Of a stretch of DNA of 64,000 nt, positions 1-64,000 are shown piece by piece. The notes beneath the pieces are model-generated. The model saw only the letters and a list, made by a program, of their open reading frames with translations. It was not told where the DNA came from and made no database searches. Numbering within the stretch: position 1 is the stretch's first letter; the number at the start of each line of letters is the position of its first letter. Made by a program: the position numbers and the translations under genes. Origin of the DNA: Acidobacteriota bacterium (lineage in GTDB: Bacteria; Acidobacteriota; UBA6911; RPQK01; JAJDTT01); NCBI GenBank assembly GCA_965209055.1, contig OZ242374.1, positions 1,728,001 to 1,792,000 on the forward strand, given 5' to 3'.

Positions 1-341
1 TGGCCAACGCCGCATGGAAAAACGTGTCGGACCAGCGGGGCATCTACCAGAATTACGCCAGGTCCTATATGGCGCGTCTCCAGTCCATGGGCTTCACGCT
101 GGACGATCTGGGGTTCGAGGGCGATCCGGCTCGGGTCTGGCCCGGCATCGCGTTGCGCTTCACGCTGTCTCAGCCGGGAGTTCATTGCGCCATCGCGGGC
201 ACCACCAGCATTCATAACGCCAGGGCCAATATCCGGGCCGCCGGTGAGGGTCCGCTCGCCGACCCGGTCGTCAAGAAAATTCGCCGGGCCTTTCTCTCCG
301 CACGGTCACGATCAGGCGAGGACTGGCCGGGATTGACCTGA
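1..341 (+). CDS. Aldo/keto reductase, C-terminal part (5' truncated by window edge)
   Basis: Frame open from the window start (ANAAWKN...); IALRFTLSQPGVHCAIAGTTSIHNARANI is a typical AKR C-terminal segment. Confidence 0.8.
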   Translation, partial: ANAAWKNVSDQRGIYQNYARSYMARLQSMGFTLDDLGFEGDPARVWPGIALRFTLSQPGVHCAIAGTTSIHNARANIRAAGEGPLADPVVKKIRRAFLSARSRSGEDWPGLT

Positions 342-346
342 ATCTC

Positions 347-925
347 ATGACTCTCCACCCTGACGACTACGGACCGATTCTGTCGCCGCTGCTGGACCCG
401 GAACGTCTTCCGGAACTGGGTCCGGGCCGGCCCGACCCCAGGATTCAGGGTCTGTTGGATGCGGTGACGCCGGATGGAGCCTTTGCCCATGCGAATCTCG
501 TGGACCGGGAAATGGCCCGTGCCTGTCTGGCGGGCCTCTGGCTCCACCATGACCATCTGGACCGCTCCCACGCCGTCAGTCAGACGATTCACTCGGCCAC
601 CGGAAGCTACTGGCATGGCATCATGCATCGGCGGGAGGGAGACTACCCCAACGCCAAGTACTGGTTTCGCCGGACCGGGGAGCATCCGGTCTTTCCGGAC
701 CTGGCTCGGAGCGCCGGGCGGATGACGGCCGGTGGCGGGGCCGATGCCGAACGGCTGAGCTCCGGAGAGCGCTGGGACCCCTACGCCTTCGTGGATCTGT
801 GCCGGGACTGTGTCTCAGGCCGTTCAGGAAGCACGGCGCTCTGCAGCCGGGTCCAGCGTCTGGAATGGGAACTCCTCTTCGACTTCTGTTACCGCCACGC
901 CACGGGAATCAGGATCGACTCCTGA
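347..925 (+). CDS. Conserved hypothetical protein
   Basis: 192-aa ORF with His-rich motif SHAVSQ...SYWHGIMHRREGDYPNAKYWFRR; tight spacing with neighbours. Confidence 0.7.
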   Translation: MTLHPDDYGPILSPLLDPERLPELGPGRPDPRIQGLLDAVTPDGAFAHANLVDREMARACLAGLWLHHDHLDRSHAVSQTIHSATGSYWHGIMHRREGDYPNAKYWFRRTGEHPVFPDLARSAGRMTAGGGADAERLSSGERWDPYAFVDLCRDCVSGRSGSTALCSRVQRLEWELLFDFCYRHATGIRIDS

Positions 926-955
926 GTCGTTGGAAGCGAACAGCGAGGAACTGAA

Positions 956-1789
956 ATGGTACGACTTCAGGACCAGGTTGCCGTCGTGACCGGAGGCGCC
1001 CAGGGTCTGGGAGGCGCCATCGCCCGCGGCTTGGCGGCGGAAGGAGCCTCGGTTCTGATCGCCGACATCGATCTGGACGAGGCTCACAGGAATGTCGAGC
1101 AGATTCAGGTAGCCGGCAATTCCGCGCTGGCGCTGCGGACCGACGTCAGCCGGAGAGAAGATCTGCAGGCGGCCGTGGAACGGGCGGTTCGGGAATGGGG
1201 AAGGCTGGACATCCTGGTCAACAACGCCTTTGACGTGTCCAGTGCCGGGACCGGAGGAGCCGTTCAGGTTTCGGAAGAGGACTGGGATGCCGGAATGAAC
1301 GTCATGGTCAAGGCCATCTACCGGGCGGTCAAGCTTGCGGTGCCCGAGATGATCAAGACCGGTGCCGGAAGCATCGTCAACATCTCTTCGGTCCATGGCC
1401 TGCTGACGGCTCCCGGGTTTCTGGTGTACGAGACGGCCAAAGCCGCGGTCATCGGCATGACCCGGCAGATGGCCTGTGAATTCGGCCCCGCAGGGATACG
1501 CGTCAACTCGATTCTGCCCGGTCACATGGTGACGGAGCGGCTCCAGCCCATGTGGGACGAGAACCCCTCCGGGCATGCCTACTTCCAGGATCAGTACCCC
1601 GTCGGCCGCTTGGGCACTCCGGAGGACATCGCCAATGGCGCGGTTTTCCTCTGCTCGGAGGAAGCCTCCTTCATCACCGGCCACGCTCTGGTCATCGACG
1701 GTGGTCTCTCCATCCAGCTTCAGGAGAATTTCGGAGTTCGCCAGGGCCGGTACATGGCGGAGCACCCGGAGACCCGGATCCCCGAATAG
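956..1789 (+). CDS. Short-chain dehydrogenase/reductase (SDR)
   Basis: TGGAQGLG Rossmann motif, LVNNA, YETAK catalytic YxxxK. Confidence 0.92.
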   Translation: MVRLQDQVAVVTGGAQGLGGAIARGLAAEGASVLIADIDLDEAHRNVEQIQVAGNSALALRTDVSRREDLQAAVERAVREWGRLDILVNNAFDVSSAGTGGAVQVSEEDWDAGMNVMVKAIYRAVKLAVPEMIKTGAGSIVNISSVHGLLTAPGFLVYETAKAAVIGMTRQMACEFGPAGIRVNSILPGHMVTERLQPMWDENPSGHAYFQDQYPVGRLGTPEDIANGAVFLCSEEASFITGHALVIDGGLSIQLQENFGVRQGRYMAEHPETRIPE

Positions 1790-1877
1790 GTTCACCCGCA
1801 TTGCGCCGAGCCGGAGAGCGGACCCGCTGCCGGATTTCCGCGCGGCATTCGCCACACGTGCGGGGTAGGATTCCGCC

Positions 1878-2810
1878 ATGAATCTGTGGCTTTTGGCTGG
1901 CGTCCTGGCCGTAACGGCTTCCTCGATCCAGGGTCAGGACCGAATCCGCGTCGGCGCCTGGAATATCGAGACCCTGGGATCGCCCGACAGCCGGGACTAT
2001 CTGCGCAAGTCTCCTTCCAACGGATACGGTGTGCCTCGGGAGCCGGCGGAGCTGGCGGAACAGATCGAGGTACTGCGGCTCGACGTGTTGGCTCTTTCGG
2101 AGATCGACGACACCGATGCACGTGAAGGCTCGATGACGAACCGGGTGCTGGATGAGGCGTTCCGGATCCTGAATCGGCGTGCCGGCAATGACTGGGATTA
2201 TCGGCTGTTTCCCAAACGGATCCGCCGATATAGCTCCCAACACACGGGTCTGGCCTGGAACCGGCAGCGAATTCGCGCCGTGGGCAGGCGTTTCCGGGTC
2301 CCTGTCGCCGACGTCACTCCACGCCGGTACTTCGAATGGGACCGGCATCCCCACGCCATGAAGTTCACCCGAGGAAACGGACGAACCGATTTCGTCGTGA
2401 TTCCCATTCACATGAAGGCGGGGAGGAATGATGCGGCTGTGAAGCAGCGGCGGAGCGAAGCGGAGGCGCTGGTCCGGGAGTTATCCGAGATCCAAGAACA
2501 TTTTCAGGATCGGGACATCATTCTCATCGGCGACTTCAATATGATTCGGCGCAGTGAACCGGCGGGCCGCGTTTATCGGAAAAAGGGAGGCCTGTTCGAT
2601 CTGAACTATTCGGATCGATCGACCCATATCGCCGATCTTCCCTTCGACCGGTGCTACATACCGAGGGCGCAGCGGGAGAACGAGTTCGCGGGTGTCACCC
2701 AGTTTCGGATCGTTGCACCGCCGGCGGGGGAGCGGAGGCGGTTCCGCCGGGAGTTTTCCGATCATTGGCCCATCGTTCTGGAGTTTGCGGAGTTGGCGGA
2801 CGACGATTGA
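1878..2810 (+). CDS. Secreted endonuclease/exonuclease/phosphatase (EEP) family protein
   Basis: Signal peptide; AWNIE, LSEI, IHMKA, IGDFN, FDR and SDHWPI motifs. Confidence 0.85.
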   Translation: MNLWLLAGVLAVTASSIQGQDRIRVGAWNIETLGSPDSRDYLRKSPSNGYGVPREPAELAEQIEVLRLDVLALSEIDDTDAREGSMTNRVLDEAFRILNRRAGNDWDYRLFPKRIRRYSSQHTGLAWNRQRIRAVGRRFRVPVADVTPRRYFEWDRHPHAMKFTRGNGRTDFVVIPIHMKAGRNDAAVKQRRSEAEALVRELSEIQEHFQDRDIILIGDFNMIRRSEPAGRVYRKKGGLFDLNYSDRSTHIADLPFDRCYIPRAQRENEFAGVTQFRIVAPPAGERRRFRREFSDHWPIVLEFAELADDD

Positions 2811-2825
2811 GTCGCGGGAGGGGCA

Positions 2826-2965
2826 GGCGGTTTTCCTACCGCCCCGTGTTTGCTTGCCTAATTGGATGGGGAAAGCGTAGAGGGGGGACTGCCGTCCCCC
2901 CTACCCCCCCCAAGAGGGCGACTAAAAGTCGCCCCTCCCATCGGCGGTAGGAAAACCGCCGCTCC
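2826..2965. repeat. REP/REPIN-like palindrome cluster
   Basis: GGCGGTTTTCCTACCGCC (2826-2843) and its exact reverse complement (2943-2960) enclose hairpins GGGGGGAC-TGCC-GTCCCCCC (2882-2901) and GGGCGACT-AAA-AGTCGCCC (2916-2934). Confidence 0.7.
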
Positions 2966-3015
2966 AGGCTTTCACCCTCGACTGCTAACCTCTAATCTGT
3001 TTTTCGGAGTCGATT

Positions 3016-3861
3016 TTGTCTGGAGGCCAAAATCGTTTGCCCCTGCGGGTTTCGTTCATCGAGTTCCTCAACGCGGTGCCGCTGGGATGGGGATTCCTGG
3101 AGGGCCGCCACGCCGGGATCCTGGATGTCGCCTTCGACGTCCCTTCCGAGTGCGCCCGCCGGCTGGCCGCCGGCGAGGCGGACGTGGCGCTGATCCCGGT
3201 CATCGAGTGCTGCCGGATCCCGGGGTTGAGAGTCCTTCCCGATATCTGCATCGCTTCCCGGCAGGAGGTCAAAAGCGTCTTTTTCGTAAGCAAGCTGCCC
3301 ATATCCCGAGTCTCCCGCCTGGCCCTGGACCGGTCCAGTCGCACTTCCGTCGCGCTTCTGAAGATCATTCTGGAACGGTTCCATGGCTGCGGACCCATCG
3401 AGTACGTGGTGGAGGATCCGGACCCTGAAAAAATGTTGGAGCGTTACGATGGAGCCCTGGTCATCGGAAACGCCGCCTTGCGGGTCTCCGGCAGTTCTCA
3501 CCGCGTTTACGATCTGGCCGCCGAGTGGTTCCGGTTCACGGGTCTTCCCTTCGTGTTCGCCGTCTGGGCGGTGCGTCCCGAGGTGACGCTGGGGAACCGG
3601 CTTCGCCTCTTTTACGAATCCCGGGAGCGGGGACTGCGGTCGATGGAGGACATTTCCCGGCGACACGCCGGGAGGCTGGGCCTGGAGGTGGCGGAGATGC
3701 GAAAATACCTGCTCAATCTCAACTACGTCCTGGATGGCAGCAGCCGTCGCGGCCTGGCAACCTTTCTCGATCTGGCCCGCGAAATGGGACTGATTCCGCC
3801 GGCAGCGAAGCTGGAATACTATCCCCTCCCAGACTCGCTCCAAGCCGCAATCAAAGGTTGA
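3016..3861 (+). CDS. mqnA: Chorismate dehydratase (futalosine menaquinone pathway)
   Basis: FLNAVPL, PSECA, SSRTSVALL, ALVIGNAAL, YDLAAEW...GLPFVFAVW motifs. Confidence 0.88.
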   Translation: MSGGQNRLPLRVSFIEFLNAVPLGWGFLEGRHAGILDVAFDVPSECARRLAAGEADVALIPVIECCRIPGLRVLPDICIASRQEVKSVFFVSKLPISRVSRLALDRSSRTSVALLKIILERFHGCGPIEYVVEDPDPEKMLERYDGALVIGNAALRVSGSSHRVYDLAAEWFRFTGLPFVFAVWAVRPEVTLGNRLRLFYESRERGLRSMEDISRRHAGRLGLEVAEMRKYLLNLNYVLDGSSRRGLATFLDLAREMGLIPPAAKLEYYPLPDSLQAAIKG

Positions 3862-5030
3862 TGCGGGTTCGAACGGGTCTTGACCACTTTCTGGAACAAC
3901 GCCTGGACCTGGTGGCCGGCAAGCGGGTCACCGTCGTCGCCCACGCCGCCTCGGTGGACTCCCGCCTCCGCAACATCGTCGACCTCTTCCGGCATCATCC
4001 CGGGATCGACCTGGTTTCGGTCATGGGCCCGCAGCACGGAATCTACGGCGAGACCCAGGACAACATGGTGGAGTGGGAGGGTTACCGGGATCCGGACTCG
4101 AATCTGCCCTTTCGCAGCCTGTATGGAGAGACCCGGCGGCCCACCCGGTCCATGTTGTCGGAAACCGACATCCTGGTGTTCGACCTGCAGGACGTGGGAG
4201 CCCGCTACTACACGTTCATCCACACCCTGGCCCTGGTCCTGGAGGCGGCGGGAGAGTCCGGAAAGGAGGTCGTGGTCCTGGACCGTCCCAATCCCATCGG
4301 CGGCGTCCGATTGGAGGGTCCCGTGCTGGACCCGGCCTTCCGTTCCTTCGTGGGGTTGCATCCGCTGCCGATCCGGCATGGGATGACCGTGGGAGAGATC
4401 GCCGGCTACCTGAACTCGGAGTTCGAGTTGGGATGCCCGCTCCAGGTGGTCCCCATGCAGGGTTGGAATCGGGAGATGTATTTCGAGGAGACGGGCCTGC
4501 CCTGGGTCATGCCCTCTCCCAACATGCCCACGGTGGAGACGGCCCTGGTCTATCCGGGCCTCTGCCTGCTGGAAGGGACCAACGTCTCGGAGGGGAGGGG
4601 GACCACGAGACCCTTCGAGTTGTCGGGAGCTCCCTGGATCCGGGCTCCGGCACTGGCCGCGGAACTGGAATCGGCCCGGCTTCCGGGAGCCCGCTTCCGG
4701 CCCCTCTATTTCATTCCCACCTTTCACAAATGGGCCGGCGAGCGGGTGGGGGGAATCCAGATCCACGTCACCGACAGAGCCCGGTTCCAACCCTTTCTGA
4801 CCGGACTGGTTCTGGTGCATCTGTATCGGGAGTTGAGCGGCGGAAGATTCGAGTGGAAACCGCCGCCCTACGAATACGAGACGGAGAAGCTCCCCTTCGA
4901 CATTCTTTGCGGTACGGACCGTCTCCGGCTCCAATTGGAAGACGGAACGGCGCCCCGGGATGCGGCCCGGGAATGGCAGTCCCAACTCGAGGTTTTCGAC
5001 CAAGTGCGGCGGCGGTATCTGCTCTACTGA
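3861..5030 (+). CDS. namZ: DUF1343 exo-beta-N-acetylmuramidase (NamZ-like)
   Basis: GPQHG, SLYG, FDLQDVGARYYTF, VLDRPNP, RHGMTVGE, PSPNMPT, SEGRGTTRPFE; ATG at 3861 overlaps the mqnA stop. Confidence 0.9.
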   Translation: MRVRTGLDHFLEQRLDLVAGKRVTVVAHAASVDSRLRNIVDLFRHHPGIDLVSVMGPQHGIYGETQDNMVEWEGYRDPDSNLPFRSLYGETRRPTRSMLSETDILVFDLQDVGARYYTFIHTLALVLEAAGESGKEVVVLDRPNPIGGVRLEGPVLDPAFRSFVGLHPLPIRHGMTVGEIAGYLNSEFELGCPLQVVPMQGWNREMYFEETGLPWVMPSPNMPTVETALVYPGLCLLEGTNVSEGRGTTRPFELSGAPWIRAPALAAELESARLPGARFRPLYFIPTFHKWAGERVGGIQIHVTDRARFQPFLTGLVLVHLYRELSGGRFEWKPPPYEYETEKLPFDILCGTDRLRLQLEDGTAPRDAAREWQSQLEVFDQVRRRYLLY

Positions 5031-5055
5031 CTTCTCGGGAGAAGAGAATCGACGA

Positions 5056-5769
5056 ATGCCGGAGGAGAGCCGCTTGGAGATCGAGGCCAAGGTTCCTCTC
5101 GAAGTGGAGGACCTGGATGGCGTGCGCTCCAGGCTGCGGGAGATCGGGGCTCGCCTCGGCACACCCCGCCTCCGTGAAGAGAACACCCTGTTCGACTTTG
5201 CCGATGGAAGACTGGAAAAGGCCGATTCCGCCCTCCGGGTCCGGACCTTCGGCCGGGCGTGCCTGCTGACCTACAAGGGAAGGTCGCGGGAGCACGCCTT
5301 CCTGAAGTTGCGGGAAGAGATCGAGACCCGCGTGGAGGACCCCGACGCCCTGATCAGGCTGCTGGAGCTTCTGGGGCTTCGAAAGGCCTTTCACTACTGG
5401 AAGTATCGCGAGATCTACAGCCTGGAATTTCCATTGGGGACAGTCACTGTCACGCCGGACGAGGCGCCCGCCCTATTGGGGACAGTCCCTTTGGAGACGC
5501 CATTGGAGACGGACATGGGCGCGGACATGGGGACAGTCCCTTTGGCGACAGACACCGTCGTGGGGACGGACATGGGGACAGTCCCGTTGGGGACAGTCAC
5601 CGTCGCGCTGGATGAGACGCCCATCGGCTTCTTCGCCGAGGTCGAAGGCCCGGAGGAATCGATTCGGGCGGTGGTGGAGCTCATGGGTTGGGACCCGGCG
5701 TCATTCATTCGTGAGAGTTACCCCAAGTTGTATCGGGAGCACGGCCTCGGGGCCCCGGAAACAGAATGA
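5056..5769 (+). CDS. CYTH / class IV adenylate cyclase-like protein with an internal repeat expansion
   Basis: EIEAK, LRVR, LTYKG, REEIE, KYREIY, LDETPIG and EVEG motifs; about 51 extra codons of GTVP repeats. Confidence 0.85.
   Translation: MPEESRLEIEAKVPLEVEDLDGVRSRLREIGARLGTPRLREENTLFDFADGRLEKADSALRVRTFGRACLLTYKGRSREHAFLKLREEIETRVEDPDALIRLLELLGLRKAFHYWKYREIYSLEFPLGTVTVTPDEAPALLGTVPLETPLETDMGADMGTVPLATDTVVGTDMGTVPLGTVTVALDETPIGFFAEVEGPEESIRAVVELMGWDPASFIRESYPKLYREHGLGAPETE
5434..5622 (+). repeat. In-frame GGGGACAGTC repeat expansion inside the CYTH gene
   Basis: GGGGACAGTC at 5436, 5478, 5529, 5574 and 5589; 36-bp imperfect direct duplication 5434-5469 / 5587-5622. Confidence 0.9.
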
Positions 5770-6776
5770 AGGCAATGATTCTCGCGGCCGGGCTGGGCAG
5801 CCGCCTGCGTCCGCTGACCTGGCTCCGGGCCAAGCCGGCCGTTCCCCTCTTGAACCGTCCCCTGATCCGCCATGCCTTCGACCTGCTGGATTCCCTGCGG
5901 ATCGGGGAGGTGGTGGTGAACCTGCATCACCTGGGCCGATCGGTGACCGGGGCGTTGGAGGGGGTGACGCCGAAGGTGCGCTATTCACCGGAAACGGAAA
6001 TCCTGGGCACGGCCGGAGCCGTGGGGCGGGTCCGGGATTTCTGGGGGACGGAGCCCTTCGTGGTCTGCAACGGGAAGATCTATTTCGAACAGGATCTGGG
6101 TCCGGTTCTGGCCACCCACTGCCGGAGCGGCGCGCTGGCGACCCTGGTCCTGGTGCCGCGGAAACCGGAAGATCCCTTCCGGCCCGTCTTCCTGGCCGGA
6201 GACGGGCGGATTCGAGCCTTCGGACAGGATCTGCCGGGACGGGCGGACGGGCCCGGCTACGTGTTCACCGGCGTCCAGATCCTCTCCGCCGCCGTTCTGG
6301 ACCTGATTCCGGAGGGCCCCTCGGACCTGGTCAAGCAGATCTACGAACCGTTGGTGGCCCGGCGCGGACCCGTCATGGGATTTGTCAGCCGGGCTCACTG
6401 GTTCGAGTGCAGCACCCCCGAGCGGTACCTGGAAAAGTCGATGGGACTGCTTGCCCGAAGGGGTCTGAACCAGCTCCCGGAGCATTCCGGAGGGAAGAAT
6501 TGCCGGAGCGTGGTTCTGGGGAGCGGCGTCCGGGTCCCGGAGGGAACCGCTCTTGAGCGCTGCGTGATCTGGGACGGCGCCCGCCTGGGCTCCCGTTGCC
6601 GGCTGCGGGACTCGATCGTCGCCGGCGAGGTGGAGATTCCCGCGGGGACCCGGCTGTCCAACGTCGTGGTGACACCCCCCTTCCCGGCGCCGCTTCGGCC
6701 CACCGGCGAGACCCATCCGGACTACTGGACCTGGCCGCTGGAAGGACCCTGGCCGGGCAAGGAGTCGGTTCCGTAG
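5766..6776 (+). CDS. Nucleotidyltransferase (MurU-like / NDP-sugar synthase)
   Basis: MKAMILAAGLGSRLRPLT...KP, VVVNLHH, ILGTAG, CNGK; C-terminal hexapeptide-like region; adjacent to an AmgK-like kinase. Confidence 0.85.
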   Translation: MKAMILAAGLGSRLRPLTWLRAKPAVPLLNRPLIRHAFDLLDSLRIGEVVVNLHHLGRSVTGALEGVTPKVRYSPETEILGTAGAVGRVRDFWGTEPFVVCNGKIYFEQDLGPVLATHCRSGALATLVLVPRKPEDPFRPVFLAGDGRIRAFGQDLPGRADGPGYVFTGVQILSAAVLDLIPEGPSDLVKQIYEPLVARRGPVMGFVSRAHWFECSTPERYLEKSMGLLARRGLNQLPEHSGGKNCRSVVLGSGVRVPEGTALERCVIWDGARLGSRCRLRDSIVAGEVEIPAGTRLSNVVVTPPFPAPLRPTGETHPDYWTWPLEGPWPGKESVP

Positions 6777-6811
6777 AGGGCCACCCCGCTGCGGTAGAGT
6801 GAGCCTGAGCC

Positions 6812-7810
6812 ATGCACTTGGACGAGGGGGTTCAGCAGTTTCTGGAAAAGGAGCTTCCGGGCGCCGGAGCCTGGGGAATCCGGAAGCTGAAGGGAGACGC
6901 TTCCACCCGCGAATACTTCAGGTGCAGGGTCCCGGACTCGGAGACCGCCATCCTGACCCTGTACCCGGAACCTTTCGACCCGGCTGAGTCGACCTACCTT
7001 CAGGTCTATCGGATGCTCCGCCGCATCGGTCTGCCGATCCCGCGGATCCACGCCGTCGACGGAGACCTGGGCGCGGTGCTGCAGGAAGACCTGGGCGACA
7101 TGACCCTGGAGCGGCGCCTTCGCGGGGCGGGAACCCGGGAGCGGAAACGGCTGCTGTGTCAGGCCGCCCGGCACCTGATCGTCCTCCAGCGGAAGGGGCC
7201 CCAGGCGGCGGATCCGGATTGGCCGGTTCTGCAACTGGCGTTCGATCTGGAGAAACTGACCTGGGAGCTCCAGTTCTTCCGGCGGCACTTCCTGGAGGGT
7301 TACTCCTCCGTCCGCGTCGAGCGGGAGAAGCTCGCGTCGGAGTGCCTGGCGCTCTGCGGCGAGCTCGCCGAGGCCGAGCGGTTCGTCTGCCACCGGGACT
7401 ACCAGGTCAGGAACCTGATGCTGAAGGAGGGACGGGTCTACATGATCGACTTCCAGGACGCCCGCCTCGGACCCCAGGCGTACGATCTGGTGTCTCTCCT
7501 GTTGGATTCCATCGCTCTGCCTCCCGGCGAGGTCGAGGAACTCGTGGACTTCTACCTGCAGGGAGGATCCCCGGCGGTGGACGCCGGACGGTTCCGGCGC
7601 CAGTTCCATCTCGCGGCCATTCAGAGACTTCTGAAGGCGTTGGGCACCTTCGGGTACCAGGCCGGCGCACTGGGGAGAGAGGCGTACGAAGCCTACATTC
7701 CGGGCACCCTGGAGCGGGTCGCCGCCGCCTTGAAGACGATTCCCGAGTTCCCCTATATTCATGCTCTGGTCGAGGCGCAGGTGGCTGCTGCAGGGCGGGA
7801 TTCATGCTGA
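6812..7810 (+). CDS. APH-family phosphotransferase (AmgK-like anomeric MurNAc/GlcNAc kinase)
   Basis: [55 protein letters not shown]. Confidence 0.85.
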
Positions 7811-9099
7811 CCCAGGTCTATATTCGAGACGTTCCGTCCCACGTGGGCCGCGAGGTCAGCATCAAGGGCTGGCTCTACAACAAGACCCACAAGGGACGAT
7901 TGTGGTTCCTCCTGGTCCGGGACGGTACCGGCGTGATTCAGTCGGTCCTGTTCAAGGGAAATGTGGCCCGCGAAGTCTTCGATGCCGCCGAGGCTCTGAC
8001 CCAGGAATCCTCCCTGCAGATTACCGGGACGGTCCGGCGGGACAAGCGGGCGCCCGGCGGCTACGAGCTGGACGCCAGCGGGATGGAGGTGGTGCAGATC
8101 GCGCAACGCTACCCCATCACGCCCAAGGAGCACGGGACCTCCTTCCTCATGGACCACCGGCATCTCTGGCTGCGGTCGTCCCGGCAGCACGCGATCCTGC
8201 GGATACGGCATCAGTTGATCAAGGCCGCCCGCGACTTCTTCGACGAGCGGGGATTCGTGCTGGTGGACACGCCGATCCTGACTCCCGTCGCGTGCGAAGG
8301 GACGACGAATCTCTTTCCGGTGAAGTACTTCGACACCCCGGCCTACCTGAGCCAGAGCGGGCAACTGTACAGCGAGGCCTCCTGCATGTCCTTCGGCAAG
8401 GTCTACTGCTTCGGCCCCACCTTCCGCGCCGAGAAGTCCAAGACCCGCCGGCACCTGATGGAGTTCTGGATGGTGGAGCCGGAAGTGGCCTACGCCGATC
8501 TGGACGACATCATGGTCCTGGCCGAGGAGTTCGTCTCCTACCTGGTGGCCGAAGCCCTGAGGGAAGGGGAGGAGGAACTGTCGATCCTGGGCCGCGACAC
8601 GGGACCGCTGAAGAAGGTGACACCTCCGTTTCCCAGGCTCACCTACGCCGAAGCCTTCGATCTGCTGGAGCGGGAGGGCAGCGAGACGCCCCGGGGAGCG
8701 GACCTGGGGGGAACCGACGAGACCATCGTCTCCTCCCAGTTCGACCGGCCGGTCATGGTTCACCGCTATCCCGCCGCCGTCAAGGGTTTCTACATGGAAC
8801 CGGATCCGGAGAACCCCGACCTGGCGCTCTGCATGGACATGCTGGCGCCGGAGGGATACGGGGAGATCATCGGGGGAAGCCAGCGGATCCACGACTACGA
8901 ACTCCTGATGGAAAGGGTGCGGGAGCACGACCTCCCCGTGGAACCACTCTCCTGGTACCTGGATTTGCGGAAATACGGCAGCGTGCCCCACTCCGGGTTC
9001 GGCCTGGGAATCGAACGGGTCCTCTCCTGGATCTGCGGGATTCCCCACGTCCGGGAGACCATTCCCTTTCCCAGGATGCTCCACCGGCTGTTCCCTTGA
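7804..9099 (+). CDS. asnS: Asparagine--tRNA ligase
   Basis: OB-fold (KGWL, RDGTG), [51 protein letters not shown]. Confidence 0.95.
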
Positions 9100-9187
9100 C
9101 CCGCATTGTTCTGCGATGAGCGGCTCCTTGCCCCGGGATGGAGACGCGGCCCTTTCAATTGGTATGATTCATCTACCGAGGGAACTC

Positions 9188-10144
9188 ATGGAGACCCGTC
9201 TGCTGGACGGCAAGAAGGTCGCCGCCCGGATCAAGAGTGAACTGTCGCAGGAGATCCGGACGCTGACGTCGGGCGGCGTGGTTCCGGGTCTGGCCACGGT
9301 CCTGGTGGGGGACAATCCGGCCTCGCGCTTCTACGTGGCCAGCAAGACCCGGGCCTGCCGGGAGTTGGGAATGCATTCGAAAGCGGTGGAGCTCCCGGCG
9401 GAGACCACCACCGAAGAGTTGCTGGCGGTCGTCCAAAGGCTCAACGAAACGGACCGGATCGACGCTATCCTGGTGCAGATGCCCCTGCCCTCCCACATCG
9501 ACACCGAGCGCACGCTGATGGCGGTTCGGCCGGACAAGGACGTGGACGGGTTCCACCCGGTGAATACGGGGAGACTCTGCTCCGGAAACCCGGGCCTGGT
9601 GCCCTGTACGCCGCAGGGAATCATGGAGTTGCTGTTCCGCGAGGGGATTCCCCTCCGGGGGGCCGAGGCGGTGGTGGTGGGAAGGAGCAATATCGTGGGC
9701 AAGCCCATGTTTTTTCTGCTGCTCCAGGAACATGCCACGGTCACCGTCTGCCATTCCCGGACCCGGGACCTGCCCCAGGTCTGCCGCCGCGCCGATATTC
9801 TGGTCGTCGCGGTGGGCCGGCCGGCTCTGCTCACGCGGGACTACATCAAGAAGGGCGCCGTCGTCGTCGACGTGGGAGTCAACCTGCTCCGGGACCGGGA
9901 CGAGGTCATTCGCCTTTTCGGCGATGGTTCGCGCAAACTGGCGGCGTTCGACAAGAGGGGCTCGGTGCTGGTGGGCGACGTCCACCCCCAGGCCGCGCCG
10001 GGATGGGCCGCGGCGGTGACGCCGGTGCCGGGAGGCGTCGGCCCCTTGACCATCGCGCTTTTGATGAAGAATACGGTTCGAGCCTGCCGGCAACGACGCG
10101 GGAAAACCGGTACGGTCTCTAAATCGATCGTGGGGGAATCATGA
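9188..10144 (+). CDS. folD: Methylenetetrahydrofolate dehydrogenase/cyclohydrolase
   Basis: LDGK, PGLATVLVG, QMPLP, KDVDGFHP, PCTP, GRSNIVGKP, TPVPGGVGPLT; start codon approximate. Confidence 0.95.
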   Translation: METRLLDGKKVAARIKSELSQEIRTLTSGGVVPGLATVLVGDNPASRFYVASKTRACRELGMHSKAVELPAETTTEELLAVVQRLNETDRIDAILVQMPLPSHIDTERTLMAVRPDKDVDGFHPVNTGRLCSGNPGLVPCTPQGIMELLFREGIPLRGAEAVVVGRSNIVGKPMFFLLLQEHATVTVCHSRTRDLPQVCRRADILVVAVGRPALLTRDYIKKGAVVVDVGVNLLRDRDEVIRLFGDGSRKLAAFDKRGSVLVGDVHPQAAPGWAAAVTPVPGGVGPLTIALLMKNTVRACRQRRGKTGTVSKSIVGES

Positions 10145-11112
10145 ACGAATTCAGGAAGACCATCGGACTTTGGGTCATCGCCGCTTGCCTGCCGTTTCTG
10201 GCCGCCTCGTCGGTTCAGGTGAGTCAGGTCAAGAAGGTCAAAGTCGGCAAGGCGCCCAACTTCTCCGTCCTGGGCGAAGACGGGCGTTACCTCTTCGTGA
10301 CCAACTTCGCCTCGGACGAGGTCTCCATCGTGAACACCGTCACCAACCGGGAGGAAAGGACCTTCTACGCCGGCTTCAAACCGCTGGGAATCGCCATTTC
10401 TCCCAGCGGCGACCGGATCTACGTCACCAACTTCCAGTCGGGTCTTGTGAAGGTGGTGGACGGAAGGACCTACCGGATCACCGATGACATCAAGGTGGGC
10501 GGGATGCCCACGGACGTGGTGGTGTCTCCCCGGGGGCACACGATCTACGTGGCCAATTACGGCCGGGGCCGCATCGGACGGGTCGACTTCATCGATACGG
10601 CTTCCCACCGGGTCACCAAGTCGGTGGAAGTGGGCGTGCGCCCGCTGGTGGCCGCCATCTCTCCCCTGGGCGAGCAGTTGTACATTCCTTGTGCCGGCTC
10701 CAACGACCTCTATGTGATCGACGCCAACGAAGGCCGCGTGATCAAGGAGATCCCGGTCGGGATCGGTCCCGACGGCATCGTCCTGACACCCGACGGCGAA
10801 CGCCTGCTGGTGGCCAACAGCGGGACCAACGACCTTTCGGTGGTGGACCTGCTCGACATCGAGGAGACACGCCGGGTTCGGGTGGGCGAGCAACCCTTCT
10901 CCCTGACCGTGAACGACCAGGGCTACGTCTTCGTGGTGGAGAGCGGGAGCCGTACGATATCCATACTGAGTCCCGAGCTGAACAAGGTACGGACCGTCGA
11001 AGTCGGGAAGAAACCCATCGACATACAGGTTTCACCCGACGGCCGCTTCGTCTACGTGACGGACGAGAAAGAAAATCGGGTCATGGTGCTGCGAGTCTCC
11101 GGACTGGGTTGA
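10141..11112 (+). CDS. Secreted YVTN/YncE-type beta-propeller protein
   Basis: Signal peptide and repeated SPxG..(Y/F)V(T/A)N blades. Confidence 0.88.
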   Translation: MNEFRKTIGLWVIAACLPFLAASSVQVSQVKKVKVGKAPNFSVLGEDGRYLFVTNFASDEVSIVNTVTNREERTFYAGFKPLGIAISPSGDRIYVTNFQSGLVKVVDGRTYRITDDIKVGGMPTDVVVSPRGHTIYVANYGRGRIGRVDFIDTASHRVTKSVEVGVRPLVAAISPLGEQLYIPCAGSNDLYVIDANEGRVIKEIPVGIGPDGIVLTPDGERLLVANSGTNDLSVVDLLDIEETRRVRVGEQPFSLTVNDQGYVFVVESGSRTISILSPELNKVRTVEVGKKPIDIQVSPDGRFVYVTDEKENRVMVLRVSGLG

Positions 11113-11215
11113 GGCTCCGGCGCGGCTCGAGTGGCCCGCGCAGCCGGTGGAATCTGCACTTTCACCCGATTCGGAGACGATGACCCCGATTTGAGGGATC
11201 CGGGAGGAGGGTGTC

Positions 11216-12448
11216 ATGGGCAACGAGAGACCTGGCAGAGGCTCCGGTGAAGCCAGCCGGCGAAAATTCCTGAGTATCGGCGCGGCGGTCGGCGGCGCTC
11301 TTTTGGCGTGTTCGGACTCGGCGGACACACCCGCCGGGGGCGGGGTGAAACGCACCGGCAAGCCGCCGGATGAGTATGGCGAGCGCTCGCCGTTCGAAAA
11401 GTCCATCCGGAAGGGATCGCTTTCGAAATACCCTGAAGCCGGCTCCACGCGGACGCCGCTCCAGGACTCGCACGGGATCATCACGCCCTCCTCGCTGCAC
11501 TTCGAACGCCATCACGCGGGAGTTCCCCTGATCGATCCCGCCGAACACCTCCTGTTGATTCACGGCCTGGTGGAACGTCCGTTGATTCTCACCATGGACG
11601 AGTTGAAGACCTTCCCGTCGGTGTCGCGGATCCATTTCATCGAGTGTTCCGGCAACAGCCGCGGCGAATGGAAACCGAAGAAGGGCTCCACCGCACAGAT
11701 CAGCCACGGCATGGCGAGCTGCAGCGAGTGGACGGGAGTTCTGCTGTCGGTCCTGTTGGATGAGGTCGGCGTGAAGCCCGAAGCCATCTGGCTCATCGCG
11801 GAAGGAGCCGACGCCTGCAAGATGCACCGCAGCCTGCCGCTCGACAAGTGCCGCGACGACGTGATCCTCGCCTACGGGCAGAACGGAGAGGCGATCCGTC
11901 CGGAGCAGGGGTACCCGCTACGTCTGGTGGTGCCCGGTCACGAGGGGAACATCAACGTCAAATGGGTCCGGCGGCTGATGTTGGCGGACCAGCCTGCGAT
12001 GGGACGGGAAGAGACGTCGAAGTACACGGACGTTCTGGCCAACGGCAAGGCCCGGCAGTTCAGCCTTACGATGGAGGCCAAATCGGTGATCACGCGCCCC
12101 TCCGGAGGGCAGAAGTTGGCGGGACAGGGAATCGTCGAGATTACCGGGCTGGCCTGGTCGGGCCGGGGATTGATCGAGCGGGTGGAGGTTTCCACCGACA
12201 ACGGAGCGACGTGGACCGACGCAGCCTTGCAGGAACCGCGTCACCGGATCGCATTCACCCGCTTTCGTCTGCCCTGGACCTGGGACGGCACACCGGCGGT
12301 GATCCTTTCCCGGGCCACGGACGAGACGGGTTACGTCCAACCGACCGTGGAAGCTCTGATGGAGGTGCGAGGCCCGAACTCCGACTACCACAACAACGGG
12401 ATCAAGTCCTGGAAGATCGCCGCCGACGGGAGTGTGACCCATGTCTGA
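11216..12448 (+). CDS. soxC: Molybdopterin sulfite dehydrogenase, SoxC-like (Tat-exported)
   Basis: SRRKFL Tat motif, HFERHHAG, FIECSGN, EWTGV, QNGEAIRPEQGYPLRL, GLAWSGRG. Confidence 0.88.
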   Translation: MGNERPGRGSGEASRRKFLSIGAAVGGALLACSDSADTPAGGGVKRTGKPPDEYGERSPFEKSIRKGSLSKYPEAGSTRTPLQDSHGIITPSSLHFERHHAGVPLIDPAEHLLLIHGLVERPLILTMDELKTFPSVSRIHFIECSGNSRGEWKPKKGSTAQISHGMASCSEWTGVLLSVLLDEVGVKPEAIWLIAEGADACKMHRSLPLDKCRDDVILAYGQNGEAIRPEQGYPLRLVVPGHEGNINVKWVRRLMLADQPAMGREETSKYTDVLANGKARQFSLTMEAKSVITRPSGGQKLAGQGIVEITGLAWSGRGLIERVEVSTDNGATWTDAALQEPRHRIAFTRFRLPWTWDGTPAVILSRATDETGYVQPTVEALMEVRGPNSDYHNNGIKSWKIAADGSVTHV

Positions 12449-12998
12449 TCGCGGCAGAGGATTCTGGCCGGTGTTCGTCCTGGCCGGTCTGTTGGTGAGC
12501 GCCGGCGCCGCCCAGTCGCCGACGTACAAGGTCGGGCGCACACCGACGGCGGACGAGGTCAAGGCCCTGAGCATTACGATATTTCCGGACGGAACGGGAC
12601 TTCCTGACGGCAGCGGCACCGCCGCCGAGGGCAAGGAAGTCTATGCCCGCCGGTGCTCGGAATGCCACGGCACCACGGGCCAGGGCGGGGAGTCGTCGGC
12701 GCTGGTGGGCGGGCAAGGAAGCCTCGCGACCGCCAAGCCCTTGAAGACGGTCGGCAGCTATTGGCCCTACGCGACGACGCTGTGGGACTACGTGAACCGC
12801 ACCATGCCTTTCCACAATCCGGGCATCCTGACCGACGACCAAGTCTATGCCGTCGTGGCGTACGTTCTACACCTGAACGAAATCGTGGCCGAGAACGAAG
12901 AGATGAACCGGCGGACGCTCCCCGGCGTCCGGATGCCGAACCGGGACGGATTCGTAAACGACGACCGCCCCGACGTCGGCCCCGAATCTGAGAAGTAA
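12441..12998 (+). CDS. Monoheme cytochrome c, SoxD-like
   Basis: PDGTGLPDGSG, CSECHG, KTVGSYWPYATTLWDY, MPNRDGF; overlaps the soxC stop. Confidence 0.85.
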   Translation: MSDRGRGFWPVFVLAGLLVSAGAAQSPTYKVGRTPTADEVKALSITIFPDGTGLPDGSGTAAEGKEVYARRCSECHGTTGQGGESSALVGGQGSLATAKPLKTVGSYWPYATTLWDYVNRTMPFHNPGILTDDQVYAVVAYVLHLNEIVAENEEMNRRTLPGVRMPNRDGFVNDDRPDVGPESEK

Positions 12999-13013
12999 GC
13001 GATCTCCCCCCCC

Positions 13014-13128
13014 GGATAACAAGGGACAGTCTCGATTCCGTACGTACGATTCCGTAACAAGGCGGATAACAAGGATAACAAGGGACAGTCTCGATCTTGC
13101 GCAAGGGATAACAAAGGACAGTCTCGAT
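13014..13128 (+). repeat. Three direct repeats GGATAACAA(G/A)GGACAGTCTCGAT on the 3' side of the HUH nuclease gene
   Basis: Copies at 13014-13036, 13073-13095 and 13106-13128, plus partial (GGA)TAACAAGG units between them. Confidence 0.9.
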
Positions 13129-13332
13129 TCCGGACTGGAACCGGAACGAGTCATGACGCCATAAGAAGCCTGTCCGGAAGCGGAGCAGTGACTATTTGCA
13201 CATGGGTGGAACTCCGGAGGACCACCCACACGCTACGGGGAGAAATTCAGTCTGGTGGGCGGTTCCACCGATCTGGGTCGTTCGGGCCCGGGTCCCGCAG
13301 CGGCAGATGCGACGGTCGGAGCCCAGGTGAGT

Positions 13333-14268
13333 CTACGTGACAAACGCGTTTGAGCGTTGCTCTCGCAGGGAATACAGCACTCCGTCCAGTTGGGGGATGG
13401 GGTGTCGGCGACGTCGATATCGACCTTGCTGCCGATATGCCTCCAGCAGCTGCGCCACCTTCTCCGCCGGCCCGACGGCTATTCCGTCCGTCAGGAATCG
13501 CAAACGCCGACGAAAAGCTCCGGCGCGGGTAAAGCCACGGCGCTGCTCCTGCAGGACAACCCACCCGGGGATCGCCGCCTGGTTGTCCCGGGTGGGGACG
13601 GCGCCTCGATAGTACAAGCGAGCCCGGTAACTGCCGTAGACATCGGTTCCCGGAGCCGGCGGGAACAGTTCCTCCAAGGGGATCAGGTCCTGATCCTGGC
13701 CGGTGACTCTCCAGCGGGCCGAGCCCCACTTCCACTGCTCGGGCCGGTTGACCATTCCGGCCCGGACGGCATTGAGTTCCACGTATAGGACGGCGTCCTG
13801 CACGGCTTCAAGTCCCATTAGCTCCGGGTTCTTGAACCGGTCACCCCACAAGTGGCCCCGCCGTCGAAACGTGCGGTTGTACCACCGGGCATAGAACCCG
13901 CCCACGTTCGCCATCAGTTTGGACACGTCAAAGAGACGCTCATTGAACGTCTTCCAATCGGCGTCGGTCCAATCGGCGGTATTTTTCTCGGTCTTTCGTC
14001 CATAAAGCTTGTGGGCGCTCTCCTTCAACTCCTGTCGGGACAAGGGGCGGGGTTTTTCAAAATGGACGATGAAGTGGTAATGGTTGCCCATGATCTGGAA
14101 AGCGGCCAGACGGCACCGGTAGGCGTTGACGTAGAACAAAATCATGTCCAGGAGTTTCTGACGGGCTTGCGGGTCTTCGAAGGGGAACCAATCGGGCGAG
14201 CCGGCGACACGATTGGTGATGTGGTAGAAGGCGGCGTCCGTGCTCTTGTGTCGTGCGGTTCGGGCCAT
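13333..14268 (-). mobile_element. HUH/Y1 tyrosine transposase-like nuclease (RAYT/TnpA-REP-like, long form)
   Basis: FYHITNR, IMGNHYHFIV (HUH), WYNRTFRRRGHLWGDRFK, YVELNAVRAGMV.RPEQWKWGS. Confidence 0.9.
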
Positions 14269-14370
14269 GGCTACGGTCTTCGGTCAAGCGGACTTGAGGG
14301 GGAGACGTTTTGTGCCCCTGATGACAACAACGATTCAGAATTGGAAACGGCGAAGGAAACTGGGAAAAAA

Positions 14371-14415
14371 CAGACTGTCCCCTTCTGGAAGAAGCAGACT
14401 GTCCCCTTCTGGAAG
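14371..14415 (-). repeat. Tandem CAGACTGTCCCCTTCTGGAAG x2 on the 5' side of the HUH nuclease gene
   Basis: Copies at 14371 and 14395; they contain GGGGACAGTC on the minus strand, inverted relative to the 13014-13128 copies. Confidence 0.9.
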
Positions 14416-14488
14416 GAACAGGAGAACCTCGGCATCAGGACGATGCCCGCTCTTATCTCTCTTCTCCCGGGTCATCTCTTCTCCCGGG

Positions 14489-15472
14489 TCAATCCTCCTG
14501 CGCGACGGCGGCTGCCTCCAGATCGATTTCCTCCTGCTTGCGAATCGAGTAGTAGACGATCCCCGGCAGGGACGACAACATCATCACCACGAAACCGAGC
14601 AGGGACAGAGTTACGGACATCTCGGCCGGAACTCCCGCCTGGGAGAAGAGCAGATAGTAGGCGCTCTCGCGAAGACCGATCCCGTTGATGGTGAGAGGCA
14701 CCATGATGGTCAGGTTGATCAAAGGCACGAAGACCATGAAGAGTGAGAATGGAGCTTCGATCCCGATTCCCTGGGCCGTCACCCAGACCACCGCCACCGC
14801 CCCGGCCTGGATGGGAAGCGACACCACGGCGACAGAGGCCATCTTGCCCGAATTCCGCTTCAGGGCGTCCAGGCCCTGGTAGACGAGCTCCATTTTCCGG
14901 GTCAGGGAATGGAAGCCGAACCTCTGCACCATGCAGGTCATCCGGCCGTGGGTCCAAGAGTGGAACAGCATCACGTTGGCCACGGCATACACGGCGCACG
15001 CGGCAAGGAAAATATGGAGGGACGAAAGTCCGGCGATCTGTTGGGGGACGACGAGGGAGGCGGCGAGACCGATGAGCAACAGGCCGCAGAGGCCACCGTT
15101 GCGTTCCAGCATGCTGGTGGTGAGAGTCGTGGACATGCCTCGACCCGTACCCTTGGACAGATAGTAGGCGCGAAAGACATCTCCGCCGATGGCCGAGGGC
15201 AGGAACAGGTTGAAGAAGGCGCCGATGAAGACGAGCTTGGTGAGCGGATACCAACGCTGGCAGATGTTGAAATTCTCGAGAACGATTCTCCAACGGAACG
15301 CCGAAAGCAACAGTGTGAGGATCTGAATCGAAACCGCCAGCAGCAGGAATTCGGGACGGGCGCCGGCTACGACGTGGAGCAACCGGGTCAGGTCCAGGCG
15401 GCTCAGAACCAGACCCAGAAAGGAAAAGCTCAGGATCAGCTTCAGGATCAGCTTGACCCGAGCTTGCGGCAA
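14489..15472 (-). CDS. Lysylphosphatidylglycerol synthase TM-domain (YbhN/flippase-like) membrane protein
   Basis: Multiple TM segments; RW, FFNLFLPSAIGGDVFR, ER and PLTINGIGLRE motifs; start inferred (TTG). Confidence 0.85.
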   Translation of the reverse strand: MPQARVKLILKLILSFSFLGLVLSRLDLTRLLHVVAGARPEFLLLAVSIQILTLLLSAFRWRIVLENFNICQRWYPLTKLVFIGAFFNLFLPSAIGGDVFRAYYLSKGTGRGMSTTLTTSMLERNGGLCGLLLIGLAASLVVPQQIAGLSSLHIFLAACAVYAVANVMLFHSWTHGRMTCMVQRFGFHSLTRKMELVYQGLDALKRNSGKMASVAVVSLPIQAGAVAVVWVTAQGIGIEAPFSLFMVFVPLINLTIMVPLTINGIGLRESAYYLLFSQAGVPAEMSVTLSLLGFVVMMLSSLPGIVYYSIRKQEEIDLEAAAVAQED

Positions 15473-15480
15473 CCTTGAAG

Positions 15481-18174
<2,694 letters not shown>

Positions 18175-18236
18175 GTCTCCTCGTAGTCTATCACGCGGAT
18201 ATCAGCGGACCGGTTTTTCGCATCGTGGAAAACCGC

Positions 18237-20891
18237 TCACAGCGATTTCGCTCCGAAGCCCTCCAGGGTCCAGCCCACAACCCATCGGGAATGGTTGTCG
18301 TGCCCGGAAGCTGCGTTGTCGGCATCGACGGGGGCCACCGACTCGAGATTGGACTCCCGGAGAAATTCTTCCATCTGCGAACGATGCCCATACATGGCCA
18401 CCAGGAAGCGAATGGGATCGACCTGGGCCAGCAGTTCGGTCTCATAGGCGTCGATGCCGTCGGCGCCCCCCTTGATCAGTCCTAACGCCCGTTTCAGGCC
18501 AGGCACGAGATTGGTCAGACCGGCGCCGCCCCGGGGAACCAGGAGGCTGCCGTCCTGCGCATTGACGTGGGTCCAGGAGTGGGTCCCGCCGGCGCCGATG
18601 TAGGCCGAGGCGCCCATGCCTGCCACGATGGGAATCCCATAGAGGCGTCCCAGATCCAGATAGGGACAGATATCCTGGCCGGCCTGCCCCCTGAGGTCCT
18701 GCAGCGGGTCGAGCTGGACCTGGTCGACAAGCTTCTCGCGGCACCAGCGCTCCACGTCCAGACCCTGCGCCAGGTTGTGGAACAGACCCGCCGCCGGGAT
18801 GCGCACGGCCACGGGAACGGTCCGATCGAGGGCGGCGAGTCCGGCCTTCAGGTCGCGCAGCACCTGGGTGAAGAAGTCCGCCCGCCAGCGGACCCAATCG
18901 CGGTAGGGCCGTCCGGCGGAGACGTCGATCTTTCTGGGGTCCACCCCGGTCGCCTTTCGATAAGCCGCGACCATCTCAGGGTTGTAAAGGAGCATGGGGA
19001 CCTGGCGGTCGCATCCCACCAACAGGCCGTCCGCCCCCCGCTCGGCCACCTCCAGCAGGATATCGACCCGTTCCTTCCGGACCTGGGGGAAGTAGTAGCT
19101 CAATCCCCTGGAGTCGGAACCGTCCTTGGCGATCCTCCACCATTGCTGATGCCGCCGGTAAAACTCGCTGGCGAATATGCCTCCGTAGCGGTCGGCGCCA
19201 TAGTGGCGCTGCATGGCCAGCCAGGGCCAGACCTGCGCGCGGCAGTCTTCCCGGGTCCCGTTGACCTGGGTCAAGGCATCGTATTCGTTGATCATGTGGA
19301 TGCGCCGGCCGTAGTCGTGGGGGGAAAAATCCCGGTTTTGCTTCGCCTCCTCGTAGGAAGCACAGGGGAAACGGGTCGTCCGGGGAAGCCGGCTGTGGTA
19401 CTCGACCCATGACCGGCCCACCGACCAGCCGATGGCCCCGAATCCCAATTCGGACTGTCCGCAGGCGATGCTCCGAAACTGGTCCGGAAGGAGCCGGGCC
19501 CAGACCACGTCGAAGTAACAGGCCCAGTCGTTCACCGCCGACAGCGGCGTTGGCGGCGAAGACATCCGGTTCTTGAGCTTCCGGGCCGATTGGGGCGTGA
19601 CCGGAACCAGCCGCAGGAGGGTGGCCATGCCCCGCTGTTGGCCGGCCTTCTTCCAGTCGAGCCACCTCCCGGGATCGCCGGCAGAGTAGAAACGAATGAC
19701 TTCTCCGGTCAGATCCGCGGCGGTGACGAAGGTCTCCTCCCCCAACTGGGTCGGCGGAGCGTCCCGAATCAACCCTTCCCGGCCCACCTGAACGTGCAGA
19801 CCCGAACCTCCCGTCCCCAGGAAGACGGCATAGGTCCCCTCGACGGGTGGACGAAAGGTCGCGGGAGGGGAGGTGTAGTCCCCTCTCCCCACCAAGGCGA
19901 CGCCCTCATTGGGAAGTGGTTTCCATTCCCAGGATTCCGCGTCGAGGGGACTGTCCCCCCAACGGCCGTGGGCGCGCCGAAAGTTGCGGACCCGGATCTC
20001 GGGACGCCCGGGGTCGATCCGAAGACGCCAAGTGGCCAGGGGGGTGAGCGGGAGACTGTCCGGCGGCCCGGTTCTCCGCCGGTAGTCCAGGGCGGGGCCG
20101 TCCGGCCAGAGCCGCCCACCCACCTTGGGCAAAAACTGCACCCGGTAATTCCCGTCGGGCCAACCCTCGACCGGCACCGGAACCTTCCGAATTCCCTCTT
20201 GGCAAGTCAGCGTCAGCTCCCTGGTCCAGAGGGACTTGCCGGAGGCGTCAAAGATCCTCATCTCGCCCTCGACTCGCTCCGGTCCGGCGCCGGGACGAAC
20301 CTCTGCCAACAGGGAAAGACGATCCTGGTGGAGGAGGACGTCCGGGTGCATCCGAAGCGAGATCAGATTGGCGGAGGCCAGCTTGGGATCGAATACGACC
20401 CGCTCCGGTCCGCCGTCGACGAAACGCAGGGCCTTGACCGGGAGCCCGCCCTCGCCCATCCCCAGCCGTTCGGTCGTCACCTCCCGGCTGAGTTGCTGGC
20501 GGAAAACCCAGGTCTTCGTCCAATCGCGGACTGTCACCTGGAGTTCGATCCGGTAGCCGCGAAAATAGACGGCGCCCGCTTCAAATTCGTAACGGCCGGG
20601 AGCGGTCAGAGGTCCCAGGTCGAAGCTGATCCGGCGCCGGAACGATCGAGTCTCGGTGACGGTCCGGCCGAACGGCAGACGCCGGGTCACCCGTCCCTGG
20701 AACTCCAGGTCTCCAGGCTCGAGAACGGTGAAGCTCAAACGATGGTGGACTCCCGGAACCAGCTGCAACTCCCGGCCGGCCGGATCGAGGTCCACCCCAT
20801 CGAAGGAGAGCTTCACCCCGGCAGGGGTTTCGGCGGCCACGGGAAGTGGGATCAGAATGCACAGAATCGAAAGACGTCTCCAGGTCCTCAT
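18237..20891 (-). CDS. Large secreted hypothetical protein with a probable C-terminal TIM-barrel glycoside hydrolase-like (GHL10-like) domain
   Basis: Signal peptide from M at 20891; SEFYRRHQQW, LSYYFPQVRKER..ILLEV..GADG, WVRWRA..FTQ, GLDVERW resemble GHL10-type proteins. Confidence 0.55.
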   Translation of the reverse strand: MRTWRRLSILCILIPLPVAAETPAGVKLSFDGVDLDPAGRELQLVPGVHHRLSFTVLEPGDLEFQGRVTRRLPFGRTVTETRSFRRRISFDLGPLTAPGRYEFEAGAVYFRGYRIELQVTVRDWTKTWVFRQQLSREVTTERLGMGEGGLPVKALRFVDGGPERVVFDPKLASANLISLRMHPDVLLHQDRLSLLAEVRPGAGPERVEGEMRIFDASGKSLWTRELTLTCQEGIRKVPVPVEGWPDGNYRVQFLPKVGGRLWPDGPALDYRRRTGPPDSLPLTPLATWRLRIDPGRPEIRVRNFRRAHGRWGDSPLDAESWEWKPLPNEGVALVGRGDYTSPPATFRPPVEGTYAVFLGTGGSGLHVQVGREGLIRDAPPTQLGEETFVTAADLTGEVIRFYSAGDPGRWLDWKKAGQQRGMATLLRLVPVTPQSARKLKNRMSSPPTPLSAVNDWACYFDVVWARLLPDQFRSIACGQSELGFGAIGWSVGRSWVEYHSRLPRTTRFPCASYEEAKQNRDFSPHDYGRRIHMINEYDALTQVNGTREDCRAQVWPWLAMQRHYGADRYGGIFASEFYRRHQQWWRIAKDGSDSRGLSYYFPQVRKERVDILLEVAERGADGLLVGCDRQVPMLLYNPEMVAAYRKATGVDPRKIDVSAGRPYRDWVRWRADFFTQVLRDLKAGLAALDRTVPVAVRIPAAGLFHNLAQGLDVERWCREKLVDQVQLDPLQDLRGQAGQDICPYLDLGRLYGIPIVAGMGASAYIGAGGTHSWTHVNAQDGSLLVPRGGAGLTNLVPGLKRALGLIKGGADGIDAYETELLAQVDPIRFLVAMYGHRSQMEEFLRESNLESVAPVDADNAASGHDNHSRWVVGWTLEGFGAKSL

Positions 20892-21129
20892 CGGTGAGAC
20901 TCCTGTGAAGGTCCGGGCATCGGTCACGCCGTTTTTGTCGGTCCCGGGGATTTCCCCCCGCCGATCCTGACACCCGGCGACGGCTTTTTCCACAGCCCTT
21001 CCACAACCTTTCCTCGCTCGGATCGAGGCGGCGACACAGATATCATGGGAGGGACGGGAAACGTTTCTCGATGGCATGGGACCGTGGCGCACAGGGATGC
21101 CGGCGAGGACCGGACCGGCAAGAGATTCC

Positions 21130-22161
21130 ATGGAAATGAAACTGGCGGGGATTCTGCTGTCGGGACTCGGTCTTATTCTGTCGGCTTCGACTTCCTGCAG
21201 ACAGACTTCCCAACTGGTTCCTCCCGACGAGTACGGTTCCCTCTACCCCGTGACGCTGCGCCTGGAAAACGGCGCGCCCCTTCTCAAGATCGGCTTCAGT
21301 TCGCGGGGGGTCCAGAAACTGACGACCTTGGACGAGCCCGAACTGGACTGGATCTACCCGGGCGCCTACAGCGCCTGGGACTATACGGAGTGGCACTGGT
21401 GGAAGGGGCATCCGTTCGACTTTCGCGCACGCGGATTCGAAAACCCGGCCTACTGGGACTCTTTTCGTCCCCGTTTCCAGGGGAATCCGCGAGTGGATGC
21501 AGGGAGGACGGGCAAGGGATACCTGGGGATCGAATTCGAAAGCGACGGTCTCACGTTTCGACAGGACTATCTCCTGCCCGCCACGGCCGGCCGCGATCGA
21601 GTTCACTGGGACATGATCTTCACCGCCGCCAACTCGACCGGGCGATCGATTGAAGAGTACGGGCATTTTTTTGCCTGCTACACCTCGGTCAACGGCCGGC
21701 GTTCCCACTGGTTCTGGGACGCCGGAGGAGAGTTGGCGCTCTGGGCGGATCGAGGAGTCGGCCATCTGGACGGCTACGTGAGCAGTCCGGAAGCCTATTT
21801 TCAACGAGCAGGGGAAATTCCCCATTGCCCCCGGGGGGACGGCCGCCTGATCGGCACTTGGCATCATCCGGTGCTGGTTTCCCGATCCTCACCCGCGGGC
21901 TGGCGATCAGTGATCCTGCTGGACCCGGAGACCACGGCCGCCGTCACCTGCGGCATGGAGGGGACCGCCATGGACTTCATCTTCTACCCCGGCCACAAAA
22001 GGCGTGTCTTTCCGCCCGAAGACAGATTCCGGTCCCATCTCCGGCACCTCATGGTGAAGCATCCCGGGCTCCCGACGCGGGACCAACTGGAGGACTGGTG
22101 GTCGGAGTTCCAGCAGGCGAGGCCGGATCTCGCAAGGCGGCTGGACGATCTTGGAGAGTGA
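21130..22161 (+). CDS. Hypothetical protein, possible lipoprotein
   Basis: Hydrophobic signal ending ...STSC; aromatic-rich body; coding-like codon usage. Confidence 0.6.
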   Translation: MEMKLAGILLSGLGLILSASTSCRQTSQLVPPDEYGSLYPVTLRLENGAPLLKIGFSSRGVQKLTTLDEPELDWIYPGAYSAWDYTEWHWWKGHPFDFRARGFENPAYWDSFRPRFQGNPRVDAGRTGKGYLGIEFESDGLTFRQDYLLPATAGRDRVHWDMIFTAANSTGRSIEEYGHFFACYTSVNGRRSHWFWDAGGELALWADRGVGHLDGYVSSPEAYFQRAGEIPHCPRGDGRLIGTWHHPVLVSRSSPAGWRSVILLDPETTAAVTCGMEGTAMDFIFYPGHKRRVFPPEDRFRSHLRHLMVKHPGLPTRDQLEDWWSEFQQARPDLARRLDDLGE

Positions 22162-22187
22162 CGGGACCAGCGGCCGTTCCCGGCGCC

Positions 22188-23648
22188 TCAATTCCCGGCG
22201 ACGGCGTGAAGGAGCCGGAGCAAACTTTCGCGAACCTTGGCTTCGGCCTCCACCGCCAGATAGCTGGACCGCGCCCGCCAGGTCTCATAGCCCCCCAATT
22301 CGTGCTGCCGGACGGTGGGAAGGTAACCGTTGTATCCATTGGCTAATTCGATCACGAAAGTCGGCCGCAGCGGGCTCTCCTTCTTGATGGCCAGACCGGT
22401 CTCGACGAAGGTCTCGCAGGGTGTGCTGACGATTCCCAGGTCCCCGATGCGGATCGCCTGCAGCCGGACCGGAACCCTTGCCGGATATTCGGCCAGCAGC
22501 ACCGTCTCGCGGGCGTAGATGGCCCGGCGTTCCCGGTAGGGACCGGGTCCCGCGTCTGCCAGGATCTTCCGGGCCCGATCCAGGTCGTCCCGGTCCGGCA
22601 GTCGGACCCCCAGTTCGATTTCCGCCTGTCTGGAAGCCAGATGCACCCAGTCGTGATACTCGATCCTCCGGTAGGCATGATGCGCCGAATCGGCCACGTC
22701 GGCCGCCACCCGCCGGATCTGCTCGAAGGGCCGGCGGCGGACACCCGGCTCGAAGAAGTTGACGTTATTGATGTCGGCGCTGGTTCCGTTGGACATGATG
22801 CCCACGAAGGGAGGATCCACCTCCTCGGCTCCGACGCGCTGCGCGATCTGCGTGGCGAATTCTCCGAAGTAGTCCGCCGAGAGGCCGCCGGGCGCCACAC
22901 CGCCCACGTAGTGCAGCGAGTAATTGGCCAGCAGGGCCAGCGGACGCCCGTCCCGGGACTGCACCGAGAGGACGGGAACCTCCGGGTCGATGGGACCGGC
23001 CGGCGCCAGCAACCGGCTGCTGCCCGACGCCGGATTCATCTGCACGCGATCGGTCCCGGCGTCGAACGGATCCACATACCGGTAACCGGGACGCATGAAC
23101 CAGCGCCGGTTGAAAACCTGACGGGCGTTGTTGCCCACCGCCCAACCGACTCGCGCCGCTTCCAGCCGGGAGGCGGCTTCGATGATGGAAAGGGCGATTC
23201 GATCCTTCAGGAACTCCCGGTAGGCTGCTTCAGGCTCGCTCTGGAAGACTCCGCCGACGGTGACGGCGGAATGAGTGTGGGTTGCCGACACCAGCATGTT
23301 CCCGGCTGGGATGCCGGTCGAAGCCGACGCCTTCTCGCGGGCGGCGTCGATGATGTCCCGGGGAATCATGCAACTGTCGACGACCACGATGGCGATCCGG
23401 ACCGTTCCGTTGTCCAACACCAGGGCGCGCGAGTTGAGGGGATCGTGGGCCTTCCCTGCCGAGCGGTCGCTCATGCTCCCGTTGGACGAGACCGGAAAAG
23501 TCCGGGGAGTGACGTCGATCACCGAGGCGCCGGCACGCAGGGCCTTCTCCTCTCCGTGAGCTTCGGATGGCCGGCCCGTTCCCATCAAGCCCAAAACCAC
23601 CAGACCGGAGACAGGAAGCCACCGCCGCAAAGTCGAATTCAATTTCAT
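22188..23648 (-). CDS. Neutral/alkaline ceramidase-like amidohydrolase (secreted)
   Basis: HDPLNSRALVL, SATHTHSA, NYSLHY, SADYFG, PCETF, ELANGYNGYLPT, GGYE. Confidence 0.8.
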   Translation of the reverse strand: MKLNSTLRRWLPVSGLVVLGLMGTGRPSEAHGEEKALRAGASVIDVTPRTFPVSSNGSMSDRSAGKAHDPLNSRALVLDNGTVRIAIVVVDSCMIPRDIIDAAREKASASTGIPAGNMLVSATHTHSAVTVGGVFQSEPEAAYREFLKDRIALSIIEAASRLEAARVGWAVGNNARQVFNRRWFMRPGYRYVDPFDAGTDRVQMNPASGSSRLLAPAGPIDPEVPVLSVQSRDGRPLALLANYSLHYVGGVAPGGLSADYFGEFATQIAQRVGAEEVDPPFVGIMSNGTSADINNVNFFEPGVRRRPFEQIRRVAADVADSAHHAYRRIEYHDWVHLASRQAEIELGVRLPDRDDLDRARKILADAGPGPYRERRAIYARETVLLAEYPARVPVRLQAIRIGDLGIVSTPCETFVETGLAIKKESPLRPTFVIELANGYNGYLPTVRQHELGGYETWRARSSYLAVEAEAKVRESLLRLLHAVAGN

Positions 23649-23890
23649 CGTTCGCCACTCCCGAAAGATTCGGAGCGAAAAGGTCGCCCCAAGAGTTTCC
23701 TCACCCGCACGAATCAGATTCTGGCCACGGGGAACTTATTTCTCAACACCCGGAGTCCAGGATGTTCGACTGATCCTGAAGGCCGTTGGTAATCGCCCGG
23801 CGGCCACCGGGCGATTACCGGCACGGAAAACGCACCCTCCGCGGCAGTGTAGCCCCGGCCGAAAAGCGGAGATTCGCCGCCCCGCTCCTT

Positions 23891-24500
23891 GCCCAACTCC
23901 AGACTGTCCCTGTTTGAGTCTCCCCCATTTCCGGACTGTCCCCATTTCCACGAGATCGGGACTGTACCCATTTCCACCCTGAGATCCAGACTGTCCCCAT
24001 TTCCCGCATTTCCCCCAAGACTGTCCCCATTTCCCCCATTTCCCTGCCCAACTCCGGACTGTCCCTGTTTGAGTCTCCCCCATTTCCAGACTGTCCCCAT
24101 TTCCCTTTCCACGAGATCCAGACTGTCCCCAACTCCCCCCAGATCCAGACTGTCCCCAACTCCCCCCCATTTCCGGACTGTCCCCATTTCCACGAGATCG
24201 GGACTGTCCCCATTTCCACGAGATCGGGACTGTCCCCATTTCCCGAGATCGGGACTGTCCCCATTTCCCGAGATCGGGACTGTCCCCATTTCCACCCTGA
24301 GATCCAGACTGTCCCCATTTCCCCCATTTCCCTGCCCAACTCCGGACTGTCCCTGTTTGAGTCTCCCCCATTTCCAGACTGTCCCCATTTCCCTTTCCAC
24401 GAGATCCAGACTGTCCCCAACTCCCCCCATTCCCAGACTCGAAATCTAGACTGTCCCCATTTCCAGGGACCCGAGACTTGAGATCCAGACTGTCCCCATA
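23891..24500. repeat. Mosaic tandem array of 20 GACTGTCCC units (GGGACAGTC on the minus strand)
   Basis: 19 exact cores plus one variant (GACTGTACCC) at ~25-40 bp spacing, all in one orientation; reused linkers such as ATTTCCACGAGATC, TGTTTGAGTCTCCCCC and AACTCCCCC. Confidence 0.95.
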
Positions 24501-24572
24501 TCCAGGGACCTGGCTCCCGGCTTGGAGCGGACGGCCTCGACAGGTAGTCTTGATGGAAACCTGGGTCGTGGA

Positions 24573-25751
24573 ATGAAGAGAGTGATGTCCGGACGCGATG
24601 CCGGCAAGCGGCGAGACCCACGCCGTCCGGGTACGGTGGTGCTGGCCATGGGGTGGTTGGCCGGTTGCGCCCTGGCTCCGGAGGCGGAGTCCCCGGACAG
24701 CGGCTTCAGCATCGCCGAGAGCGGAGAAGAGATCGTCATCTCGGGACCGGCCCTGGAGGCCCGGATCCGGAAGCAGGGCTACGTCAGCGGAGTGGCCGGA
24801 GGTTCGTTCCTGGACCGGAAGACAGGCTTTCGCGACGCCGGACATGGTCTCCATATCGCCGACTTCCTGCTGGAGCCGGGCAGCGCCGATTCCGATGGTG
24901 GTCAGCCCCCCGATGAGTTGCGCTACCTGGATGACCCTCTCATCCATGGATTGCGCCCCAAGCGGATCGTGGAGGGTCCCCAGATCTGCACCCGGGCGCG
25001 GCGCCTCTCGCCCCGGCTGGTGGAGGGCCCGGACTTCGTGGCGGTCACCATGGACTTCACATACACCGTGGCGGCGCCGGGAAAGCAGCCGGGATCGAAG
25101 TGGACCCAGACCATCGTGTTTCCGGCCGGCGCGCGTTACTTCGTGTCCAGCGACCGGATCGATTCGGTCAACGACAGCGACTCCCTGTTCCTCCGCATCG
25201 ACATGCCCGGCCACATCAAGCACCGGGGGGGAGACGTCTTCAGCGAGGTCTACCTGAGCTACTTCGGCAAGATTCCGGCGGACCGGTTCCTCACCGATTT
25301 CGGTCCGGACGGCAGTTTCAACTATCGGACGGACCGGAATGAACGCCCCTCGAGATTCATCCGCGCCTACCGGTTGCGGGACCCGGAATCAGGGCGGGAC
25401 GGACCCTGGCTCGCCGGGATGACTCTCGATCCGGACACCGTATACGAAGCTTGGTGCCATCAGCGGGGTTACGTCTGCATGATCCAGGAGCTGGGCGGTC
25501 ATCCGATCCGGGCGGGAGAATCCTTCGGCGCCGCCTACGTCGTCGGCTACTTCGACTCCATCGACGAGATGAACCGGGTCTACGACCGCTACGCGGGTCA
25601 CCGCGGACTCTTCGTGGACCGGAATCGGTGGCGGCTGACGAAACGGGTTTCGGGGAGCGAAAGGGAGGCAGGGGCTCCCCTTGTGGATGCCCTCTTCGGT
25701 CCAAACCGGAGCAGATTGCGGCATTTCAAGGGTCCGGGAGGTGGAGGATGA
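24573..25751 (+). CDS. Conserved hypothetical protein (probable lipoprotein)
   Basis: WLAGC lipobox; GYVSGVAGGSFLD, EGPQICT, FLRIDMPGHIKH, EAWCHQRGYVCMI; start uncertain. Confidence 0.65.
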   Translation: MKRVMSGRDAGKRRDPRRPGTVVLAMGWLAGCALAPEAESPDSGFSIAESGEEIVISGPALEARIRKQGYVSGVAGGSFLDRKTGFRDAGHGLHIADFLLEPGSADSDGGQPPDELRYLDDPLIHGLRPKRIVEGPQICTRARRLSPRLVEGPDFVAVTMDFTYTVAAPGKQPGSKWTQTIVFPAGARYFVSSDRIDSVNDSDSLFLRIDMPGHIKHRGGDVFSEVYLSYFGKIPADRFLTDFGPDGSFNYRTDRNERPSRFIRAYRLRDPESGRDGPWLAGMTLDPDTVYEAWCHQRGYVCMIQELGGHPIRAGESFGAAYVVGYFDSIDEMNRVYDRYAGHRGLFVDRNRWRLTKRVSGSEREAGAPLVDALFGPNRSRLRHFKGPGGGG

Positions 25752-28078
25752 TACGAATGGTTTCCGCGGTCCTGGCCGCCGCAATACTGTCTGTGAGCCT
25801 CGCCGCGGGTACCGGAAGCCGTCTGCCCGGAACCCGTCCGCTGCGGATGAAAGGGGACCTGTCTCTGCAATTGGTGGAGGACATCGACCGGTTCCTGCTG
25901 CGGCGGATCGCCGATTCGCCACAAGTAAGAGGACGACTCTGGAGCTGGGACTACTCGTCCCCGCAGGCGTACCTGGAATCGATCGAGCGCAACCGGGATC
26001 GATTTCGGCGGCGCATCGGCGCGGTGGACGACAGACTCCCGGTGCAGGACCTGGAGTTGGTGGGGACTCTCACCCGTCCGTCCCTGGTGGCCGAAAACAG
26101 GCGGCTGGGTGTGTACGCCGTCCGCTGGCCGGTCCTGGACGGCGTGGACGCGGAAGGGTTGCTGTTGGAGCCTGCCGGAAAAGCCAGCGCCCAGGTCGTG
26201 GTCATCCCCGACGCCGACTGGACACCCGAGATGTTGGCCGGCCTGGACCCGCAGACGCCGCCCCGGCTTCAGGCCGCCCGGATTCTGGCGGAGGCGGGTT
26301 GCCGGGTCCTGGTGCCGGTGCTGATCGACCGCAGGAACACCTGGTCGGGAAACCCCAGGGTCCGGATGAGCAACCAGACGCACCGGGAATTCATCTACCG
26401 GCAGGCCTATTTCATGGGGCGGCATCTGCTCGGTTACGAGGTACAGAAGGTCCTGGCGGCCCTGGACTACTTCGCCCGCAACGTGTCCGGCGCGGCGGGC
26501 TTCGACACTCCTCTGGGGATCGCCGGCCACGGGGAGGGCGGCCTGGTCGCCCTCTATGCCGCCGCATTGGATCCGAGGGCGCGGGCCACTTTGGTGAGCG
26601 GCTACTTCCAACCGCGGGAGGGCGTCTGGCAGGAGCCGGTCTACCGCAACGTCTGGGGCCTGCTCCAGGAATTCGGGGACGCCGAGATCGCGAGCCTGAT
26701 CGCGCCCCGCGCACTGATGGTGGAGGCCTCCCGCGGTCCGGAGGTTCCCGGCCCTCCGCCGCCTCGAAACGGCCGCATGGACGCGTCGTCCGGCAAGCTG
26801 GAGACTCCGCCCCTGGACGGTGTCCGGGCCGAGTTCCGGCGGGCCCGCGAGCATTTCAAACGGCTCGGCTTTCCGGACCGCCTCCGGCTGGTCGTCAGCG
26901 GCTCCGGAAAGGGCCCCCCGTTCTCCCCCGAAGCACTTGAGGAACTGCTCTCAGCCCTGGACGGCGGACTCACCCTTCCCGGTGAGATCACCCGGACGGA
27001 GCCACTGCGGGATCGGCGTGCCGATTTCGACCCCGCGACGCGGATGGAGCGCCAGTACCGGCAGTTGGTGGAGCATTGCCAGCAACTGATGAGACTCGGT
27101 TCCTTTCGGCGCCGACAGTTCTGGTCCGGGGCGGACGCCTCGTCCCTGGACCGATGGGCTCGAACCTCGCGCCAATACCGGGCGCACCTGTGGCATGAAA
27201 TCATCGGATGGCTTCCCCCGGCCAGCGTCAAGCCCAATCCGCGGACGCGCCAGATCTACGAAACGGACCTTTGGAAGGGTTACGAGGTGGTGCTCGACAC
27301 TTGGCCCGGCGTCTTCAGCTACGGCGTGATCCTGGTGCCCGGGGATCTGAAACCGGGAGAACGGCGCCCCGTCGTAGTCGCCCAGCATGGCCGGGCCGGG
27401 AGACCGCAGGACGTCTGCGACCCGGCGAAAGACCAAGCCCCCTACCATGCCTTCGGCGCCCAACTGGCCGACCGCGGTTTTGTCGTCTACGCCCCTCAGA
27501 ATCTCTACATCGGCGAGGAGAAGTACCGCGCGTTGCAGCGGAAGGCGAACCCGCTCAAGCTGACTTTCTTCGCGCCCATGGTGCGCCAACACCAGCGGGT
27601 CCTGGAGTGGCTCGCCACGCTCCCCTTCGTCGACGCCGATCGCATCGGTTTCTACGGGCTCTCCTACGGCGGCAAGTCGGCCATGCTGATCCCGGCGGTG
27701 CTGGAGAACTATGCGCTTTCCATCTGTTCCGGCGACTTCAATGAGGAGGTCTGGAAACATGTGAGCATCGATCTCCCCTACAGCTTCATGTTGACCAAGC
27801 AGCATGAGCACAGCGAGTTCGATTTCGGCGAGAAGTTCAATTACGCCGAGATCGCCGGCCTGATCGCACCCCGGCCCTTCATGGTGGAGCGGGGGCATCG
27901 AGACGGCGTGGGGGAGGACGAGTGGGTGGCCTTTGAATACGCCAAAGTGCGCCGCCTCTATGTGAATCTGGGAATCGGGGACCGGACCCGGATCGAGTAC
28001 TTCGACGGAGGCCACGAGATCCACGGCAAAGGCACTTTCGAGTTCCTCCACCGGCACCTGCGCTGGCCGGCACGTTGA
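25748..28078 (+). CDS. Tandem alpha/beta-hydrolase (dienelactone hydrolase family), secreted
   Basis: Two hydrolase-like units (GHGEGG and GLSYGG elbows, IAPR twice), C-terminal FDGGHEI; ATGA overlap with the upstream gene. Confidence 0.8.
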   Translation: MIRMVSAVLAAAILSVSLAAGTGSRLPGTRPLRMKGDLSLQLVEDIDRFLLRRIADSPQVRGRLWSWDYSSPQAYLESIERNRDRFRRRIGAVDDRLPVQDLELVGTLTRPSLVAENRRLGVYAVRWPVLDGVDAEGLLLEPAGKASAQVVVIPDADWTPEMLAGLDPQTPPRLQAARILAEAGCRVLVPVLIDRRNTWSGNPRVRMSNQTHREFIYRQAYFMGRHLLGYEVQKVLAALDYFARNVSGAAGFDTPLGIAGHGEGGLVALYAAALDPRARATLVSGYFQPREGVWQEPVYRNVWGLLQEFGDAEIASLIAPRALMVEASRGPEVPGPPPPRNGRMDASSGKLETPPLDGVRAEFRRAREHFKRLGFPDRLRLVVSGSGKGPPFSPEALEELLSALDGGLTLPGEITRTEPLRDRRADFDPATRMERQYRQLVEHCQQLMRLGSFRRRQFWSGADASSLDRWARTSRQYRAHLWHEIIGWLPPASVKPNPRTRQIYETDLWKGYEVVLDTWPGVFSYGVILVPGDLKPGERRPVVVAQHGRAGRPQDVCDPAKDQAPYHAFGAQLADRGFVVYAPQNLYIGEEKYRALQRKANPLKLTFFAPMVRQHQRVLEWLATLPFVDADRIGFYGLSYGGKSAMLIPAVLENYALSICSGDFNEEVWKHVSIDLPYSFMLTKQHEHSEFDFGEKFNYAEIAGLIAPRPFMVERGHRDGVGEDEWVAFEYAKVRRLYVNLGIGDRTRIEYFDGGHEIHGKGTFEFLHRHLRWPAR

Positions 28079-28135
28079 TTTCCGGCCAACCGCTTCCCTC
28101 CTCTGCAAGTTGGAGAGATAATACCGTCAAGTTCC

Positions 28136-28615
28136 ATGTCGGCACGACGTTCCCTGAAGTTGCCCGTCATCACGGTCTGCCTGCTGATCCTGGCCGCTTG
28201 CAAAGCGCCTCCCGGGACGCCGGAGCCCGTTGCCGTTGAGCAAGAGGATTCGAACCGGGATGGGAGGATGTTCCGGGCGTTCCACCACATCGGGCTTCCC
28301 ACCGAAGATCCCCAGCCTGACGAAACCTATGTGGAAGAGACCAAGGTCTGGGTGACCGATCCGGCCGATCATCCGTTCCGCGTCGAGTATCTCCGTTACG
28401 AGGCCGACTCGCCCGTCACCGGACCCTTGCGGGAAAAGGCTCACGTGGCCTATCGCGTCGAAGAACTCAAGACGGCGCTCGAAGGCAAGGATCTGCTCCT
28501 GGAGCCCTTCACCCCCATGCCCGGCCTCAGCGTCGCCTTCTTCGAGGAGGACGGGGTCGTGATCGAGTACATGCAATTTGAAGGGGGCGCCACCGAGTTC
28601 GACGACCTGAATTGA
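28136..28615 (+). CDS. Lipoprotein with a VOC/glyoxalase-like domain
   Basis: LILAAC lipobox; FHHIG, HVAYRV, VAFF..DGVVIEYM. Confidence 0.7.
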   Translation: MSARRSLKLPVITVCLLILAACKAPPGTPEPVAVEQEDSNRDGRMFRAFHHIGLPTEDPQPDETYVEETKVWVTDPADHPFRVEYLRYEADSPVTGPLREKAHVAYRVEELKTALEGKDLLLEPFTPMPGLSVAFFEEDGVVIEYMQFEGGATEFDDLN

Positions 28616-28635
28616 GGACGGGCCGAATCGCGGAA

Positions 28636-29571
28636 TCAGGAGAACAGGCTCTGCAGCGTGACCTCTTCCTGCCGGGCCAGCGAGCGCTTGCCCGCTTCCA
28701 GCGCCGCGATGACTTCGACCTCCTCCTCGATGGGCACCGACTCCTCACCCGTCCGGACGTAGTCCAGGACCGCTTGCAGCAGGTGCCAGTAGAGGTCGCT
28801 CAGATCGGGCTTCACCGTGCGCCAACCCTTCTTGCCGAAGAGGCTGATCTGATACCCGGAACGCATCCACTGCCGCTCCCCCACCATCAACACCACGTCG
28901 CGGTGGTCGGCGAACCGGATCCGGACCACGTTCAGGCCGGGCTGGCCCACGTTCACGGCCGAAACGGCGCCCCCTCCCAGCACGGCATAGATCATGGAAA
29001 GGGCGTGGATGCCGTAGTAGATCAGTTCGTTGGCGCAGACGGCCTGGGCCAGATAGACGGGGCCCAGTTCCGGCAGTTGCGCTCTCAGCCGCAGGATATC
29101 CGGAACGAACCTCAGAGAACTGGCCGACATGAACGGAGTCCCGGTCTCGCGAGCCACGTCCGCCACCGCTTTGGCGCCTCGGGCGCTCATGGCCAGCGGT
29201 TTGTCGCAGAACGTGGGGATTCCGGTTCTCAAGGGATGGATCGCGTACCTGGAATGCTCGCCCGACCCGTCGTCGACGAGGATCGCCAGGTCGACGCCGG
29301 CGGCGCATGCTTCCGGCGTCCGGCAGACGGTGGGAATGTTGCAGGCGGCGGCCAGACGTCGGGCCCAGACCCGCTCCTGGTCCCACACCTTGACCACCCG
29401 GGCGCCCTTGATCCGTTTCCGGGCCCGGACGAAGGTCCAGTCGTACTTGCGGACTTCCGATTCGTCGAACCCGTTGAAGGTGGAGGCGAAGGCGGTCCCG
29501 TGATGGGAGCCGGGCCTTCGGGGTTCCGTCCCGTAGCGATAGGTGGCCGCCGAGATGAGACCGATGCGCAC
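28636..29571 (-). CDS. Gfo/Idh/MocA-family oxidoreductase
   Basis: MRIGLI, FCDKPLA, SASSLRF, YYGIHA. Confidence 0.8.
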   Translation of the reverse strand: MRIGLISAATYRYGTEPRRPGSHHGTAFASTFNGFDESEVRKYDWTFVRARKRIKGARVVKVWDQERVWARRLAAACNIPTVCRTPEACAAGVDLAILVDDGSGEHSRYAIHPLRTGIPTFCDKPLAMSARGAKAVADVARETGTPFMSASSLRFVPDILRLRAQLPELGPVYLAQAVCANELIYYGIHALSMIYAVLGGGAVSAVNVGQPGLNVVRIRFADHRDVVLMVGERQWMRSGYQISLFGKKGWRTVKPDLSDLYWHLLQAVLDYVRTGEESVPIEEEVEVIAALEAGKRSLARQEEVTLQSLFS

Positions 29572-29724
29572 GCTGTTGCTCCCTTCGCGCCGGGGGGCCG
29601 GCTTGACTCGCCGTGACGCGCCAACCTATTCTGCCACAACACTATATCCGGGGAGATCCGAAGATCCCCCCCCGCTTCGTCCGGCGCCGGGCGGTACCCG
29701 GCGCATCCTTCCGGGAGCAGGAAC

Positions 29725-30744
29725 ATGGACAAGACGAGATACGGAGTCATCGGGCTGGGCTGGTTCGGAGAGAAGCACCTGGAAGCGCTCACCGGCAATC
29801 CGGGCGTCGAGATCCATGCCCTGTGCACCCGGACCCCGGAACGGCTGGCCCAGGTCGCCGAACGCTTCCAGGTCCGGAGGACCTACACCGATTATCGCGA
29901 GATGCTGGCCGATCCGGGGCTGGACAGCGTCAGCATCACCACCATGTGGGACCAGCATCGGGACCCCACTTTGGCGGCGCTGGAGGCCGGAAAGCACGTC
30001 TTTCTGGAGAAGCCCATGGCTTCCACCGTCGAAGACTGCCAAGCCATCGTGGACGCGGCGGCGGCTTCGCCGGGCAAGTTCATGGTGGGCCACATCTGCC
30101 GCTTCAATCCCCGCTACGCCGCGGCCAAGCAGGCGGTGGACGAAGGCCGGCTGGGAAGGATCGTGGCGCTCTACGCCCGGCGCAACCTCCCGGCCTGGAT
30201 CGGGTCCCAGGTGCTGGACAAGATCGGCCCCATCATCGGAGACGGCGTGCACGACACCGACCTCATGCTCTGGTTCACCGGCGCCCGGATCGTCAGCGCC
30301 TATGGCCAGACGGTGGCGGTCCACGGGCACGAGTACCCCGACGCGGGACACGCCATGTACCGTTTCGACAATGGAGCCACCGGAGTGATCGAGGACGTCT
30401 GGTGCCTGCCGGAGAAGACCCCGTTCCAGATCGACGAGCGGATGGAGGTCATCGGCACCGAAGGATCGATTCAGGTCCATGACACCCATCCCAACCTGAC
30501 CATCGTCGACGGGGAGGGGGTCCGCTGTCCGGACACCACCTATTGGCCGGATATTCACGGGGCCTGCACCGGAGCCCTGCGGGAAGAGTTGAACTACTTC
30601 GTCCGCAGCATCATCGACGATACCCCGATCGAGGTGATCACGCCCCAGGAGTCTCTGGAGGCGGTTCGCGCCTGCCTGGCGGCCGAAGAGTCCGCCAGGA
30701 CCGGACAGGTCGTCCATTTGGACCAGGGCGGTTTCGAGCGGTGA
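29725..30744 (+). CDS. Gfo/Idh/MocA-family oxidoreductase
   Basis: GVIGLGWFG, GKHVFLEKPMA, VGHICRFNP, DGVHDTD. Confidence 0.92.
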   Translation: MDKTRYGVIGLGWFGEKHLEALTGNPGVEIHALCTRTPERLAQVAERFQVRRTYTDYREMLADPGLDSVSITTMWDQHRDPTLAALEAGKHVFLEKPMASTVEDCQAIVDAAAASPGKFMVGHICRFNPRYAAAKQAVDEGRLGRIVALYARRNLPAWIGSQVLDKIGPIIGDGVHDTDLMLWFTGARIVSAYGQTVAVHGHEYPDAGHAMYRFDNGATGVIEDVWCLPEKTPFQIDERMEVIGTEGSIQVHDTHPNLTIVDGEGVRCPDTTYWPDIHGACTGALREELNYFVRSIIDDTPIEVITPQESLEAVRACLAAEESARTGQVVHLDQGGFER

Positions 30745-30763
30745 AGCCGGGGGGTTGGCCAAC

Positions 30764-33700
30764 ATGACGAAATTCACCCTGGGATGGATCGCCGTCCTGT
30801 TTTCCTTCCTGGCTCAATCCGGTTCCGCCGGCTGGGTCACGGTTCCGGTCCCGGGCACGCACGGCTTCAAGGGCTTCGGCTGGTACCGCACCTGGTTCAA
30901 ACCGCCCCAACGGTTCTTCGCCAAGCACGACCGGGACCTGTGGGGCGAATCGGTGATCTTCAACGTCCGGGGCCTGGCTGGCGCGCACGAGGTCTACGTC
31001 AACGGAAAACGCATCGGCGGCGGCGGAAGCTTTCCCCCCGGATTCGAGGACGGACGGAAGGGCAATCACCAGCACAAGGTCCCGTCCGGCAGCCTGGTGC
31101 CCGAGGCCTGGAACCAGCTCGCGGTCCGGGTCTACTCGCCCGCCGGCGAAGGCGGCTTTCTGGGCGAAGCTCCCTTCCTCATGAACTACTTTCTGGAATG
31201 CGTCTTCGAGGGTCCTTGGGAGTTCCATCCCGGCGATGCGGGCGCCGACTTCGGCGGCGTGCTCGACCGGCGGCCCGAAGGCTCGGCCTTCGACCGGTTT
31301 CGCGAGTCCAACCGGGTGCTGGCGGAGGCGGACCGGTTCGTCCCCGGCCAAAAGCTTCCGCCGCTGGAATCGTTTCGAACGATGATGGCGGCGGACGATC
31401 TCGTGGTGGACCTGATGCTGGCGGAACCGTTGGTGGCGCAGCCGACCCACTTCAGCTTCGATTCCCGCGGCCGCCTCTGGGTCTCCCAGTTCCGGCAGTA
31501 TCCGTTTCCCGCGGGACTCGAGATGATCAGCCGGGACCGCTACTACCGCTCGCACTACGACAAGGTGCCCCCGGCGCCTCCGCTCCACGACCGTGGGCGC
31601 GACGTGATCTCCATTCACGAGGACACCACCGGCGACGGCAGGTACGACCGCCACAAGGTCTTCCGGGACGGCTTGAACATGGCCAACGCGGCCCTGCGCG
31701 GCCGCGGCGGAGTGTGGGTGATGCACACCCCGTACCTGCTCTTCTATCCCGACCGGGACTTCGACGACGTCCCCGACGGGCCGCCGGAGGTCCATCTCCA
31801 GGGATTCGGCCTGGAGGACACCCACGCCATCGCCAACGGACTGGTCTGGGGAATGGACGGGTGGCTCTATGGAACCCAGGGCAGCACCACGGCCTGCCAC
31901 GTGACCCGTCCCGGCATCGACCCGCCGGACGCTCCCGCGGTCTACTACCAGGGCTGCATGGTCTGGCGCTATCACCCCGAGACCCGGCGCTTCGAACTCT
32001 TTTCCCAGGGCGGCGGCAACAACTTCGGGCTGGAGGTGGACGGCGACGGCCGGCTCTTCACCGGGCACAACGGCGGCCAGACCCGAGGCTGGCATTTCGT
32101 GCAGGGCGGCATGCACCTGATGCAGGGCACGACCCCCAACAAGTTCGGTCCGCCCCGCAATCCCTTCAGCTTCGGGGACCTGCCCAAGATGGTCAGCGAA
32201 CAGGACATCCGCCGTTTCACCCACTTCGGCGCCGTGGTGGAGGCCACGGCCATTCCCGGCAAGTACCAGGACTCGCTCTTCAGCGTGGACCCGCTTCACA
32301 ACTTCGTCGTGGCCAGCCGGCGGATTCGCAATGGCGCCACCTTCAGGACCAGCGATCTGGACAAGGTGCTGACCTCCGGCGACTTCGCCTTCCGCCCGGT
32401 GTTCATCGGCAATGCACCCGAAGGCTCGATCCTGATCGCCGACTTCTACAACCACTACATCGCCCATGGTCAGCACTACCAGAGCCAGATCGATCCCGGT
32501 ACGGGGCGGATCTTCCGGCTCCGGGGCAAGCGGGAACCGCTGGAGCGGGACCTGAACCTGCAGGCCAAGTCCACCGATCGACTGTTGGAGCTGCTGAGCC
32601 ACCCCAACCGCTGGCACCGGCACACCGCCGTCCGGTTGCTGGGGGAGCGCAAGGACCCCGGCTCGGCCGTCCGGTTGCGGCAACTGGTGGGGAGCGGCTC
32701 GGACCTCCAGTCGCTCTCCGCGCTCTGGGCCCTGTACCAGGCCTTCGGCTTGGATCAGGCGACGGCCCTGGCCGCACTGCGGCACGGACACCCCATGGTC
32801 CGCTACTGGGCCGTCCGCCTGATCTGCGACGACGTGGGCTTCGCCAATCGGCGCACCACCGTGGGTCTCGCCGACAGCCTGGGGGAATTGAAGGATGGAC
32901 CCACCCGGGTTCCCCGCCGTCTCTTCCAGGCCATCCTGGAGGGCGCAGCCGGCGAGAGGGACGCCGAGGTGCGGTCCCAGATGGCCGCATCGGCCCGGCG
33001 GCTGCCCGTGGATCAGGCCCTTCCCCTCGTGACGGCCCTGCTGCGGCACGGCGAGGACGTCGACGACCCGTACCTGCCGCTGCTCGCGTGGTGGGTCCTG
33101 GAAACCAATCTGGATCCCCAGCGGGAAGCCGTCCTGGAGCTGTTCGAAAGTTCGGAGTTCCGCCGCCAGCCGATGGTGAGACGGCACATTCTGGAACGGG
33201 TGATGCGGGCCCTGGCCCTGAAGGGGAAGAGCGGCGACCTGGAAGACTGCGCGCGGCTGCTGGAACTGGCGGCAGATGGAGAGGAAGAAGACTCGTTGCT
33301 CAAAGGGTTCGAGCTGGCCTACGCCGGCCGGCGGATCGGCGGCTTGCCGGATCGCCTGGTCCGCGGTCTGGTGGCAAGCGGACGCTCCTCCCTGGAGCTG
33401 CGGGTTCGATTGGGGACCGCCGATGCGTCCCGGGCCGCAGTCGAGCTGCTCCTGAATCCTGAAGCCCCCCTCGAGGAACGGACGGCGGTGGCCCGGACGC
33501 TGGGCGAGGTGAGGTCCGAAGCCAGTGTCGAGCCGCTGATCCGGGTCGCGACCGCACCCGAGCCGCCGCTCCAGCGGGCGGCGCTGGCGGCCCTCTCGTC
33601 CTTCAACGATCCTGAGATCGGCAACCAGGCGCTGGCGCGGTTCTCGAGATACCCGGAGGAAGCCAGACCGGCCTTCTTCGACCTGATGCTGAGCCGGCCG

Positions 33701-34327
33701 GTCTGGACGCGGCAGTTGATCCAGGCCGTCTCCAGGGGCGGGTTGGCGCCGGAGCTGGTGCCGGACGGCGTCGCCGAGCGGCTGAGAGGGGATCGGGACC
33801 GGGAGATCGCCGGCCTGGCCCGGGAACACCTGGGCGGCGGGGAGGACCGGGGCCGGGAGTACTTCCGGCGACGGATCGCCGGACTCCGATCGATTCTGGC
33901 GGACGGGACCGGGAATCCGTACGCCGGCGAGGCCGCCTACGCGCGGCGGTGCGGCTCCTGCCACAAGCTGTTTCACAAGGGGGGCGACAGTGGACCCGAT
34001 TTGACCGCTTACCAGCGGGGCGACCTGGGGGCGCTGCTCATCGGCATCGTCGATCCCGACGCGGAGATTCGCGAGGGCTTCGAGTACGTGACGCTGGTCA
34101 CCCGGGAAGGACGAACCTTGAGCGGCTTCCTGACCGACCAGGACACGCAGGTCGTCGTCTTGCGGGGAATGTCGGGAGAGGACATTCGAGTCGAGCGCCG
34201 GCAGGTCGAGTCCATCGAACCCATGGGACGCAGCTTCATGCCCGCCCGGCTGCTGGAAGGACTGAGCGACCAGGAACTCCGGGATTTCTTCGCCTACCTG
34301 AGAATCTCTCAGCCCATCAGCCGGTAG
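30764..34327 (+). CDS. PVC-type membrane-bound dehydrogenase with HEAT repeats and a C-terminal CxxCH heme domain
   Basis: N-terminal sugar-binding-like region, AEPLVAQP/FDSRGRLWV propeller, WGMDGWLYG, CGSCHK, GPDLT, IVDPDAEIREGF, SFMP. Confidence 0.88.
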   Translation: MTKFTLGWIAVLFSFLAQSGSAGWVTVPVPGTHGFKGFGWYRTWFKPPQRFFAKHDRDLWGESVIFNVRGLAGAHEVYVNGKRIGGGGSFPPGFEDGRKGNHQHKVPSGSLVPEAWNQLAVRVYSPAGEGGFLGEAPFLMNYFLECVFEGPWEFHPGDAGADFGGVLDRRPEGSAFDRFRESNRVLAEADRFVPGQKLPPLESFRTMMAADDLVVDLMLAEPLVAQPTHFSFDSRGRLWVSQFRQYPFPAGLEMISRDRYYRSHYDKVPPAPPLHDRGRDVISIHEDTTGDGRYDRHKVFRDGLNMANAALRGRGGVWVMHTPYLLFYPDRDFDDVPDGPPEVHLQGFGLEDTHAIANGLVWGMDGWLYGTQGSTTACHVTRPGIDPPDAPAVYYQGCMVWRYHPETRRFELFSQGGGNNFGLEVDGDGRLFTGHNGGQTRGWHFVQGGMHLMQGTTPNKFGPPRNPFSFGDLPKMVSEQDIRRFTHFGAVVEATAIPGKYQDSLFSVDPLHNFVVASRRIRNGATFRTSDLDKVLTSGDFAFRPVFIGNAPEGSILIADFYNHYIAHGQHYQSQIDPGTGRIFRLRGKREPLERDLNLQAKSTDRLLELLSHPNRWHRHTAVRLLGERKDPGSAVRLRQLVGSGSDLQSLSALWALYQAFGLDQATALAALRHGHPMVRYWAVRLICDDVGFANRRTTVGLADSLGELKDGPTRVPRRLFQAILEGAAGERDAEVRSQMAASARRLPVDQALPLVTALLRHGEDVDDPYLPLLAWWVLETNLDPQREAVLELFESSEFRRQPMVRRHILERVMRALALKGKSGDLEDCARLLELAADGEEEDSLLKGFELAYAGRRIGGLPDRLVRGLVASGRSSLELRVRLGTADASRAAVELLLNPEAPLEERTAVARTLGEVRSEASVEPLIRVATAPEPPLQRAALAALSSFNDPEIGNQALARFSRYPEEARPAFFDLMLSRPVWTRQLIQAVSRGGLAPELVPDGVAERLRGDRDREIAGLAREHLGGGEDRGREYFRRRIAGLRSILADGTGNPYAGEAAYARRCGSCHKLFHKGGDSGPDLTAYQRGDLGALLIGIVDPDAEIREGFEYVTLVTREGRTLSGFLTDQDTQVVVLRGMSGEDIRVERRQVESIEPMGRSFMPARLLEGLSDQELRDFFAYLRISQPISR

Positions 34328-35010
34328 GCGCAGGCGGCGGCAAAACGGGGTTCGCCCAGATCCTCCAGCCAGAACGGTTCCGACGGCAGGTGCGGGAAGC
34401 GAAACACCGCCGACCGCTCGCCCTCGATCATCGTGCGCGGCACCTCGAAACGGGATGGACTCAGCGAGAATCCGGTTCCCAGGGCCTTGATCAGCGCCTC
34501 CTTCAGGCTCTAGAGCCGGTAGAAAAGATCCGCCTTCCCGCGCCCGGCGGCCGCGGACAGCGCGAGTCGTTCCCGCGGACCGTAGACCCTGCCCCCGATC
34601 CCGTCGAAATCCCTGCCGGGTGTGCGCACCTCCAGATCCACCCCGAGTCCTTCCCGATTCGCGAACCCGATCAATCCGTGCCGTCCGCTGTGGCTCACAT
34701 TGAAGTTGGACTCCGACGCCACCCCGTTCACCTTCGCGAACGGCTTGCCGTGCTCGAGATAGCCGAAGGACAGTTCCCGGTTGGAACACCCCAGCCGATG
34801 GCAGAGGTTGATCCGGAGCGCCGCCCGGCAGAGCGCGTACTGGCGCCGGGCGCCCTTGACCACGAACCGGTTCCACCGCGCCTGCTCGCCTTCGTCGAGT
34901 ACCGCGAAGGCCCGTGCTTCGCGATCGGGATCGGGCTGGAGGTCGACGTGAAGGATGACGGACCCTTGGTCCTCGCGCCACGGAGTCCACCAGGCGCCGG
35001 AGGCGGTCAT
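34309..35010 (-). pseudogene. Sfp-type 4'-phosphopantetheinyl transferase interrupted by an in-frame TAG
   Basis: HGKP, FNVSHS, GVDLE, then FYRL-TAG(34510-34512)-SLKEALIKALGTG; the frame continues to TGA at 34309. Confidence 0.85.
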
Positions 35011-35876
35011 GGGACGGCCGCTTTCCGGGGAGCCAGGGTCACCTCCCGCAGGTACGCGCCGATTCCCCGGCGCCGGTTCCACTGCCGCGGATACCCCAGG
35101 GACACCTCCCGGAATGGCACGCCGTCAAGCCACTGTGTGCCCCGGATGTGGAGATGGCCGTACACCACGGCGCAGGCGTTGAAGCGGCGGTGCCAACCCC
35201 GGGTCCGGCGGGTTCCGCACCAGGGAGTGAATCGGGGCACCCGCGGCAGCACGGCGTGCTCTTCTTCAAGCGGAAAGTGATTGATCAGGACCTTGCGAAG
35301 ATTCGCAGGATACGCCGCGAGCCGGGAGGCGGCGTCCTCGCAGCGGGCGGCGCACCACGACTCTCGATCCGGATACGGGTCCGGACGCAGCATCATTTCG
35401 TCGGCGCAGGCGGAGCCGGTTTCCCGGGCCCACCGAACCACCTGGTCGCGGCGGACGTGCGGGGGCCGAAAGCTGTAGTCGTAGAGCAGGAACAGCGGCA
35501 CGATGAGAACCGGACCCTCCCGAAGTTCAACCACCGGGTAAGGATCTTCCGGGGTGAGAACTCCGTGGCGGCGGGCAATCCGGACCATCCGGTCGTAGAG
35601 CGCGACGCCGCCAAGCCGGGGAAGCGCGTTGGGAAGGGTCCAGAGCTCGTGATTTCCGGGAACCCAGACGATCTGGCGGAACTTGGGAGTCAGCCGCCGA
35701 AAGCACCAGTCGAGCCGCCGCGCGCCGTGGGTCACGTCCCCCGCCAGGATCAGCCAGTCGCCGGGAAAGGCCGGAAGACTTTCCAGCGCTCGCCGGTTTT
35801 CCGGATGGGAAAGGTGCAGGTCGGACAGCGCCCACAAACGCAAGGGACGGCCGTTCGGGACATTCGAGGTTGGCAT
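35007..35876 (-). CDS. Metallophosphoesterase, PptH-like (phosphopantetheinyl hydrolase)
   Basis: SDLH, LAGDV, VPGNHELW, YDYSFRP, NHFPL, WCGT, VYGHLH, EVSLGYPRQW; ATGA overlap with the PPTase gene. Confidence 0.8.
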   Translation of the reverse strand: MPTSNVPNGRPLRLWALSDLHLSHPENRRALESLPAFPGDWLILAGDVTHGARRLDWCFRRLTPKFRQIVWVPGNHELWTLPNALPRLGGVALYDRMVRIARRHGVLTPEDPYPVVELREGPVLIVPLFLLYDYSFRPPHVRRDQVVRWARETGSACADEMMLRPDPYPDRESWCAARCEDAASRLAAYPANLRKVLINHFPLEEEHAVLPRVPRFTPWCGTRRTRGWHRRFNACAVVYGHLHIRGTQWLDGVPFREVSLGYPRQWNRRRGIGAYLREVTLAPRKAAVP

Positions 35877-35900
35877 CGGGGCGGACCTCGGGGGGGAGAT

Positions 35901-35951
35901 CGGCGGTTGGGAGATCGGCGCTCCTGTTCGGCGGTTGGAAACCGCCGCCCC
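35901..35951. repeat. REP-like palindrome related to the 2943-2965 copy
   Basis: CGGCGGTTGGAAACCGCCGCCCC (35929-35951) versus CGGCGGTAGGAAAACCGCCGCTCC; a degenerate copy at 35901. Confidence 0.55.
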
Positions 35952-35954
35952 CCC

Positions 35955-37280
35955 CTAGATTTTCTCCGGAATCACCCACGGCTTCCGGTAGGTGCGCTTG
36001 AGATAGACGTCGGCCTCCGGAAAACCGGTGAAGGTCTCGGTCTTGGGGTCCAGGACCAGGCGCCGGTTGCCCACCCGGAAGGAGATGTTGGCCAGGTGGC
36101 AGAGCAGGGCGGACTGATGGCCCGTCTCGGCGTCGGCAACGGGCTTGCGCCGGGTCCGGATGCAGTCCACGAAATCGTCCTGGTGTTCCCGGTTCCCCTG
36201 GCGCCCGTATTCGGACCGCACCAGCTCCCCGTCGGCGTCGTAAGCCTGCCAGCCGCCGCCGTGACGGCCGAAATACAGGTACCCGTCCGTGCCCAGGATC
36301 TCCACCTTGGTGCTGCTGAAGGGCCAGTCGGGGAAGCGGTCGGTGTTGCGGACGATCCCGGGCGTCTTTTTCATGTAGGGCGTCCAGAGGGTCGACTGCA
36401 TGGTCAAGGTGAGCCCATCGTATTCGTACAGGGCCATCTGGGTATCGGGGGTGTCGCGCCCGTCCTTCAAGGAGTAGATGGCTCCCTGGTGGGAGGCCGC
36501 CATGGGAGCGGGTGGATCGCCGATCAGATAGCGGGCCAGATCCAGTTGGTGAACCAGGTCGCCGGCGATGGGGCCGCAACTGTACTCCCAGTGGTTCAAC
36601 CAGTACAGGCCCGGATTGTACGGCCGCTTGGCCGCGGGACCGCACCAGAGGTCCCAATCCAGGCCGTCGGGCACCGGGCCGTCGGGCACCGGTTCCCGTT
36701 TGGGATGCTGCATCATGTTGTAGACCCGGACCAGGTGCACGTCTCCCAGGTTGCCGGCGCGGATGTATTCCCGGGCCCGGCGGACGTAGGGGGCGCTGCG
36801 CGACTGCATTCCGACCTGGACGACGCGGCCGTACTTGCTCTCCGCCTCCACCATTTTCCGGCCCTCCCAGATGGAGTGGACCATGGGCTTCTCCACGAAG
36901 ACGTCCTTTCCCGCCTGGCAGGCCAGGATGCTCCCCAGGGCGTGCCAGTGGTCCGGCGTGGCGTTGACCAGGGCGTCCACGCTGCCGTCGTCCAGGATCC
37001 TCCGGAAGTCCTGCACCAACTTGGGGCGGGAGCGTTGGGCCGCTTCCACCGCCTTGCGGGCCCGGCCGAATCGCCGGGTGTCGACGTCGCAAAGGTAGGC
37101 GACCTCCACGTCCGGGCGCTGGGCGAAGTTCTCGGCCAGCCGGGTCCCGCGCCCGCCCAAGCCCATGATTCCCACCACGACACGTTCGTTGGCCCCGCGG
37201 ACCGGGCCCCTGGACGCCATGGCCAGGGAGGCGGCTCCCAGTGAGCCGGCCATGAATTTTCTACGGTCTAGCGATCGCAT
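35955..37280 (-). CDS. Tat-exported Gfo/Idh/MocA oxidoreductase
   Basis: DRRKFM Tat motif, GLGGRG, ATPDHWH, KDVFVEKP, LDWDLWCGPA, VHQLD. Confidence 0.9.
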   Translation of the reverse strand: MRSLDRRKFMAGSLGAASLAMASRGPVRGANERVVVGIMGLGGRGTRLAENFAQRPDVEVAYLCDVDTRRFGRARKAVEAAQRSRPKLVQDFRRILDDGSVDALVNATPDHWHALGSILACQAGKDVFVEKPMVHSIWEGRKMVEAESKYGRVVQVGMQSRSAPYVRRAREYIRAGNLGDVHLVRVYNMMQHPKREPVPDGPVPDGLDWDLWCGPAAKRPYNPGLYWLNHWEYSCGPIAGDLVHQLDLARYLIGDPPAPMAASHQGAIYSLKDGRDTPDTQMALYEYDGLTLTMQSTLWTPYMKKTPGIVRNTDRFPDWPFSSTKVEILGTDGYLYFGRHGGGWQAYDADGELVRSEYGRQGNREHQDDFVDCIRTRRKPVADAETGHQSALLCHLANISFRVGNRRLVLDPKTETFTGFPEADVYLKRTYRKPWVIPEKI

Positions 37281-37351
37281 CGGACACCTCCAATCATTGC
37301 AATGAGCTTGCCGTTCCCCACGGCCGGCATCGCTTCCTCCTCACGAATCTG

Positions 37352-40300
37352 TCACATCGGACCCGGCGTGCTCAACCGCTGGAGGTATTCCAGCAGGTCG
37401 GCCATGGCGGCGGGATCGATTTCATCCTCCAGTCCCTCGGGCATGGTGGAGACGCCGGAAACCCGCAGCGCCGCGATATTGCTCCGGAGCAGCGTCTCCT
37501 CCTCACCTTCCTCGCGCCGCAGCGTGATGGAGGTGGGACTCTCCCGGGCGACGACCCCGGTCACCGTGGCGCCGCTTCGAGTCTCGATGACATAGGTTTC
37601 GTAGCCCGGCGCAATATTGAGGTTGGGATCCAGGATCTTGGCCAGGAAGAACTTCTTGGGCCGCCGGACCGCGTCCATGAGATCGGGACCGACTTGGCTT
37701 CCCATGCCGTCCAGAACGTGGCACCGGCTGCAGGTCTCGCGGAAGATCTCTTTCCCCCTGGCAACCTGCCCTCCGGCCGAAAGGGCGGACCGGTACCGTT
37801 CGATCAGGTCCTCGCGGCCCTGGGACAGATCGCCGAACAACCCCTCGGCCCGCCGGCGAACCTCCTCATCCGGCGATTCCAGGAGCTGATTGATCCGCGT
37901 CCGGCCCAGGGTCCAGGCCTCGACTTCCATTTCCCGGATGCCGTCCAGGAGTGCGTTCACGAGTTCCTTGCGGGCCAGGAGGCCGTCCCAGGCCGCCCTG
38001 CGGACCGGCTCGGTGAAGCTTCCCCAATTGAGGAGCAGGAACGGCACGACCTCCGTGCTCCCCGCCCTGAGGAGGGAACGGGCGGCCGTGACCTGGACCT
38101 GGGGAGCCTCCCGCGGCGTCATCAGCTCCTCCAGCGCGCGAGTCGCCGCTCCGGCCGGGTCCAGTCCCAGGATCCGGACCGCGATCACCCGGGCCGCCTC
38201 GTCCGTCCGGCCCCTCGCGTTGTCCAGAGCCTTCTCGACGAGCCGGCGCAACCGGGGAGAATCCGAAAGCATGACGCGGTCTGCGAGATCCAGGGCGGCC
38301 GCCGCCACCGCCGGCGACGGCGAGCGCATCAGCCGGAACAGAAGGCGCTCGCCGCTTCGATTCAGGCGGACCCGGGCTTCGGCGCCCTGGCTCAGACCCC
38401 GGCCCAATCCGGACAGCAGGGCACGCTTCCACCATTCGCCTCCGGCATTCGCACCGCCCGCCGCCAGGCGGAGCACTTCCGAAATCCCGGATCCGACCTG
38501 GCGAGCGCCCAGGATCGCGGCGATCCTCTCCAGGAATGCCTCCTTCCCCTGGGTTTCCGACGCCAGAAAGGCGCCGTTTCCGGTGACGGTCCGGAGCCAG
38601 CGGCCGGCGTTTTCCGACGCCGAAGTCAGGACGGCGATCTGTAGCCAGCGGTCTTCCGGGCGCCGCTTCAGGAGCCGGCTCAGAGGACCGAAGGACTGCG
38701 ATTCGGGCAGCAGGCCCAGGGTGCAGGCAAGCTGAAACTGGACGCGATGGTCGGGATCCGTGACCAGGGCCAACAGCCTCTTCGCCAGGCGCGGCGAAGC
38801 GAACTGCTCGGAGAGCCGGATCGCATGTTCCCGAACCCTCGCGTCCGGGTCGCCGAGCGCCTCCGAGATCAGATCCGAATCGAGACCTCCCAACCCGTCC
38901 AGCGTCCGGAGCGCATGAATTCGGGATTCCGGCCGGCCGGCGGAAACCGCCAGCTCCCGAAGGGCGGGAACGGCCGCCCGCTCCTGCCGCTCGACCAGAA
39001 GACGCTGGGCCGTGATGCGCCACCACATGTTGGCATGGGACAGCGCCTCCACCAGGCGGCCGGTGCCGGCGTCCTGAAGGCCGGGCGTCCCGTCCGCGCC
39101 GCCGTCCTTGTGGACCACTCTGTAGATGCGCCCCAGACGCGCGCCGGCCCGCAGGTCGAATTCCCCTTCCAGATCTTCCGGGACGTAGTCCGGATGCTCG
39201 ACGTACTTCCGGTAGTAGTCGACCACGTAGAGCGCTCCGTCGGGACCGACGGTGGTGAACACCGGCTTGAACCAGGCATCGGTGGAGGCCAGGAACTCCC
39301 GTTCCTCGAAGGCCCGGCGGGCGGAGAAGGTCGCCCCCGAAGGTGAGAGCAGGTCGCAGTGCACCAGGTTGTGCAACGGGTCGCAGACGAAATACGCGCC
39401 CCTGAACCTCTCGGGAAACCGGGCGGCGGTGTAGACGGAGTTCCCGCAACTGGAGGTGAATACGCCCACCTGGGATTCGTGGATGTAGATGGGGGTTCGC
39501 GTAATGGGATAGACGATGGACTGGTTTTCGTGATCGGAGGGGAACTCCATGGAGGAGGAGACCTGCAGGTAGGGATTCCGCGACAGGTAGCGGTGTGCGA
39601 TGACGGGATGGCGGATGTGATTGTTGTTCCACAGGCCGAAGCGGTTGCCGGCGGCGTCGAAGGCGTTGCCGTATTGGGAGTTCCCGGCCACCGGCTCCAG
39701 TTGCAACCGGTCCGGCCGGAAGCGGAAGTCGGTGCCCAGAGCCGAGATGTCGACGGGCGCGGCTTCCGGATGGCCGGGAAAGCGCAAGGGGCCTCCCGTC
39801 AGTCCGAACTGTTCGGGGTTGCGCCGGGAGGGACCCACCTTGGGGTAGGCTCCGTAGATCCAGTTGTCGATGCCGTACAGGAGTCCGTTGACTCGAAGCT
39901 GGGGATTGTAGCGGTTGAATCCGGTGAGGATCACTTGCCTGTCGTCGGCCCGCAGGTCGCCGTCCCGGTCGGGAAGATAGAGGATGTCCGGAGCGGCGGC
40001 CACCAGCACCCCCTCCTTCCACGGCATCAGTCCGGTGGGAAAGGCCAGCTTTTCGGCAAAGACGTGGCTGCGGTCGAACTTTCCACCGCCGGAATCCTCC
40101 AGGACCACGACCCGGCCCTGGGGTTCCGATTGCATGGGATAGTCGCCCATCTCCAGGACGAAGAGGCGTCCGCGGCCGTCGAAGGCGGCGGCCACCGGAT
40201 CCGCGACCAGGGGCTCGGCCGCCACCAGCTCGATCTCGAACCCCGGCGGCAATCGGAAGGTTTCCAGCGCCTGCCGCGCCGGAAACGGCGGCGTTTCGCG

Positions 40301-40393
40301 GCTCCCGCAGCTCCCGAGGAGAACGGAAACCGAGGCGCTCAGGAGCGCTCGCCCGACGATTCCGGGAGCCCTGGAGTTGAGGAATCGGATCAT
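37352..40393 (-). CDS. PVC-type membrane-bound dehydrogenase with CxxCH heme domain (lipoprotein)
   Basis: LLGSC lipobox, AAEPLVADP, GIDNWIYG, GPDGALYVVD, WWRITAQRLL, CSRCH, GPDL, STMPEGLE. Confidence 0.88.
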   Translation of the reverse strand: MIRFLNSRAPGIVGRALLSASVSVLLGSCGSRETPPFPARQALETFRLPPGFEIELVAAEPLVADPVAAAFDGRGRLFVLEMGDYPMQSEPQGRVVVLEDSGGGKFDRSHVFAEKLAFPTGLMPWKEGVLVAAAPDILYLPDRDGDLRADDRQVILTGFNRYNPQLRVNGLLYGIDNWIYGAYPKVGPSRRNPEQFGLTGGPLRFPGHPEAAPVDISALGTDFRFRPDRLQLEPVAGNSQYGNAFDAAGNRFGLWNNNHIRHPVIAHRYLSRNPYLQVSSSMEFPSDHENQSIVYPITRTPIYIHESQVGVFTSSCGNSVYTAARFPERFRGAYFVCDPLHNLVHCDLLSPSGATFSARRAFEEREFLASTDAWFKPVFTTVGPDGALYVVDYYRKYVEHPDYVPEDLEGEFDLRAGARLGRIYRVVHKDGGADGTPGLQDAGTGRLVEALSHANMWWRITAQRLLVERQERAAVPALRELAVSAGRPESRIHALRTLDGLGGLDSDLISEALGDPDARVREHAIRLSEQFASPRLAKRLLALVTDPDHRVQFQLACTLGLLPESQSFGPLSRLLKRRPEDRWLQIAVLTSASENAGRWLRTVTGNGAFLASETQGKEAFLERIAAILGARQVGSGISEVLRLAAGGANAGGEWWKRALLSGLGRGLSQGAEARVRLNRSGERLLFRLMRSPSPAVAAAALDLADRVMLSDSPRLRRLVEKALDNARGRTDEAARVIAVRILGLDPAGAATRALEELMTPREAPQVQVTAARSLLRAGSTEVVPFLLLNWGSFTEPVRRAAWDGLLARKELVNALLDGIREMEVEAWTLGRTRINQLLESPDEEVRRRAEGLFGDLSQGREDLIERYRSALSAGGQVARGKEIFRETCSRCHVLDGMGSQVGPDLMDAVRRPKKFFLAKILDPNLNIAPGYETYVIETRSGATVTGVVARESPTSITLRREEGEEETLLRSNIAALRVSGVSTMPEGLEDEIDPAAMADLLEYLQRLSTPGPM

Positions 40394-40409
40394 GTCGTGA
40401 ATAACCGCT

Positions 40410-41522
40410 TTACGCCGGGTCCTCCGGCCCCAATGCCGACCCCGGAACCTTCTTCCGCTCCACCGTCGCGCCGTCGAAATGGTGCCCTTCGGCGGAGCGG
40501 GGCAACGGCAACTCCACCGCGGCGCCGGTCCGGTGAGAGAGGTGGGTGGCCTCGATCATCTGGATGGCGGCGCGGCCGTCTTCACCCGACACTGCGGGCG
40601 GGCGGCCGTAGCGCAGGGAGTCGACAAAATCCTGGGTTTGCACGAAGAAGGCCTCCAGGCGCTTGGGCTCGAAGGGATCGCCGAGAAAATCGATCTCCGG
40701 CATCTCCCAGATGTCCCGCCAATCTCCATCCGACGCCAGCCGGAGCTTTCCGAAGTGCTCGGCTTCGATCATTCCCTTCTCGCCCCAGACCCGGACGAAG
40801 TCCTTCATGCGCGGGAATCCGGGCTCGGGCAGCTCATGGCTCATCCAGACCTGGGCGCTGGCGCCACGGGAGAAACGGATCTGCGCCATGGCGTTCCGGG
40901 CCTGCCAGTTCGGGGCCGAATAGGCGTTGACCGTGCCGAAGAGCCGGACCGGTTCGTCGCCGATGAGGAAGCGAAGCATGTCGAAGCTGTGGGAACAGCG
41001 GTCCAGAATGTCCCCTCCGTTGTCGAAGTCCCGGAGCCAGGGCTTGCCGGGATCACCGAGCGGCCACAGCGTGTTCATCTGCACCATCCGCACTTGGCCG
41101 ATGCGGCCCCCTTCGATCAGCTTTCGGGCGCGGGCGAAGACGCCGCGATAACGCAGCGTGTGAATGACGCTGAGGGTCACTCCGGCCTCCCGGCAGGCGG
41201 CGATCATGGCGTCGCAGTCGGCCACGTTGGTCATCATCGGCTTCTCCACCAGGACGTGCTTGCCGTAGCCGGCGGCGGCCAGTGTCTGCTCCGCGTGCAG
41301 CTTGTGGATCGTGGCCAGGAGCACGGCGTCGACCTGCTCGCTGCGAAGCATGTCCTCGTAGCCGGGGAAATGCTCGACGCCGAAATCCGCCGCCAGCCGG
41401 GGCGCCCGGCTTCCCTGAGTGACCCCCGCCAACTCGACCCCCTCATTGTGGTCCCTCACACAGTGGGCATAGGTCCGGCCCATATACCCCGATCCCACGA
41501 TGCCCAACCGGACGACGTCCAT
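40410..41522 (-). CDS. Gfo/Idh/MocA-family oxidoreductase
   Basis: GIVGSGYMG, GKHVLVEKPM, DRCSHSFD. Confidence 0.9.
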   Translation of the reverse strand: MDVVRLGIVGSGYMGRTYAHCVRDHNEGVELAGVTQGSRAPRLAADFGVEHFPGYEDMLRSEQVDAVLLATIHKLHAEQTLAAAGYGKHVLVEKPMMTNVADCDAMIAACREAGVTLSVIHTLRYRGVFARARKLIEGGRIGQVRMVQMNTLWPLGDPGKPWLRDFDNGGDILDRCSHSFDMLRFLIGDEPVRLFGTVNAYSAPNWQARNAMAQIRFSRGASAQVWMSHELPEPGFPRMKDFVRVWGEKGMIEAEHFGKLRLASDGDWRDIWEMPEIDFLGDPFEPKRLEAFFVQTQDFVDSLRYGRPPAVSGEDGRAAIQMIEATHLSHRTGAAVELPLPRSAEGHHFDGATVERKKVPGSALGPEDPA

Positions 41523-41735
41523 GGCGCGCTCCCCCGTTCGCTTTCCCGTCCCCGAAGGAATGAAACCGAATCAACAGGATTCTACACTGGCGCCTGCCCG
41601 GAGTTTGCCCGCCCGAAAATGGGGTGTCCGTGGAAATGGCGCTCGGGTCCGGCGGCTGGTAGTTTCGGGGGTGAGCGTCCGAACGGAAGCCGAAGAATAT
41701 CGGCGGCTCGGAAACGTTCTCCAACGGAGTCGAAC

Positions 41736-42854
41736 ATGACCACCATCGAAATCCTTGACCACCACGTCGTCTACGAGAATCCACAACCCTTCAATCGATC
41801 CCGTCATGGATACTTTCCCGGCCTGGTGAAACTGGCCTCGGGTGAGCTCCTGGGACTCTTCGTCCTGGGCGAGGCCTTCGAAGCGACCGACGTGACGACG
41901 TTCGTGACCCGTTCCCGGGACCAGGGGCGCACGTGGAGCCTCCAGGGTCCGCTGCACCGCAGGGAAGAGGCGTATCGCCACAACTCCGACTATCTGAAGC
42001 CGACCCTCCTGGACGACGGCAGGCTGATGGCCCTGGGCTATCGTTTCCACCGCACCGATCCGGATCAGACCATCGCCAACCCCGACCCCGCCGTGGACGG
42101 GATCCGGGGAGGCGACAACCTGGTTTCCTTCTCCGAAGACGACGGCCTCACCTGGTCGCATCCCAGGATCGTCCCGCGGTCGCGCCCGGAACTGATCGAA
42201 CAGTCCGGCCCGGCGATCCAACTCCGCAACGGAGTGATTCTGGGCGCCGGATCGCTCTTCCCCAGGTGGGACGGGAGCAATCCCAGCGGCTGCGTGGGAG
42301 CCCTGCTGCGCAGCGGCGACGGAGGCGAAACCTGGGATGACCGAACCGATTTCTTCCGGGACCCGGCCGGACGCTATGCGCCTTCGGAACCGAGACTGTG
42401 CGAGATGCAGGAGGACCGGATCGTCTCCCTGAACTGGATGATGGACCATATCCAGGGCACCAACACCACCAATCACGTCACGGTGTCGCACGATGGCGGA
42501 GCGGCCTGGTCGGACCCCATCGACACCGGTATCCGGGGACAGGCGTCGAACTTGATGCACTGGGGCGGCGACCTCCTGTTGACGGTCCACTGCCATCGCG
42601 AAGGAGAGGACATCGGCGTGTTCGTGAGGGTCGTCGATTTCTCGCGCGACCGCTGGCGGACGGTCGAAACGGCCAAGGTCTGGGGCAACGCCCCCTCCAT
42701 GAGGATCGCCGTCTACTCCGACATGGGCCGGGACCTGAAGTTCGGGCAAGCCTCGCTGCTGCGACTGGGGGACGGCGAGGTGCTCGTGACCCACTGGGCC
42801 ATCGAAGAGGGACAGGGAAGGATCCGCACCCACCGGATCCGCGTCCGGATCTGA
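41736..42854 (+). CDS. Sialidase/BNR (Asp-box) family protein
   Basis: Asp boxes [32 protein letters not shown]; YFPG near the N-terminus. Confidence 0.85.
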
Positions 42855-42934
42855 TCTTCACCCTCGATGCTCCTCTCGTTTCTCACCGGTTGTCGGCGTT
42901 GACCGCCCGCGGACCGATCTCATATCATTCTTCG

Positions 42935-44395
<1,461 letters not shown>

Positions 44396-44416
44396 CGACT
44401 CCAAGCCGTCAGCGGC

Positions 44417-45445
44417 TCAAGCCAGCGTCGGTTCGGCGATATTCTTGCCCACGGCCCGGGCGATGCGGCGCATTTCGTCCATGAGGCTGGCGAACTGGCT
44501 CACGAACAACGACTGGGCTCCGTCGCAAAGCGCGTTTTCCGGATCCTGGTGCACCTCGATGAGGAGGCCGTCCGCACCGACCGCCACGGCGGCCCGGGAC
44601 AGCGGACCCACCCGGTTCCGGATTGCCACGGCATGGCTCGGGTCCACCACGATGGGCAGATGGCTGATCTGCTTGACCACCGGAACGGCGGAGAGATCCA
44701 GCGTGTTCCGGGTCAGGTTCTCGAAGGTCCGGATCCCTCTCTCGCAGAGGAGGACGTTGTGGTTTCCCTCGGCCATGATGTATTCGGCCGCCAGCAGCAG
44801 ATCGGTGATGGTGGCGCTCATGCCGCGCTTCAGAAGCGCCGGAATGCCGCTCTTCCCGATGTCCCGCAACAGATTGTAGTTCTGCATGTTCCGGGTTCCG
44901 ATCTGAATGATGTCGATGTAGTCGTGGGCCAGGGGAATCTGGGCCGATTCCATGACTTCCGAGATCACCAGCATGCCGTGACGGTCCGCCGCCTTGCGGA
45001 TGATCTGCAGTCCCTTTTCTCCGTGCCCCTGGAAGGAGTAGGGGGAGGTCCTGGGCTTGAAGGCGCCGCCCCGCATGACCCGGGCCCCGGCTTCCGCGAC
45101 CCCGGCCGCGACCTCTTCGCACTGGGCCTCGCTTTCGATGGTGCACGGCCCGGCCATGATCACCACCTCTTCCCCGCCGAACTCGACGTCCCCGATCCGA
45201 ACCCGGCTGCCCTTCGGGTGAAACGCCTTTGAGGCCAGCTTGTAGGGCTCGCTGATGCGGTGGACCTCCCGGACGCCGTCCATGCCCTCGTAATCCCGCG
45301 TGTTCACGTTCTTGGCTCCGACGGCTCCCAGCACCGTATAGTCCACGCCTGTCGACCGATGCACGTCGAAACCGTTAGCGACGAGCTTGTCGATCACGTG
45401 TTCCACCTGTTCCGAAGTTGCGTTGTGTTCCATGACGATGACCAT
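44417..45445 (-). CDS. aroF: DAHP synthase type I-beta with N-terminal regulatory domain
   Basis: AGPCTIE, GGAFKPRTSPYSFQG, QIGTRNMQN, LKRG, CERGIRTF, VDPSH, CDG. Confidence 0.95.
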   Translation of the reverse strand: MVIVMEHNATSEQVEHVIDKLVANGFDVHRSTGVDYTVLGAVGAKNVNTRDYEGMDGVREVHRISEPYKLASKAFHPKGSRVRIGDVEFGGEEVVIMAGPCTIESEAQCEEVAAGVAEAGARVMRGGAFKPRTSPYSFQGHGEKGLQIIRKAADRHGMLVISEVMESAQIPLAHDYIDIIQIGTRNMQNYNLLRDIGKSGIPALLKRGMSATITDLLLAAEYIMAEGNHNVLLCERGIRTFENLTRNTLDLSAVPVVKQISHLPIVVDPSHAVAIRNRVGPLSRAAVAVGADGLLIEVHQDPENALCDGAQSLFVSQFASLMDEMRRIARAVGKNIAEPTLA

Positions 45446-45477
45446 GATGGATTCCTTTCTCTCGGTTCACCTCGGAC

Positions 45478-45753
45478 CTAACCGCTGTTGCGGTGCTCCC
45501 GCTCCACCCGTCGGGATTCGTCGATGATCCTTTCGAACAGACGCTTGATGGCGGCTTTGGACAAGGGCCCGCGTGCGGCCTCCTGAACCAGCCGAATGAC
45601 CTCTTTCTCGCGTTCCGGGTCATAGACACCCAAGTTCGACTTGTGCTTGAGCTTGACGATTTCGATCGCGCACCGGCTGCGGCGGTCGAGCAACTCCACC
45701 AATTGGAGATCGATCCGGTCGATTTCGCTCCGCCAGTGGTCGATGTCAGTCAC
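45478..45753 (-). CDS. Chorismate mutase (AroQ, stand-alone)
   Basis: WRSEIDRID.QLVELL.RR, YDPERE, FERIIDESR. Confidence 0.9.
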   Translation of the reverse strand: MTDIDHWRSEIDRIDLQLVELLDRRSRCAIEIVKLKHKSNLGVYDPEREKEVIRLVQEAARGPLSKAAIKRLFERIIDESRRVEREHRNSG

Positions 45754-45783
45754 TCTCGATGCCCCTTTTCGGATTCACCGGGC

Positions 45784-45818
45784 AAAAAAAAACCGTGGGC
45801 TTCTGGGTTGCCCACGGC
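45784..45818 (-). terminator. Intrinsic terminator of the Phe/Tyr attenuator
   Basis: CCGTGGGC-loop-GCCCACGG followed by T9 on the minus strand, about 30 nt upstream of the chorismate mutase start. Confidence 0.9.
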
Positions 45819-45848
45819 TTCAAGGTCGCCTGCAATGGCAGGCCGACC

Positions 45849-45893
45849 TCAGCCGTTTCTAAAAAAGTAATAGAAGCTCCGCAGACTCGCCAT
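45849..45893 (-). CDS. Phe/Tyr leader peptide MASLRSFYYFFRNG
   Basis: AAGGA RBS, ATG at 45893, five consecutive Phe/Tyr codons, TGA at 45849; followed by a terminator. Confidence 0.85.
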   Translation of the reverse strand: MASLRSFYYFFRNG

Positions 45894-45918
45894 AGCCGTC
45901 CTTTGAACGTAGACAGGC

Positions 45919-45947
45919 ACAATACCCCAGAATTAACCGGGAATCAA
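45919..45947 (-). promoter_or_regulatory. Putative sigma70 promoter for leader-chorismate mutase-aroF
   Basis: TTGATT-N17-TATTGT on the minus strand, overlapping the trpA end. Confidence 0.6.
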
Positions 45948-46692
45948 GTGATCCCGGGCGAAGCGGCCGACTTGCCGGGGCAGGTCGGCCGTATGCCGGT
46001 GCTCGTCCACGAACCGGACCAGGGCGGTTCCGATCACCGCGGCGTCGGCGTACCGCCAGACCCGCCGGACGTCCTGCGCCGAAGTGATCCCGAATCCCAC
46101 CGCGATGGGAAGGGAGGAGTACTTGCGCAGCCGGCGGATGGTCGCCGGCACCTGCGACTCGACGTCGGACCTCCTTCCGGTGACGCCGGTTCGGGCAACG
46201 AGATAGACGAAGCCCCCGCTGGCCCGGCTCACCTTCTCGAGCCGCTCGTCCGACGACGTCGGCGCCGCCAGGAAGATGATGTCGAGTCCCCGGACGCAGT
46301 GCCCGGGGTCGCCCAGCTTCCGGAACCGGTTGTGCTCCTCGGGGGTCAGGTCCGAGATGATGATGCCGTCCAGACCGGCCTCGACGGCTTCGCGCGCCAA
46401 CCGTCCCGGGCCGTAGCTCCAGACCGGGTTCATGTAGGTCATGAATACCAGGCCGGCGTCCACCCTGGCCCGCAGCCTCCGAACCAGTTCGATGTAGTCT
46501 GCAATGCCGTAACCGTGCCTGAGAGCACGGAAAGAGGAGGTCTGGATCACGGGCCCGTCCGCGATGGGGTCGGAGAACGGGATTCCGATCTCCACGATAT
46601 GGGAACCGGCCTTCACCAGCTCGACAACGATCCGCTCGGTGGCTTCCAGATCCGGGTGCCCCGCCGTCACGAAGGGGACGAAGCACTTCGGG

Positions 46693-47888
<1,196 letters not shown>

Positions 47889-47892
<4 letters not shown>

Positions 47893-48476
47893 TGTTTGTC
47901 GTCTCCGACTTGGGCGGCGTGCTCCCGAGCCACCTTCAGAAAGGCCCTCAATTTGTCCCGGTCCTTGATTCCCGGAGCACTCTCCACGCCGGAACAGACG
48001 TCCACGCCCAGTGGCTCGAGACGGCCCAGGGCTTCACCCAGATTCTGAGGCGTCAGGCCGCCGGAGAGGAGAAACGGACGATTCAGCGATTCCAGCGCGT
48101 TCCAGTCGGCGAGCGTTCCGGTGCCCCAGGAAGTGTCGATGATGACTTCGTGCCCGGGGAAGCGCCGGGCGCCGGCGGGACTGGTGGCGATCCAGACGCG
48201 CTTGTCCGTATCGGGGACCTGGCAGGGGTCCTCGACCCCGTGCAACTGGATGACGTCGAAGGGAAGCCGCATCCACGAGTCCTCGCCGTGCCTTGCCACT
48301 GCGATGGCCACCGGAAAAACCTCCGGCGGAAGCTCATCGGCCAGGGCTTGAGCCTGGTCCGGCTCCAGGTAGCGCGGGCTCGGCGGGTAGAAGTTGAAAC
48401 CCAGGGCATTGGCTCCGTACCGGACCGAATCCAACGCGTCGCGGCGGCGGGTGATTCCACACACCTTGATGATCAT
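47889..48476 (-). CDS. trpF: Phosphoribosylanthranilate isomerase
   Basis: [39 protein letters not shown]. Confidence 0.93.
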
Positions 48477-49297
48477 CTCCGGAGGCTCCCGCGCAGCTCT
48501 TCCTCCGGCTCGCGGGCCGCGCCGGTTTGCAGCAATTCCCTCAATCCGGCCCCGGGGTCGTCGGAGTCCATCAGCAGCGAGCCGACCAGGAAGGCATGGA
48601 ATCCGGCATCGCGCAGCTCGAGCAGTTGGATATGTTCCCGGATTCCCGACTCGGACACCAGCACGAACCCGGTCTCCCCCTCCAGCAGCCGGGCCAGTTG
48701 GAAGGAGGTGTTCAGGTCCACGTTGAAGGTTCTCAGGTCCCGGTTGTTGACCCCGATGATGCGGGCCCCGCTCTCCACCGCCGTCTCCAGCTCGAACGCA
48801 TCGTGGACCTCCACCAGCGCGTCGAGCCGGAAGTCGCGCCCGTCCCGAATCAGTTCCTTGAGCCGTTCCGGCGAGAGGCACGCGGCGATCAACAGACAGG
48901 CGGACGCGCCGTGCGCCCGCGCTTCCGCCAGTTGGTAGGCGTCGAAGATGAAGTCCTTCCGCAACAGGGGCAATCCCGTCTCCTGATCCCGGACGGTGCG
49001 GATGAATTCCAGGTCGCCGTGGAAGTAATGCCTTTCCGTCAGCACCGAGATGGCCGCCGCTCCGTTTTCCAGGTAAAGCTGTCCGATCTCTTGGGGAGGC
49101 CGCCGGCAGGTGAATGCCCCCCGGCTGGGGCTCTGGTACTTGATCTCGGCGATGACGTTGACTTGGGGCCGGGTCAGCGCCGCCTCGAAGGAAGGGGCGT
49201 CCGGACCTGGATCGGCCTCCAGCAACCCGGCCAGGGGAACCCTGGCCCGAGCCTCCTCCAGATCCTGTTTCTTCCGGGCCAGGATCCTATCCAGCAT
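48473..49297 (-). CDS. trpC: Indole-3-glycerol phosphate synthase
   Basis: IAEIK..SPS, ISVLTE, LRKDFI, GVNNRDL, VSESGI. Confidence 0.96.
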   Translation of the reverse strand: MLDRILARKKQDLEEARARVPLAGLLEADPGPDAPSFEAALTRPQVNVIAEIKYQSPSRGAFTCRRPPQEIGQLYLENGAAAISVLTERHYFHGDLEFIRTVRDQETGLPLLRKDFIFDAYQLAEARAHGASACLLIAACLSPERLKELIRDGRDFRLDALVEVHDAFELETAVESGARIIGVNNRDLRTFNVDLNTSFQLARLLEGETGFVLVSESGIREHIQLLELRDAGFHAFLVGSLLMDSDDPGAGLRELLQTGAAREPEEELRGSLRR

Positions 49298-50294
49298 AGG
49301 CTTCGACCAACTGATCCAGTTTCCGGACCGCGCTTCCCGAGTCGATGGATTCGCCCGCGCGATCCAAGGCGACTCGGAAATCCGCCTCTCCCGCCAGGCG
49401 AAGGGCCGCCGCCGCGTTCAGGACCACCAGGTCCCGCGCCGGGCCCTGGCGCTCCCCTTCGAGGACTCTCCGGATCAGCCGGGCGTTGTCTTCCGGACTG
49501 CCGCCGGCGACGGCCCGAGGATCCCAAGGAGCGAACCCGTATTCCGCCGGGTCGAATTCGAAGCTGCGGTCCCGGTTCCCCTCCACCTCGGTCACCCAAC
49601 TCGGCGCCGCAGTGGAGAGCTCGTCCAACCCGTCGCGGCTGTGGACCACCCAGGCCCGCCGGCAGCCCAGCGCGGCCAGGGCCTGTCCCAGTTTCCGAGT
49701 CAGTTCCGGTGCCCAGACGCCGATGATCTGGTACGGGGCGCCCGCCGGATTCGTGAGGGGACCCAACAGGTTGAAGATGGTGCGATGCGGCAACTGCCGC
49801 CGGACCTGCACCACTCTCTTCATGGCCGGATGGAACAGGGGAGCGAAGAGAAAGGCGATCCCCACCTCGTCGAGGCTCTGCCGGGCAACCTCGGCGGAGC
49901 GGGCGACCTGAACCCCCAGCGCCTGAAGAGCGTCCGCGCTGCCGCTCCGGGAAGTGGCGGCGCGGTTGCCGTGCTTGGCCACTGCAAGCCCGGCTCCGGC
50001 GATGACGAACGCCGCGGCGGTGGAGACGTTGAAGGTGTCGGCTCCTCCTCCGGTTCCGGCCGTGTCGATGAATCTGTCGTGCCGGCACTGCAGCCTCACG
50101 GCGTGCCGCCTCATGATCCGGGCGAAGCCGGCGATCTCCGCGGGGGTCTCTCCCTTGGAATACAACGCGCTCAGGAAAGCCATGATCTCCCGGTCCGGCG
50201 TTCCTTCCGCCAGGATCAGCTCCAGGGCTTGGGCGGCCGACTCCTGCGGGAGGTCCCGGGACGCCTCCAACTCTCGGGTCAGCTCTTGCAACAT
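49287..50294 (-). CDS. trpD: Anthranilate phosphoribosyltransferase
   Basis: DTAGTGG, FNVST, AKHGNR, GSAD, FNLLGPLTNP, DGLDE. Confidence 0.96.
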   Translation of the reverse strand: MLQELTRELEASRDLPQESAAQALELILAEGTPDREIMAFLSALYSKGETPAEIAGFARIMRRHAVRLQCRHDRFIDTAGTGGGADTFNVSTAAAFVIAGAGLAVAKHGNRAATSRSGSADALQALGVQVARSAEVARQSLDEVGIAFLFAPLFHPAMKRVVQVRRQLPHRTIFNLLGPLTNPAGAPYQIIGVWAPELTRKLGQALAALGCRRAWVVHSRDGLDELSTAAPSWVTEVEGNRDRSFEFDPAEYGFAPWDPRAVAGGSPEDNARLIRRVLEGERQGPARDLVVLNAAAALRLAGEADFRVALDRAGESIDSGSAVRKLDQLVEAYAG

Positions 50295-50851
50295 AGGAAG
50301 TTCTCCAGGATGGCCTTGCCCGGGTCGGTCAGCACCGATTCGGGATGGAATTGAACGCCGAAGATATCATGTTCCCGATGCCTCAATCCCATGATGAGCC
50401 CGTTGCCGGTCCAGGCGTTCACGACCAGGCATTCGGGAAGATGGTCCGGGCTGACCACCAGGGAATGATAGCGAGTGGCTTCGAAGGGATTGGGAATGCC
50501 GGAGAGGATGCTGTCCCCCTGATGATGGATCGTGGAGGTCTTCCCGTGCATCAGCTCCGGCGCCCGGATCACCAGGCCTCCATAGGCCGATGCGATGGCC
50601 TGGTGTCCGAGGCAGACTCCCAGAACCGGCACCCGGCCCGCCAACCGGCGGATCGCCTCGATGGAGATTCCGGCGTCTTCGGGCGTTCCCGGACCCGGTG
50701 AGATCACCAGCCGCTGGGGCGCCCGGTCCAGAATCTCGTCCGTCGTGATCCGGTCGTTGCGGTAGACCTCCAGGTCGCACCCCAACTCTCCCAGGTACTG
50801 GACCAGGTTGTAGGTGAAGCTGTCGTAATTGTCGATCATGAAGACGTTCAT
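50279..50851 (-). CDS. trpG: Anthranilate synthase component II (glutamine amidotransferase)
   Basis: IDNYDSFTYNL, SPGPG, GVCLGHQ, RYHSL, GVQFHPES. Confidence 0.96.
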   Translation of the reverse strand: MNVFMIDNYDSFTYNLVQYLGELGCDLEVYRNDRITTDEILDRAPQRLVISPGPGTPEDAGISIEAIRRLAGRVPVLGVCLGHQAIASAYGGLVIRAPELMHGKTSTIHHQGDSILSGIPNPFEATRYHSLVVSPDHLPECLVVNAWTGNGLIMGLRHREHDIFGVQFHPESVLTDPGKAILENFLCCKS

Positions 50852-52224
50852 GATTGGATACCTGTCGAGCGGGCGGAGGTTCGCGGTTCCAGAGCCGAGG
50901 CCAATTCCAGAGCCCGAAACAGGGCACGCGCCTTGTTGCGGCACTCCTTGTGCTCGAGTTTCGGGACCGAATCGGCGACGATGCCGGCGCCTGCCTGAAG
51001 ATAGGCCTTGCCGTTCTTGATGGCGATGGTTCTGATTCCGATGCAGGAGTCCAGATTTCCCGCGAAGTCCAGATAGCCGACGGCTCCGGCGTAGACCCCT
51101 CGCCGGCACGGCTCCAGCTCCTCGATGATCTCCATGGCCCTGACCTTGGGAGCCCCGGTCACGGTTCCCGCGGGAAAACAGGCGGCCAGGGCGTCGAAGC
51201 GGTCCAGCTCGGGGCGCAGCCGGCCCCGGAGCGAACTGGTGATGTGCATGACGTGGGAGTACTTCTCCAGGAACATCAGGTCGGACACATGGACCGATCC
51301 GTAGGTGCTGACCCGTCCCAGATCGTTCCGGCCCAGGTCCACCAGCATCAGGTGCTCCGCCCGTTCCTTCTCGTCCCCCAGCAGCTCCTCTTCGAAGTGC
51401 TTCTCCTCCTCCGGGTTCCGGCCCCGGCGCCGGGTGCCGGCAATGGGACGGTATTCCAGATCCCGTCCCTGCACCCGGACCAGCATCTCGGGAGAGGAAC
51501 CGGCCAGATGCAGGTCTCCCATCCTGAGGTAGAACAGGTACGGCGAGGGATTGACGTAGCGAAGAGCCCGGTAGACGTTGAAGGGGTCTCCCGGATAGTC
51601 CGCCTCGAAGCGCTGGGACAGGACCACCTGGAAGATGTCGCCGGCCCGAATGTACTCCTTGGAGGTTTCCACCGCTGCGCAGAAATCCTCTTTCCGGAAG
51701 TTGGAGCGGGCGCAGGCCAGCGCAGGGAGGGCCTGGTCGGGATCGATGAGGGAAACCGCGGGCGGAGTGCGTCGAAGCCGGTGCTCCAGCTCCCGGACCC
51801 GGTCCCGGCTCTCGTGGGACATGATGATGATCTGGTGCTTGACGTGGTCGAAAGCCACGACCGTGGCGTAGAAATCCATGAGCACCGTGGTGGCCGGGTC
51901 GAGGTGCCCACCCTGCCGGATCAGGTTGGGTAGACGCTCCAGCTCCCGGACCATCTCGTAGGCGAAGATCCCGATGGCGCCTCCGGTGAAGGGAGGCAGG
52001 TCCGGAGCGGCCGTCTCCCTCAGCGAAGGAAACTGGCGGCGAAATCCCTCGAATTGCCCTTCGAAGACCTGGTAGGGGTCCACTCCCAGGAAGGAGTACC
52101 GTCCGATGTTCTCCCCTCCCTCGACGGACTCCAGGAGAAACCCTCTCCGGGCAGAGGACCCCAGGTTGAGAAAGGCAGTGACAGGGTTCAGAAGGTCGGC
52201 CCAAAAGGCCTTGGTGTAAAGCAT
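50848..52224 (-). CDS. trpE: Anthranilate synthase component I
   Basis: LLESV, GDIFQVVLSQR, NPSPY, SSPE, PIAGT, EHLMLVDLGRND, PAGTVTGAPK. Confidence 0.96.
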   Translation of the reverse strand: MLYTKAFWADLLNPVTAFLNLGSSARRGFLLESVEGGENIGRYSFLGVDPYQVFEGQFEGFRRQFPSLRETAAPDLPPFTGGAIGIFAYEMVRELERLPNLIRQGGHLDPATTVLMDFYATVVAFDHVKHQIIIMSHESRDRVRELEHRLRRTPPAVSLIDPDQALPALACARSNFRKEDFCAAVETSKEYIRAGDIFQVVLSQRFEADYPGDPFNVYRALRYVNPSPYLFYLRMGDLHLAGSSPEMLVRVQGRDLEYRPIAGTRRRGRNPEEEKHFEEELLGDEKERAEHLMLVDLGRNDLGRVSTYGSVHVSDLMFLEKYSHVMHITSSLRGRLRPELDRFDALAACFPAGTVTGAPKVRAMEIIEELEPCRRGVYAGAVGYLDFAGNLDSCIGIRTIAIKNGKAYLQAGAGIVADSVPKLEHKECRNKARALFRALELASALEPRTSARSTGIQS

Positions 52225-52242
52225 GGTTCAGAGACTTCGTCC

Positions 52243-52284
52243 AAAAAAAGAAAGGCCGTGGAGAACTCTCTCCACGGCCTTTCT
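52243..52284 (-). terminator. Intrinsic terminator of the trp attenuator
   Basis: AGAAAGGCCGTGGAGA-GAGT-TCTCCACGGCCTTTCT followed by a T-tract, about 18 nt before the trpE ATG. Confidence 0.92.
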
Positions 52285-52339
52285 TCTGATCTCTATCTTG
52301 GCCCGTTGACGATGGACAGTTCTCCGATAACGATTTGTG

Positions 52340-52381
52340 CTAGAAGCGCCAGCCGTATCGGAGAAAACTGAAAATCGCCAT
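52340..52381 (-). CDS. trp leader peptide [13 protein letters not shown]
   Basis: GAAGG upstream, ATG at 52381, single Trp codon at position 11, TAG at 52340; lies between promoter and terminator. Confidence 0.75.
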
Positions 52382-52400
52382 GTCCAAATTGCCTTCTGTG

Positions 52401-52429
52401 AAGATACAGAGTCGGCGCCCGGCAGTCAA
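52401..52429 (-). promoter_or_regulatory. Putative sigma70 promoter of the trp operon
   Basis: TTGACT-N17-TATCTT on the minus strand. Confidence 0.7.
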
Positions 52430-52482
52430 CTCGAAATTGGCTGGACGCTCTCCGTTTCCGCTGCCGCTTCGCAGGGGAGCCC

Positions 52483-53778
52483 CTACCCGCCCGACATGGA
52501 GCGGAGGAAGGTGGCGTTGTCGCGAGTCTTGCTCAGCTTGTCCAGCAGGAGTTCCATGGACTCGGTGACGGAGAGGGGATTGAGGACCTTGCGCAAGATC
52601 CAGACTCGATTCAGATCTTCGCGCTTCAGCAGGAGCTCTTCCTTGCGGGTGCCGGACCGGTTGATGTCTATGGAGGGGAAGATCCGCTTGTCGACCAGGC
52701 GCCGGTCCAATCCCAGCTCCATGTTTCCGGTTCCCTTGAATTCCTCGAAGATGACGTCGTCCATCCGGCTGCCGGTATCGATCAGGGCAGTGGCGATAAT
52801 GGTGAGGCTCCCGCCTTCCTCGATGTTCCTGGCCGCCCCGAAGAAACGCTTGGGCCGCTGCAGCGCGTTGGAGTCCACGCCACCCGACAGGACCTTGCCG
52901 GAGGGCGGGACCACGGAATTGTAGGCCCGGGCCAGACGGGTGATGGAATCCAGCAGGATCACCACGTCCTTGCCATGCTCCACCAGCCTCTTGGCCTTTT
53001 CCAAAACCATTTCGGCCACCTGGATGTGGCGGGAGGCCGGCTCGTCGAAGGTGGAGCTGATCACCTCGCCTCGCACCGAGTGCTGCATGTCGGTCACTTC
53101 TTCCGGGCGCTCGTCGATGAGGAGGACGATCAGGATGATCTCCGTGTGGTTGAGGGCGATGGAATGCGCGATGCTCTGCAGGATCATGGTCTTGCCGGCC
53201 CGGGGCGGAGAAACGATCAAACCCCGCTGCCCCTTGCCGATGGGTGTGAGCAGGTCCATGACCCGTCCCGTCAGGTTGGTTTGGTTCGTTTCCTGATTGA
53301 CGCGCTCGTCAGGATAGATGGGTGTCAGATTCTCGAAGAAGGTTCGGTCGCGAGCCACGTCCGGGTGCTCGAAATTGATGGCCTCCACCTTGATCAGGGC
53401 GAAGTAGCGTTCTCCCTCCTTGGGCGGCCGGACCTGTCCGGAGACGGTATCGCCGGTGCGGAGGTCGAAGCGCCGGATCTGCGACGGGGAGACGTAAATG
53501 TCGTCGGGACCGGGCAGATAGTTGTACTCGGGTGCCCGCAGGAAACCGAACCCGTCGGGAAGCGTCTCCAGAACTCCTTCCGAGAAAATCAGTCCGCTGC
53601 GCTCCGTTTGGGCCTTCAGGATCTGGAAGATCAACTCCTGCTTGCGCATCCCGGCGGCTCCGGAAATGGCCAGGCGCTTGGCGATCTGATTGAGAGCGTT
53701 GATGGTCAGCTCCTTCAATTCCTGAATATTGAGGGGCTTGCCGGTCTCCCGGAAGGTGGGCGTACTTGCTTCAGACAT
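52483..53778 (-). CDS. rho: Transcription termination factor Rho
   Basis: [24 protein letters not shown]...[27 protein letters not shown]. Confidence 0.98.
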
Positions 53779-53939
53779 TTTTCGATGGCCTTTCCAAATT
53801 GATCGCCACGGATTCTTTCACACCAGCCGTCTGTGGCGGGATGGCCGGCAGTCTCAGAGGGTGATCACTCCCCAGAGACTGAAAATCTCAAACCTGATGG
53901 TAGTCTTCCGGATGGACTCGCTGGAACAAGCACGTCCTC

Positions 53940-56372
53940 TCAGTGGACGCCGGCTTGGTCTCCCCCCTCCAATTGAGGCGGCTGCGGTTCGTTCATGTAT
54001 TCATCCCGCTGCTGCCGACTCTTTCGATTGATGGGCGTTTCAAGTGCGATGTCAAGAACCTCGTCCATGGTATCGACGAGGACAATCTTGACCTTGTCCA
54101 GAACAGTGTCGGGGATCTCCTTCAGATCCTTCTTATTGTCTTTGGCCAGAATGACGGTTTCGATCCCGGCCCGGTGAGCCGCAAGAATCTTCTCCTTGAC
54201 GCCGCCGATGGGAAGCACCTTGCCCCGCAGGGTGATCTCCCCGGTCATGGCCACGTCGCGGCGCACCGCGATTCCCGTCAGGGCGGAGACGATGGTGGTG
54301 GCCATGGTGATGCCGGCCGAAGGGCCGTCCTTGGGGATGGCTCCTTCGGGCACATGGACATGCATGTCCAGAATCTTGTGAAAATCCTTGAGCAGGCTGT
54401 AGTCCGAACTTCGGGAACGAATAAAGGAAAGGGCCGCTTTCGCCGATTCCTGCATGACCTCGCCCAGCTTTCCGGTCAAGAGCAGATCGCCCTTGCCCTT
54501 CATGGTGGTGGCCTCGGTCAGGAGCACTTCCCCACCCACTTCGGTCCAGGCGAGACCTGTGGCCAGTCCGACTTCATTCGATTCCGCCGCCAGTTGGTTG
54601 CGGAACTTGTGAGGACCCAGGTAATCCCGGACCGTGCCGGGAGAAATGTCGAAGACCTGATCCTCCAGTTTGATCTTCTTCCGGGATAGAACCACCTTGT
54701 GCGCCACCTTGCGGCAGATGCTTCCGATCTCCCGTTCCAGGTTGCGAACCCCGGATTCGCGAGTGTAGAAGCGAATCAGCTCCAGGATCGCGTCATCTTC
54801 AAACCGGAGCGGCCTCCTTTTCAGGCCGTTCCGATCCAACTGCTTGGGTAACAGGTACTGGCGGCCGATCTTGAGCTTCTCCCATTCCGTGTAGCCGGAA
54901 ATCTCGATGATCTCCATGCGATCCTGCAACGGTCTGGGAATGCTGTGACGAACGTTTCCGGTGCAGATGAAGAGGACGTCGGAGAGATCGTATTCCGTAT
55001 CCAGGTAGTGGTCCACGAAGCTGTTGTTGTGCTCCGGGTCCAGGACCTCCATGAGGGCGGCTGACGGGTCGCCCCGGAAGTCCATGCTCATCTTGTCGAT
55101 CTCGTCCAGAAGCAACAGGGGATTCCGGGTGCCCGCCTTCTTCATCATCTGGATGATCTGTCCGGGCAGAGCTCCGATGTAGGTTCGCCGGTGTCCGCGA
55201 ATCTCCGCTTCGTCACGGACTCCGCCCAGCGAGAGGCGGACGAATTTCCTTCCCGTCGCCCGCGCGATGGACCGGCCCAGGGAGGTCTTTCCCACGCCGG
55301 GCGGGCCGATGAAACAGAGTATCGACCCGTTAGATCTCTTGCGGGAGAGCTGCCGGACGGCGAGATATTCCAAGATCCGCTGCTTGACTTTTTCCAGACC
55401 GTAATGGTCCGCTTCGAGCACTTTCTCGGCCCGCGAAATCTCGCGGATCTCACGGCTCCGCTTCTTCCACGGCATGGCGACGAGCCACTCGACATAGGTC
55501 CGGCTGACCGTGCTCTCGGCGCTCATGGGCGGCATGTGCTGAAGCCGCCGGATCTCGTTCATCGCCTTTTCTTTGGCGTCCTTGGGCATGGAGGCTTCTT
55601 CGATCTTCTTCTTCAGTTCCTCCAGTTCGTCCTTGTCCCCGCGCCCCAACTCTTCCTGAATGGCCTTGACCTTCTCGTTCAGGTAGTACTCCCGCTGCGC
55701 CTTCTCCATCTGCCGGCGCACGCGGCCCTGTACCGACCGGTCCATCTTGATCTTCTCGATCTCGATCTCGATGGACTCGCAGATCTTCGTCATCCGTTCC
55801 GCCGGGTCCACGATCTCCAGCAGAACCTGCTTGTCCTCGACCACGATGGGAAGGTTGGCGGCGACCGTGTCCGCGAGCCGCTCGGGCGTGGTCTTCCGAG
55901 TCGACTGCACGATGGTCTCGTAGCTGACGTTGGGATTCAGCTTGGCGAATTCCTCGAACAGCAGGTTCAGGCGCTTTGTGAGCAGGCTCATCTTGGCGCG
56001 GGAGACCACCGGAACCGGCTCCACTTCGACCTCGGCCCGAAAATAACCTGAGGCGCCGGACACGCGAACGGTCCGTGCGCGCTGGACCCCTTCCACCAGC
56101 ACTTTGATGTTTCCGTCGGGAAGCTTGAGGCTCTGGACGATGTTGGAAACGGTTCCGACCTCGTAGATGTCCGCGGAGGACGGACTGTCCTGCGACGCGT
56201 CCTTCTGGGTGGCCAGGTAGATCTTCTTGTCCGCCTTCAACGCCACTTCCAACGCCTTGACCGAGGAATCCCGCCCGATTACGAATGGGACCATCATCGC
56301 CGGGAAGACGACGACGTCGCGAATGGGAACCATGGGGTAACTCGCGGTGCGCCTGTCTTGGATTTCCGCCAT
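53940..56372 (-). CDS. lon: Lon protease
   Basis: LON N-domain, [30 protein letters not shown]. Confidence 0.98.
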
Positions 56373-56507
56373 ATTCGTATCGTGTCGCAAGCTAAAAGGT
56401 ACGGCCGCTTCTCATTGTAAGATGCAGCACTGCAGGATTCGTTTCAACAGCCGGCTTGCGGCCGGCCGAACCGGCAGGGCCGGCGAAAGAAATCCCCTTC
56501 AAATCCA

Positions 56508-57749
56508 CTATCCCGCCTTCTCGAGAACCCGAAACACCATTTCGCGGTTCTCCACCATCTCCTTGGTCACCACCAACTCCTCCGTCGTCTTGTTGGAGGG
56601 AAGTTCGTACATGAGGTCCAACATAAGATCCTCTACTACCAACCGCAAGCCGCGGGCTCCGATCTTGCTCTTCAATGCCAGGTCCGCAATGGCCCGCAGC
56701 GAGCCTTCGGTGAACCTCAGAGAGACGCCCTCGAACTCGAACATTCTCTGATATTGCTTCACCAGGGCGTTGCTGGGCCGGGTCAGGATCTCGACCAACG
56801 CTTCGCGGTCCAGATCGTGCAGCGTACAGACGATGGGGAGGCGTCCCACGAACTCGGGAATCAGGCCGAATTTGATCAGGTCCTCAGGCAGATTCTGGTT
56901 CAGGACTTCAGCAGCGCTTTCCTTCTTCCACCGATTGTCGCCGAGCGAGGATCGGAACCCCATGCCGCTCCGGCCCAGACGGCTTCGAATCAACTTCTCG
57001 AGACCGACGAAGGCGCCGCCGCAGAGAAACAGAATGTTCGTGGTGTCCACCTGAACGAATTCCTGGTGAGGGTGTTTGCGGCCTCCCTGAGGAGGGACGT
57101 TGGCCACGGTCCCTTCCAATATCTTGAGCAGGGCCTGTTGGACTCCCTCGCCCGACACGTCCCGCGTAATGGAGGGGTTCTCATCCTTGCGGGAGATCTT
57201 GTCGATCTCGTCGATGTAGATGATCCCCTGCATGCAACGCTCCCGGTCTCCCCCGGCGGCCTGCAGCAGGCGAAGAAGGATGTTCTCCACATCCTCCCCC
57301 ACGTAGCCGGCCTCGGTGAGCGTGGTGGCGTCGACAATGGCGAAGGGAACCGAGAGCATGCGGGCCAGCGTCTGCGCCAGGAGCGTCTTGCCCGTCCCGG
57401 TGGGACCGATGAGCAGCACGTTGCTCTTGGAAAGCTCCACGTTCTGGCGCCGCCGCCTGCCCAATTTGATCCGCTTGTAATGATTGTAGACGGCCACGGC
57501 CAACTTCTTCTTGGGGATCTCCTGACCTACGACGTACTGGTCCAGGAACTCCTTGATCTCCACCGGCTTGGGCAGGTTCTCCTTGATCGATGCCGCCTCT
57601 GCGGTCAGTTCATCGGCGATGATCTCGTTGCAGATGTCGACACACTCGTCGCAAATGAAGACTGACGGACCTGCGATCAGCTTCTTGACGTGTTTTTGGC
57701 TCTTGTTACAGAACGAGCACTGGAAAATGTCTTCCACATTCTTCTTCAC
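56508..57749 (-). CDS. clpX: ClpX ATPase
   Basis: CSFC/CDEC zinc finger, [29 protein letters not shown] loop; GTG start inferred. Confidence 0.97.
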
Positions 57750-57847
57750 TTGAGCTCCCCTGTTGACCACGAGCACCCGGGAACACCGGCCGGAGGGGTG
57801 GGTCCCGGCGAACGATTGTCAAAGCTGTCTGGGATGACCGATGTCCG

Positions 57848-58435
57848 TCAAGTGTGCTTCTCGATGGTCATGTCGATAATACCATACTCCTTGGCTTCCG
57901 GAGTCGCCATGATGAAGTCCCGGTCCACGTCCTTGGCGATCCGGCGCAGGGTCTGCTTGGTGTGCTTGGCCAGGATCCGGTTGGTGGTATCCCGCATTCT
58001 CAGGATCTCCCGGGCATGGATGTCGATGTCGGTCGCCTGACCCGACAGCCCCGACATGGTGGGCTGGTGGATCAGGATCCGGCTGTGCGGCAGAGCGAAC
58101 CGCTTGCCCGGGGCGCCGGCGGCCAGCAACAACGCCGCCATGGACGCCGCCTGCCCGATGCAGATGGTGGTCACATCGTTCTTGACGAACTGCATGGTGT
58201 CGTAAATGGCCAGACCCGCAGTAATCGAGCCTCCCGGGGAATTGATGTAGAGGGAGATGTCCTTGTCGGGTCCCTCGGCTTCCAGAAAGAGCAGTTGGGC
58301 GGTGACCAGGTTGGCCACGTTGTCATCGATGGGCGTGCCGACGAAGATGATGTTGTCCTTCAAGAGACGGGAATAGATGTCGTAGGCGCGCTCGCCGCGA
58401 TTGCTCTGCTCGACCACCATGGGGATCAAAGGCAT
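57848..58435 (-). CDS. clpP: ClpP protease subunit
   Basis: [25 protein letters not shown]. Confidence 0.98.
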
Positions 58436-58558
58436 CCTGGATCTCCTCTCGTCGCTGCCCGCGTCCGGGGCCGTCGCGTCACCTCGTGAGAAAAGCGGTC
58501 AGGACGTCCGTCCGGACCCGCCCCGCGGGGGAAACCGCAATTGTTCGCTCTGCGCTCC

Positions 58559-59848
58559 TCATGCTTCGCTGACCGCCGAGTGCTCAACCAGCAGTTCCAG
58601 TGCCTTGCGGCGGAGGATTCGAGTCTCCAGATCCGCTTTCGACTCCCGGTCGTGGAACCTCTGCCGAATCTTCTCCAGCGGCTGGTTCAGGGCATCCGCC
58701 GTCTGCCTGAGTTCCGCCTCGAACTCCGCCGGCTCGACCTCCAGATTCTCATTCTCCGCAATCTCCGAAAGGATCAAGGCCGCCCGGGCCTCCTGCTCGG
58801 CGTCTTGGCGAAGGTCCTCGCGGATGCGATTCCAGTCCAGATTCGACTTGGAGGGATCCACTCCCTGCCGAGCCAAATTGTAGGCGACGTCACGAATCTT
58901 GTTGTCGATCCGGTCTTCCACCAGGACATCCGGCACCTGAAAGGGGCAGACTTCGGAAAGTCTCTGAACCAGTTGGCGCCGGATGTCGGAATTTCGCGCC
59001 TGTTGCCATTGGCTCGCGAGTCCTTGCCGGATCTGCTCCTTGAGTTGATCCAGATCGTCGAAGTCTCCCAGATCCTTGGCGAATTCGTCGTTCAGGTCCG
59101 GCGGGTCCTTGACCTTGATGTCGTTGAGTTGCAGGTTGAAGCGGACCCGGCGGCCGGCCAGCTTCTCCTCCGGATAGTCTTGGGGGTAGTCCACGACGAA
59201 GGTCTTCTCCTCACCGGCTTCCATTCCCAGCAGGGCCTGATTGAAATCGCGCTGGGTGCGCTCGTCTCCCACGCGAATGGTCGTGTTCTCCTGCCGAATG
59301 GCCTCATCTTCGCCGGGAACGTACCTGCCCAGCAGATCCACCACGGCGTAGTCCCCATCGCGGACCGAGTCCCGGTCCGGCGCCGAAATCAGGGGCGCAT
59401 GCCGGTCCCGGAGCTGCTCCAACTCCTGGTTCACCGATTCCTCGTCCGGAGCCTTCTTCTCCAGACGGACTTCCAACCCCCTGTATTCCGGAATCCGGAA
59501 TTCGGGCAGGGTCTCCACCAAAGCCTCGTACACCAGAGGCTCCCCCTCGTTCAGCTCCACTTGTTCCAGTTGCAACTGGCCGAGGGGCCGGATTTTCCTT
59601 TCCCGGATGGACTGGTCGTAGGACTCGGGGATCAACTTTCGCAGGACCTCCTGGCGGATGTCCTTCTGATACCGCCGTTTGACCAGCGCCACCGGAGCCT
59701 TTCCAGGACGGAACCCGGCTATCCTGGAGTGCCTCCGATAGGTCGTGGCCACCCGGTTGAACTCGGCGAGCACCGTTTCCACCGGCACTTCGACCCGCAA
59801 CTTCTTCTTGACCGGGCTGATCTCTTCCAGTTCCGTGCGGACGTTCAT
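58559..59848 (-). CDS. tig: Trigger factor
   Basis: IAGFRPGKAP signature, FKBP-like middle domain; upstream of clpPX. Confidence 0.95.
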   Translation of the reverse strand: MNVRTELEEISPVKKKLRVEVPVETVLAEFNRVATTYRRHSRIAGFRPGKAPVALVKRRYQKDIRQEVLRKLIPESYDQSIRERKIRPLGQLQLEQVELNEGEPLVYEALVETLPEFRIPEYRGLEVRLEKKAPDEESVNQELEQLRDRHAPLISAPDRDSVRDGDYAVVDLLGRYVPGEDEAIRQENTTIRVGDERTQRDFNQALLGMEAGEEKTFVVDYPQDYPEEKLAGRRVRFNLQLNDIKVKDPPDLNDEFAKDLGDFDDLDQLKEQIRQGLASQWQQARNSDIRRQLVQRLSEVCPFQVPDVLVEDRIDNKIRDVAYNLARQGVDPSKSNLDWNRIREDLRQDAEQEARAALILSEIAENENLEVEPAEFEAELRQTADALNQPLEKIRQRFHDRESKADLETRILRRKALELLVEHSAVSEA

Positions 59849-59970
59849 GATCCAATGCCGACGCCCCGTTCAAGACGGGCTGCCAGGGCGGCACACATTC
59901 TAACAGCCCTCGGCAAACGCCGTGGCGATCGTGAAACAATGAAAGGGCACCCGCAAGGAGCCCCGACGCT

Positions 59971-60150
59971 ATGGCCGCCGATCGTGAGAGAGAACTCCTG
60001 GAAAAGAAGGCCGAGGCGCTGGACCGCATCCTGAACCTCTACCTGGAGCTGCAGCACTCGGCCTTCTACAGCCGCAACTGGGTCGAGCTGGCCGAGTTGA
60101 TGGAGGAGGAAGCCGCTCGGCTCGCCCAGGCTGAAGCGGGCGACGAATGA
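59971..60150 (+). CDS. Small helical hypothetical protein (59 aa; not in the ORF track)
   Basis: AAGGAG 10 nt upstream; MAADRERELLEKKAEALDRILNLYLELQHSAFYSRNWVELAELMEEEAARLAQAEAGDE; high GC3 codon usage. Confidence 0.65.
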   Translation: MAADRERELLEKKAEALDRILNLYLELQHSAFYSRNWVELAELMEEEAARLAQAEAGDE

Positions 60151-60162
60151 AGACCCGGCCGC

Positions 60163-61431
60163 TTAGGCGCTGACGATCCCTCCGATGTCGATGAGGTGCA
60201 TCTGCCGGCCCTCGCCGGTATGAGGCGAGTCGATGACGATCCTGTTCCCGTCGGGGCTGAAACGGGGATGCGTGTCCACTCGTCCCTCGCGGACGTACTC
60301 CGGCGGCGAGTAGAACCGGCCCAGCGGGACCCGCCTGCGCGTGGCCACGTGGTACAGATACACGTGCTGCATCCTTTGCGCGTCCGGATAGGTGTCGTTC
60401 AGGATCCACTCGCCTCCCGGCAGATAGGTGCAGTGCCCGTTGCCGGTCATGACACCCTCTCCCACCGTCTCGACCGCGCCTCCCGTCGCGTCTTCGAAAA
60501 GATAGAACCCCCACGGCCTTGATTCGGGCCGGGTCCAGGCAAGGATCGACTCCGGGTCCCTCCAGATGAAGTGCGACGTCAGGCCGGAGGCGTCGACGAT
60601 CCGGAGATCCGAGCCGTCGCGGCCGGCGGTGAACATTCTCGTGGCGCCGACGAACTTGGGAAATCCCCAGCGGTGAAGAAATATGAAACGGGCGCCGTCG
60701 GGACTGATCAAAAGGTGGTTGAAGTAGCTCTTGGCCTTGGCCAGATCGACGCCCGGCATCGGGATCCTGACGACTTGATCCACCGAGACCAGCAGTTCCC
60801 GGCGTCCGGTGTCCAGGTCGACACGGAAGATACCTGAGTCCCCGGGCGCCCCGACATTGCGGTAGGGGTCCTCCGGACCGGGATAGCCATAGGCGGGCCG
60901 CATGTCGCTGAGGCGGCGAAAGTCGGGTGTCACGGCCCAGCGCCCGTCCGGGCTGACCGTATAGACCGGATGAGGAACGGTTCGCAGTTGGCGCGTCTCG
61001 ATATCCAGGATGCGGCACACGAAGCGGTCCCGCTGCCGATCGTTCCAGAGGACTTCAGTCCTGGAGCCGGGCCGCCACTGGAGCATGCATCCCTGCTGCC
61101 AGCACCAGGCGCGGCTCTCTCCCAGTTCGATCCACCGGTCGCCGTCCTGCAGGTCGACCATGCCGATCCGGATCACGTCGGCGGGCGTGGGCGAGCGGTG
61201 TTCGAAATCGACTTCCATCCCCAGCACGAAACGCCCGGTGGGGTCGAACTCCAGTTTGTCGTAGTACCCGAACCAGTGATGCCTGGGACCGCGCGTGATG
61301 GCTCTCACCGGGGGCAGTTTGCGTCCGGCACCCGCCAATTCGGGCCGAGGGGAGGAGGCAAGCGCCAACAGGGCGGGAGCGGCGGATCTGAGCAGGTCGC
61401 GCCGGGTCAAGCTTGGTTTCGGCTCAGGCAT
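60163..61431 (-). CDS. Tat-exported beta-propeller protein (TolB / oligogalacturonate lyase-like)
   Basis: TRRDLL Tat motif; HHWFGYYD, AWCWQQGCMLQW, SPDG repeats, DTYPD, RVDTHPRFSPDG. Confidence 0.75.
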   Translation of the reverse strand: MPEPKPSLTRRDLLRSAAPALLALASSPRPELAGAGRKLPPVRAITRGPRHHWFGYYDKLEFDPTGRFVLGMEVDFEHRSPTPADVIRIGMVDLQDGDRWIELGESRAWCWQQGCMLQWRPGSRTEVLWNDRQRDRFVCRILDIETRQLRTVPHPVYTVSPDGRWAVTPDFRRLSDMRPAYGYPGPEDPYRNVGAPGDSGIFRVDLDTGRRELLVSVDQVVRIPMPGVDLAKAKSYFNHLLISPDGARFIFLHRWGFPKFVGATRMFTAGRDGSDLRIVDASGLTSHFIWRDPESILAWTRPESRPWGFYLFEDATGGAVETVGEGVMTGNGHCTYLPGGEWILNDTYPDAQRMQHVYLYHVATRRRVPLGRFYSPPEYVREGRVDTHPRFSPDGNRIVIDSPHTGEGRQMHLIDIGGIVSA

Positions 61432-61510
61432 GAGACGGCCCTTGACGCTGCAATCGAGATTGACTGCCCATGCACAGCCAGGGGTCCGCAAGAGTCGGCA
61501 ATCGAAAAAT

Positions 61511-61587
<77 letters not shown>

Positions 61588-61636
61588 AAGCTACCCCAGA
61601 AAGAAGCTCAGTTTAACAGACCGCCGCGCGCCGCGC

Positions 61637-62512
61637 CTACGCGGAGCCGGCGGCGGAAATGGCTTCGGCAACCACGTCCAGACACTCGAGCATGGCGGGG
61701 ACGGGATCTTCCTTGTCCCCTTCGAACTCCAGCGAGACGGGACCGAGAAACCCCAGTTTCCGAAAGGTCTGGAAGGCCTTGGCCACATCCAGCCTGCCCC
61801 GGCCCAGGACCACGTCATTCTCGTCCGCATCGAAGTCCTTGAGGTGAACGCCCAGGACCCGGCTTCCAAGGATCTCCAGAGCCGTCACCGGATCGACTCC
61901 GGCGCGGATGAAGTGCCCCAGGTCGGCACAAGCGCCGATGCGGGGGTCGAGGCCGTCGACCGCCTCCATGATCCATTCGGGACGCCGCCAGCGCTCGTCC
62001 TCGGGACCGTGATTGTGGATGGCGATCCGGATGTCGTATTGATCCACCAGCTTCTCCAGGCTGCTGAAGGCCCTTTTGGAAGGGTTCGCGCTGAGGACAC
62101 GGACGCCGAGATTCCGGGCCAGTCCAAAGATCGCCTCGTTTTTCTCGTGTTCGTCGGTGAAGCGCTCCACCCCGAACGCGTTCACGGTGATTCCCGCCTC
62201 CCGCAGCCGATCTCGAAAGCGGGCGATCTCCGCCTCGCCGGCGTTCTCCGGAAGGTGGCCTCTCCAGATCTCCACGTAGGGCAGATTCAACCGTTTCGCC
62301 TGTCCGAGAAAGTCCCCGATGGGCACGAAATGCCGAAGCGAATAGCTCTGGAACCCCATTTCGTAGTTCCCGTATTCGTGATCCGGTTCCGGCTGTTCCG
62401 GGGAGTCCGCCGGCGGCGAAGAGCAGCCCGAAAAGCCGGTGGCCAGGCCGGCTCCGGCAACGCCCAGGGACAAGTGCATCCAATCTCTCCGGTTCAACTG
62501 TTCCGTTAGCAT
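61637..62512 (-). CDS. Sugar phosphate isomerase/epimerase (AP-endonuclease-2 TIM barrel), Tat lipoprotein
   Basis: NRRDW, FSGC lipobox, QSYSLR, IAIHNHG, DLGH, HLKD, SLEFE. Confidence 0.85.
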   Translation of the reverse strand: MLTEQLNRRDWMHLSLGVAGAGLATGFSGCSSPPADSPEQPEPDHEYGNYEMGFQSYSLRHFVPIGDFLGQAKRLNLPYVEIWRGHLPENAGEAEIARFRDRLREAGITVNAFGVERFTDEHEKNEAIFGLARNLGVRVLSANPSKRAFSSLEKLVDQYDIRIAIHNHGPEDERWRRPEWIMEAVDGLDPRIGACADLGHFIRAGVDPVTALEILGSRVLGVHLKDFDADENDVVLGRGRLDVAKAFQTFRKLGFLGPVSLEFEGDKEDPVPAMLECLDVVAEAISAAGSA

Positions 62513-62757
62513 CAGCGATCTCTCCTCCTCCGGGCGACGGCCTGTTTCGATGCCAGTCTACTACGAGAAGAGGAGAGTGTCGCAGCCTGTGAGACCGGCC
62601 GAATCGGCCTGGCCGGGGAAATTCGGTTCTCCCGGGGCCGTCGGCCCCGGGACCGGGAACGCCGCGTCTTGATCTCGTCCTGAATTTCCGGTTACCTTGT
62701 CTGGCGCCAGGGACCCCAGCGGGAAAACCATCCCCCTGAGTTCGAGGAAACCGGAAC

Positions 62758-63825
62758 ATGGCGACTCCCGGAACCCGCCGGAGAGATCTGCTCCATCCCC
62801 AACGCATGGCGGCTGTGGCCGCCGCAGCCCTGCCGCGTGTCCCTGCGGAAATCGAAGCCGTCCCGGATGAGCTGATCCGGGCCGGACGGCCGGCCATGGC
62901 CTGCCAATTCGAGATCTTCCTGTCGGCCCGGGACCGGGCTCGCATCATGACGGTCCACCGGGCCCTGGATCTGATCCAGGAGCTGGAAGGCCGGATGACC
63001 GTCTTTCGGGACGACAGCGAGATCTCCCGCCTGAACCGCCGCGCCTTCGAAGGCCCGGTCACCCTCGAGACCGGCCTCCTCGAGCTGCTGACCCTGGGAC
63101 GGAGGATTTCCAGCGAGACGGGAGGAGCCTTCGACATGACGGCCGGTCCCCTCTGGAAGGTCTGGGGTTTCTCCCGGCGCCGCGGCACCCTTCCCGATCC
63201 GGAGGCGGTCGAGAAGGCTCGAAGCCAGGTGGGCTACCGTTTCCTGGAATTGGACGCGTCGGCCGGGACCGTTCGCTTCCGGCGCCGCGGCCTTGAGCTG
63301 AATCTGGGAGCAATCGGAAAGGGGTACGCACTGGACCGCGCCGGCCGGCTGCTGCAGCGGGAAGGCATGGGCCGCGCTCTGCTCCACGCCGGTTACAGCA
63401 GCATTCTGGCGCTGGGAGAGGGCCCCGGAAAGGAACCGTCTCCGGGATGGAAGGTCAGCATCCGGGATCCGTTGGGACGGACCGGGCCGCTGGCAGCCGT
63501 GCAGCTTCGAAATCGGGCCCTCTCCACTTCGGGCGTGAGGGAGCAGTTCTTTCGGGCCGGGAATCGACGCTATGGCCATGTTCTGGACCCTCGGACCGGC
63601 CATCCGGTGGAGAAGAATCTTGCCGCCACGGCCCTGGCTCCCACGGCGGCGGAGGCGGACGCCCTTTCCACGGCTTTTCTGGTCATGGACCTGGACGATA
63701 TTTTGTCGTACTGTCGTCGGCGCCGGGGCATAGGAGCCGTCGTGGTCGCCGCTGATCCCCGGGATGGAGCCGTTCAGGTCCATCACTGGGGCCTGGACGC
63801 CGATCATCTGGAGGTCTTCCGTTGA
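62758..63825 (+). CDS. apbE: FAD:protein FMN transferase
   Basis: AMAC, SEISRLN, GAFDMT, LNLGAIGKGYALD, LSTSG, YGHVLDPRTG, ADALSTA. Confidence 0.93.
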   Translation: MATPGTRRRDLLHPQRMAAVAAAALPRVPAEIEAVPDELIRAGRPAMACQFEIFLSARDRARIMTVHRALDLIQELEGRMTVFRDDSEISRLNRRAFEGPVTLETGLLELLTLGRRISSETGGAFDMTAGPLWKVWGFSRRRGTLPDPEAVEKARSQVGYRFLELDASAGTVRFRRRGLELNLGAIGKGYALDRAGRLLQREGMGRALLHAGYSSILALGEGPGKEPSPGWKVSIRDPLGRTGPLAAVQLRNRALSTSGVREQFFRAGNRRYGHVLDPRTGHPVEKNLAATALAPTAAEADALSTAFLVMDLDDILSYCRRRRGIGAVVVAADPRDGAVQVHHWGLDADHLEVFR

Positions 63826-64000
63826 ATCGATTCAATCCACTCTCTCCGATCCACAAGTTCCTGCTGCTGGTGCTGCGTTTCTGCATCGGATGGCACCTTT
63901 TCTACCAGGGCGTGGGGAAGATCCTGGCTGTGAATTGGACCTCCCGCGGCTATCTGGAAAACTCCACGGGGCCTTTCTCCGGAATCTTTCACTGGATCGT
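63822..64000 (+). CDS. DoxX-family membrane protein (3' truncated)
   Basis: TTG overlapping the apbE stop; LLVLRFCIGWHLFYQGVGKI...WTSRGYL..STGPF. Confidence 0.8.
   Translation, partial: MNRFNPLSPIHKFLLLVLRFCIGWHLFYQGVGKILAVNWTSRGYLENSTGPFSGIFHWI

What the first reader, a model, noticed from the sequence alone, without database searches (positions are those of the whole stretch)
13014..14415. HUH/Y1 nuclease bracketed by inverted GGGACAGTC motifs that also seed local amplifications elsewhere: candidate motif-directed repeat-generating system
Seen: the RAYT-like gene has three GGACAGTCTCGAT-containing direct repeats on one side and two GACTGTCCCC repeats on the other, in opposite orientation. 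The same core appears 20 times at 23.9-24.5 kb and 5 times inside the CYTH gene. The 13.0-kb and many 24-kb copies share the longer consensus GGGACAGTCYVGAT. Unlike classical REP/REPIN elements, these are not long hairpins in inverted pairs. Within each cluster they are co-oriented, and the DNA repeated with the motif is locus-specific. Established: HUH Y1 enzymes nick and rejoin ssDNA at short motifs. Inference: this enzyme recognises GGGACAGTC and produces local duplication or shuffling in trans, rather than moving a fixed element. Short G-rich repeats beside some TnpA-Y1 subclasses may already be described, so novelty needs a literature check.
Basis: partly seen in the sequence, partly recalled or inferred. 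Interest (0 to 1): 0.8.

Follow-up and report, generated by a model that had tools for sequence, protein, structure and literature searches.

The report
Tyrosine-nuclease gene with self-amplifying flanking motif
A single-strand-DNA nuclease gene of a known but barely studied kind sits between inward-pointing arrays of its own short recognition motif. Comparison with sister genomes shows that the same motif seeds fast-changing local repeat arrays elsewhere, even inside protein-coding genes.

Summary
GGGACAGTC occurs 29 times in the window against 0.9 expected, bracketing an intact 311-aa HUH/Y1 gene in inverted orientation.

It is not a new kind of system. RAYT-like genes flanked by inverted repeats sharing GGGGWSAS, which GGGGACAG fits, were named TIRtrons/TIRYT by Di Nocera et al. 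2013. This scan already filed the same family that way on another acidobacterial genome (e1-750197).

What I add:
- All 60 homologous loci examined in 9 genomes carry the core upstream, and 51 of 60 carry it inverted downstream.
- Motif arrays occur only in genomes that have the nuclease.
- The CYTH-gene array, an independent array in a neighbouring gene of a sister species, and the 633-bp array at 24 kb are all absent from orthologous sites of congeners. They also differ between conspecific strains.
- The boundaries of tandem half-unit duplications pile up at GGGAC^ and ^GTC.
- Nineteen of 60 loci are bracketed by 43-232-bp direct duplications of host DNA.

No biochemistry shows it. I rate it a new variant of a known kind, of moderate interest.

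The parts
13014..13131 (+). Array on the 3' side of the nuclease gene. It has three units of GATAACAA(G/A)GGACAGTCTCGAT(T/C), pointing toward the gene, with locally duplicated left (GATAACAAG) and right (CGATTCCGTA) flank pieces.
   Evidence: A conspecific strain (X1) shows small indels here and a back-join 13137->13073, i.e. an extra unit.
13333..14268 (-). Intact 311-aa HUH/Y1 (RAYT-like, TIRYT) nuclease gene. H63-Y-H65 and Y162 are invariant. It has a ~55-aa helical insertion after the HUH strand and a conserved C-terminal extension.
   Evidence: Pfam PF01797 scores 28.1 bits against a cut-off of 23. NCBIfam REP_Tyr_transpos scores 48.6, below its cut-off of 80. Invariant columns come from a 24-sequence alignment. 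The AF2 model has pLDDT 80.7, and its best PDB fold match is 4er8, the E. coli RAYT, at E 2.3e-5.
14269..14362 (-). 5' leader between the start codon and the innermost motif. It is partly conserved among paralogs and is presumably the promoter/5'UTR.
   Evidence: identity among copies c1-c3 is 57-97% in the 40-column windows over the last ~100 nt before the ATG.
14363..14421 (-). Array on the 5' side of the gene. It has two units of CCAGAAGGGGACAGTCTG(C/T)TT, pointing toward the gene.
   Evidence: TRF gives period 24 and 2.5 copies. Strains X1 and X5 differ here (tables 4 and 5c).
14458..14491 (.). Perfect 17-bp tandem duplication just outside the 5' array. One copy is missing in strains X1 and X5.
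   Evidence: TRF. table 4: 17 letters left out at 14458 in X1 and X5.
5437..5598 (+). In-frame array of five motifs inside the CYTH-domain gene (ORF 4960-5769). It adds residues ~165-209 and is built partly from diverged copies of the gene's own flanking sequence.
   Evidence: The insert is absent in orthologs of G002-G005, and is present with a different structure in G001. Strain X1 replaces 5494-5587 with 8 letters (table 5c).
23882..24514 (-). Orphan array of 633 bp with 19 exact and 1 near-exact motif copies. Its inter-motif modules are shuffled and mostly of the ...GGGACAGTC(C/T)(C/G)GATCTC type. There is no nuclease gene nearby.
   Evidence: It is a clean insertion relative to all 5 congeners aligned. 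Strain X3 joins 24000->24514. A strain X5 contig holds 1739 nt where this genome has 853.
19949..19957 (-). Isolated motif copy inside a long ORF. It is probably a chance occurrence and not part of the system.
   Evidence: 64 of the 186 genome copies lie in crudely called coding DNA, which is about the chance expectation.

Best explanation
This is a TIRtron. It consists of a RAYT-like Y1 HUH nuclease gene (a TIRYT, closest to subclass 2.3 of Quentin et al. 2018) together with its cognate DNA site. The site has a ~14-nt core, RAARGGGACAGTCT. It stands as inward-pointing, co-oriented arrays on both sides of the gene, and as orphan copies and arrays elsewhere.

The locus is old and vertically inherited, not a freshly transposed insertion sequence.

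Most likely the enzyme nicks one DNA strand in the quasi-palindromic centre, 3' of GAC on either strand. That is GGGAC^A on the top strand and A^GTC as read on the top strand for the bottom-strand cut. Repair, template switching or strand transfer at these nicks then duplicates the DNA immediately left or right of the motif, reshuffles or inverts units, and expands or contracts arrays.

Because the enzyme needs only the motif, the same thing happens in trans wherever a motif or half-motif arises. This includes coding sequence, where only in-frame products survive.

Shown here:
- the identity of the gene;
- the gene-motif association and its orientation;
- the lineage-specific birth and strain-level variability of the arrays;
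- the enrichment of duplication boundaries at the motif centre.

Inferred:
- that the enzyme makes the nicks;
- the exact cut positions;
- the repair route.
For: Gene identity:
- Pfam Y1_Tnp above cut-off.
- HUH and Tyr invariant in 24 homologs.
- Fold match to 4er8 and the IS608/ISDra2 transposases.

Association of gene and motif:
- All 6 paralogs in this genome are flanked by the motif.
- In 60 loci from 9 genomes the forward core lies within 900 bp upstream in 60 of 60, and the reverse core lies downstream in 51 of 60. Orientation totals are 104 against 18 upstream and 137 against 18 downstream.
- Homologs at 56-57% identity carry the related cores GGGACAGAC and GGGACAGTT.

Co-occurrence across genomes:
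- The 10-mer occurs 62-153 times per genome in the 9 genomes of the genus, against 1-7 for the reversed control.
- Closely spaced co-oriented pairs number 2-54 per genome in the genus, 17 in G023 and 8 in G040. They number 0 in 11 of the 12 genomes without a nuclease match, and 1 in the twelfth (G030).

Local, recent and trans events:
- The CYTH array is absent in 4 of 5 congeners, where the site reads GGAGCCGTCACC. It is differently built in the fifth.
- G004 has an independent in-frame 5-motif array in the neighbouring nucleotidyltransferase gene. It starts exactly 3' of an ancestral GGGGAC and contains copies of both host flanks.
- The 24-kb array is absent from all 5 congeners.
- Contigs of three conspecific strains differ at all four arrays.

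Cut-site signature:
- Among 243 motif sites, ends of upstream tandem duplications peak at +5, after GGGAC (10; local background about 2).
- Starts of downstream duplications peak at +6, before GTC (9).
- No duplication starts between -2 and +3.
- Genome-wide in G000 the same positions collect 5 and 6.

Age of the locus:
- The same gene sits next to the same cytochrome c gene in 4 of 5 congeners. Identities are 80-86%, close to the neighbour's 82-90%.
Against: - No biochemical or read-level evidence links the enzyme to any of the rearrangements.
- Duplication boundaries also peak at +2 (9) and +10 (8). Orthologous loci in sister genomes are not independent, so the effective sample is smaller than 243.
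- No hairpin covariation was found: own flanks give a mean stem of 3.30 nt against 3.11 +/- 0.13 for permuted flanks. Solved Y1 transposases recognise hairpins.
- No replication-strand bias: 32 of 57 loci.
- The 24-kb array has no seed motif at the empty sites of relatives. At least that array arrived by insertion or is the remnant of a larger element.
- G005 lacks gene and arrays together, which fits movement or loss as a unit.
- G035 has no homolog yet shows 30 copies of the 10-mer against 3 for the control. This is explained only in part by a different hairpin repeat.
- The gene map used for the coding versus non-coding split is my own crude caller.
Confidence: 0.6

Rival explanations
1. 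It is an ordinary autonomous insertion sequence. The gene plus its inverted ends transposes as a unit. The arrays are piled-up or decayed ends from repeated insertions, and orphan arrays are remnants of lost copies.
For: - There are six copies per genome, three of them 97-100% identical in protein.
- G005 lacks gene and arrays together at the syntenic site.
- 19 of 60 loci are bracketed by 43-232-bp direct duplications of host DNA that resemble long target duplications.
- A strain X5 contig holds about 0.9 kb more DNA than this genome at the 24-kb array.
Against: - Between the near-identical copies, high identity stops at the ends of the coding sequence. The DNA between gene and arrays is only 2-65% identical on the 3' side. 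The arrays and spacers are therefore not carried along as a fixed element.
- Two loci are syntenic across the genus: 4 of 5 and 7 of 8 congeners.
- Arrays inside the CYTH and nucleotidyltransferase genes contain copies of the host's own flanks and no trace of a nuclease gene.
Confidence: 0.17
2. The arrays are generic minisatellites made by replication slippage or unequal recombination between short repeats, independent of the nuclease. The motif is merely a sequence prone to such events, or a hitch-hiker.
For: - Array units are short (15-55 bp), mosaic and variable between strains.
- Several duplication boundaries lie outside the motif centre (+2, +10, +14).
Against: - Arrays are essentially confined to genomes with the nuclease: 0 in 11 of the 12 genomes without it, and 1 in the twelfth.
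- There is strict inward orientation around 60 genes.
- No duplication starts inside positions -2..+3 of the core, and there are sharp peaks at +5 and +6.
Confidence: 0.13
3. The motif is a binding site or RNA element with a host function (operator, terminator, mRNA stabiliser). The nuclease gene is simply regulated by it, and arrays grow under selection for that function.
For: - 85 of the 186 genome copies lie in non-coding DNA away from nuclease genes, and some sit just after stop codons.
- One sub-type has a weakly palindromic consensus, GAGAAG-core-CTTCTC.
Against: - Arrays occur inside coding sequences of unrelated genes.
- Flanks show no covariation.
- The distribution follows the nuclease family, not any host regulon.
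Confidence: 0.05

Closest known systems
TIRtrons / TIRYT (TIR-associated tyrosine transposases), Di Nocera, De Gregorio & Rocco 2013, BMC Genomics 14:522 (PMC3733652; passages read)
   Same: - A RAYT-like HUH/Y1 gene flanked by terminal inverted repeats rather than REP hairpins.
- Many TIRs share GGGGWSAS, which GGGGACAG fits.
- The paper notes a sharply defined acidobacterial group.
- TIR copies form moderately abundant families in dimers and clusters.
   Different: The passages I read do not describe any of the following:
- co-oriented multi-unit arrays on each side;
- half-unit duplications bounded at the motif centre;
- long host-flank duplications;
- arrays born inside genes;
- synteny across a genus.

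I did not open their Figure 9 sequences or Additional file 5, so I cannot say whether this exact core is listed.
TnpA-Y1 subclass 2.3 of Quentin et al. 2018, BMC Genomics 19:475 (PMC6006769; sections 17 and 22 and passages read)
   Same: - NHYH form of the HUH motif.
- Y motif YVELNA against their YVDLNP.
- Length 311 aa against a median of 325.
- A ~55-aa insertion between beta3 and alphaC.
- A long conserved tail.
- Several diverged copies per genome (their mean is 3.9).
   Different: They report the subclass mainly from Chromatiales and Alteromonadales, with 'no' REP-like structures flanking it. Here the host is an acidobacterium and the flanking motif arrays are conspicuous. Membership was not tested with their HMMs.
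REP/RAYT and REPIN systems (E. coli TnpA-REP, PDB 4er8; Nunvar 2010; Bertels & Rainey 2011; Bertels 2017, PMC5581495, passages read)
   Same: - A Y1 HUH enzyme flanked in inverted orientation by the short repeat it is thought to disseminate.
- Vertical inheritance.
- REP clusters reiterated in tandem together with flanking DNA, and intragenic REPs, are described for REP families.
   Different: - There is no GTAG-tagged palindrome and there are no inverted doublets.
- There are 6 gene copies rather than about 1.
- The NCBIfam RAYT equivalog score is below its cut-off.
- The motif family is small (about 100-150 copies).
IS200/IS605 family (IS608, ISDra2)
   Same: Same catalytic fold. The G004 array starts exactly 3' of a pre-existing GGGGAC. 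That recalls the insertion of these elements 3' of a short specific target, which I state from recall.
   Different: - No subterminal hairpins were found.
- Copies do not share conserved ends.
- No tnpB was looked for.
- The loci are syntenic across species.

Membership tests
HUH Y1 transposase superfamily (Pfam PF01797) | Profile match above the curated cut-off | tested here: met
   28.1 bits against a cut-off of 23. The whole-genome family scan also finds it.
HUH Y1 transposase superfamily (Pfam PF01797) | HUH metal-binding motif and a single catalytic tyrosine | tested here: met
   N62, H63, H65 and Y162 (in LYVELNA) are invariant in 24 homologs down to 51% identity.
HUH Y1 transposase superfamily (Pfam PF01797) | Y1 transposase fold | tested here: met
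   The AF2 model (pLDDT 80.7) matches 4er8 at E 2.3e-5. IS608, IS200 and ISDra2 transposases follow at probability 0.99-1.0. Sequence-only PDB searches found nothing.
RAYT (REP-associated tyrosine transposase) | NCBIfam equivalog NF047646 above cut-off | tested here: not met
   48.6 bits against a cut-off of 80.
RAYT (REP-associated tyrosine transposase) | Flanked by palindromic REP hairpins (GTAG-tagged), usually as inverted doublets | tested here: not met
   The units are not palindromes. The flank-complementarity test is negative: 3.30 against 3.11 +/- 0.13, and 17 of 99 stems of 5 nt or more against 12.2 +/- 3.1. A separate GTAG hairpin family exists in the genome but belongs to another Y1 gene.
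RAYT (REP-associated tyrosine transposase) | Typically single copy, vertically inherited | tested here: inconclusive
   There are 6 copies, but two loci are syntenic across the genus.
TIRtron / TIRYT (Di Nocera 2013) | RAYT-like gene flanked by terminal inverted repeats unrelated to REPs | tested here: met
   Inverted cores on both sides here and in 51 of 60 homologous loci.
TIRtron / TIRYT (Di Nocera 2013) | TIR contains the GGGGWSAS motif | tested here: met
   The upstream consensus aAgAAgGGGACAGTCT contains GGGGACAG in 74% of units. The downstream consensus has A/G at the first position. The motif definition comes from the paper.
TIRtron / TIRYT (Di Nocera 2013) | Protein clusters with the acidobacterial TIRYT group of that paper | not tested
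   Their Additional file 5 was not opened, and none of their sequences was compared.
TnpA-Y1 subclass 2.3 (Quentin 2018) | Key motifs NHYH / WE / YVDLNP, beta3:alphaC insertion of ~55 aa, long tail, several copies | tested here: inconclusive
   NHYH is met. The Y motif is YVELNA and the W motif is WG rather than WE. Helices 78-133 lie between the HUH strand and the next core element. There are 6 copies. Their HMM was not available.
IS200/IS605 insertion sequence | Copies share conserved ends with subterminal hairpins | tested here: not met
   Identity between near-identical copies collapses at the ends of the coding sequence. No hairpin signal was found.

The most novel reading that the evidence does not exclude
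The nuclease is a domesticated, trans-acting site-specific nickase. Its motif works as a portable 'expansion seed'. Wherever GGGAC(A)GTC arises, nick-induced duplication builds hypervariable arrays.

Such a system would:
- write in-frame peptide repeats into host proteins;
- duplicate 50-230 bp of host DNA across its own loci;
- invert and shuffle its flanks.

It would be a programmed local-diversification system rather than a transposon.
Probability: 0.2. Interest if true: 0.75.

Novelty: new variant of a known kind. Interest (0 to 1): 0.5.

Why it matters
By the passages I read, TIRYT enzymes have no biochemistry and no known cleavage site. In those passages their inverted repeats are described only as flanking repeats that form families in dimers or clusters.

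The comparative data here give a concrete, testable prediction: cleavage 3' of GAC on either strand of GGGAC-A-GTC. They also provide natural before/after pairs showing what the system does to a genome:
- it builds and reshuffles short arrays;
- it duplicates adjacent host DNA;
- it occasionally writes in-frame repeats into housekeeping proteins.

If confirmed, this would connect REP/RAYT-type domesticated nucleases to local repeat genesis and protein-repeat evolution. It would also offer a small motif-directed nickase with a defined 9-14-nt site.

Tried and rejected
1. Variable-stem hairpin with the motif in the loop. Many single copies look like X-core-rc(X). Permuting upstream and downstream flanks between loci gives almost the same complementarity, so the appearance comes from a purine-rich/pyrimidine-rich consensus, not from covariation.

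2. Replication-strand bias of orphan copies. None was found: 32 of 57 loci. The GC-skew-based origin and terminus are themselves weak.

3. Sequence searches of the PDB with the protein and with a 24-sequence profile. Only chance hits at E of about 0.1. The fold search was needed instead.

4. A 1.2-kb repeat near some orphan copies. It turned out to be an unrelated IS5-family element about 215 bp away.

5. G035 as a counter-example (motif enriched, no nuclease). In about 8 of the 21 contexts read, the motif lies in a different hairpin repeat, GGGGACAG-loop-CTGTCCCC, mostly followed by a T-rich run. G035 has no closely spaced arrays.

6. Search for an empty site at the second locus (copy c2). 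All 7 congeners with enough contig have a nuclease gene there, so there is no before/after pair.

7. Read-level heterogeneity. Only assembled contigs were available. They show differences between strains but cannot show variation within a population or the rate of change. Source-sample short-read contigs simply break at the arrays.

8. The NCBIfam RAYT equivalog is below its cut-off.
Full report
OBSERVATION

The window holds 29 exact copies of GGGACAGTC against 0.91 expected; 0 of 100 dinucleotide-preserving shuffles reach 29. They are placed as follows:
- five on the + strand at 5437-5598;
- two on + at 13023 and 13082, with a third one-mismatch copy at 13113-13131;
- two on - at 14373 and 14397;
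- one at 19949;
- nineteen on - at 23902-24496, with one more one-mismatch copy.

Between the two small clusters lies the ORF 13333-14268(-), 311 aa. It matches Pfam Y1_Tnp above the cut-off (28.1 bits against 23). It matches the NCBIfam RAYT equivalog below its cut-off (48.6 against 80). The description is accurate in every particular.

THE GENE

In an alignment of 24 homologs down to 51% identity, N62, H63, H65 and Y162 (in LYVELNA) are invariant, and the whole length including the C-terminal 120 residues is conserved.

An AlphaFold2 model (mean pLDDT 80.7) finds the E. coli REP-associated tyrosine transposase 4er8 as its best PDB match (E 2.3e-5). IS608, IS200 and ISDra2 transposases follow. 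Sequence-only PDB searches gave nothing.

Several features match subclass 2.3 in Table 1 of Quentin et al. 2018 (PMC6006769, sections 17 and 22 read):
- the NHYH form of the HUH motif;
- the ~55-residue helical insertion after the HUH strand;
- the length;
- the several diverged copies per genome.

The W and Y motifs differ slightly from that subclass, and I could not run their HMMs.

GENOME-WIDE PICTURE

The window lies in a 6.08-Mb, 62.8% G+C single-contig genome. Named homologs, an earlier scan note and the sequencing runs point to an acidobacterial sponge symbiont.

The genome has 186 copies of the 9-mer against 46-95 expected under Markov orders 1-4. By my own crude gene map, which% of the genome coding, the copies split as follows:
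- 64 in coding DNA, about the chance level;
- 20 within 900 bp of a nuclease gene;
- 17 belonging to an unrelated hairpin repeat;
- 85 in other non-coding DNA.

tblastn finds six paralogs of the nuclease at 100, 99, 97, 82, 71 and 70% identity. Every one has motif copies on its flanks.

ASSOCIATION ACROSS GENOMES

The nuclease is found in 29 of 41 related genomes. This includes all 8 congeners, with 3-12 matches each. G016, an unpublished genome, is one of the 41 and matters only for these tallies.

I collected 60 loci from 9 genomes: 1 from G000, 7 from G004, 11 from G007, 7 from G001, 4 from G005, 7 from G006, 11 from G003, 10 from G002 and 2 from G023.
- The core GGGACAG lies on the gene's strand within 900 bp upstream in 60 of 60.
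- It lies on the opposite strand downstream in 51 of 60.
- Orientation totals are 104 against 18 upstream and 137 against 18 downstream.

The consensus is aAgAAgGGGACAGTCTrtTTttCCgg upstream and gaAaGGGACAGTCtCgaTT downstream. Homologs at 56-57% identity carry GGGACAGAC or GGGACAGTT instead.

Counts of the 10-mer GGGGACAGTC:
- 62-153 per genome in the genus, against 1-7 for the reversed control;
- 76 against 4 in G023;
- 3-30 against 2-20 in the 12 genomes without a nuclease match.

A stricter pattern, two co-oriented cores 8-38 nt apart, occurs as follows:
- 2-54 times per genome in the genus;
- 17 times in G023 and 8 in G040;
- 0 times in 11 of the 12 nuclease-less genomes, and once in the incomplete G030, which has a weak homolog.

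The one apparent exception, G035, has no homolog and owes part of its modest 10-mer excess to a different hairpin repeat: about 8 of the 21 contexts read. Neither refutes the link.

ARRAYS ARE BORN LOCALLY AND TURN OVER FAST

1. The CYTH gene.
- Orthologs in G002-G005 match residues 1-164 and 210-269 contiguously, with no insert. The site there reads GGAGCCGTCACC.
- G000 and its nearest relative G001 have the motif at that codon position and five motif copies each, but with different inter-motif DNA.
- In G000 the first unit is a diverged copy of the gene's own downstream 30 bp.

2. The adjacent nucleotidyltransferase gene in G004.
- It carries an independent in-frame array of five motifs.
- The other five genomes read GGGGAC GGGC GGGTTCG at that site.
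- The G004 insert begins exactly after that GGGGAC. It contains a copy of the left host flank (CCTGGCTG) and ends with a copy of the right host flank.

3. The array at 23882-24514 is a clean insertion relative to all five congeners aligned. Their sequence has no motif at the junction.

4. Contigs from three conspecific strains in other samples differ from this genome at each array (contigs only).
- X1 replaces 5494-5587 with 8 letters and has extra units at both nuclease flanks.
- X3 joins 24000 to 24514.
- An X5 contig has 1739 nt where this genome has 853.
- X1 and X5 lack one copy of the 17-bp duplication at 14458.

A CUT-SITE SIGNATURE

Many flanks show tandem duplications of only the left part (X-GGGAC repeated, then AGTC) or only the right part (GGGACA, then GTC-Y repeated).

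I scored exact tandem-repeat boundaries around all 243 distinct motif sites of the 60 loci.
- Ends of upstream duplications peak at +5, right after GGGAC (10 events), with a second peak at +2 (9).
- Starts of downstream duplications peak at +6, right before GTC (9), and at +10 (8).
- No duplication starts between -2 and +3.
- The uniform expectation is 0.4 per offset, and the local background is about 2.

The same two positions collect 5 and 6 events genome-wide in G000.

The two positions are mirror images on the two strands of GAC-A-GTC. This is what cleavage 3' of GAC on either strand would give. The sample is modest and orthologous loci are not independent. I therefore treat the exact cut positions as an inference.

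OTHER ANATOMY

- The three near-identical paralogs are 95-100% identical only across the coding sequence and up to about 100 nt upstream. Identity falls to 2-65% right after the stop codon. The arrays and spacers are therefore not carried as a fixed element. Gene conversion or very fast flank turnover is implied.
- The window's locus is syntenic. The nuclease sits beside the same cytochrome c gene in G001-G004, at 80-86% identity against 82-90% for the neighbour. G005 has neither gene nor motif in a 350-bp spacer.
- The second locus (copy c2) is occupied in the 7 congeners with enough contig. In G001 the gene is inverted relative to the neighbour, with a mosaic of upstream-type and downstream-type units.
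- 24 of 60 loci have a direct repeat between their upstream and downstream flanks (E <= 1e-4). Removing three that contain a motif, one degenerate unit and one neighbouring leader leaves 19. These are 43-232-bp duplications of host DNA at 83-98% identity, bracketing gene plus arrays. Copies c2 and c5 of this genome show the same feature.
- No hairpin covariation and no replication-strand bias were found.

WHAT IS KNOWN

Di Nocera et al. 2013 (PMC3733652; passages read) named RAYT-like genes flanked by terminal inverted repeats TIRtrons and their enzymes TIRYT. The paper:
- reported that many TIRs share GGGGWSAS;
- singled out an acidobacterial TIRYT group;
- noted TIR families in dimers and clusters;
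- described, for REP families, tandem reiteration with flanking DNA and intragenic copies.

Quentin et al. 2018 repeat the GGGG[AT][CG]A[CG] consensus and state that subclasses 2.1 and 2.3 lack REP-like structures. Bertels et al. 2017 (PMC5581495; passages read) give the single-copy, vertically inherited picture of RAYTs.

A full-text search for TIRYT/TIRtron found three papers, of which two were listed, the ones above. This scan had already filed the same family as a TIRtron on another acidobacterial genome (e1-750197), and that note led me to the literature.

In the passages I read I did not find:
- the boundary signature;
- the long host duplications;
- the lineage-specific in-frame arrays;
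- the synteny.

I did not open their figures or supplements.

VERDICT

The thing is a TIRtron, a known kind. It awaits biochemistry.

The rivals are:
- unit transposition (0.17);
- nuclease-independent slippage (0.13);
- a host regulatory element (0.05).

I rate this a new variant of a known kind, with interest 0.5.

Noticed in passing
G000:C1:1142970-1143203 (gene) and about 60 dispersed sites; outside the window: A second, classical-looking Y1 gene (HVH motif; the open frame is 307 aa) lies beside a tyrosine-integrase gene. The genome also carries a separate hairpin repeat family, (G)TAGGAGGGGGGAC-loop-GTCCCCC. Seventeen of its copies happen to contain GGGACAGTC.
   Followed up: partly
Loci L005, L007, L008, L025, L027, L034, L035, L038, L041, L043, L046, L047 and others; G000 copies c2 (genome 5.164 Mb) and c5 (4.989 Mb): Direct duplications of 43-232 bp of host DNA, often the 3' end of the neighbouring gene, bracket the whole gene-plus-arrays unit in 19 of 60 loci. 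This is far longer than ordinary target-site duplications.
   Followed up: partly
L040/L104 (G001:C1:1651370-1655302): At the locus orthologous to copy c2, the nuclease gene is inverted relative to its neighbour. Upstream-type and downstream-type units are intermixed in both orientations, which suggests inversion or recombination among motif copies.
   Followed up: partly
G004:C1:2612252-2612322 (L015 2596-2665): An in-frame five-motif array lies inside the nucleotidyltransferase gene (ortholog of window 5766-6776). It starts exactly after an ancestral GGGGAC.
   Followed up: yes
Paralogs of window 24522-25751 in G001-G005 (e.g. G004:C1:4967700-4968746, L024): All five relatives have a 54-56% identical paralog with exactly one in-frame TGA. 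This may be a conserved selenocysteine or read-through codon rather than five independent pseudogenes.
   Followed up: no
G000 genome 2.713, 3.222-3.230 and 3.534 Mb: A ~1.2-kb IS5-family element is present in at least four near-identical copies. It is unrelated to the motif.
   Followed up: partly
G035:C1, e.g. L084, L087-L089, L095: A relative without the nuclease carries a dispersed hairpin, GGGGACAGTCTACTCTGTCCCC, mostly followed by a T-rich run. It looks like a terminator and reuses the same G-rich arm.
   Followed up: partly
G004:C1:665234-665360: A tandem array of GGGACAGTGGGGTACAG with a 17-bp period and about six units. It is a different array type built on the same core.
   Followed up: no
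window 13343-14275: In the source-sample short-read contigs, the nuclease coding sequence assembles as a separate 933-nt contig at about twice the flanking depth and with 9 differences. This is the collapsed signal of the near-identical paralogs.
   Followed up: no
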